A stretch of 63,298 nucleotides of DNA, counting the filler, from Octopus bimaculoides (taxonomy: Eukaryota): assembly GCF_001194135.2 (NCBI RefSeq). It is 5 parts of 4 records of this genome, joined end to end, with 100 filler letters (N's around TTAATTAATTAA, not from the genome) between each part and the next. Parts side by side here need not be neighbours in the genome. Positions count along the whole stretch, not along the records: positions 58,257 to 63,298 come from NC_068985.1; 4 more parts are not named here. One strand, given 5' to 3'. The notes under the pieces are model-generated. The model had not been told where the DNA came from. It saw nothing but the letters and a program-made list of their open reading frames with translations, and made no database searches. Below, piece after piece: positions 1-63,298 of this stretch (positions are counted from its first letter, which is position 1; every line of letters starts with the position of its first letter). Both the position numbers and the translations under genes were made by a program.

Positions 1-12539: not shown

Positions 12540-13563
12540 ATTGCTGTTCGGATGGATGCCGTTAAAAACGTAAGAAACTACCTCGATGAAATTCTACAAG
12601 TTCTTCAAAGCATCGTCGACGATGAAAACGAGGCAACTGAGACACGGAACGATGCTATCTTGCTATTTAACCGTATACTCCATTACGAATTATTCGCATT
12701 GTTTGGTTTCTGGAATAGTGTCCTCACACGGATCGATCGTTTTCAAAAGAGGCTTCAGGATCCGACAATGGATTTCAATGATGCATCTTTCGACTTGAAA
12801 AGGTCTCTACTATTTTATCGCTTCCAGAGACGTTTAAGTGGCTGATTCACTCGAAGAAGGACTGAGCATTTGCAGAAGGTGGCAGGTTGACGTCAAGCCA
12901 TGTCGAAGATCTCAACGTGTCATTCACGATGTTTCCATCAACGCTGAGCTAACAGCAAAATAAATAACATGCGAAAAACAATGCATGTGGCCGTCGACCG
13001 TCTTCTTAAAGAAATGAACGCGAGGTTTTTCCGGTTGCACGATCTTGACGCTAAATTTGGCTTCATTATCGATGTCCAGTTTCTGCGTAATGGCAGTTTT
13101 GCGGATCTCCGGACACGTTGCAATACCTTTGGAAACGTCTACAGCAACGATATCGATGCAACCGAACTTTTCGAAGAAATCCTCGATTGCAGAATGCTAC
13201 TTGCAGGTCGCGAACACCTCCAAATATCAAATCCTGAGGAGCTTCTCCAATTTATCGTCCAATATGAAGATGAAAGTGTGTTCCCTAACCTTCGCGTTGC
13301 GATACAGATTCTGCTGACAGTAGCTGTTTCCATTGCTGGTTGCAAGAGATCCTTCAACAAGCTGAACCTGATCATGTCCCCCCTGCGAGCTTCTATGACA
13401 CAAGGAAGGCTCCGTGACCTCGCGTTGCTGGGCATCGAACGAGAAGAAGTCATATCCAGAAGTGAAATGAAGAAGTTCTAAAGGTGACAGAAGTCTTTTA
13501 GGTAAGGCACTTAAAGGATCAGTTAATTTTTGGGAAGTGGGAAAGCTTGTGAGCTACGCCACG
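12540..13563 (+). mobile_element. hAT transposon 3' half (ZMYM1/SCAND3-like transposase with C-terminal dimerisation domain), frameshifted
   Basis: ORFs 12552-12845 (FWNSVLTRIDRFQKRLQ) and 12969-13481 (VFPNLRVAIQILLTVAVSIAGCKRSFNKLNLIMSPLRASMTQGRLRDLALLGIE) match the hAT C-terminus. TIR-like GCTACGCCAC at 13553-13562. Confidence 0.85.
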
Positions 13564-13574
13564 CACGAAGCAAT

Positions 13575-14470
13575 CCGTCGCGCTTCAGATGATGGCTTTG
13601 CAACAGTTGCGGTACTGAGTAAAAGTTGTCCATTTTGTAGGAGTACGTGATTTTCTCCATGCGCAGAAGGCCATGTTCGTTTCATGAACTACTGCAGTGC
13701 AGCTATGGGTGAACCACTTGAAAGACTTTGGGGTTATGAGTTTTGGTTGTGTGGTATGTAAGAGGATGGTATCAGTCATTCACCTAGCTGTTTCTGACGA
13801 TCCAAGGATGAAAGACAAGTGCACCAGGCTTTGTTAATATACAGCTAGCTCATCTTCGACCAGGCAGCTGACGTGAGGTGCCATAAGATATGGAAGATGG
13901 GTGTGTTATGTAGAAGTGAGGTGGATAATCGAGATAAAGCAATGTCGGACTATCCGATATGGGCATTAGTGATAGAGGCTGAATTTGAAGGTGAGAAAGC
14001 GATCGGAAATGTTTGAAGTACTGTGTGTCGATCAAGGCTGTGTGAAAAGATGGCACTTATTGATACAAAGAGTTTAGAATTTCAAACGATTCTGTTTTTG
14101 TACCGGCATTATTTCTTTGGGCTGAAAGAAGAGATGTGAGTATTGAAGTCAGTGAAGACGATGACTTCAGAGAAGTGAAGTGTGACACAAGTCCTTGATG
14201 CAGGAAGAGAAATAGTTGAAGAGTTGTTGGTTGTACGAGGAATTAAAAAAGCGGTATAGGAAGCATATGTATTTTGAAGAGTGAGAGGAAGGACATTTGA
14301 AGCTAAGTAGCTGACATCCAGGCGTGAAAGGTATATAAATGGAAACTACGCATGACCAGACACCGCATTTTAGAATGAACTGGAGTAAAAAGAATAGCAT
14401 GGGCAACAGAGATGGATAAGGATCTGTGTCCTGGAGAAGAATAGGACGTAGCGGGTACAGGTTGGATCAG
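13575..14470 (-). mobile_element. CR1/Jockey-group LINE fragment (APE endonuclease and linker), decayed
   Basis: Minus-strand KYICFLYRFFNSSYNQQLFNYFSSCIK resembles endonuclease ICxLYRxPNS, followed by PKSFKWFTHSC...AFCAWRK, typical of the post-endonuclease region. Confidence 0.55.
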
Positions 14471-15307
14471 AATCCACGGATATTAAAAAAGGAGAAGAAT
14501 CCAGTGTCATTTGTTTTCGGTATTTACAAATATGTAGAGGGTATTATAGCGCCGCGAGAACGCGATAACAATAAGTACCAGTCGGGAATGCAGCCTGAAT
14601 GCTTACAGTTCTAAATATTTCAATATAGCTTCAGAGATTCAATTTTTTAAACAAACAAGTTCTGGCAAATCTTCAGGCAGACTGAAAATTATCTTAAAAT
14701 TAAAAAGAAACAAACAAATAAATCCCAAGGAAGAGTGATGGGACAGTACGTCTGTTATCAAGTTGATGAGCAACTTCAATGTGTCTTTTTTTGTGTGATG
14801 TGGGATGTCTGTATGTGTAGAAGCGCAATCCTAGTCTTCCTCTATGTCAGTGCTCTCTACCGCTTTTCAAACATCTTCAACCATATCCCTTCCTGCATTG
14901 AGGACATCTGTTTTACTTCATCGTTCTCCGAAGTAAGATGTCCACATCCTCTGTGATCTCAACTCTTCTTGTCTCTCACACTCATCCCATGCTAGTGTAC
15001 TGTTATTACTACTTTTACAACATCACATACTACAGAGGCAAATACCGAATTTTCTTAAATCCTCAACTTTATATCTCAATTAGTTTGATTCTCCTTTTTC
15101 GATTTTGTTGTCAACAAGTTTGAATGTGTACCGTAAAAGCCGCTCGTTCAATCTCATCAACAGTGTCATTTTTACAAGTCTCTGGAATTCGCCTGCAAAC
15201 CCGGATGTCGTCGCCCGTAACGCCGAGGAGAGAAAAAAAAATCAATAAATACAGAATCCTGACCGGCTGCTATCAGTTTGCACCAGACGCCGGCGAGACG
15301 TCAGGTG

Positions 15308-15595
15308 GGATCTAGTTCAAAACGGGGGCACCAGTTTTCATTTATGTTTTATGTAGTGTTTTTGGTACCGAAAGACTTTCAAACTTCGTATACTTATCTA
15401 TTTTGTGTTATAGAACAGAAAAAATTTTTTGTATTCGAAGTTATTTCATGTAAAAAATTGTCTTATTTCGATAATTTCAACCAATCACTGACAAGTATTC
15501 AGCTGTTTACAGTTACTCCTTTGGCAGTTTAAGCGGTTCCTTTGGCAGTTTAAGCGGTGTAAAGCGTATTTAATCTCCATTACTTCTGACACTTT
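15308..15595 (+). mobile_element. Left part of a GGATCT-ended MITE, same family as 58835-59694, cut by an assembly spacer
   Basis: Starts GGATCTAGTTCAAAACGGGGGCACCAG. 15360-15492 is colinear with ~58890-59020 (AAACTTCGTATACTT...ATTCGAAGTTATTTCATGT...AATTTCAACCAATCACTGAC). Contains a short tandem duplication of TCCTTTGGCAGTTTAAGCGGT. Confidence 0.8.
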
Positions 15596-15695
15596 NNNNN
15601 NNNNNNNNNNNNNNNNNNNNNNNNNNNNNNNNNNNNNNNTTAATTAATTAANNNNNNNNNNNNNNNNNNNNNNNNNNNNNNNNNNNNNNNNNNNN
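15596..15695. other. Artificial 100-bp scaffold spacer
   Basis: 44 N + TTAATTAATTAA (15640-15651) + 44 N; identical geometry at three other sites. Confidence 0.95.
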
Positions 15696-15730
15696 TATAT
15701 ATACACATATATAGATAGATAGACACATTG

Positions 15731-15808
<78 letters not shown>

Positions 15809-15809
15809 T

Positions 15810-16360
15810 GCAGAAGTGGCTGTGTGGCACGGTATTTCTTGCCAATGACATGGTTCTGGGTGCAGTATAGTCCGTAGAATACATGGTGAACATGATGGGC
15901 TAGAAGTTAGGATAATTGACTAATATTTAAAATGTTTTATGGCCAAGATCCAAAGTACGTTTAACAGCAAAATCCAAAGACACCTTTCTCCACTTTAACA
16001 ATCTCAACTCTTCTATGGGTTCAGCGCTTTTGATTTTATGTTCCCAGCTGCCCATTGTCGTTTGATTGGATTTCGAAATATCCCTGTCTTAGAGAGAATT
16101 AGACAGGGAGAAAGAGAGAGAGAGAGATAGTAGGGTGTGCGCTAATCTACTGAGTAAGTATAGGTCTAACGAATGCAACTTACATAATTGACAACCAAGA
16201 GCCACGTGACATGTTGCCATGGATAGTGTTTTGTCTAATCCGTACATCTTCCATATTGATACTATGGTGAAGGTCATTGCAGTCGCGGTTTTTTTGTTAT
16301 TTCGTGCAGACAGTTTCTGCTCAACACTATGGTACAACGCGTATCTAGTTTCATATGGAA
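15810..16360 (-). mobile_element. Possible decayed R4/Dong-type LINE reverse transcriptase (RT) C-terminal fragment
   Basis: Minus-strand QKLSARNNKK...IVSIWKMYGLDK...LDLYLLSR loosely follows the R4 pattern ELxARNK...INW...LDxK...RLYLPR. Weak, by-eye match. Confidence 0.35.
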
Positions 16361-16669
16361 GTATGGCAGAAAATAAGAATATTAATATTAAGCAATACTA
16401 TAAGATAAGGCATTTGAATGTCAATGAATTTACTGAGCGAAGAAGGAAGAACAAGTATGGTTATACGAGCCTAACTATCATGCAAGATTCTCATTTGTTT
16501 TCACCTTTCCATAAGATGTCACACCATAGGGAAATATTACGTTGCTTATGAAGAGGAAACTTCTGACAACTGTAAGGCCATCTGTCCATAGAAAATATGC
16601 CCCAATGAATTCCATCTGACATATGCATGTATGAAAAAAATTGAAATGATGGCAACGTGTTGATATACG

Positions 16670-16889
16670 TACGAGGGAGTGCTGGAAAGTTCCGGGCTTT
16701 CGGGAAAAGAAAATACAGGATGATCACTTAATTATGGTTTTATTCAACTTATTCCCCTTTCAAATTCACGCACATATTACAGTGGATCTTCAGTTTTTCT
16801 AAGCCTTGTCAGAGAACTCGGAAGGTTGGGTCTCCAATCAGGTCTTTCACGATACTCTAAAAGCCAAGACATTTTCAGAATCACTCGTA
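16670..16889. mobile_element. Mariner-type MITE (~220 bp, TA at both ends)
   Basis: Imperfect TIRs TACGAGGGAGTGCTGGAAAGTTCCGGGCTT and AAGCCAAGACATTTTCAGAATCACTCGTA; related copy at 36363-36561. Confidence 0.7.
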
Positions 16890-17371
16890 TATATATATGC
16901 CGTGGCATCGCTTAAGTGGTGCGGCTTTCTACACGATGGTTTGACTGGAACAGTAACGTGGAATATTGGTATTAAAACACTGATAAATACATATAAGCGT
17001 TTTGTAGGTTCTATAGCTTAATGATAATGAAGAAATTGTATATGTTGTTACGACAGACTCGCTTTTAATCCTTGTCAGAACTGGGCACAAATAGTTCGGC
17101 TGAGAATACACAGGATCAAGTGGCCCCAAGCAGATCAGGGCTCAAAAGGTTAAAGAGTGTCCAAATCCGCTTGATGTAGAAAAAGACAAGAACCATAATA
17201 TTGCCATTAGCTTAATTTTAGTAGAATTCTTTTAATGCAAGAAATCACTTATCGAACCAAGGATTCTCAATACTTCACACACAGATCAATCGGAGGAAAA
17301 GAAAAAAAAGATAATGAAAAAGAATTAATTAACTAGTGAAGGCGTTCGGTCACATTCATTGGTTAAAAGTA

Positions 17372-17402
<31 letters not shown>

Positions 17403-17519
17403 GCAAAAAATGTACGAAAATCAAATTCAAAACAGGAATTATTTTTGGTCATGAAGATTCACACAAAATGAAATCTGGCAGTGAAGAAATTTCGAGAAAG
17501 AAAGTAGCACTAAGTGACA

Positions 17520-17539
17520 TCATCATCATCATCATCATT

Positions 17540-17573
<34 letters not shown>

Positions 17574-18640
17574 CAGCCATTAGCATCGTCATCAACTTCA
17601 GAAACACCTCCGTCATCATCATCACAATCAACACCAACATCATCAACATCATCATCATCATCATCATCATCATCGACAGAATCGTGATGACGATTTTCTA
17701 CAAGTGACTCATCAAACTCATCCTATTAATTATTGATTAGTAGCATAGCGATCAACAACACAAATGCCATTATCATAATAGCCATCCTCATCATTATCGG
17801 CATCGAAATCGGAATCAATATTCGCAACAAGATAATTATCAGGATTTTAAACATAATCATTGTTTCCAACACACCAATCATGAGGGGGCCATCTTTTCTA
17901 TGAAACAAATTCTCAACAAACTTTCGCATCGTCGACATCGTCATCGGGTTTGGCATCGTGTCTTCTTTATGTACTTCTTCGTCGTCGTCGCCGTTATCAT
18001 CATTGCCGTCAACGTCGTCATCATCATCGTAACAATCATCATCTTCATCCTCCACCTCCTCCTCCTCCTCATCATCATCATCATCATCATCATGATGAAA
18101 TGTATCAGGGCGATTGTCATCGTAGTAATGATGATGTTAATTATCGTCATATCAATCAAGACTATCTTTCTTATCATCAGTGCCGCCGCCATACAGCATC
18201 AGCATCATTAACATCACCGATGTTAATGATAATCAACATGATTATCAACATCGATATTATCTTCCTCCCCTTCATTTTCCTCCTTCCCTCATCCCACCTG
18301 TCCTTCTCCTCATTCCCCTCCCATTCATTCGTCTCCTCCTCCACCACCTCTTTCCTATCATCTGCCTCTTTCCCATCCTCGTACGTCTTCTCCGTCTACC
18401 ATCTCCTGCCACATCTTTCACCTCTTCCACCGTCACCATCACCTCCTTCTCATCATCTTCCCCGTCGTCCTCATTTCTTGACATCATCTTGGACTTCATC
18501 GTCATTTTTGACTTCATCATCTCCGTTGTCGTCGTAGTCATCATCATCATTATCACCATCATCATAATCACCTTTGTCTTCGTCGACGTCGTTATCGTCA
18601 CCACCATCGTCATCAGCGCTATGGTCATCATCGTCATCGT
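17520..18640. repeat. Degenerate (ATC)/(GTC)/(CTC) trinucleotide-rich region
   Basis: Read directly from the sequence; source of the poly-I/H/M/D ORFs. Confidence 0.9.
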
Positions 18641-18854
18641 TATCGACATCAACATGATTGCCATAATCGATATCACACAACGGCTACTTCCATTAAATAA
18701 TATTGTTTTTTTTTTCACTTTCAAAAAGAAAAAGAAGAAAAAGGAAAACCGCGAGGTTTCATTTTAATCTTAATTCTATTTATGTATTTATTTATTCTTT
18801 CATATCCTTATTAATTTATTAGAATATTACTACGGAGATTAGACAGTATGAATT

Positions 18855-19381
<527 letters not shown>

Positions 19382-21263
19382 CACAACATCAATAAAACAA
19401 ATGTGCTATAAGGGAAGCCATTAAATGCGTTACGATTTCCAATTTTTAAAAAAAATTGCATTCAGACGTCATCATTTTTTTTTTAATATCTGTGAACTGA
19501 TATCATGAAAGAGTCAGATGGGTGGGGGAGATGTAGGAAGAGAGAGAGGGAGGATGGAGCGAAAGAAAGAATGAAGGAATGTAAGTGAGAGAGAAAAAGA
19601 AAGAAATAGAGCCAGTAAGAAGGGTCCGAGAGGGAGGCAAGACTATATATCACCTCATACTAGCCATTGTGTATTCTGTAGTTTTAATGACATTGGTAAT
19701 GCATCGGAGAAACGAGACAAAACAAAATTAAAATAAAATATTGATGTCTTACACATTTTAATATTGATAATGTTGAGGGCAACAAAAGGGCAGAATTTGT
19801 GGAACTCCAGACTGAATTAGTAATAATCTGCTTCAAATGCTCTCTGTTGAAAATTCGACAGGTTTGGCTTTATGTATTTCGCATTCCCAAGAGCTTAAAT
19901 TGAATACCAGTGTCATAAGGACGTTACAAATTATTGACACAGTAACCCTCGGACCTCAAATATGCATTTGTATTCATCGATAAGGTATGCAATTTTGTAA
20001 GGGATTGATTCAATCGTTGCAGGTTTCCAGTAGGTCTCTCACCGCCCCCATTTCTTTTTTGTCAAGGGAAACATCAATGGAAGAATTACGAATGGTTTTA
20101 TTCGAAGCGCACAACCTGAATTTTTGCCGCAAGAAGAACCTTTAATAGATTTTTACATTTTTAAAAAATATTTACATGTATATATGTGCAAAACAAAATT
20201 TTGGCAGGAGCGTCGCTTATGCAGTATTTCGTATTTGACTTATAAATAAGCATGCAACAGTCAATTATTAAATTTAAAAGTTGCCAAACCAACAATACGC
20301 CTAATATGCCCCAAGAAATCTGAATTGGGTAGAGCAAATGTATTCTAGATCGGATTATACCAATGATAAAGAAAAAAAAAACAACTCCCTCTATGGGAAA
20401 CAACAAATGATGTTATAGTTTGGTTCCATAAATATGAGCATCATAAAACTTCATCTTTCGTACAGTTTGATATTTCGAATTATTATTCATCGATCTCCCC
20501 AATTTTATTAAATAAGGCAATCATATTCGCCCGCAAGTATGTAGAAATCTCAAGCTTGGACATTTAGTCATTTATTTCAGATGTTTAACTTCCAAAAATT
20601 AATAGTGTCACGGTCAAAGGTTCATATAAGAGGTCACTTGTCCTACAGTTTATACAGAGAGTTACCTGGCTTCCGTGGTCTGTGAGCGACAAAGATCGTA
20701 ACAGTCCCACTCCACGGGACGCGATTCCATGAGAGGGTTAATCTTTTAGCATTCAGTTGACTGTCACCACGTGACATAAAATGGTTTTCTGAAGATCACA
20801 TCCGATGGCATATGCCACGACAGTGAGTGCTACACAATAGCTACTTTGGCACGAACCTTTAATAAAATTTTATATAACCTCCAAGAGAATACGAAACCTG
20901 ATTAATGCTTCCAGCAACATGGTTATTGTTCTTGGTTGTCTGCAAAACGGTCAACTCAGAATATTGCGACAGTTAATGAAACTATTTACTGCGCTTAATT
21001 TTCATCTAAAAGCTTCATTACTTTCTATACACAATGGCCCCCTTCATCCAAAGTAAAATAAGCAGGATAAATGTCTACGACATAATGGCTTATCATCAGA
21101 GGCAGTATTACTTTAATCTCGGTCAGTCTTCAAATCACTTCAAATTAATGCATGTCTTCATTTCTCATCGCATTTGTTCCTATAGTTCATTCCATTTCCT
21201 AATAATTAACGCCATTCACTTTTTCACCGTTTTACATCTCCATTACACCAGCATTCTATTTCC

Positions 21264-21317
<54 letters not shown>

Positions 21318-22025
21318 GTGCATTCTTTCTGCGCCTTCTGCTCCTTATTTCTCTTTATTACATTTCGCCGTCTATTTCTCGGTGACTCAGCTCAATCATG
21401 CGCGCGCACAAATACACACCACAAAAGAACGCACACACACACACACACACAACATAATTAATTTTATAAATGCAGACACACAAACACACANNNNNNNNNN
21501 NNNNNNNNNNNNNNNNNNNNNNNNNNNNNNNNNNNNNNNNNNNNNNNNNNNNNNNNNNNNNNNNNNNNNNNNNNNNNNNNNNNNNNNNNNNNNNNNNNNN
21601 NNNNNNNNNNNNNNNNNNNNNNNNNNNNNNNNNNNNNNNNNNNNNNNNNNNNNNNNNNNNNNNNNNNNNNNNNNNNNNNNNNNNNNNNNNNNNNNNNNNN
21701 NNNNNNNNNNNNNNNNNNNNNNNNNNNNNNNNNNNNNNNNNNNNNNNNNNNNCACACACACACACACACATTTATATATATATTCATACATACACGCGAA
21801 GAGTTGTGTTAGGTGTGATCGTGTAGGCATGGTGTACATTCATATGTTAGTAGCTGTATACGTTTATAAAGCTTGTAGCACTCGAAAGGCAACATCTAAT
21901 CACACCAACCACACCCACACACACACATATATATACATTTATATATATATTACCTGAATGTGTAGGTAGATGTGTATGCGCGCACATGTCTTTGCATGAT
22001 TGTGTGAGCTACATATTTATGTATC

Positions 22026-22185
22026 GGCGTGCTGGCAGAATCGTTAGAACACCGGGTAGAATGCCTTTTCCTCCATCCTCATGTTGAGAGTTCAAACTCC
22101 GCTAAGGCCAATTTAACATTTCGTCATTTCAGAATCGATAACATAGTTGCCAGCTGAGCAGTATGGTCGATATAATCGATTTAAC
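22026..22185 (+). mobile_element. SINE family B, diverged copy
   Basis: GGCGTGCTGGCAGAATCGTTAGAACACCGGG...GAGAGTTCAAACTCCGC...GGTCGATATAATCGATTT. Confidence 0.7.
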
Positions 22186-22569
22186 TATCCCTAAGTTAGA
22201 CTATATGTATATATATATGTGTGTGTGTGTGTGTAGTATGTATGTAACCAACACACTGGTTAGTTTCTCTCTCACACCTTGCATTGAAAAATAACACTAG
22301 ACCGCATCTTAAAACATATATTATATAATTGGGATATTTAATATTTTATTGTGTTTTTCTGCTTACAAAAACGTCACCTTCTCACACTTACGACCATTGT
22401 TTTGTCTTATATTCCTCAACAATTTTGCTCTTCTTCTATTTTTCCAATATATTCTCTCGAAGAATCCAATAAGCCGGAAGTAAACGTTTCAGACGTTATG
22501 CCTCATAACACGAAGTTGTAGGTGAATAACGAGACGATGTGTGACATTATTGGCTATCAGTCATGGAAT

Positions 22570-22628
<59 letters not shown>

Positions 22629-23860
22629 NNNNNNNNNNNNNNNNNNNNNNNNNNNNNNNNNNNNNNNNNNNNNNNNNNNNNNNNNNNNNNNNNNNNNNNN
22701 NNNNNNNNNNNNNNNNNNNNNNNNNNNNNNNNNNNNNNNNNNNNNNNNNNNNNNNNNNNNNNNNNNNNNNNNNNNNNNNNNNNNNNNNNNNNNNNNNNNN
22801 NNNNNNNNNNNNNNNNNNNNNNNNNNNNNNNNNNNNNNNNNNNNNNNNNNNNNNNNNNNNNNNNNNNNNNNNNNNNNNNNNNNNNNNNNNNNNNNNNNNN
22901 NNNNNNNNNNNNNNNNNNNNNNNNNNNNNNNNNNNNNNNNNNNNNNNNNNNNNNNNNNNNNNNNNNNNNNNNNNNNNNNNNNNNNNNNNNNNNNNNNNNN
23001 NNNNNNNNNNNNNNNNNNNNNNNNNNNNNNNNNNNNNNNNNNNNNNNNNNNNNNNNNNNNNNTATATATATATATATATATATATATTTTGATATTTTTC
23101 GTATATACATATATATATACAAGCACGCAGGCTTTTACAAAAATTTTAATATGTACCATACATAGCATACATGTGTATATATATATTCATAAATATATCT
23201 TTGTATAAACACACACGCACACACACACACACATGCATGTGTGTGTGTATGTGTGTGAATAAATGTATATATCTAAGTACATTAATTTATCCATGAATTT
23301 TCCAAAAAAAAGCCTAACTAAAGTCACAACATACGTATGAATAAATAGCCATTCGTACAACAAGTTTATATGAAATTTCTTAATCTTCAGGTAAACCTGA
23401 ACGAGTAGTAAGTAATACAATGACCCAACTATAACCTGTAGAAAACAGTTCTTTTCTCCTATATATTACTCACCATTCTTATTCTTCTCCACCTCTCATC
23501 TACTTATATTTGGCTTCATGGAAATATAATATTATAAATCAGTTTTGAATGCTGAAATCGAAATAAGATAATAAACAGAGCAGAGGATATTACAGAATCG
23601 TTGCTATTGATGTGTCTCCCCCACTTTTTCTTTCCCCACCTCCACCTCCTGACATTCCAATATGCTATGCATATTCTTTGTTATTGATTGAATATTTTTT
23701 ATCCCTAAACGTAACAACTTTCAATACAATTTGGATTGAATGCCCTGCCACTGTTGTTACTGGCTGAAGCCAAGAAACTTTTCAGAATTTCTTTCCCAAT
23801 CACTATACAAACTGATTCTCATTCAAATTTTAGTGCGATATTGATCTATACATATTATAT

Positions 23861-24223
23861 GGAGGTGCAATGGGCCAGTGGTTAGGGCAGAGGAACTCGC
23901 TGTCGTGGGATTCACGGTTTTGACTCGCAGACCGTGCGTTGTAAGTGTTTATTAAGCGAAAACATTCTGAAGCGCCACGAGGCTCCAGCGGGGGATTGTA
24001 GCGAATCCTGCTGTACTCTTTCACCACAAATTTCTTTCGCTCTTTATTCCTGTTTCTATTCTAGTTGTGCTTCAAAGGGCCAGCTTTCTCTATGTCACGC
24101 TGAATCTCCCCGAGAACTCCGTTAAGGAAACACGTTTCTGTGGAGTGCTCAGCCACTTGCACGTGAATTTCACGGACAGGCTGTTCCGTTGATCGGATCA
24201 AGTGGTACTCTCGTCGCCGTAAC
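23861..24223 (+). mobile_element. tRNA-derived SINE, family C
   Basis: tRNA-like head GGAGGTGCAATGGGCCAGTGGTTAGGGCAG...GGTTTTGACTC followed by a ~280-bp body. Single copy in this window, recognised from the head only. Confidence 0.6.
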
Positions 24224-24610
24224 ATATTTTGCCATAGCTGGCTAGGCACAGGAAGATTCCCTGACTTGTTAAATGCGGACCGTGGAGCGGTTCTCAAAAT
24301 TCGGTAGATCGCTGGATTTTGTCGTACACACAACACCACCCATTCGACGTAAACCAGAAACACGCGGATACCTCGAGTGTAAGCTGTACAGTTTCGATGT
24401 TCTCGATACATTTCCGGGTCCGGTGTTGCTCTGCAGTATCACTGGCAGGCCAAAGGTGTGTGTGCGTATGTGTGTGTGTGTATGCATGTGTGTGTGCGTG
24501 TACGCGTACGCGAGTGTATGTGTTTCTGTGCGTGTGTGTATAATTTTGCATTTATCACTAAATCAGCACGCACAAAAACACTCGCATATGTATATATTTT
24601 TCGTAAAAAT

Positions 24611-24671
<61 letters not shown>

Positions 24672-25439
24672 AATGCCTTTCATTTAATATCTCGAGACCA
24701 TTCGTCAATGCAACACTATTCCCCTGAAATATTAACGCTTGTTCACATGGATATGTACACCACACTTATAACGCCAGTCGTTCCGTTTCACTCACAGAGA
24801 CATATAGACGCCGAGATACCTAATATATGCTAAATCATAGTCATATTTAGAAAAAAGAATTCCTTTAATCAGAGAATTCTCCCTCGAACATACATCATTC
24901 ATGAATAGATATTTTGCACAATATTACAAATATATTTTTAATTTACGCAATATCCGCCATATTTCAAGTATCTGGTTTGTTCCGTATTAAGTATAATATT
25001 TATTTTAGGGGAATTATTAGGGGAATTATTACCTATGAATTTTATATAAATTGTTTATGTACTTATTGATTATTTCAAATAAATTAAAAATTTTAATTTG
25101 TTTCTTCTTATTTCAATGTAAATAGATTGTGTACAAGACTGCAGTTTCGTTTCTTTTTTCTTCCTCTTTCCATGCTGTTATTTGGACGTCCATATGTGAA
25201 TATTGTGTGCCACCATTATCTGTTTGTGTGTCGGCATGAATGTGTGCACAGATGCATGTACGTATGAATGTATGCATGTAAGGGTGTGCATATATGTATG
25301 AATAAGTACACGAGGGCATTTGTGTTGAAGATATGCATTAAGCAATTATGAAACATCTATACACGTATATATCTTTTCAACCTTATGCATTTATATATAG
25401 TTATAATTCTGTATATATAAGGCAAACTATAACTCTCAC

Positions 25440-25474
<35 letters not shown>

Positions 25475-26987
25475 NNNNNNNNNNNNNNNNNNNNNNNNNN
25501 NNNNNNNNNNNNNNNNNNNNNNNNNNNNNNNNNNNNNNNNNNNNNNNNNNNNNNNNNNNNNNNNNNNNNNNNNNNNNNNNNNNNNNNNNNNNNNNNNNNN
25601 NNNNNNNNNNNNNNNNNNNNNNNNNNNNNNNNNNNNNNNNNNNNNNNNNNNNNNNNNNNNNNNNNNNNNNNNNNNNNNNNNNNNNNNNNNNNNNNNNNNN
25701 NNNNNNNNNNNNNNNNNNNNNNNNNNNNNNNNNNNNNNNNNNNNNNNNNNNNNNNNNNNNNNNNNNNNNNNNNNNNNNNNNNNNNNNNNNNNNNNNNNNN
25801 NNNNNNNNNNNNNNNNNNNNNNNNNNNNNNNNNNNNNNNNNNNNNNNNNNNNNNNNNNNNNNNNNNNNNNNNNNNNNNNNNNNNNNNNNNNNNNNNNNNN
25901 NNNNNNNNNNNNNNNNNNNNNNNNNNNNNNNNNNNNNNNNNNNNNNNNNNNNNNNNNNNNNNNNNNNNNNNNNNNNNNNNNNNNNNNNNNNNNNNNNNNN
26001 NNNNNNNNNNNNNNNNNNNNNNNNNNNNNNNNNNNNNNNNNNNNNNNNNNNNNNNNNNNNNNNNNNNNNNNNNNNNNNNNNNNNNNNNNNNNNNNNNNNN
26101 NNNNNNNNNNNNNNNNNNNNNNNNNNNNNNNNNNNNNNNNNNNNNNNNNNNNNNNNNNNNNNNNNNNNNNNNNNNATATATATACATACATATATATATA
26201 TACACATATATATATGTATATATATATGTGTGTTTGTGTGTATCTGTGTATCTATCTATCTATTTATCTATCTATTTATCTATCTACTTATCTATCTATC
26301 TATTTATCTATCTACCTATCTATTTATCTATATGTATATATATATTTTTTGTGAGTATTTGAATTTTGTGGCTATGTATTTTCAGTTACACATATATCAC
26401 CCAGGCCTATGTTGTACCAAGTCTTGGTTGGAATGTTATTCATGGATACACGACAATTTTGAAATGCAAGGTTTCCTATAACTATCAATAGACGTCTATT
26501 TACAAATGAGATATAAGTAATTACAAAAATGTCATAACATCGCTAAATATATTGTATGTATATGTGTGTGTATTATTTTCAGCAAGCATCAACCATTTTA
26601 TCTGTGGAAATGTCATTCTTATTTTATATTATTTTATTTTATTTTATTTTATTTCAATTATAATTATCACTGGCTAAATGCACTCTCTGAAAAATGTACA
26701 ATGGAGCGGTTTGCACATATGTCTTTTTAAAGACCAAATAATCATCTGTGTCTCAAAGAAAGAGTGCCAAAGGACATTCACTTTGGTTTACATAAATTAA
26801 ATACCGTTTTTTTTGTTGTTATTTTGTAGAAATACTTCGGTCAATAATGTATTTCGTGATTGAGTATATATATATATATNNNNNNNNNNNNNNNNNNNNN
26901 NNNNNNNNNNNNNNNNNNNNNNNNNNNNNNNNNNNNNNNNNNNNNNNNNNNNNNNNNNNNNNNNNNNNNNNNNNNNNNNNNNNNNNN

Positions 26988-27088
<101 letters not shown>

Positions 27089-27849
27089 GACATATTCAAA
27101 CACATACATATGTATATGTGTGTGTCTCCGTGTGCATATGTGTGCGTCTCTGTTTTGCATTGTTTCTCCAAATGAAGTCAATAAATTGATTACTAGACTT
27201 TAGTATTGTGGTCGATTTGTTCGACTAAACGTCTTCAAGCTTGTGCCTCGGCATGGCTAATCTTCAATCTCTGCAACAATTCAAACATTAAAAAAAATCA
27301 TAATGTCTATATTCCACATGTTTCGCTACATTTTCTACTTCCATATTCTGCTCACAGAACATTTCTATATCCGTGTCAACAGAAAGTGCCAAACGGAGAG
27401 CTGAAATACAGGATACCGTGTTACGAGGCGAGCATTTTAAATATAAATTGCTCTATAATTTATTAAAAAAAAATATTGCACTATAATTCGAATATATATC
27501 TCTGTCAACAAAAGTGCACATTTATGAAGAAAGATGTTCTTCGTTTAAATTTTCATTTACATTTAAAACGAAAATAATTTTCTGTCAATAAAAGCCTCGT
27601 GAAATAACATGAGACACAATTTGCTGACCTGAATATATCTACATACCTATAAATATCTACAAAGACAGATCAGGCACTTATTGCTGAGGTATGGTTATCA
27701 TGAGAGAAAGCTTCTTCAGAATTATAATTCAAGAATCTCACTTATTTCTATGTTTCCTTCATGTGGAATTGGTAACATAATTGGCCATAATTTAATGGCA
27801 TAAGTTTAATAATCTTTGACCTTCATTCTAATTACATGTGGCTGCGTGT

Positions 27850-27897
<48 letters not shown>

Positions 27898-28287
27898 ATA
27901 CACATATATGTATGTGTATACATACATACATCTCTGTGTGTGTGTTTTGGTTTTGGACTATGAGCATGAGTATATACACATTTATATACATTAAACTGGA
28001 TATATTCTAAACATTTGAAACAGTTGTATGTGCAATAAATCATACGGATCTCAATTGTCGGAAGTACAAGAAAATAAACGCACAAGTTTAAGGAGTGGAG
28101 CAGGTAAAGACCAGGCTACCTGTTCTCTAGCTAGCAGATCCTTGAAAGTAATAATTACTCAACGAGGGGTACGCCACTAGCGATTCATCAGGCTGAAGAC
28201 ACCTTAGTGAATTAGTTAATTGAAGGTTCGACATTTGTCAACGGGTCCCATGTTCACCTGCAGTAGAATTGATCGAAAGACATATTT

Positions 28288-28391
<104 letters not shown>

Positions 28392-29198
28392 CACCTACAG
28401 ATGAATTTTCATGCGATACTTCATGTAATTGACTACGTATATGACAATATCTGATGCGGCTATCTTAGTACTTGACTGTAATTCTCCGTACCGTTTCTTC
28501 AGTTTGCAAAGCTAAAACACTCTCGTCGCAAACGCTGCACTATTTCAATTGATTTTTATAACAACTTTAGTAAGATACACAAATTAAAGACATGTTCTTC
28601 GTTTTTCATTTCATTTATTAACAACTTTATTAAATTAATCCGCTTGTAATCCATGTCAATTCTAGGGTAAAGATTCTGACATAAAACAGAGAGAAGTACT
28701 TGACATCGTAATCCGATTGCTTGCATAAATTTTATTAGTTCATCATGAATTATTCGAAATTCATTAAACACGTCCTATGAAGTATTCTCTCTTTCGGGTA
28801 GTTCTTGTATCAGTTATTTGAAATTTTAATGGACTTTTCAATAATTTACGGTAATAAATATAGAATCAACTGATTACATTCCATTTGATGGCAACAAAAT
28901 TTAATCATTATTTTTTTTTTATGTCATGCAGTAGCCGTCTTCGTTATCAGAAAGCTTGTATGAGTGTTGTGCGTGAGTTGCTTTTAATGCTAAGATTAAT
29001 TTTTATAATGAATAAAATTATTCTTTTCCGTTTCAAGATTGCGGTCATACTGGAGTATAGCCTTCGAGGCTGGCTGTCAAATACTATCAATCCTATACTC
29101 GATTCGGTATATTGTATTTCAAAATCGGTTTCCATAAATTAAACGGTAAATATAGACTACATTAATATAAAGACATGCAGATATAAAGACATACCGAT

Positions 29199-29366
29199 AG
29201 GCGCAGAAGTAGCTGTGCGGTAAGTAGTTTGCTTACCAACCACTTGGTTCCGGGTTCAGTCCGACTGCGTGGCACATTGGGCAAATGTTTTCTACTATAG
29301 CCTTGGACAGACCAAAGCCTTGTGAGTGGGTTTGGTAGACGGAAACTGAAAAAGGCCCGTCGTATG

Positions 29367-29405
<39 letters not shown>

Positions 29406-29602
29406 TTGTCCCACAAACAACAGCGCTTGACACCCGACACTGGTACGTTTGTCCCCGTAACTTAGCAGCTCGTAAAACAGACCGATAGAATAAATACTAG
29501 GCTTACAAAGAATATATCCTGAGGTCGATTCGTTCGACTAACGGCGATGCTCCATCATGGCCGGGTTCAAATGACTGAGAAAAGTAAAAGAATAAAAGAA
29601 TA
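29199..29602 (+). mobile_element. tRNA-derived SINE, family A, full length, with internal (TA)/(TG) microsatellite
   Basis: A-box-like TAGCTGTGCGG, B-box-like GGTTCAGTCC, CORE-like CACATTGGGCAAATGT, tail ATGACTGAGAAAAGTAAAAGAATAAAAGAATAA. Halves recur at 4203, 48722, 54683 and 56560. Confidence 0.85.
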
Positions 29603-30389
29603 ACACAATACACGCATACACAAACACATACACGCACTCGCGCGCACACACACACACGCATATATTTGTATGCCTGTATGTATGTATGTTTGTATAAGAT
29701 GGAAGTGTGTCTATATTTTTACGGCGTGAGTGACAGCTTTTGTAGAATTATATAAACGTCCGACTAAAACCTAACAAACCGACATTTCGAAGTTACTAAC
29801 ACCAACCTTCTAAAGCCATAACAATTATATATACTAGAAAATGTACTCCGGGTATTTCTACAGTTTAATGTAAAATTGTGTTTATTTAACTCTATATAAA
29901 CACAAATATTAATATGTATGTATTAATATTAATGTTTGCTTAAATATATAAATTTATATAAAAATATGAGCATTTGTTTGAAGGATCACTGAATATTTGT
30001 TAATAGAATATACGTATATATTAATTTTTACAAGGAAAAATTTGACATTGACTTGTAAATTTTGACTATCTATATGACTGCTGTTTACTTTGGTTTCCTA
30101 CCCGTTTATCAATCTATCTATGAATCTATCTATCCATCCGTCTGTCAATCCGTTTCTCTGTTAAGATTATAATTTTTGAACGAGAGTATGGACGGTGGTT
30201 CCTCTCGTGTATAGTTTATGTTTAAATTTCTGAAATTTTGAAATTTTAATCACCTCTTGTTTTGAACTTCACAAAGACAGACGTAGTGTCGAAATATTGT
30301 TCAACGAATAAAATATCTATACAATCGAATCGCGCTCTTCGTCTTGACAATTTACCTTCGTGAAGAGTTACGTCAATCCTTTTTAAAAT

Positions 30390-30465
<76 letters not shown>

Positions 30466-30501
30466 TAATAATAATAATAATAACATCGAAAAATATTTTA
30501 G

Positions 30502-30638
30502 GAATGAGAACCCAGGTTCGAAATTACCCCCAACAAACCTGATGAATGCTGGAGGGTACATCAGTAGAAACGTTTTGTTAACAACAAACAGGATGCGAAC
30601 AAATATCCGTCAAATCTAAAAAATGTAAATAATGTAGA
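30502..30638 (+). mobile_element. Short dispersed element containing a degenerate minimal hammerhead core
   Basis: Colinear with 53266-53391. CTGATGA at 30539-30545, stem TGCTG/CAGTA, GAAACGTT at 30567-30574; helix I is mismatched. Confidence 0.7.
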
Positions 30639-32769
30639 AAATAAAAATGGTCAAGAATTAGTTTACTCGGGCTTCTTTTCAATTTTCAATTACAGCAGGG
30701 TGTGAAATATGAGAATTTTGGCTGTTATATTTAGTCAGGTTAAAATCTCCAGTTAGCATCGTTCTTCTTAACTCTAATGTATATAACTCTAACATATATA
30801 TATGTTATAGAAACTCCGTTTCGGTAGGAAACAATATTTTGACATTTATAATACATGAAATATTTAATAAGAAACGTCCTCCATTTTGTCCTTTCATGTC
30901 TGGTAGAACATTCCAGACTAGAAGTTGATTTGAAGAAGCGGTTGATGTGTTCACGCAATTTGATTTGGACAAGATAATTTAATTGCATATTTATTTTCGC
31001 TGTTATCTACTACATATAGATGGCATGTATATAAGTCGCTATGTCCTTAATATCCTTTTATAAAAGATATACGCCTAGGCCACGAAATAGAATGAAAATT
31101 CGGTTTCTTATGCTGCTACAAATAAAATTCAAACTCTCTGAAATCACATCTAGTTTGTTTTTAAATTTATTATGAACGACTCATTAGAAAAAAGTAGTAT
31201 GAGATGAATTACCTCTGAACAAAGGGGGAAAACGAGATTATAACTCTAGAATATTTCTTAGATATTTTCTTGATCTGTGATTCCTCAAAGTCAAAAGGAC
31301 TAAAAACAGGCGTCAAATTTCAGCACCATATTCCGAGCGCTAATGCACTTGCGAAACCCATTATCTCTTATTCTAAATAATCCTGAATCACTGGCCTTCC
31401 AGTGGAAGCTTTGCTTTAACAAAATCCTGGAATTTGACGATAATAACTAATCATTTAGACGATATGATTTACTAGAATTAAATTAAAAGTTGTTTCATTT
31501 GGTTTCTCGAATTCGAAATTAAATTAAATTAAATTCAGTACCAGTAATATACTTCGTAGAAATGAACGGTTTATATTAAACACCTGAAATGTGTTCAATA
31601 TATACTTCTTTACGTCGGCATTTTTCTTCCGTTGAAGATACAATTTTGTTAGCAAAATTCTCCGTTTAATTTATAATGAAGATATATATTTTCACCTCCC
31701 TCCAGTACCTTTCTTCCAGTTCTCCTACATCAAATATTACGTTATTTTTTCAATCAAAAATTCTAAATAGAAATTTAATATCGTTAAAATGAAAATGTTT
31801 TGAATTCCATTTTCTGTTCTTGTTAATGTTAAGATATTTTGTTTCTATTTTATCCATGAAATTTTATATTAATAAAAAGATACAATTAAAACCACTCTAT
31901 TTCTTATTTCCTTTATTCATTTTTGCTCGATATGACAATTTCAATATTCCACACGTTTCTCTACTCCTACATAAAATGCGTATTCAAATGAAACGTTTAA
32001 AATATATTTCAACAGCGATTTAAGCTTTATTTTTTATTGTATTGTGGTTTCAGAGGACATTTCGATTAGATATATGGTTGGCCAATGGAAAATATTTTCT
32101 CTTTTCTACAATGATTTCAGATAGACATATTTGTCAGGTTACAGACAGAAAGAAGAAGATACCAATACAGCGATATTAAGTGATAAATGATGTGTTCTGT
32201 CAAGATATATTCGGAAGTAGCAGATCTGATGCGTGTAGCGCATTGATGTAAGCAACGTCTGTACATGCTACAGCTACTAGCAGTCGGATTTACTCGTAAC
32301 AACAATAATCAAAATTGCAATGTCAGCCATATTCATGAGACCATTGCTACAGTAACGAGAACATAATATCGGTATAGTTTTGTAATTGCCATATAGTCGA
32401 ACTAATTGACACAGAGATAGAAACGAAGTGTTGCAAGAGAAAATAAGTATATTTTTGAAAAATTTTATGTAAAACTCAGACATCATTTACAGAGAACAAT
32501 ACTTAGAGATCACTATCAATTAAATCTAGATTAAAATTTCACTCAAGCCAAAGGAGGACATACAACAGGATTGTTCGATCAGCAAGAAATAACTGTTGCG
32601 TCACCCTCGAACTATATCATAGCTCTATACAAATTTCAGGACATACAAGACAATACAAAAATACCAAGTGTCTGTCTGTATTAGCGGTCATTATACTTCC
32701 TTGATCAAAAGTGACCTCTGACTAAATTATACCGTTTTGCAATAGTTTGGTGCCATGCTTTATTCGTCA

Positions 32770-32945
32770 CGTTTCCATAAAACGAGACTAGTATTCCACG
32801 AATAGGTCATCGTGTTGCACCGTCAATTCTTTTGAACCCACGCGTATACCATTTCTTTTCCTTCGAGGCAAAGACCTCCTTCACTGAATCATTCACTTCC
32901 TTTTGTTTTGCGAAGTGTCGGGAGTGCAGCAATTGAGCCATGGAT
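32770..32945 (-). mobile_element. Mariner transposase C-terminal remnant
   Basis: Minus-strand RHFAKQKEVNDSVKEVFASKEKKWYTRGFKRI resembles mariner C-terminal F...EEV...FFASK..FY.RGI. Confidence 0.45.
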
Positions 32946-33109
32946 CAGAACATTATTATACATTTCTCGTTCGTTTTATACCGATCGTTATAATGCAAGT
33001 GGAAGTTAATCATGATTTCAATTCAGATATTTAATGTAAGTACAAAAAAACCGCCACGTATTTCCCAAAAAACATAAAAATTTGCTATTAGGCGAAACAA
33101 GATGTATGT

Positions 33110-33218
33110 GCAGTGTTTATTATTCGACGGAATTTGAACTCAGAATGTAGAGAGCCTAAAAAAATACTGCTAACCATTTTGACCGTCGCACGAACGATTC
33201 TGCTACCTCTCAGCCTTA
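33110..33218 (-). mobile_element. SINE family B, 5' fragment
   Basis: GGAATTTGAACTCAGAATGT...AACGATTCTGCTA matches the family B head. Confidence 0.6.
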
Positions 33219-34194
33219 AAAGGAATAAAACATTAAAACGAAAGAAATGTTAAAGCGCCTGATACTAAATAAGTCAGCATAGAATCAGCTACCCCAAATA
33301 AGTGGCGCCACAACGACTGTGCCAAATGACTCATACCGTAAGGCATTACCAGCGATTTGCAGCAATCAAAACCGCCGGTTTTTCCCTTAGATAACTAACC
33401 ATGGTTTGGAGAGTGGAGGCTTGCATAAATGGAAAATTGCCAGTCTTTGTCTAAATATTTTGCCAAGGATTATGCACACAAATGAATATGCAAGGATAAT
33501 CTTAACCGATAAAGGGCTGATCTATTTAATATTAGTGAAAGATTAGAGAGAAGGAAAGGGTAAAACTGCGACGCACATGAGAAGATCCATCGACTGCGAT
33601 GTTCACTTCTCTAGGATTATATTTGCGCATACATTACAGAAATCTTATTTATCAAGAATATTTCGAGATAATAAGATTATAATTTTTGAAGTATTAATCC
33701 TCATTTTTAGAGTTTCACAATTTTTTTTTTTTGTTTTCAAAGATATTTATATTTTTACTAAGTTTGATATCTGATCCTCGGGGATATCTTTACATCTAAA
33801 AATAAGACAATTCTATCAGCGATCAAACTCATTGATATGTAGTGCAAATAATATCATCTGAAAAGCTAAGCTAAATAATCTGAAATGTCATAATCATATT
33901 AGCAAAAAAAAAACTTCTCTTAGACTTTCAGATATTCAGTTACAACAAAACAAATAATTTTTATTACATTATCGTCTTTTCTTAAATATCAGACAAATAC
34001 AGAAATGCGTTTATGAATGATGGCATACAATGGTTAAACACGTTAGTCGACATTGCATTCCTTCACCCAGCGCTAGATTAACCATAAAGCAAAATAAGCA
34101 GGTGATTCGGGCATCAAGAGAAGGAGGGGGCACCACAGAAAAGGTAAGTGTTTTACGGCACAAAAGAAATCACTTTAAACTTGCTGAAATAATA

Positions 34195-34496
34195 TTCGGG
34201 ATGCCTTTATCTCTACTAAGTATAGATGCAGATGTGTTACCTAAGATTAATTTTGAGGATCTGATCAAAGACTTTGCAATTCAAAAGAGTAGGAGGAAAC
34301 TTTTGAAATATAAATAAAATTAGAAAAATACAAAAATAAACATTATTTTCCCCTCTTACTGTTTTGTTTCGTTTTGAAAAATAAAAATATTATTTCATGG
34401 TTTATTATTGTTTATATTTTGAAATACATAATCTTTTAAGGGGGCACCAAAGTCTTTTAAGTGCTAGGGGCCTCGATGCGTGCATATCCGGCCCTG
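34195..34496 (+). mobile_element. hAT element 3' end (extreme C-terminus plus right TIR)
   Basis: LSLLSIDADVLPKINFEDLIKDFAIQKSRRK resembles hAT C-termini; ends in CCGGCCCTG (34488-34496), the reverse complement of a CAGGGCCGG hAT terminus. Confidence 0.55.
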
Positions 34497-35660
34497 CCTT
34501 CACCATAAAGCAAGGCTATGGTTACGTATATTACAATGTTTTATGCGTGGAATGGTACAGTAACAGGTAAAGTTATTTTCTCGAGTCGTACCGACTAATA
34601 AGGGCTGATTTTACCGTTTCGCGGAACAATGTGGCTGGGACGTAATCTCCTTATCACACAGTTACGCCAAATACGTGTAATTGCATTTACTCAGTTAGAC
34701 AAGTCCACTACTTCCTTGCTATTTTGCTTGTCAAGCACAGAATAATGATGCCTGTCAACATTGTAGGCATTTCAAATGGGAATCGAAACCGTTCTAAATA
34801 GTACTATATATATAATTTCTTAGTCGATGCACGGATTCGTCACATCTGGGTTCATTTTCAATCCAATGAAATTAGCTCTTGATTTCGGCACCCAATTTCA
34901 GGACATGGAAATATTGATTGACAGGCTATTATTTTATTGCGTTCGGAAGGGTGTAAGTCCAAATAGACACGAAGGGGATTTAGAATTAAAAGTTATGAAA
35001 AAGAATCGACGAATAACGGGCTATATTTTGCTTATTTGTTCATGGATTTCGCTAATCCACAGACTCAATATCTACAACAGTATCTACAATAAAGTGGATA
35101 AGTGTAATTAAAGAGAACAGTAAAGAGAATACATAGGAAGCACACATAAAATCTGAGCGATAGAATTAAACGTTAGAATATGATACATATCGAGGTCATG
35201 AAAGTGAAAAATAGATACGTTGCAATATTTAGAGTAGCAATTTAAACAATAGTGAATTTGGTGTAAAAGCGACTCATTTGAAAGGATATAAATATTTAGT
35301 ACAGTACGGTGGTGGATTACTGCTGCTAACTGAGAAGAGTAGGAAATTATGTAATCAAAGAATAAAATATTACCGAATGTAAGTCGGAGAAAGCAACTAG
35401 GAAATACGTCATTTCTTGTGAAGACGCCACTATGTAAATTGTACATGCAATATATANNNNNNNNNNNNNNNNNNNNNNNNNNNNNNNNNNNNNNNNNNNN
35501 NNNNNNNNNNNNNNNNNNNNNNNNNNNNNNNNNNNNNNNNNNNNNNNNNNNNNNNNNNNNNNNNNNNNNNNNNNNNNNNNNNNNNNNNNNNNNNNNNNNN
35601 NNNNNNNNNNNNNNNNNNNNNNNNNNNNNNNNNNNNNNNNNNNNNNNNNNNNNNNNNNNN

Positions 35661-35692
<32 letters not shown>

Positions 35693-36362
35693 CATATATC
35701 AGTATATATATATATATATATATATATGCATAGGGGTGGGTGTTTCATCGATATTAATTTTATGATTTATTTGGGAAGCGAAAGGAGATATTATGTGTAG
35801 AAACTATTCTTTCCAACTGCTTCCTGGTCACACGTATTCGTACGACAGCTCACGTTTATATTAAACAACGTATACACTGTCACTAGAAAGTATTCAGTTT
35901 CTATCTACAGATATACGTTTATACTTCTATTAAACCATTTTATTACTCTGCGTTATATTTGCTATTCCAGTTATGGCTGTTTCTATATCTGGGAACAAAT
36001 AGGAAACTGATTCTGGCAAGCTTCCACATCCATTGGCTTTTGATTTTGGAAACGTAATCTTTATCAGTTGTCGAAATTCTTTTGAAATTATTTCGCAAAA
36101 GAATGATTGAATAAAATGCTATAGTGAGACGATTTTACCGGAAATTCATGAACCAAATTCTAGAAATAAATCAAAATCCGATACAAAAGACTTTTCTTAT
36201 TTTATTATTTATTTATATTTCATACATAATGCTGAGAAAACGACAGCGTAGTACATCTCGAATTCTTTTAAAGCGACAAGAAGATGCGTGTGGTTTTGTT
36301 AATTGTAATCAGAACGATATAATGATGATCGTATATTTTCCTAGATTATTGGAAATAAAATA

Positions 36363-36561
36363 TACCGAGGGGTAACTGAAAAGTTTCTGGTTTTATTGGG
36401 ATCGCAATAGGCCTTGTTGGAGGCCCAAATTTCCGAGGTGTTTTCATAGGGCTTAGAAAAACTAAACGACCGCTGCAGTAAGTGTGTGAATCTGAGAGGG
36501 GGGATATGTTGAATAAAATCCTAAATAACTGAACCTCCTGTTTTCAGTACCCCCTATCGTA
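36363..36561. mobile_element. Mariner-type MITE, second copy in opposite orientation to 16670-16889
   Basis: TACCGAGGGGTAACTGAAAAGTTT...TTTTCAGTACCCCCTATCGTA; internal GCTTAGAAAAACT is the reverse complement of AGTTTTTCTAAGC in the first copy. Confidence 0.65.
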
Positions 36562-37865
36562 TCGATGAGATTTTACCTGTATTTTGTCAGTTTAAAACGC
36601 CTCATCGTACGATGGATGTTCCAAGAGTCTGAGGAACGGTATTAATCCCAAACCCTTTCATTTTAACCCCTTAAACATTAGTATGTCTAGTGTCTTAACC
36701 AGTTTAAGATACCATTGACTAAATGCGATTATCCTGATTTGCTGAATATGGCAATTTGAGAAAACCAACCGAATAATTCTTTTTTTATTGTTGTTATTTT
36801 GTACCTGAGGGGCAATAAGCTTAGGATTGTTTCAGCCTTCGTGCTCACTTTAGGAGGCTGTCTAACTTAAACTATGAAGAAAAGCGGCTACCATGTATAC
36901 TTTATGAATTCTGGCTCAAGGATTGGGTTGGCACCGAGTTATAGTAGAATCACTAGATTCTTACCACAGCGCCAGCCACGCCTGCTCCTCTGTATGTACA
37001 AGCATATGTATATAAATATGTATATGTATATAAGATCTAAGGAACTATACAAAGATATACAGAGTCGAATGATTCGCAGCTGTTATATATATTTGTTTAC
37101 ATTGTTTGAGCCACATTTACATTACTTAACATTTCATGGAAGTGAGAAAAATTCATCTTTCTAGAGATCTCGAAAATTATGTGATTGATCATGATCACTT
37201 GGCGGGTAAACAGAGTCGACGCGAAATCCGTGGTGATTATTGGATAATGACGGCCGTGAACATCTGCGCCCGGCATCGACGAATTTTTATTTTTTATTTA
37301 ATTTAATTTTTTTTTTTTTTTTGCATATCGTAGCTTTTATACTGAGGTACTGGCCTGACGCATGCGTAAATTTCATTTGCGCTTCTGGTCTAGTAATCTT
37401 ATCAGGTGTTCAGTGACGTCCGCAGACTTGGGCGATGCAATCAGTAGAACACCAAAATCAGCGTTTTGTTGAAAGACAAATGAAATTACTTGCGACGATG
37501 GACCGAAAAAATTTCTGTGTTAGTGACGTGGACAGATGTTTGCGGAAATTTCAGGTGAGAATTTATGAACAATTCCCAAATTACATGGGTTTGTAGTACA
37601 CTAAGAGACAGATAGTGTCACTGCCATATTGCAGCACACTCAGCTAGGCTTCTTTAGTAAGTATTTAGAGCGCTGTGTAGACAAGAGTGCAAAGCAGGAT
37701 TGCTAGAACAGGTTATCTGATAATGATAAAATCGGTTTGGTAAGACAGACATGTCAGTCTGTTATAGTCGCTATGGTCACCCTCCCCCTCTCTCGGTTAA
37801 CAGTACAAAGATTTTAGCGTTCCAATAAATAATAAATAAAGGAAAAATATGAGGCTGATTGTCTG

Positions 37866-37992
37866 CTGGTACCACTGTGTGTGTGTGTGCGTGCGTACAC
37901 CTGTGCGAGGCTGTTTTTGCGTGTGCTTCTGTGTGTATGCGCAATTGTATGAGACTGTGTGTGGTTGTGTGTGCGCGTAACTTTATAAGACT

Positions 37993-38086
<94 letters not shown>

Positions 38087-38208
38087 GTTCGTGTGTGTGT
38101 GTACGCGTGCGTACAACTGTTTGAAACTATTTTTGTGTGTGTTTCTGCTGTGTGTAGGCGCAACTGTATGAGACTGTGTGTGGTTGTGTGTACTCGTAAT
38201 TATATGAA

Positions 38209-38252
<44 letters not shown>

Positions 38253-38290
38253 CGTGGGCGTTATACTGTACGAGACTTTGTGATTTTGTG
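37866..38290. repeat. Higher-order (TG)n-based minisatellite, ~230-bp unit duplicated
   Basis: GCGCAA(T/C)TGTATGAGACTGTGTGTGGTTGTGTGT at ~37938 and ~38158, each followed by a pure (TG)n run. Confidence 0.8.
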
Positions 38291-40149
38291 TGTGGATGCG
38301 CCTTTATGTTAATGAAATTCAATACTAATGACGACACAATTGTATCATAGATAATGTGATCATAGGGATATTTAAGTCAAATGTTGAATATCGCGTTAGT
38401 TCTTATATTATCTTGACGAGTAGCCTGCCTCACTGTTATACATTACTAAAAAATTATCATACTTCAACAATTAACCTAGATGTCTCTATCAGTAACGCTA
38501 AAGATTATTACAGAATCATGTGATGTTTGCTTAACATATATTAACAAAATTATATATAAAAAAGATATCCTGAAACAGTAAATATATTGGAATTTATATG
38601 TTGATGCATAATGCATGAAATATATTAAATATAAAATAAATTTGAAATCCATAATTTCTGTCCAAGCCGTTCATATCACTTCTATGAAGTCCTTTGTATT
38701 ATTGTGTCCACCGATATTCGGCATTCATTGCCATACCTGAACACCATCTCTTAGTAATTCCTTATCTGCCAACAGATTCAAATTCTCTAGCCGTAAAGTA
38801 GCAACTACTGAAAGAGGGAGTTAACTGCGTCATTCTTATTGACCTCGGAGGGACATACGACGGCAATAAACGTTGTCTTTTTTTCCAAGTATATAAATAT
38901 ATAAATAAATTGAATATAAACAATGAACAAGCATAGGTGCGTATTTCAATGACTATTTGATCGAGATTTAAAATTCCTTCAGCTATATTTTGATCAGTTT
39001 TCGTAGCAAACATTGATTGGCATATCTACACTGCAGCTATGAAATTTATAAAATACAGCAGCTTTAGTTGAAAATAGTCGGTTCGCAGATATTTTTGGTT
39101 TCCAGTGCTATTTGACAGCCATTATTATCTCTTGTCGTTGAGTATTATGACAAGACTCAAATCCGTTCATCTTTATGTCAAAATACTTTTTCAATTTCTA
39201 TTTACATACGACCTTCTGTGCCCTTGATTCACGCATAATTACAGCGTGTTGACGTTTGCCTTCTGCTGGTGCATTTCACAGATGATCAACAATTGTATTG
39301 ATTTCTGACCTATATCATTCAATTCAGAGTCAAAATTATTATGTCAATCTCTTAAGCTTCGAACGAAGAAAGATAGTATAAACTTGGAGATATTTGAGAT
39401 TTCGGTTTCTGTATATAATGTACAGTATATGTAAATTTTATATATAGATGTATTAAGAATAATTCGTATAGTTGAATATTTTAGAGAAAAAAACATTATT
39501 TCGGGAATTGGAATAGATTAGAACTATTTAAAATATTTTCTTTCAAGTAGAATTTATTTTAGGAAAAAATATAAAACGACAGAAAATGACACATTTCTGT
39601 TTGCTTGTTTTAAGCCTCATATGTTTAAAAAATCTTACTGTAAGATCACTTTGTCGATTTTAGGCATTGCGAGCTCCTCTGGAATATATTAGAAAATTAT
39701 TTGATTTTGTTTTCTTTTAAAAATGCAAGAATGTGTGCGTTCTATTTGGTACTGTTTCACGAACATCACATTACACCAAATACGCTCCTTTGTCGACTGT
39801 CACGTCTTAGTATTTAGTCTGTGTCTAACATTGTTCCTATTAATTATTGCATGCCAAAAACTATCTTTAAGTTCTACGTATTTCTAGATTTACCGAATAT
39901 TCAGTAAACTTACCAAACTTCAGAAAAGACATTTTAAAGTAATATCGATGACTGAAGATAATTTGGCTGCACTTATCGATAAGATTTACGATAACTAAAA
40001 ACAAAACATGAAAACAGCAAAAGATTATTCTTATGCACAAAAGACGTTTCGTCGAACTATATACATGATATTTCGACATTATTCCTGGCTTTCTTTGTCA
40101 AATATTACTGTACAAGTTAGTGGGATCGTATTTAGAGGTTTGTTTGCAT

Positions 40150-40330
40150 GCCTTACAAAATATTTTCTTCTCCCTGGAGTCCGCTAACAATATGTCGTCC
40201 AGGTATTGGAACCTGTCTTTACGAAATCCTGTAAGTCTGCATCATGTGAGGTATTTGTCGTTTATCTTTTACTCAGGAGAGGAGGTAGTGTCTATGAAGC
40301 ATTGTAGGATTTCGAAGTAAGGAGGGAGGA
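40150..40330 (-). mobile_element. Possible retroelement RT remnant
   Basis: Minus-strand QYLDDILLADS contains a YxDD catalytic motif; surrounding sequence is too decayed to classify. Confidence 0.3.
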
Positions 40331-41749
40331 AGTTATTCTCATACCGGAAAACACAATCGAAGTTTTTGCAACAATGTGGAATACTGAAGACAAAAGGTGG
40401 CGCCATTAAAGAGTGTTAAGTGCTAAGTTTACCTTTTATATAGACCATGGAGGGATTTGAAATTAGAACGGGACGACATGTGACTGAAAAAATACCTCGA
40501 GGCATTCAATCTGAAGTCCTGAGAGTTTCAACGATCCAGCGCTTTGGATCATTATTTGTTACTGACACGTAAAGAATGCAAACTAAAATAGTGATTGTGT
40601 GTAATTTGAACACAGAACGCGAGGAATCCGAACAAATTCCGTGCGAAATCATTCCTGGCTCTGTAACGATTTTGCTAATTCGCCGTCTTATTCGGTCAGC
40701 AGTGAACGTAATGTTCTGCAAAGCGTGGCGAACAAAGTGTCTCACCTTATTTAGAATATTATCGGTAACAAAGACAGGAGAGTAAGAATTCAACTACTCT
40801 AGATCTCTTAATACATTCTTCCACTAGAATATTTGCCCGCCTCTCTCTGTTGACTACTTACTTAACAAAATAGCCCTTTATAAGTTCTTTAATAACATCA
40901 CATTCCGCTGCTTGTGCTAATGTGTTGTCTTAGACTGCGCTCGTTAGCTATTCACCGCTTTCGAGTGAGATGGTCACTTGTTTCAAATTATACGTCTTAC
41001 TTTCGGCCATACAAAGAATGTTGACCATTTCCAAATCCTATTCACTGAGTTATCTTGAAAACTAAATGAAAGGCACTCACACCTCTTTATAGGATTTCAC
41101 AGCAAATTATTTACTAATCTATAAATCTAATATAACATTGGAAAACGATAAAGGTAAATTTTCAGCTAAATTTATTTGTATCCTAAATTATCAAATTAGC
41201 CACAATGAACTGCATCAAGACCCTTCACATTTAACTCCACTTAAAGACAAGACCCCTGATTGTTAATAAACAATCTTTATCACGCATTACAAGTATGTTT
41301 GTTTATTATTATAGCTTGCTTCCACACTTCTGTGAGAGAATAAACCTTTCTAATCAATGTTCAGTTCTTGCTCCAAGTCAAGGCTGTGATAGCAATCGAT
41401 GACTTCAAATCACTTATCATAACGTATGTCAAAGATTAAGTAGACATAAATACTGCTTACGTTCAATATGGGCGATTTCCAACGTTGCCATCGAGGTTAT
41501 ATTTAAACAAAGTGTTAGACGGGTTGTATAATTGTATCGCTCAAGGACTTATGCTGAGAAACTCATTATTCGGTAAAGAAGAAAAAAGGATTATCCGTAG
41601 AATATGTTTGATAAAACTTCAGACTGCTTTGCAGACCTCTATCGTTTAGGCCATGATTTGAGGCTGGTGTGGTTAGGCGTGTCTTTCTATGTTATTATGA
41701 ATACGATTATAATGATCTTTATTGTCGTTGTTAGCTTTTGTCGTCGTCG

Positions 41750-41758
41750 TCATCGTCG

Positions 41759-41802
<44 letters not shown>

Positions 41803-41803
41803 G

Positions 41804-41836
<33 letters not shown>

Positions 41837-41850
41837 CCACCATCATCATG

Positions 41851-41884
<34 letters not shown>

Positions 41885-41915
41885 ACATCATCATCATCAT
41901 CATCATCACCATCAC

Positions 41916-41950
<35 letters not shown>

Positions 41951-41963
41951 CCATCATCATCAC

Positions 41964-41995
<32 letters not shown>

Positions 41996-42172
41996 CCACC
42001 ATCATCACCACCATCATCATCATCATCATCATCACCATCATCATCACCATCATCATCATCANNNNNNNNNNNNNNNNNNNNNNNNNNNNNNNNNNNNNNN
42101 NNNNNTTAATTAATTAANNNNNNNNNNNNNNNNNNNNNNNNNNNNNNNNNNNNNNNNNNNNTAATAATAATA

Positions 42173-42203
<31 letters not shown>

Positions 42204-42315
42204 TGATGATGATAATAATGATAATAATAATGATAATAATAATAATAATAATAATAATGATGATGATAATAATGATAATAATAAATAATAATAATGATAA
42301 TAAATAATAATAATG

Positions 42316-42349
<34 letters not shown>

Positions 42350-42438
42350 TAATAATAATAATAATGATGATAATAATAATAATGATAATAATGATGATAA
42401 TAATAATAATAATAATAATAATGACGATAATAATAATA

Positions 42439-42484
<46 letters not shown>

Positions 42485-42500
42485 CAACAACGATAACAAT
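41750..42500. repeat. (ATC)n array and (AAT)n array on either side of an assembly spacer
   Basis: Read directly from the sequence. Confidence 0.95.
42062..42161. other. Artificial 100-bp scaffold spacer
   Basis: 44 N + TTAATTAATTAA (42106-42117) + 44 N. Confidence 0.95.
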
Positions 42501-42952
42501 AACAAAACCGCGATCTCATGTTAAGCAAACATACTTTAAGCTACAAAATAGCATCTACAAGAAGAAGAACAACAACAAAAACATGGGAGCAACAATCATA
42601 AGAAAGACAGCAGCAAAAACCATATCAAATACATAATAAATAAATAAAAATAAAAATTACATCAACATCGACAACAGTAACAGCAACAATAAAAACAACA
42701 ACACCAGCAATAACAACAACATGAAAAAGCAACGAAAAAAAAGAAACAAGAAAAGCATCAGGAAAAGAAATACATCAGTGATGACATCAAAAACAAGAAC
42801 AAGAACAACACCAGCAACAACAACAACAACACCAGCAGCAGCAGGAGAGCCTCTAAATAGTGGAATGAAGTAGCGAGAAATAGCAACGAAAACCTCCCTC
42901 AAATCAGATCCTAGCTTTTTCATACATGAAGTGGGATTCAATGGACGATATT

Positions 42953-43008
<56 letters not shown>

Positions 43009-43789
43009 TTGGTGGTGGTGATGGTGCTGCTGGTGGTAGTGCTGGTGCTCGTGGTAATGCTGGTGGTAGAGGCGATTCTGTTCGTGGTGGTGGTGGTGGT
43101 GGTGNNNNNNNNNNNNNNNNNNNNNNNNNNNNNNNNNNNNNNNNNNNNNNNNNNNNNNNNNNNNNNNNNNNNNNNNNNNNNNNNNNNNNNNNNNNNNNNN
43201 NNNNNNNNNNNNNNNNNNNNNNNNNNNNNNNNNNNNNNNNNNNNNNNNNNNNNNNNNNNNNNNNNNNNNNNNNNNNNNNNNNNNNNNNNNNNNNNNNNNN
43301 NNNNNNNNNNNNNNNNNNNNNNNNNNNNNNNNNNNNNNNNNNNNNNNNNNNNNNNNNNNNNNNNNNNNNNNNNNNNNNNNNNNNNNNNNNNNNNNNNNNN
43401 NNNNNNNNNNNNNNNNNNNNNNNNNNNNNNNNNNNNNNNNNNNNNNNNNNNNNNNNNNNNNNNNNNNNNNNNNNNNNNNNNNNNNNNNNNNNNNNNNNNN
43501 NNNNNNNNNNNNNNNNNNNNNNNNNNNNNNNNNNNNNNNNNNNNNNNNNNNNNNNNNNNNNNNNNNNNNNNNNNNTATATATATATATAAAGACAAAGAG
43601 AGGGAGAAAGACCAGTTAAAACCAGACCCCATGCGTGTTGAATGGCCGTTGTTTTTAAAATAACAATAAAATAAAAACAAACGGACTTTTCTACCTTGGT
43701 ACGAAAATGATGTAAGGCAAGCGAAATAAATGAAGTCTACTTTATTAGTTACTGTGGTCAATAAAACGCTAAAAAAGATGTTAGAAGTA

Positions 43790-44580
43790 CATAGATTCTT
43801 TCTTAGCAGTCATGTTGTAAATGTGTTTGTTCTTGGAGTCATGTCTATTTTAAACAGCTGAACGAACCCTTAAGTTTCGTCAATTGAACATTTCTTTATA
43901 CATATGATCTTGTGTAAAATATTTATCCACTAATCTAATGAAGGCCCTACCCACACAGATGCTCACATTTAACGAGAAAGGGGAGATAAACCATATGACT
44001 TTTCGGCGGTGCTTTCTCATGTAGGTGTTAAGGCTGGACATATAAATGATGCTTTCTTTAAACCTGCTAGCTACCAGAGGAGCGGCTGCATCAATGACAT
44101 CTTCATTTGAAAGTGGGCTCAAAATCCTCCTACTGACCCCCTTTACAAGGTTTTTAAATAATATAGGCGGTTGGAGGAGGCTGTGTCGTTGTGCGACAGC
44201 TTCTCTTGATTTGCAGTATGGTCACACTCTTAACTCCATGGGGGTTAAGAGTGTAGATCAGGTTTTTCCTGATCCTGCCTAGAATATACTCGTTGGAGTC
44301 TCTAGAGATGGCTAAAGCATCGTCTTTATATAGGCCAAAGCGGGTTGACAGGAAATTCGTACCTTGAGTGTCTAGAGGAATTTCCCACCAAGGCTTATTA
44401 AGTCGTAGATATTTGCGTTGTTGAATGACCCTCTCTCCACACCGAAGAAGCCTTTTAGGCCTGTTTGTTTCATCTAGATCGAATTTTTATCAAATGGCAG
44501 AGATTGTCTGAAGTGCATTATTAGATCTGTATTCCTAACGTCATATTGAAGCGTTTTAGTCCCTCTGCAGGAAAAACTCC
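43790..44580 (-). mobile_element. Decayed Penelope-like element, RT region
   Basis: Minus-strand GSFNNANIYDLI (cf. MGSFDGAEICELV), FGLYKDDALAI (catalytic YxDD) and RKHRRKVIWFISPFSLNV...RLVDKYF (cf. RKRNIIWFNPPFS). Confidence 0.7.
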
Positions 44581-44882
44581 CAGGAAAAATTCACCACTTG
44601 TATGAAAACACAAGATGGGCTGTGAATGATGGCACTGGTTTGCAGAACGCATACGCTTTTTGATGTCTCACTTCGTCTGCTACGAACACCAAACCTGCCA
44701 TCACAACCCAATAAGAACGGAATTATTCTTACTAAAATTGCATCAGGTCAGGTATGGGGGCATGCACAATTGCAGCGCATCGCTGCATCCTCCATTTCTC
44801 TGTGTGTGCAATCCTCTGAGTAGTGCCCCAGATGGTCCCCATCTCTGCGAAATACTTCCTCATCCGCAGTGATCGTGAGGAG

Positions 44883-44913
<31 letters not shown>

Positions 44914-45253
44914 CAGCTTACCTGTAGATAAGTTTCATGAGAGACCAGACGATTGCAAGGAGGATTAAACCACCGAATACAAACAAAATGGCTGCCAAAA
45001 GACAAACAGGAAGAAAGAAACATAAATATTATCACTTCAGCGAAAATATACAAAATTATTGTTGTTATTGTTGCTGTTGGTTAGACCTAGCTTAGCAGTG
45101 ACTGAACAGGGATAGGATCCATAGGATCGAGTAGTCTGTGCTTATGCGAGTGTATATTTGTTCGTGTGAAAGTGTAATCGTAGATGTTTGTTTTGTGTGT
45201 GACGTTTTGGGTGTGTATGTGCATGTGTGCATACGTGTGCATATGCGTGTATA

Positions 45254-45296
<43 letters not shown>

Positions 45297-45516
45297 ATGT
45301 GTGTGTGTATAGGTGTGCATATGTATGTGTTTATGTGCGTGTGTTCAAGTGTGTTTAAGATGGAGGGTGTGTGAATTGAGTTCGATTTGGCTGTTTATGA
45401 ATGTATCGAGTTGGCTTTCTGAGTGGGTGTATGAATTTACAAACGTGTGTGTGCGTATGTGTTATATGTATATATACACACGCACACACATGTGTGTGTG
45501 TGTGTGTGTGTGTGTT

Positions 45517-45570
<54 letters not shown>

Positions 45571-45961
45571 NNNNNNNNNNNNNNNNNNNNNNNNNNNNNN
45601 NNNNNNNNNNNNNNNNNNNNNNNNNNNNNNNNNNNNNNNNNNNNNNNNNNNNNNNNNNNNNNNNNNNNNNNNNNNNNNNNNNNNNNNNNNNNNNNNNNNN
45701 NNNNNNNNNNNNNNNNNNNNNNNNNNNNNNNNNNNNNNNNNNNNNNNNNNNNNNNNNNNNNNNNNNNNNNNNNNNNNNNNNNNNNNNNNNNNNNNNNNNN
45801 NNNTAAAGATGTATTACTACCGTTATTAATGATATTAACAAGGTAATAATAAGGTGGCCAGCAAGTTCACACCATTACAGACTTGGCTCTGATTTTAGCC
45901 AGTGGTATTATATACCCTACTGTGTCTAAACACCCATATATAGGTGTTTGTGCGTGTATAT

Positions 45962-46007
<46 letters not shown>

Positions 46008-46189
46008 GGAATGGACACAAGTAGGAAATGACGCAAATGGTACAGCAAACGAACATTTAAACTTCATCAGCTGTCTTGCTTACTAAATGCAGTTTTGACA
46101 CCTTGAGATACAACTGCTAGGTTACTGGCGTCAGTAAGCCATAAAATGTGATTTGATAGAAAATGGTTTTACAGTCTGCATGTGTGTCG

Positions 46190-46490
46190 ATCTGTTTGTC
46201 TGTCTGTCTGTCCGTCTGTCTGTCTATCTATCATCCATCAATCTATCACTCTATTTGTGTCTGTTTATCTATTTATCTATCTATCCATCAATCTATCTAT
46301 GTCTATCTATTTATCTGCCTATTTATCTATCTATTTATCAATTTATCTATCTATCTATCTCTCCTTGTACCTATATATCTATCGGTCTATCTATCCATTA
46401 ATTTATCGACATATCCTTCTATGTATCTATTTATCTATCTATCTGTCTGTCTGTCCTAACTATTTATCTATCTATCTATCTCTCCATTAA
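46190..46490. repeat. Degenerate (ATCT)n/(GTCT)n array; a homologous array lies at ~48305-48600
   Basis: Shared interruption TATCTCTCCTT(G/C)TACC(T/A)ATATATCTATC(G/T)GTCTATCTATCCATTAAT in both arrays. Confidence 0.85.
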
Positions 46491-46524
46491 TCTCATTCTC
46501 CCCTTTTCTTTTCTCTCTTTGTGT

Positions 46525-48255
46525 AGGAAACACAATTTTACGAGGTCCATGCTCAGACTAGGCAGTGGCTTGGGGTCGCCTTGATAACAAGGTTTCCTGT
46601 TGAATTATATCAAGTCACAAAATGTAGATATTATAGCCATCAGCGAAGCCAGACTCTCCAATCCGTGGCCCTCAAGTCCATGTTCGGCGGACAACTCGAC
46701 ATTTATTTTTCTCCGTGTCTGCCGAGAACGGGCGGTGTTGGTACCTCGGTGCTTTTTCGAAAGGGTCCTGAACCCAAAGTAATGACAGTATCCCTAGACC
46801 CGGGGGTAGGCTGGTCGTCTTGGATGTCGATGGCAGTAATGGATGTGCTCTCCGTCTGAAAACGGTATTCGCACCGTCCTTATCAGGTCAGCCAAATTTC
46901 TTTCGACGTCTAGAGGTTTTCCTGGGAACGTCTCGACCGTTACTATTTGTAAGGGATTGGAACGCTATCTTGGCCATGCATCTAGACTATGTACGTATAG
47001 ATAGGAAGAGAAATGGGTGCAAATGCTCAGACGTTTCCAACTGTCCGATAGGTACCGACTGGACTACCCGAATGTGCCGAGGAGCGGTGACACTGCTAAA
47101 GAAAGACGACTCCAAAAAAGGGAAACGTTATAGATAATTTGTGGCCCATCACTCTGCTCAACGCAGATTTGAATATTTTGGCCAAGGTTCTAGCCGAGAG
47201 GTTGGAGCTGGTCATCAAGAAATTGGTCGACAAGGCGCAAACATGCGCCGTGCCGGACAGAAGTATCCATTACAACCTCCATCTAATGCGCTACGTCATA
47301 GACTGGGTAGTTAAGAAACCACGCATGGGTAGGGCTCTAATAAATTTGGGTCAATCAAAAGCTTTCGATAGAGTCAACCATCGATACTTGGTAGTTGTCC
47401 TTAAGGTGGCTGGTTTCGGTCCCGTCTTCTGTGGTTGGATCGCTGCTTTAAACAGCGGTAACTGCTCGGTTGATCGAGTAAATGGCCATCTATCTAGACC
47501 ATTTAGCATCTCGCATTCGGTCCGTCAGGTATGCCTCCTCTCGTCACTTCTGCATGTATTGACTCTAGAGACACTACCTGCAGAAGCTGGCGACGCTGAG
47601 GGACATCCCACGAGAACTGGGATGCGGGAGGAGCGTGTCTGCATACGCGGACGATGTCACTGTCATCGTGTCAAGCCACAGGCATATTGACCTGGTTGGT
47701 GAGACACTAAAAGAATACAAATCGGTAACAGCAGCAAAAATTAACCCGGAAAAGTCAGTGGACTTGCGGCTCGGCAGCTGGAGAAGCAAGCCCATGCCGT
47801 CCAACAGCATTTCCATAGTGGGACACTGGACCGACGGACCGGTTAAATTGTTCGGGGTCTGGTTCGGTCCGCACCTCCAAATGGAAAAGACCTGAGATGA
47901 GACAACAAGCTGGGTGGCCACTCTCACCTAGCTATGGGTCGAGAGGAAGCTATCTCTAAAAGGTTGGGCTGAAGTGGCGAATGCGTACATTGCATCCGTC
48001 ATCTACTACAATCTGACCGTCGTGCCTTGTCCTGACCCTACCAACACAAAACTGGAACACATACTCTTCCGTTTTTTGTAGACGGGAAGCGTTCCGATGA
48101 TTAGGCGATCCATTTTTTGACAGCATCCGCTAAATGGAGGGCTAGGTATGCCGTGGTTGATGATGCGCAGACATGCGTTGACATTGCGGCGCTTCCAGAG
48201 TTTCATAGGTGACGGTGAACAGGTGTGGTCGCCATTTGTGAGACACGCTTTTCGG
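46525..48255 (+). mobile_element. Tx1/L1-clade LINE ORF2 remnant (APE endonuclease + RT), internally deleted, multiple stops and frameshifts
   Basis: ATG at 46549; endonuclease motifs VDIIAISEAR, GGRLVVLDV, VRDWNAIL; RT motifs PITLLNADLNILAKVLA, GQSKAFDRV, SVRQVCLLSSLL, SAYADDV, KINPEKS; then LSLKG and GGLGMP. Confidence 0.9.
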
Positions 48256-48659
48256 AACTGCAATCATGAATCACGCAGAGACCGAAGCTGGGCGAATGGC
48301 ACCACTATCTATCTATCTATCTATCTATCTGTCTGTCTGTCTGTCTGTGTATCTGTTTATCTATCCATCAATCTATCTATCTATTCATTAATCTATCTAT
48401 CTGTCTGTCTGTCTGTCTGTCTATCTAGTTATCTATCCTTCCATCAATTTACCCATCACTATTTATTTGTTTGTCTATCTATCTAGTCATCAGCCTATCC
48501 ATCTATCTCTCCTTCTACCAATATATCTATCTGTCTATCTATCCATTAATATATTCATTTATCTACCTATCTGCCTGTCTATTTCTTTAGGCATATATCA
48601 ACCTGTCTACCCAAATATATGTTGATTCGGTAGATACATGCATTTATTTCATGGAATTA

Positions 48660-48696
<37 letters not shown>

Positions 48697-48721
48697 GTGC
48701 GTGTGCGCGCGCGCAGCGAGC

Positions 48722-48868
48722 TTCTTTCATCTTCCGTCTACCAAATTGACTTCCGAGACTTGTCCCGAGGCCATTGCAAAAGATACTTGCCCAAAGTGTA
48801 ACACAGTGGGACTGAAACCGGAACCATGTGGTTAGGAAGGAAACTTCCTACCACACAGCCAAGCCTGT
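48722..48868 (-). mobile_element. SINE family A, 5' half
   Basis: GATACTTGCCCAAAGTGTAACACAGTGGGACTGAAACCGGAACCATGTGGTTAGGAAGG...ACCACACAGCC is the reverse complement of the family A head. Confidence 0.8.
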
Positions 48869-49179
48869 GCACGCACATGCACACATACACACACGCACAC
48901 ACGCGCACGCACACATATACACACACGCACACATACACATACACAAAACCACATATATGGGTTAACATGTGTGTTTTCTGATTTACCTTTGCAACTCTTG
49001 ACCTAAAAAAAAATGTCATTCTCCTTATCAAACTAGCTGACAACTTTTGACCTCATACGTAGGTTAAACTAGGAATAAAAGACTACAAGAATTCATAAAA
49101 AGATAAAAATCTCTTATCTAAAATTAATCATTTCATAAGCGCGGCAAAATAGCACGGCAGCAAGGCAAAGTGACATAAC

Positions 49180-50791
49180 TCTTCTGTGACTGTAGTAGTT
49201 CTCTCCCTTGAAACTCTCGGCTTATTTCTATAATTTGGATTTGAGTTGTGGTAGGAAAGCCTCCTATACTTTTATATTAATCGTATTTCGGCCAGAGTTC
49301 TTTCGTCACACTTCTGTGACCTCATTAGTGGTCCTTTGCTTTCTTCTTTGTTTTTCTTTCCTTACTAATGATCAGCCATATTCTATGTGTCTTTATTTGC
49401 GCATGCGTATACTCCTGTGTGTCCTATGTTTAGTAAGTGTGTGGGGGGATGTGCCTGTATTATCAGTATCCCCTGTTTATACACGTTCGTTTAATTTTTT
49501 TTATTTATTTTATACATGTGTTTATGCCTACTTATTTTTTCTATTCTTTCTTTTTTTTGTATTTAATTTTATTTATTTTGTTAATGTATATAGTTATTTA
49601 ATTCCATTTGTTTAACTGTGTATAGTATCATATTATGTTCATATTGTTATCAGTTTATGAGGATCTTATTCTGTCATATGTTGTGGTGCGTTGGGGATGT
49701 GTGCTAGTGTTCCATTCCAGTTTCCTATTCAGGCTAGGTTTATCTTCTATTATGTGTGTAGCTTTTGTAATTTGTCTAAGCGCTGCGTCTGTTCTATGTT
49801 GTTGTGCGAGCCCCCGTGTTCCTGCTCGGCGTGCTGGTACACAACCGATGAGCTCTTCTCTTCCTTAAGTTCCCTCCAATGTCCATTTACCCGCTCTCTT
49901 ATGCTCCGTACTGTTTCTCCTACGTATGTCGTTGTTTAGTTACTGCACCGTCCCTGTGAACATCTTATACTATAGACTACATTCCTGGCTTTACAGTTTG
50001 TTTGTGAGCTAAATCTACATACAGTACAGTTCCTATCAGTACGGAGGGTTCTACTAAAAGGGTAGGTTCTACCGATTAGGGATATGGTAGGGTTGCTTGG
50101 TCTTTCTACAACCTTAATTCTTAGCTTAAGTTTGTCTAGGGCTTTTCTAAAGCAGTACGCTAGTTCGCCTCTAAGGGTGATGTCGACGAACATGACACTC
50201 TGGTATTTGTGGCTATCATACCATGAGCTGGCCTTCCCTATTTTCTTCTTAGTCCTTCAATGGTGTTCCATGACTTGCTCCTATAGAGTGGGAAAATCCC
50301 ATTCCTATCGTTACGTATGACTGTTTCAAATTTCTTCATAGCTCCTTTGTATACTCTGATCCTTTCTCTATGGCTGTATCCTGAGAACTGCATACGGTGA
50401 ACGAAATGTTGTATGTGTCTCTTGAACTCTATAGGGTCGCACAAGCGGGACACATTTCGCATTACTCTGACGAGGTCTGCCATCAATATATTGAATTAGG
50501 CATTGTCCGCGATAGATGAGTTCCGGTGGATCTGGTATTTGGAGGCCATAGGTTTGGCATAGTGTGAATGAAGGATTCGGGTTTTATTATTCACAGTTTC
50601 CAGCCAGAGTTCTGCATTTAGTACTGGTAGTCTATAGTTAGGGCGTTTTGTAGGGCAGACAATCGTAAATTAAATTAAATACAAAAAAACGAAAGAATAG
50701 AATAAATAAGTAGGCATAAATACATGAACAAAATAAATAAAAAGAAATTAAAAGAACGTGTATAATCAGGGGATACTGATAATACAGGCAC
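49180..50791 (-). mobile_element. 5'-truncated Penelope-like element (RT C-terminus + GIY-YIG endonuclease + 3' region) with an inverted copy of its 3' region at the 5' end
   Basis: Minus-strand HYAKPMASK, RVMRNVSRLC, RMQFSGYS, then CTVC, NVVYSIRC and YVGETVRSIRERVNGH (GIY-YIG). ~120-bp inverted repeat at 49451-49571 and 50670-50791. Confidence 0.85.
49290..49334 (-). ncRNA. Minimal type I hammerhead ribozyme with one core substitution
   Basis: Minus strand GGACCA-CTAATGA-G-GTCACA-GAAG-TGTGAC-GAAAG-AA-CTC-TGGCC: perfect 6-bp helix II, 2-bp helix III, CUC cleavage triplet, CCA/TGG helix I. Core reads CTAATGA instead of CTGATGA. Confidence 0.7.
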
Positions 50792-50795
50792 AATA

Positions 50796-51405
50796 TTGTT
50801 AAATGTTTTTCTTTTATTTATTACTAAAATAAGTATTTTTATATAAATTCACTTGTTATTTGTTGTTAGTTGATATCCTATTTAACGCTAAGTTAATAGT
50901 ATAACGTCTAACATTTTAGTTTAAACCAAAACTTCGATAAGATTAGTGTTGCATTTATTTTCAATAATATTGTTTAATGTTTTTCTTTGATTTATCGGTA
51001 AAATAAGTATTTTTATATAAATTCATTTATTGTTAGTTAATATTCTGATAATCACTAAGTTAATAGTATAACGTTCAAATTTTTATTTTAAACTAAAGCT
51101 TCGATAAGATAAGTATTGCATTTATTTTCAATAATATTAAATGTTTTTCTTTTATTTATTGGTGAAATAAGTATTTTTATATAAATTCATTTATTATTTT
51201 TGTTAGTTTATATTCTAATTGTATAACGTTTAAATTTAAGTTTAAAATAAATATTCGATGAGATAAGTATTGCTTTTATTTTCAATAATATCGTTAGATA
51301 TTTTTCTTTTATTTATTGGTAAAATAAGTACTTTTACTTATTGATAAAATAAGTATTTTTATATAAATTCATTTGTTATTTATTGTTAGTTGATATATAT
51401 ACATT
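50796..51405. repeat. AT-rich tandem repeat, ~155-175-bp unit, about 3.5 copies
   Basis: AAATAAGTATTTTTATATAAATTCA and GATAAGTATTGC...TTTATTTTCAATAATA recur; units start near 50796, 50970, 51136 and 51291. Confidence 0.85.
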
Positions 51406-52187
51406 CATTTTATTATTATTGTTGTTGTTGTATTTTGACCCGAAGTTGAGCTATATTTTTTAATAGAATTGATTTTCAATCGATTTATTTTAATCGATTT
51501 TATTTTATTTTATTTTCTATTCGAAAATATGGTTACGAAACACGTGCAGTCATTTTATTATTTTAATAATTATTACTTTATTTTGTTATAGTTCTTTTTA
51601 GTATATTTACTTATTAAATTTATCTATATGTGACTGGNNNNNNNNNNNNNNNNNNNNNNNNNNNNNNNNNNNNNNNNNNNNNNNNNNNNNNNNNNNNNNN
51701 NNNNNNNNNNNNNNNNNNNNNNNNNNNNNNNNNNNNNNNNNNNNNNNNNNNNNNNNNNNNNNNNNNNNNNNNNNNNNNNNNNNNNNNNNNNNNNNNNNNN
51801 NNNNNNNNNNNNNNNNNNNNNNNNNNNNNNNNNNNNNNNNNNNNNNNNNNNNNNNNNNNNNNNNNNNNNNNNNNNNNNNNNNNNNNNNNNNNNNNNNNNN
51901 NNNNNNNNNNNNNNNNNNNNNNNNNNNNNNNNNNNNNNNNNNNNNNNNNNNNNNNNNNNNNNNNNNNNNNNNNNNNNNNNNNNNNNNNNNNNNNNNNNNN
52001 NNNNNNNNNNNNNNNNNNNNNNNNNNNNNNNNNNNNNNNNNNNNNNNNNNNNNNNNNNNNNNNNNNNNNNNNNNNNNNNNNNNNNNNNNNNNNNNNNNNN
52101 NNNNNNNNNNNNNNNNNNNNNNNNNNNNNNNNNNNNNNNNNNNNNNNNNNNNNNNNNNNNNNNNNNNNNNNNNNNNNNNNNNNNNNN

Positions 52188-52232
<45 letters not shown>

Positions 52233-52526
52233 TTTTCTCTCAGTCTCTGTGTGTGTTTTTCTCTCTGTCTTCTGTCTGTCTCTCTTTTTCTCACACACAC
52301 TCTCTCTTTCTTTTCGTCTCTCTTTTTTTCACACACACACTCATTGTGTTTCAAGCAGCGCAAAATAGATTACTTACCGTAATTTTGATTGACTGGTTTG
52401 TTGGCCAATAGTATGTCGCAGTAGCCGTTGGTATAACTGGTATAATTGATGAAGGTCCAGTAGTCCCCTCCTTCCAAGAAATGGTAAGTCATGCTGCAAA
52501 CAGACCACAAAAGAGAAATCATTATA

Positions 52527-52655
52527 CAGGGTGTCCACAAAGTCTGGGTACATGGGGATTAACACATACTTTACGAATAAGAAATTATCATTACTTATAT
52601 TTAATTATGTTATGATTTTATTTACTCCATGTAGCCAGACTTTGTAGACACCCTG
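52527..52655. mobile_element. Tc1/mariner-type MITE, 129 bp, TA TSD
   Basis: TIR CAGGGTGTCCACAAAGTCTGGGTACATGG versus CCATGTAGCCAGACTTTGTAGACACCCTG (2 mismatches); TA at 52525-52526 and 52656-52657. Confidence 0.85.
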
Positions 52656-52936
52656 TAGAATAAAAGAAATTCTTATTTACGTTATAAGTAATTAAGGACA
52701 ACGTGAAATAATTCGTTTATAGCAGTTGAACTCGAAGTAGATAGAGCTATAAATAATATTGGATTAAAAAAGCCCTTTGGGTGTTGTTTATATCATTAGA
52801 ATGGGGAAGTTTCGAGAGACCAAGAAAAAATTCGATAAAACGCATTATTTTACATTCCTTTCATGTTTCTGACATAAACAACATACAAATCTCGTTGCTA
52901 AGAAAGAAGTTGCTAAAACTGGTAGAGAAATTCAAA

Positions 52937-53010
52937 GCATTGCTTTAGTTCAATGGTAGAACACCTGTCACGTTTACAGGAGATTTGGGTTCGAATCTTT
53001 ACTACGAGTT
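52937..53010 (+). pseudogene. Degenerate tRNA-like sequence (tRNA pseudogene or solitary SINE head)
   Basis: D arm GTTC/GAAC around AATGGTA, anticodon stem CCTGT/ACAGG with 7-nt loop CACGTTT, and GGGTTCGAATC. Acceptor and T stems pair poorly and the loop is non-canonical. Confidence 0.5.
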
Positions 53011-53295
53011 CAACCGTTAAAAAGGAATTGTTACAACTTGTTATATTGCTTTCTATATTTCTGCCAGCAGTCATAGTCTTGTGGCGAAGAGGGGCGAAAT
53101 GTTCGCTTGTCTGGTGCCTGTGTATTTAATTCTATATGAAAAAGTGTTCTTTCAAGGGTCTTACAATAGTTTGGGGACGTTGTAACCATACTGGAAAGAG
53201 TGTCACTCTGACAACCAAAGAAACAACTTTATTTCGATCTTGTTAGGTCTCATCAGCTTCGGTGAATGAGAACACAGATTCGAAATTTCCCCCAA

Positions 53296-53341
53296 GACAC
53301 CTGATGAAGGCTTTGGGGTATATCAGCCGAAACGTTGTGTT
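53296..53341 (+). ncRNA. Minimal type I hammerhead ribozyme inside a short dispersed element (53266-53391)
   Basis: GACAC-CTGATGA-A-GGCT...AGCC-GAAA-CGTT-GTGTT: intact core, 4-bp helix II, loopless palindromic ACGT helix III, GUU triplet, helix I GACAC/GTGTT. Confidence 0.7.
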
Positions 53342-54444
53342 AACAACAAACAAGATGAGGACAAATATCCGTCAAATGTTAATAATGTAAGTAAAAGATT
53401 AAAAATTAAAGATATCCCCACCAAAATTCAGAAGCTTTTGATGAGGTCATGGACATTGTACCTTCGCTTCTTATTTTGTGTGTTTAAAACAATGAATTTG
53501 AATTATAAAACCTACTTGCATATTGTTTCCACGTTGTTTCCATTGGCTGCTTTGGCGAGTTGGATTATCATTGGTGTAGTACTAGACACAAGGATGGTTG
53601 TGGTACTTTTCCCGGATGCCTGGTTTCTGAGATTCAAGGGACACTGTATTGGAAAAGAAGAGTGGCAACATACATATGTCTTGGGTATGCACAAAGTTTG
53701 CATTGTTACTGCTTATTATTCTTGTAGTTGTTTTATTAGGTTACATACAAGTAGTAGCATGTGACCTCATACAACCTATCGCTCGTATGGGGAGTTTGGG
53801 CAGTTGTTGCGGAGCCGCCTATTTGGCGCCGCTAATTCAATGCTGACTTATTCGACAGCAAACGTTTTAATGTTTCTCTTGGTTTAATTTCTCTCTCCCG
53901 CCTCTATCGTTTCTATCTTCTCTGCCTCTCTCTCGTTCTGTCTATCTATCTATCTATCTATCTGTGTATGTCAGCATGCGCGTATGAGTGTGATTAAACA
54001 AAAATTGTAAAAGGAAATGATTTAGGGTGGCGAGTGAAATGTATCTGAACAATATAGGCAAATAAAGATATACCAGATAACATAAATACCATATGACATA
54101 AATTTTTGATTTATAAAAATTATCTCCAACTCTAGAGAGTGTATCTTAATTTTAAAAATAGCAATTAAGAAATCCACATAAAAAGGGGGGAGACTCTAAA
54201 TAGTCAAGATTTCTCCAAAGTCGACATGCCATTGAGGAAAAGGACATAATTACTATTTGGAGATAAGAGAACAGTTGTGAACGTGCCAGTTTCTACCTGA
54301 ATAGCTGTCATCAGCATGATAATTCCTTGATCTTATCTCCGGTAGTCAAGGGACTACAAGTGTAAGTCTAACTCAAGGGACAAAAAAGAACAGAACAGAT
54401 TTATGGTTTAGTAAATTTGCATAATTTAAGCAAAAATTATATAT

Positions 54445-54544
54445 NNNNNNNNNNNNNNNNNNNNNNNNNNNNNNNNNNNNNNNNNNNNTTAATTAATTAA
54501 NNNNNNNNNNNNNNNNNNNNNNNNNNNNNNNNNNNNNNNNNNNN
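54445..54544. other. Artificial 100-bp scaffold spacer
   Basis: 44 N + TTAATTAATTAA (54489-54500) + 44 N. Confidence 0.95.
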
Positions 54545-54682
54545 TATATGGTGCATCAGCATGGCCGCAGCTCTAAGCTGAAACTATAATTTAAAAAAAA
54601 AAAATATATATATATATGCTCACGGTGGTGCACCAGCATGACCGCAGCCACTTGGCTGAAACACATAAATAAAAATTAAAAT

Positions 54683-54886
54683 GTTTGTGTGTCTGTGTTT
54701 GTCCCCCCCAACATTGCTTGACAACTGATGGTGGTGTGCTTATGTCCCCATAACTTAGCAGTTCGGCAAAAGAGACCGACAGAATAACTACTAGGCTTAC
54801 AAACTAAATCCTGGGGTCGATTTGCTCGACTAAAGGCTGTGCTCCAGCATGACCGCAGTCAAATGACTGAAACAAGTAAAAGAGTA
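54683..54886 (+). mobile_element. SINE family A, 3' half
   Basis: GTGTTTGTCCCCCC...AACTTAGCAGTTCGGCAAAAGAGACCGA...GTCAAATGACTGAAACAAGTAAAAGAGTAA, colinear with 29400-29602. Confidence 0.85.
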
Positions 54887-56559
54887 ATAAAAATGTATAT
54901 TCTATATTAAATATCTGTACATTTATGTATTGGATACATTCGTTATATTACATACATTATTTACATGAAATTCCATGATGTCACTGTTGGTAACTCCAGA
55001 TTTCTATCACAGTATACTTTTTTAAGGGCAATTTCCGTTCNNNNNNNNNNTTCTTTTCCATTTGAGGATTTAGTCTTTTTCATTCGCAAAATGATCCCCC
55101 CCTTAATTTTGCTCAGATCGCTTTCAATTTTGGTGTATCGATGCAACTCTGAATTTTGATTATGATCAGCCAATTAGTTTATCTCGTAAATTAAAGAATC
55201 TGATGTTATTTGGAATTAAAGTTGGGAAATTTGGGTAATTTTAGCCAATCAACAGACAGCGTGGCATTAACAGCTTGTTACCATGACACCAGGATGCTGT
55301 GTTGTGGTTCACTTCACTCTTGTCTCACTCTTGTCTGCGACTTCGTGGTTCACTTCACTCTTCTGTAATACACGTTCGATGTCAATTTTTTACACCATGA
55401 GATTCTTTTCACCTGTGTTTTTTAATTTTTCTGTGCTTTTTCTGTATTTATTATCATAGTTTACAAATCCAAGCATGAAAACATTACTCAACTTTGGAGT
55501 TTTGCAGACAGACGCCCCTTTTCACACACACACACACACTTATATATTAATGATGTACACAAATACATGGCAGGTAGACATAATACTGAAATACGCATAA
55601 AATAAACACATGCAGACAAATATATTAATATAACATTTTAAAACATGCGAAAAATACAATGAATGAATTAGAAAGACTAGATCTAGATGATACATGTTGA
55701 TTTTATTAGGTATTTCTGTTTATTTATAAACCTACAATGAACAGGTCAGACTCTAAATTTCACAGGGCACAACCTTAAAGTTGACACCACTCTGCTAAAC
55801 ACAGAAAATTTCTGTCTCACTATTGGCTAAAAATGCTCAGTTTTTTTCGATTTTTGAACCTCTGTAACTATTTTCTCTGATTTTTTTTTCTCCACAACAT
55901 CATACCTTCAAAGCAATGAGACTGGAAAGCTACATTATTATAACCGATTTTTCAGATTTTTTTACTGTCTTCTACAAAAAGCATATTTTGCTAATGAAAA
56001 AAAAAAACTACATCCCCATTTGACACAAAGTTAAAAATAAATGAATCTAGAAACAATACTGGAACTATATTTCATAAGTAAATAATACAGGGTAAATATG
56101 GTTCCAGTTTTGTTATTAGATTCAATAATTTCTTGTGTTTGTGTTGAATGGAAATTGTTTGAATAAAGGAAAATTACGTTTCACTTTGAAAAGTAGAAAA
56201 GGGAAGGAGAATTGTAATGGTAATCATTGTTGTAAGGGCAAGAAGTGAAGAGCCAACTCTCCTAAATCATGGATTTTCATGCATTTCAATTTTTTTTTTT
56301 AAAGGCTTTCCTATTATTTTAAATGCATAGCACAAAACTTCAGGTTACAAAACTATGGTGATCTGCAAAACAAGTTCTTATTAAGGAAAACGAATAATTC
56401 CATTCTTTCTGATGTCAGGCAGAAATTTTTCTGCCAGATGGCCTTCTGTTATCAACCCTCATCAGTTTCCAACCAAAGTTATATTTGCCTATGTGTGGAC
56501 ATATTTTCATGTTCACATGCATTCACATGTGTTACATATTGTGAAAACTTGAAGACATA

Positions 56560-56710
56560 CAGACACGCACTCACAGAAGAATCATCTTTCAGTTTCTCTC
56601 AACCAAATCCACTCATGTGGCTTTAGATGCACTGGTGCTGTGAAAGAAGACACTTGCTCAAGGTGCTGCTCTGTGCAACGAAATTTGAAATCACATGGAT
56701 GGAAACCAAA
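56560..56710 (-). mobile_element. SINE family A, diverged 5' half
   Basis: CTTTCAGTTTCTCTCAACCAAATCCACTCA and GAAGACACTTGCTCAAGGTGC match the reverse complement of family A. Confidence 0.6.
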
Positions 56711-57121
56711 GTTAATTTTTTTCTAATTTAGTAGGCTTTTTATCGTTCATCAACCTGCAACTCTCCATGTGATCACATGACCTACTCGAAATGACAGCAC
56801 ATTTCCCTTAAATTTCTCCTATGAGTCATGAATATTAAAGACTGTATTGGAGTATATAGTCATAGATATACATTATAGAAATAGACAGGATGTTCATGGA
56901 TGGAATGTCTATAATCACATATCTGCTCAGTCAGAACTGACCTGGATCTAAACAACAGTGACAAATTATATTTCTGCAGAAAGACTAATGCTAGTGTCCA
57001 CTATTCTGTAGTTTTATTTTAAAACTGTTACACAATGTGAAGGTGTCAGTTTAGATTGCAAATATGTCAGCTTCACACAAGATTCTGTGATGTAAATTTT
57101 GATAAATTAAAATGGTAAGTT

Positions 57122-57560
57122 CATCATCATCTTTTAACGTCCATTGTCTATGTTGGATGGTTTGAGCAGAGCTGGGAAGCTCCAGCAGACTCCAGTTTGA
57201 TTCCTCATGGTTTCTACAGTTGGATGCCCTTCCTAATGCCAACCACTTCACAGTGCACAGGGTGCTTTATATGGCACTTCACAGGCACTTTTACGTGGCA
57301 CCACACAGTTGCTTTAACATGGTGGCACTTTTATATGGCACTGCATGTCTGCTTTTATGTGGAGCAGTCACAAGTGCTTTTTGCCACCAGAGGGATGAGT
57401 GTGAATACTTCCGCTGTGGAGTATGAGTCTTCTTGAGTACAGTGAGGTGCCGGGCATCTCAGTCTTTGTCACATCACTTGAAATATTCAGCATCCTAAGT
57501 TAATTTATCAGCCCTTCCTCCCATGTCTTCATGGGTGTCCCACTTCCATGTGTCCCATCT
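57122..57560 (-). mobile_element. RTE-type LINE 3' end with (TGA)n tail
   Basis: Minus-strand GSGTPMKTWEEGL resembles RTE C-terminal RGRPRKTWxE; the 3' UTR ends in GATGATGATG at ~57122-57131. Confidence 0.6.
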
Positions 57561-58019
57561 ACTTTGAGAGATCAACACTTCCTTATGAAGCTGTTGTCAT
57601 CCAGCTCAGTTGATCTCATTAGAAATGAATTTGTATTGTTTAAGGAACCTCAACATCTTACACTGTTGTTTCTCTCTAATTTCAGAACATCAGACAACAT
57701 TGACATAACAGAAGAAACACCCTCAATATCTACCATGTTTTAAAGACTAAAAGAAAATATTATACAAAAAAGATGTATCAGATTGTATTTTATAAATCTT
57801 TGGCAGAATTCTTGTGAAACATTTCCTCTGAAATAATATTATAAGCAAAATTTCTGAACATCACCAACTGGAGTGTCAAGAAGAGGGGTCTGTGTTCTGA
57901 AAAAAGTTGGATAAACTTATTTAAGTGTTGCTAAACAAAGGTAACACTGGACAGAGATACAGCAATATATAAAAACAAAAGCAAGAAAAATATATAAACC
58001 AGATTTGAAACGAAAAGTA

Positions 58020-58156
58020 ATGGAAAAGAGTGAGAAAAGTATACAATTGATTTCCCCTGAATCCATGATAAAACAGAGGAGATCACACGACTGTGATATT
58101 TGTACAAAGTCCTTCTCTCAAAAAAGTAACCTACTTATCCACAAACGTATTCATAC
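58020..58156 (+). CDS. C2H2 zinc-finger protein, 5' part only (first finger), cut by an assembly spacer
   Basis: MEKSEKSIQLISPESMIKQRRSHDCDICTKSFSQKSNLLIHKRIH, followed by AC, the start of a Thr codon expected for a TGEKP linker. Exact C-x2-C-x12-H-x3-H spacing. Candidate upstream acceptor TTGTTTCTCTCTAATTTCAG ends at 57685. Confidence 0.8.
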
Positions 58157-58256
58157 NNNNNNNNNNNNNNNNNNNNNNNNNNNNNNNNNNNNNNNNNNNN
58201 TTAATTAATTAANNNNNNNNNNNNNNNNNNNNNNNNNNNNNNNNNNNNNNNNNNNN
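58157..58256. other. Artificial 100-bp scaffold spacer
   Basis: 44 N + TTAATTAATTAA (58201-58212) + 44 N. Confidence 0.95.
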
Positions 58257-58834
58257 ATATATATATATATATATATACCCATGCACACACATGCACGCGC
58301 GCGCACAGATGCGCGCACACACACAGAACGTACAGAAATGGGAGCATGAATATATGTATACACGATACGGTTTCATTGTAGGGTTGAAACGGTTAAACCA
58401 TATTGGCAATCTTCTCGTGTTTCAACCATCTTGTAAACTAGGAAATATCATAGAAGAATTGTTGAAATATTAATTACGTTATAAATGTCACGAGGTTCAG
58501 TAGAATTCCTTAGGATTAGTTCTGGCTCAGTATTTCACCATTCTCTCAAAGAATGTTCTCTTCTATATTAACAGATGGAGAAATTGATCGTAACAATGTC
58601 TTGAAATAAATGCGATAGTTTAAAGAGGATTGTATCAAAAACTTTCGTTGTTGTGATGGTGGTGGAGTTGGCATTAGTGGTGGTGTAGTGAGGTGGTGGT
58701 TAATCTTGAAAGACTGCTGGAACGTAAGAGTGCTGTTCGCTAAGGGCTGCATTTTCCTTTAATGATTCAAAGAAGTAATGCATAAGAATAATTTCTTATT
58801 GTTCTAATAGTTTAGTCAAGAGAGAAATGGTAGC

Positions 58835-59694
58835 GGATCTTTCTGATTTGGCGGACACCATTTTTTATTTAGTTTTTATTTAGTGTGTTTTCTACCGAAA
58901 CACTTTAAAACTTCGTATACTTGTATATTTTGTCTTATAGAACAGAGAAAAATTTCTATATTCGAAGTTATTTCATGTTAAAAGTTGTCGTATTTCGGTA
59001 ATTTCAACCAATCACTGACGTCTATTGAGGTGAAAACAATTACTGCTGTGGTTTATCAACAACACGCTGTGGCGGTGTAATGGGATCTTTTCCCTTGAAT
59101 AAAATGACTGCCGTTGTTTGTCAACAACAAGTATCGGCCGTACTGTTATTTATGACATCATTCATGTGTTTGTACTGGTTTTAGCTTTAGGGTTTTAGGG
59201 TTAGGGTTCGGGTTTTAGGGTTAGGGTTAGGGTTAGGGTTATGAGTATTTTTGCCAAATTTGGTGAAAAATTTGTGGCGGTGTATTGAACAGATTTTCAC
59301 CAAATTTGGTAAAAATACTCATAACCCGAACCCTAACCCTAACCCTAAAGCTAAAACCAGTACAAACGCATGAACGATGTCATAAATAACAGTACGGCCG
59401 ATACTTGTTGTTGACAAACAACGGCTGTCATTTTATTCAAGAGAAAAGATCCCATTACACCGCCACATTGTGTTGTTGACAAACCACAGCAGTAATTGTT
59501 TTCACCTCAATAGACGTCAGTGATTGGTTGAAATTACCGAAATACATCTTCAACACAAAATAACTTTAAAAATATAAACTTTTCTTAACAACACTAAGAG
59601 TAAAAGATGTTTTATATGACACATTCTACCAGTGTCTCAAATTTGAAAGTGTTTCGTTAGAAAACAAATGGTGTCTGCCAAATCAGAAAGATCC
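58835..59694. mobile_element. 860-bp foldback MITE with GG termini, imperfect 8-bp TSD and head-to-head telomeric tracts
   Basis: 29-bp TIR GGATCTTTCTGATTTGGC(G/A)GACACCATTT with 1 mismatch. Flanks ATGGTAGC (58827-58834) and ATGACAGC (59695-59702), 6/8 identical. Internal inverted arms at 58990-59269 and 59294-59545. TTAGGG-type units at 59186-59238 and CCCTAA-type units at 59325-59349. Confidence 0.9.
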
Positions 59695-60339
59695 ATGACA
59701 GCTCCATTAGCTATTTTTAAAACGTTAGGGCCTGGTGGAAGGAAGGAAGTACCAATGTATCCCACACAGTGGATATTGTTAAAACTCTCCCTGACCAATA
59801 GCCGAGTGATGTTATGAAACCAGGTGACAGATTAAGTGTACCCCTTCTTCCGTAATATATGCAAACTATTCGACGTGAATTAGAAAAGTTTCTCCTCTAT
59901 CAAATAATACGCAGATAGCTGAGCCTTGGTCGACCCAATGCTAACGATGAATGCACTTAATGTACTGCGTGGTGGGGACTTAACCTGCAGTCACCTGATT
60001 AGTGAAGACAGTTTCTTAGCCACATTGTTATGTTTACGTCTACTATTGATATTGTTGGTAGAGCAGAAGTTATTTTCATAAGATGGACCGTACGAATAGC
60101 GGTGGGGAAAATAATTTTCGTACGTTGTGAGACACAAGCCAGTTAACTCTGCTCTGTTGCGGTGTAATAGAAAACCTCCGATACAAGATGGTGAAGTTCC
60201 TAATAGAACTTAATTTGGCGGTTCTCCTGCCAAGCAACGTAACGTGGGCTGGCGACTAAAAACCTCCCACCCACGTGCAACTAACTCTGGGTTCAGGTAT
60301 GTTTCATTCATTTTTCTTTTGGTACCTTAATGACCTACT

Positions 60340-60660
60340 TCCTGTTACTTCTAATCAAACACATTCCGACGCAGATGTTTTTATTGAATCAGTGTAAATG
60401 TGGTGTGGCGGGGGGAATCTAGGCTGGATGTAGATATTGTCTCCGTACAAAAAGTTAACTGAGAGCGACAGTGGAGTGGCGTACCGCCTGTGTACGAATA
60501 TCCGTACACAATATTTTGTTAATCTGGGGGTGCAAGATGTTTCTTCTCCAGGTTTTTGCGTTGAAGGCGTTTGGTCTGGAAGTTCTGAGAGTGCAAAGAA
60601 CGTCATTGGATTCTAGATCTTTCTTAAAGAGTCCATTTCCAACTGAAGTACTTAGCACTT
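60340..60660 (-). mobile_element. Possible CR1/Jockey-type RT C-terminal remnant
   Basis: Minus-strand HPQINKILCTDIRTQAVRHSTVALS loosely matches ...KLYxTxVRPxLEYxSxVWS. Confidence 0.3.
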
Positions 60661-61005
60661 AAATTTACTTTTAACTTTTCCCGCTCATGTAACACTCAAA
60701 TGTTGATCCCGATTCTCTTTCCCTGTCTTTTCTTCTGAGATGGAGCCGGTAAATATACCTATTTTTTGTGGGAACTTCCAATGTATGCGAGGCTAATACA
60801 GGCTTTATTATTAACAGAGAGAACTTCTTCTACAGACCTGTCAAATATCTAAAATATCGGTAGCAATACTGATACTGCAAATGCTTTGTAGGCGATTCAG
60901 TGCCTGCAGTTGTTATTGGCGTAATGATCTTTACAAGACAGAACAAATTATTTGTAATATTTTAAAGATTGGTTCTTATTTTTATATTTTGATAATGCTG
61001 CATAT

Positions 61006-61064
61006 CCGTCAAATGTAAATAATGTAAATAATGTAAATAATTCCTCATCTCTTAAATATAGAAC
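61006..61064 (+). mobile_element. 5'-truncated 3' end of the hammerhead-bearing element, with 10-bp flanking direct repeat
   Basis: CCGTCAAATGTAAATAATGT matches the tails at ~30608 and ~53369; TGCTGCATAT at 60996-61005 and 61065-61074. Confidence 0.6.
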
Positions 61065-62563
61065 TGCTGCATATTTTGATATTTCTGAAAGTTTTGAAAT
61101 TCTATATTTCAAGATACTTGTGCTTTCATATGTATAAGTGTATGTTTTACACTTTTTATGTTTTAGATTAATATAGTTTTAAATCCCGAGATTTTATATC
61201 CTCATATGGTATATCCTCATATATACTCATATGGTATATCTTCATTTCCTATATTCAACTAAATCGGCGTTGCAGTTTTTATAAGCTCCTATTATTATAT
61301 TGATTCATTAAGTGATATTGTTCTACGTCTTTCTAACTTCTATAGTTGTCATATCATTTTTTAATTTCCTTAACATGACTTCATTCACTTCCGTCTACAT
61401 GGAGTATCGATTCTGCTTTTATGATTTTCTAAGTTACGTAATTAAATCCCCATCTCCATGCATTTCCTTTTGTTCCCATATTGCTCACCTCGGTCCCCTT
61501 AAACAAGTCTACATTATTGTTTCTTACCAAGTCTTTGTCTCAAACACATTTTCATATAATATACATTAAGCACAGTGATCCGTTTTACATCGTCACACAA
61601 ATCCATTATTACCGCATTCTTCAATTTCTTCAATCTATCCTTAAGTTACACCCATATTTACCTTGTTTGTTTTCCTTTCCGTTTCATTTCGCTTCCTCCT
61701 AAACCCTATTATTCTCACATCCCGTCATCATCCAGAGCCCAATCGTAATGCTACGTAGCATCTCTTTTATCAAATAAGTTTGATAAATAGCTGTAGCGGC
61801 ATTCCTCCTTCATCACTTCATTGTTCAGCTAACACCTCGAATTAATATCGGATCATTACAATTTTGTTGCATTGTAGCCAACTATACTTGCCGTCTATCA
61901 ACTCCTCATTTCCTTCATTCCTACTATTCAAGCAGTTGCATTATTAAGTCTGTACCTTTCGATACTGGAGGTTTAATTAACTAACTTGCTAATTAGCAAA
62001 CAGAGAAGCTATTTATTTGCATAATATCTAATCATGCTAAAATTAATTATATTTTATTAGTCCACTCAATTCAACGAATTCAGTATATTCTTTTCCCTTT
62101 CCATTTATTTATTATTTTTTAAAAACGCTTTTACCTTTTGTTTTTCATTTATCCTTATCCTCATACGGTTCAACAAACGAGAAAGAGGGTCACTGATATG
62201 TGTTTTAATGTATGTGTTTATACTCTGTTGATCCACTTTAAGAGGCTCTAGTGGAATGAATAGCAAACAACAATCGTCCATAAAGCTCTTATATCCTTAA
62301 CCATTATCACCATGACGTTTCCCTGTGATTTGCCCAAGAATTTTATTGCTAGTAATTTCTAATTTTACCTACAACACAACTACCTTCAAAATTATAGACA
62401 TTTCGTTCTAGGAAAGGGTGAAGCGGCACGACTTAATGATAGTCTGATGAAGTGTCACTCTAATATATTCAACCGCACGTACAGCGTAACTTTTCAGTCG
62501 GATTAATTTACACGTAATGTGGTTAGAACCGTAGTGGTACAGAAACACTTCTAACGAGTAATA

Positions 62564-62778
62564 ATGGTTTCAAGTTTTGGCACAAGGCCAGCAAGTTCGA
62601 GGGCGTGGGGTAAGTCGATTACATTGACACCCAGTGCTCACTGGTACTTATTTTATCGACTTCGAAAGGAATGAAGGCAAATTCGACCTCGGCAGAATTT
62701 GAATTCAAAATGTAATGACAGACGAAATGCCGCTAAGCATTTTTCCCGGCATGCTAACGATTCTGCCAGCTCACCACC
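62564..62778 (-). mobile_element. SINE family B, full length, copy 1 of a tandem pair
   Basis: Colinear with 3403-3626; flanked by 15-bp direct repeats (13/15 identical). Confidence 0.85.
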
Positions 62779-62793
62779 TTGTAACGAATAATA

Positions 62794-62998
62794 ATGGTTT
62801 CAAATTTTGCCACAAGGGCAGCCATTTTGGAGGAGGGATGAGTTGATTACATCGACGCCAGTGTTGAACTGGAACTTATTTTATCAACCCTGAAAGGATA
62901 AAAGGTAGAGTCAACCTCAACGGAATTTGAACTCAGAACGTAATGACTGACGAAATTCCACTAAGCATTTTGCCCGATTCTACCAGCTCGCCGCCTTC
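62794..62998 (-). mobile_element. SINE family B, full length, copy 2 of a tandem pair
   Basis: Colinear with copy 1; flanked by perfect TTGTAACGAATAATA at 62779-62793 and 62999-63013. Confidence 0.85.
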
Positions 62999-63234
62999 TT
63001 GTAACGAATAATAGTATTATTCTGCATATATTGTTCGTCTACTTAATTATATATTGCTCTTCGAAATGCTTATACACTGATTTTTTGCTAATGAGGTATC
63101 TTGGTGGTCCTGCACCAGTGAACTTAGTAATAATTTCAAAGTTATTGAATGAGGGTGTAGATAACCAGATGGCCGGGAATTTGGATCAAGGCTGCGTTGG
63201 GGATACACTAATTTTCTCCCTTCTAAGGACCTAC

Positions 63235-63273
<39 letters not shown>

Positions 63274-63298
63274 GAGAATATACAAATAATAACAACAG

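What the first reader, a model, noticed from the sequence alone, without database searches (positions are those of the whole stretch)
58827..59702. Foldback transposon with head-to-head telomere tracts around a 24-bp spacer
Seen: GG termini, 29-bp TIRs, 8-bp flanks 6/8 identical, and ~250-280-bp near-perfect internal arms. Eight TTAGGG-type units on the left arm and four CCCTAA-type units on the right face a 24-bp spacer (59270-59293) across a ~31-bp non-telomeric inverted segment. Each arm also carries CCAATCA next to TGACGTC, and GGCGGTGT recurs in both arms and the spacer. Known: (TTAGGG)n-spacer-(CCCTAA)n is the geometry of telomere fusions, long palindromes are fragile, and four G3 tracts can form a G-quadruplex. 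Inference, speculative: a break at the hairpin tip would leave two ends, each with correctly oriented telomere seeds ~30 bp from the break, so the element could act as a mobile fragile site primed for healing. Together with the unrelated MITE at 2079, which shares the TTTTAGGG variant, two GG/8-bp-TSD families here carry telomeric cargo. That suggests a functional link, such as recruitment of telomere-binding proteins, rather than chance.
Basis: partly seen in the sequence, partly recalled or inferred. Interest (0 to 1): 0.8.

Follow-up and report, generated by a model that had tools for sequence, protein, structure and literature searches.

The report
Foldback transposon carrying mirrored telomere-like repeats
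This is an 860-base non-coding "foldback" DNA transposon whose two mirror-image arms each carry a short, decayed run of telomere-type repeats; the structure is real, but nothing found here shows the repeats do anything.

Summary
There is an 860-bp element at 58835-59694. Its 29-nt terminal inverted repeats start with GG and match at 28 of 29 positions. The 8-bp flanks match at 6 of 8. The inner arms (280 and 252 nt) are 96.5% identical, the spacer is 24 nt, and the telomere-type units number eight on the left and four on the right. The single strand folds into one long hairpin (z = -48).

It has no coding capacity. GG termini, TIR length and an 8-bp duplication fit the published hallmarks of the Merlin superfamily, but no transposase link could be tested.

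The head-to-head telomere geometry follows automatically from any tract sitting in a palindrome's arm. Both arms share the same degenerate unit order and flanks, so one already-decayed tract was mirrored. The tract is also the least conserved part of the inner arms (26-28-nt length difference), which looks like microsatellite slippage rather than constraint.

The "mobile fragile site primed for healing" reading is conceivable but has no support here. The host was not identified.

Verdict: an ordinary new member of a known kind, of low to moderate interest.

The parts
58827..58834 (.). Left flank, putative 8-bp target-site duplication (ATGGTAGC)
   Evidence: 6/8 identical to 59695-59702; P = 0.006 for that register.
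58835..58863 (+). Left terminal inverted repeat, 29 nt, begins with GG (GGATCTTTCTGATTTGGCGGACACCATTT)
   Evidence: 28/29 complementary to 59666-59694. The one mismatch is a CpG/CpA difference.
58864..58989 (+). Left subterminal region, poorly mirrored. It includes an 11-nt tandem duplication at 58862-58884 that is absent from the right arm.
   Evidence: 78% identity over aligned columns plus 48 gap columns. The first ~21 nt after the duplication (58886-58906) are still 20/21 identical.
58990..59269 (+). Left inner arm (280 nt), near-perfect mirror of 59294-59545
   Evidence: I1/I2. 195/202 and 30/31 identical outside the tract. The 8 substitutions are listed.
59008..59022 (+). CCAATCA-C-TGACGTC (CCAAT-box-like plus CRE-like), mirrored at 59513-59527
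   Evidence: These are the only occurrences in the piece. Function untested.
59031..59129 (+). Two ~34-nt subrepeats spaced 65 nt apart (TGAAAACAATTACTGCTGTGGTTTATCAACAACA / TGAATAAAATGACTGCCGTTGTTTGTCAACAACA), mirrored at 59406-59504
   Evidence: D6/D7. blastn gives 82% and E = 1.4e-5.
59068..59079 (+). TGTGGCGGTGTA 12-mer. Further copies lie in the spacer (59273-59284, + strand) and in the right arm (59456-59467, - strand).
   Evidence: Only 5/5000 spacer shuffles share a 12-mer with the arm.
59186..59238 (+). Left telomere-like tract, 8 units (TTTAGGG, TTTTAGGG, TTAGGG, TTCGGG, TTTTAGGG, TTAGGG x3), G-strand pointing toward the centre
   Evidence: TRF reports period 6 and also period 20 (2.4 copies, 92% matches). 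Five overlapping G4-type motifs.
59239..59269 (+). 31-nt non-telomeric inner tip of the left arm; itself a near-palindrome around CCAAATTTGG (59254-59263)
   Evidence: 30/31 mirrored at 59294-59324. D10 shows it also matches its mirror in direct orientation.
59270..59293 (.). Unique 24-nt central spacer (ATTTGTGGCGGTGTATTGAACAGA)
   Evidence: It is the hairpin loop in the predicted fold.
59294..59545 (-). Right inner arm (252 nt)
59325..59349 (-). Right telomere-like tract, 4 units on the minus strand (TTTAGGG, TTAGGG, TTAGGG, TTCGGG)
   Evidence: One G4-type motif on the minus strand.
59546..59665 (-). Right subterminal region, poorly mirrored; carries a 21-nt stretch absent from the left arm
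59666..59694 (-). Right terminal inverted repeat, 29 nt, ends with CC
59695..59702 (.). Right flank, putative 8-bp target-site duplication (ATGACAGC)

Best explanation
The element at 58835-59694 is a non-autonomous cut-and-paste DNA transposon of the foldback / long-inverted-repeat MITE kind.

Shown:
- The palindrome has sharp boundaries.
- The TIRs are 29 nt, begin with GG and match at 28/29.
- An imperfect 8-bp direct repeat flanks the element.
- No open frame exceeds 51 codons and none has a credible family match.
- The single strand folds as one hairpin.

Inferred:
- A DDE transposase encoded elsewhere binds the TIRs and moves the element. A staggered 8-bp cut at the target made the flanking duplication.
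- GG termini plus an 8-bp duplication plus this TIR length are the published structural hallmarks of the Merlin (IS1016/IS1595-like) superfamily. That is the best guess, but a Mutator/Phantom-, hAT- or P-type partner is not excluded.
- The palindromic body arose by inverted duplication of one end of a progenitor, the usual route to such MITEs.
- The telomere-like tract was already in that arm, and already degenerate, when it was mirrored. Both arms share the same first unit (TTTAGGG), the same TTCGGG variant and the same flanking bases.
- After mirroring, the left tract gained (or the right lost) 26+2 nt by slippage or a 20-nt block duplication. The arms also picked up 8 point differences, 3 of them CpG transitions.
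- The tract's ultimate origin was either a short telomerase-made insertion during break repair in the progenitor or microsatellite growth from a T/G-rich seed. This cannot be decided here.

On this reading the head-to-head telomere geometry is a passive by-product of the element's symmetry, not a device.
For: - Structure: searches give the TIRs, flanks and arm identities by segment.
- Fold: one search gives one hairpin, z = -48.
- No coding capacity: searches show open frames of at most 51 codons. One search gives no credible Pfam match (one hit at 14.7 bits against a cut-off of 27).
- Merlin hallmarks: TIRs of 24-462 bp with conserved terminal 5'-GG-3' and 8- or 9-bp TSDs (PMC8101967); 8-bp TSDs shared with IS1016 (PMC10045372).
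- Shared degenerate unit order and flanks in both tracts, and the period-20 duplication on the left arm only.
- Real in-vivo decay rather than artefact: 8 inner-arm substitutions plus 1 in the TIR, 4 of the 9 at CpG sites.
- MITEs that carry microsatellites or tandem repeats are well documented, including in a mollusc (DTC84 in Donax, PMC3879986; pineapple, PMC8449440; abstracts).
- Short interstitial telomeric tracts are known to be inserted at double-strand-break repair (PMC7215372 and PMC8537989, abstracts).
Against: - Only one copy was seen, so mobility and family membership are inferred from anatomy alone.
- The 8-bp flanks are imperfect (6/8), with two adjacent mismatches.
- Arm identity is not uniform. 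It is about 96% at the TIR end, 78% with many indels across 58863-58989, then 96.5% in the inner arms. One inverted duplication followed by neutral decay does not predict that pattern.
- The 12-mer shared by the arms and the unique spacer (about 1 in 1000 shuffles) and the CCAAT/CRE pair hint at functional sites that this explanation leaves unaccounted for.
- No autonomous partner or transposase was available to tie the TIRs to Merlin.
Confidence: 0.7

Rival explanations
1. The element is a mobile fragile site primed for healing. The long palindrome breaks at its tip, and the inward-pointing telomere tracts recruit telomere proteins or telomerase to cap both new ends. On this view the telomeric cargo is functional and maintained.
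For: - The orientation is correct for both arms by direct reading.
- Long, similar arms with a short spacer are the parameters that make palindromes fragile (PMC7999016).
- In yeast a 64-bp interstitial telomere tract is converted to an ectopic telomere in 12% of break-induced replication events (PMC7736798).
- G4-type motifs are present on the appropriate strands.
Against: - The geometry is forced by the palindrome, so it had a 50% prior.
- The tracts are short (53 and 25 nt), degenerate, and unequal between the arms. They are the least conserved part of the inner arms.
- 31-43 nt of non-telomeric DNA lies between each tract and the centre.
- There is no census, breakpoint, neotelomere or binding evidence, and none can be obtained here.
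- The host and its telomere motif are not verified.
Confidence: 0.05
2. It is not a transposon. It is a local fold-back (snap-back) inverted duplication made during repair of a break near a pre-existing interstitial telomeric tract, and the apparent TIRs and TSD are fortuitous.
For: - Short inverted repeats can prime large palindromic duplications (PMC7999016).
- Each arm tip contains a perfect 10-bp palindrome, CCAAATTTGG.
- Only one copy was found.
- The flanking repeat is imperfect.
Against: - The palindrome ends sharply at GG/CC and has an 8-bp flanking direct repeat (P = 0.006). That is what insertion predicts and what snap-back does not.
- Snap-back predicts uniform arm identity and a centre at the priming repeat. 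Here the centre is a unique 24-nt spacer and the arm identity is patchy.
Confidence: 0.08
3. It is an assembly or library artefact, that is, a chimeric palindromic read.
For: Palindromic chimeras are a known artefact class (own knowledge).
Against: - The arms differ by 8 substitutions in the inner part (3 at CpG) and by a 26-28-nt tract length difference.
- The subterminal regions are strongly diverged, with indels.
- There is a unique spacer. Artefacts give perfect, spacer-less palindromes.
Confidence: 0.02
4. Same kind of element, but its main biological effect is as a hairpin-RNA source. Read-through transcription of a ~400-bp perfect-stem hairpin would feed small-RNA pathways, possibly from the CCAAT/CRE-like promoter elements in the arms.
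For: - The hairpin is extremely stable.
- Sub-threshold miRNA-precursor matches fall on the central hairpin (mir-629 at 53 bits against a gathering score of 72; MIR8706 at 49.5 against 95).
- The CCAATCA/TGACGTC pair is present in each arm.
Against: - The Rfam hits are below the gathering scores and are generic hairpin matches.
- There are no expression data.
- The same could be said of any foldback MITE.
Confidence: 0.1

Closest known systems
Merlin superfamily non-autonomous elements / MITEs (eukaryotic relatives of bacterial IS1016/IS1595)
   Same: Terminal 5'-GG, TIR length within the 24-462 bp range, and an 8-bp target-site duplication (PMC8101967, PMC10045372). Merlin families are annotated in Octopus vulgaris (PMC13282606), which matters only if the host is a cephalopod. 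That host guess rests on my memory of the neighbouring SINE-like repeat and is unverified.
   Different: No DDE_Tnp_IS1595 transposase or autonomous partner sharing these TIRs was available. The TSD is imperfect. Mutator-type elements also often start with G-rich termini and make 8-10-bp duplications (partly own knowledge).
Foldback elements (Drosophila FB, sea-urchin TU, Galileo and other long-TIR elements)
   Same: Almost the whole element is two inverted arms around a short centre, and it has no coding capacity.
   Different: Classical FB arms are built from arrays of short tandem subrepeats and make 9-bp duplications. Galileo belongs to the P superfamily and makes 7-bp duplications (own knowledge). 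Here the arms are mostly unique sequence, with only a 65-nt-spaced repeat pair and the telomere-like tract, and the duplication is 8 bp.
Microsatellite- or tandem-repeat-carrying MITEs (e.g. DTC84 of the clam Donax trunculus, PMC3879986; pineapple microsatellite MITEs, PMC8449440)
   Same: A short non-autonomous TIR element with an internal simple-repeat tract whose length varies.
   Different: Here the repeat unit happens to be telomere-type (TTAGGG and T-run variants), and it is present twice, mirrored, because it lies in the arm rather than in the centre.
Short interstitial telomeric sequences inserted at double-strand-break repair (PMC7215372, PMC8537989) and head-to-head arrays left by telomere fusion
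   Same: A short internal run of telomere-type hexamers, and overall (TTAGGG)n...(CCCTAA)n polarity.
   Different: Fusion relics join the arrays directly. Here about 86 nt of non-telomeric DNA (31 + 24 + 31) separates them, and the arrays are embedded in a much longer palindrome that continues outward with unique sequence.
Telomere-repeat-bearing mobile elements (Tetrahymena Tel-1, cited in PMC2831315; Oxytricha TBE1, own knowledge; telomere-associated Penelope-like elements, PMC4522978)
   Same: Mobile elements that carry the host's telomeric repeat.
   Different: In all of those the repeats sit at the element's termini or 3' end and relate to how the element ends or primes. Here they are internal, 350 nt from the termini, and face the centre.

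Membership tests
Merlin superfamily (non-autonomous member) | Conserved terminal 5'-GG-3' at both TIR ends | tested here: met
   GGATC... at 58835 and ...GATCC at 59694. Criterion taken from PMC8101967.
Merlin superfamily (non-autonomous member) | TIRs of 24-462 bp | tested here: met
   29 nt at 28/29, extendable with lower identity through the whole arm.
Merlin superfamily (non-autonomous member) | 8- or 9-bp target-site duplication | tested here: inconclusive
   ATGGTAGC / ATGACAGC match at 6/8; P = 0.006 for that register. This is compatible with an old 8-bp TSD but is not exact.
Merlin superfamily (non-autonomous member) | TIRs shared with an autonomous element encoding a DDE_Tnp_IS1595-type transposase | not testable with these tools
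   The piece holds no transposase. No host genome or repeat library (Repbase/Dfam) is available.
MITE / non-autonomous TIR transposon | TIRs, flanking TSD, small size, no coding capacity | tested here: met
   860 bp. TIRs and TSD as above. The longest open frame is 51 codons, with no credible Pfam match.
MITE / non-autonomous TIR transposon | Multiple dispersed copies with the same termini | not testable with these tools
   - No second copy in the 5-kb piece.
- The metagenome scan with the 18-nt TIR start gave 32 hits. None extends beyond the 18-mer (23-35 of 60 positions match), so they look like chance.
- The single prokaryote-genome hit (a Methylophagaceae genome) likewise does not extend beyond the 21-mer searched.
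- Viral scans gave zero hits.
- Arm frames are absent from the protein collections.
- None of these collections is expected to hold the host genome.
Drosophila-type Foldback (FB) elements | Arms composed of arrays of short tandem subrepeats | tested here: not met
   Each arm holds only one pair of 34-nt repeats 65 nt apart and the telomere-like tract.
Drosophila-type Foldback (FB) elements | 9-bp target-site duplication (own knowledge) | tested here: not met
   The best flanking repeat is 8 bp. The 9-bp register does not match.
Telomere-fusion relic / head-to-head ITS | Two telomeric arrays joined directly or nearly so, with subtelomeric rather than mirrored sequence outside | tested here: not met
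   86 nt of non-telomeric DNA lies between the tracts. The sequence outside the tracts is mirrored for more than 190 nt at 96.5%.
Telomere-bearing transposons (Tel-1 / TBE1 type) | Telomeric repeats at the element's termini | tested here: not met
   The termini are GGATCTTTCTG.... The tracts lie 351 nt (left) and 345 nt (right) inside the ends.

The most novel reading that the evidence does not exclude
A transposon family (perhaps in a cephalopod, whose telomere motif is TTAGGG) spreads long, hairpin-prone palindromes that carry inward-facing telomere seeds. Breaks at the hairpin tip would then be preferentially capped into two stable chromosome ends. That would make the family a mobile source of chromosome fission and karyotype change, or a dispersed binding platform for telomere proteins.
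Probability: 0.04. Interest if true: 0.75.

Novelty: new member of a known kind. Interest (0 to 1): 0.25.

Why it matters
On the likely reading this is one more non-autonomous DNA transposon with a simple-repeat passenger. It is useful for repeat annotation, and it gives an example of how transposon spread, rather than chromosome fusion, can disperse short interstitial telomeric tracts. That matters when such tracts are read as relics of rearrangements.

It would matter much more only if a census showed that the family keeps the inward-facing tracts under constraint, or that copies sit at healed breaks. It would then link transposition, palindrome fragility and de novo telomere formation.

Tried and rejected
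Searches for other copies:
1. A scan of metagenome contigs with the first 18 nt of the TIR gave 32 loci. None extends beyond the 18-mer (23-35 of 60 positions match), so I treat them as chance hits.
2. A scan of bacterial and archaeal genomes with a 21-mer from the arm gave one hit in a Methylophagaceae genome. It does not extend beyond the 21-mer.
3. Three viral-contig scans (TIR, arm 19-mer, arm tip) gave no hits.
4. I tried to reach other copies through spurious ORFs. Ten window ORFs are not in the 15-billion-protein collection. The 51-codon arm frame shares no words with any protein.

Host identification:
5. Translated frames of the neighbouring SINE-like repeat gave nothing at E <= 0.001. 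ARAGORN found no tRNA. The host remains unverified. 'Cephalopod' is my recollection of the SINE only.
6. The Octopus vulgaris repeat paper holds one small supplementary document (6,437 characters), too small to contain a consensus library; I did not open it.

Structure and annotation:
7. Rfam gave only sub-threshold miRNA-hairpin hits on the telomere hairpin. I reject these as generic hairpin matches.
8. Nested insertion of an inner palindromic MITE (58990-59545) into an older MITE would explain the patchy arm identity. I reject it: there is no TSD or TIR at that boundary, and the mirror similarity continues across it at lower identity.
9. A k-mer search of the left half for arrays of subterminal binding motifs found nothing beyond the telomere-like units.
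10. Pfam on the flanking ORFs and on the element's frames gave no credible match.
Full report
**What is there**

The piece 58257-63298 is AT-rich (36% G+C) non-coding eukaryotic DNA with simple repeats and a SINE-like tandem. Inside it, 58835-59694 is an 860-bp near-palindrome.

A gapped alignment of the left half against the reverse complement of the right half shows five zones:
- A 29-nt terminal inverted repeat that starts with GG, 28/29 identical. In one search's segmentation the first 28 nt score 27/28.
- A subterminal zone (58863-58989) that is only 78% identical over aligned columns and has 48 gap columns. One gap is an 11-nt tandem duplication private to the left arm.
- An inner arm, 195/202 identical.
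- A telomere-like tract, where the left arm is 26+2 nt longer.
- A 31-nt non-telomeric tip, 30/31 identical.

The centre is a unique 24-nt spacer (59270-59293). The flanking octamers ATGGTAGC and ATGACAGC match at 6/8 (P = 0.006 for that register). The mirror similarity stops exactly at GG/CC. As single-stranded DNA the element folds into one hairpin: -347.8 kcal/mol against -85.9 +/- 5.4 for shuffles, z = -48.

**The telomere-like tracts**

- Left (59186-59238): TTTAGGG, TTTTAGGG, TTAGGG, TTCGGG, TTTTAGGG, TTAGGG, TTAGGG, TTAGGG.
- Right (59325-59349, read on the minus strand): TTTAGGG, TTAGGG, TTAGGG, TTCGGG.

Both tracts are bounded by the same bases, GGTTTTAGC on the outside and TTATGAGT on the inside. 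Both start with the TTTAGGG variant, and both contain the TTCGGG variant. A single tract that was already degenerate was therefore copied into both arms, or homogenised between them.

The left arm then gained, or the right lost, 26+2 nt. TRF sees a 20-nt period on the left (2.4 copies, 92% matches), which fits a block duplication or slippage.

The G-rich strand runs toward the centre on both arms, and G4-type motifs are present on those strands. But any tract inside one arm of a palindrome must be mirrored, so the telomere-fusion geometry is not an independent observation. Inward rather than outward orientation had even odds. The same holds for the CCAATCA/TGACGTC pair 'in each arm', which counts as one observation.

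**Is it real DNA?**

Yes, most probably. The inner arms differ at 8 positions and the TIRs at 1. Four of these nine are CpG to TpG/CpA differences, the signature of ordinary germline decay. The tracts are unequal, the subterminal zones are diverged with indels, and there is a unique spacer. Chimeric-read artefacts give perfect palindromes without spacers.

**What kind of element**

There is no coding capacity. The longest open frame in the element is 51 codons, and neither these frames nor the flanking ORFs have a credible Pfam match.

Termini, TIR length and flanking repeat match the published structural definition of the Merlin superfamily: TIRs of 24-462 bp 'with conserved terminal 5'-GG-3'', flanked by 8- or 9-bp TSDs (PMC8101967), and 8-bp TSDs shared with IS1016 (PMC10045372).

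I therefore read it as a non-autonomous foldback-type MITE, probably Merlin-mobilised. This is a structural match only. The defining link, TIRs shared with an element encoding a DDE_Tnp_IS1595 transposase, could not be tested. Mutator-, hAT- or P-type partners remain possible.

It is not a Drosophila-type FB element, because the arms are not arrays of subrepeats and the duplication is 8 bp, not 9. It is not a telomere-fusion relic either: 86 nt of non-telomeric DNA lies between the tracts, and mirrored unique sequence continues outside them. Nor is it a ciliate-type telomere-bearing element, because the tracts lie about 350 nt inside the termini.

**Family census**

- The 18-nt TIR scan of metagenome contigs returned 32 loci, none of which extends beyond the 18-mer.
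- The prokaryote-genome scan returned one hit that likewise does not extend beyond the 21-mer searched.
- Three viral scans returned nothing.
- There is no second copy in the piece.
- The arm's open frames are absent from the protein collections.

None of these collections is expected to hold the host genome, so the absence says nothing about copy number.

**Host**

The host was not identified. The tandem at 62548-63012 looks, from memory, like a tRNA-derived cephalopod (octopus) SINE, but I could not verify this.

If it is a cephalopod, two published points apply. TTAGGG is the only experimentally determined cephalopod telomere motif (PMC13218726). Merlin, Mutator and MITE families are annotated in Octopus vulgaris (PMC13282606).

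It is conceivable. Palindromes with long, similar arms and short spacers are fragile (PMC7999016). In yeast a 64-bp interstitial telomere tract can be converted into an ectopic telomere (PMC7736798).

Against it:
- The tracts are short (53 and 25 nt), degenerate, and separated from the centre by 31-43 nt.
- They are the least conserved part of the inner arms, which looks like neutral microsatellite dynamics.
- There is no evidence of breakage, healing or protein binding.

MITEs that carry microsatellites are well known, including in a mollusc (PMC3879986). Short interstitial telomeric tracts are known to be inserted during break repair (PMC7215372). A passive origin therefore needs nothing new.

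**Left unexplained**

- The patchy arm identity: about 96%, then 78%, then 96.5%.
- The 12-mer TGTGGCGGTGTA, shared by both arms and the otherwise unique spacer (5/5000 shuffles).
- The CCAAT-box-like plus CRE-like pair.
- The near-palindromic arm tips around CCAAATTTGG, which could give an alternative three-way junction.

These may be transposase or host-factor sites, or traces of how the palindrome formed. Other family members are needed to decide.

**Verdict**

It is a new member of a known kind. Interest is 0.25. The exciting reading keeps a probability of about 4%.

Noticed in passing
62548-63012: Two full copies and the start of a third of a ~228-230-nt unit in tandem, 78-80% alike. Read on the minus strand it looks like a tRNA-derived SINE head with a B-box-like GAGTTCAAATTCC. 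From memory it resembles an octopus SINE, which would hint at the host. ARAGORN finds no tRNA, and a protein-frame search found nothing.
   Followed up: partly
58907-58989 vs 59546-59645: This zone of the two arms is only about 67-78% alike, with several indels, and is sandwiched between a ~96% TIR-proximal zone and 96.5% inner arms. A single inverted duplication with neutral decay does not predict this. No TSD or TIR marks a nested insertion at the boundary.
   Followed up: partly
59068-59079, 59273-59284, 59456-59467: The 12-mer TGTGGCGGTGTA occurs in both arms and again, in direct orientation, in the otherwise unique spacer. Only 5 of 5000 spacer shuffles share a word that long with the arm. 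It may be a protein-binding site or a partial duplication.
   Followed up: partly
59247-59269 and 59293-59315: Each arm tip is itself a near-palindrome centred on the perfect 10-mer CCAAATTTGG. The hairpin tip could therefore alternatively fold into a three-way junction instead of a simple loop.
   Followed up: no
59217-59346: Rfam sub-threshold matches to miRNA precursor families fall on the telomere-like hairpin: mir-629 at 53 bits against a gathering score of 72, and MIR8706 at 49.5 against 95. They are probably generic hairpin matches.
   Followed up: partly
58257-58327 and 63237-63271: (AT)n and (TA)n microsatellites sit at both ends of the piece, with a CA/CG-rich 18-nt-period stretch next to the left one.
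   Followed up: no
61012-61041 and 61195-61245: Small tandem repeats: AATGTAAAT x3.3, and a 25-nt unit x2 (TATATACTCATATGGTATATCCTCA).
   Followed up: no
58650-58705: A GGT/GTG-rich run (gttgttgtgatggtggtggagttggcattagtggtggtgtagtgaggtggtgg) about 130 nt left of the element. It is not telomere-like.
   Followed up: no
59725-59730: A lone TTAGGG lies 31 nt to the right of the element. About 2.5 such hexamers are expected by chance in 5 kb on both strands, so it is not meaningful.
   Followed up: yes
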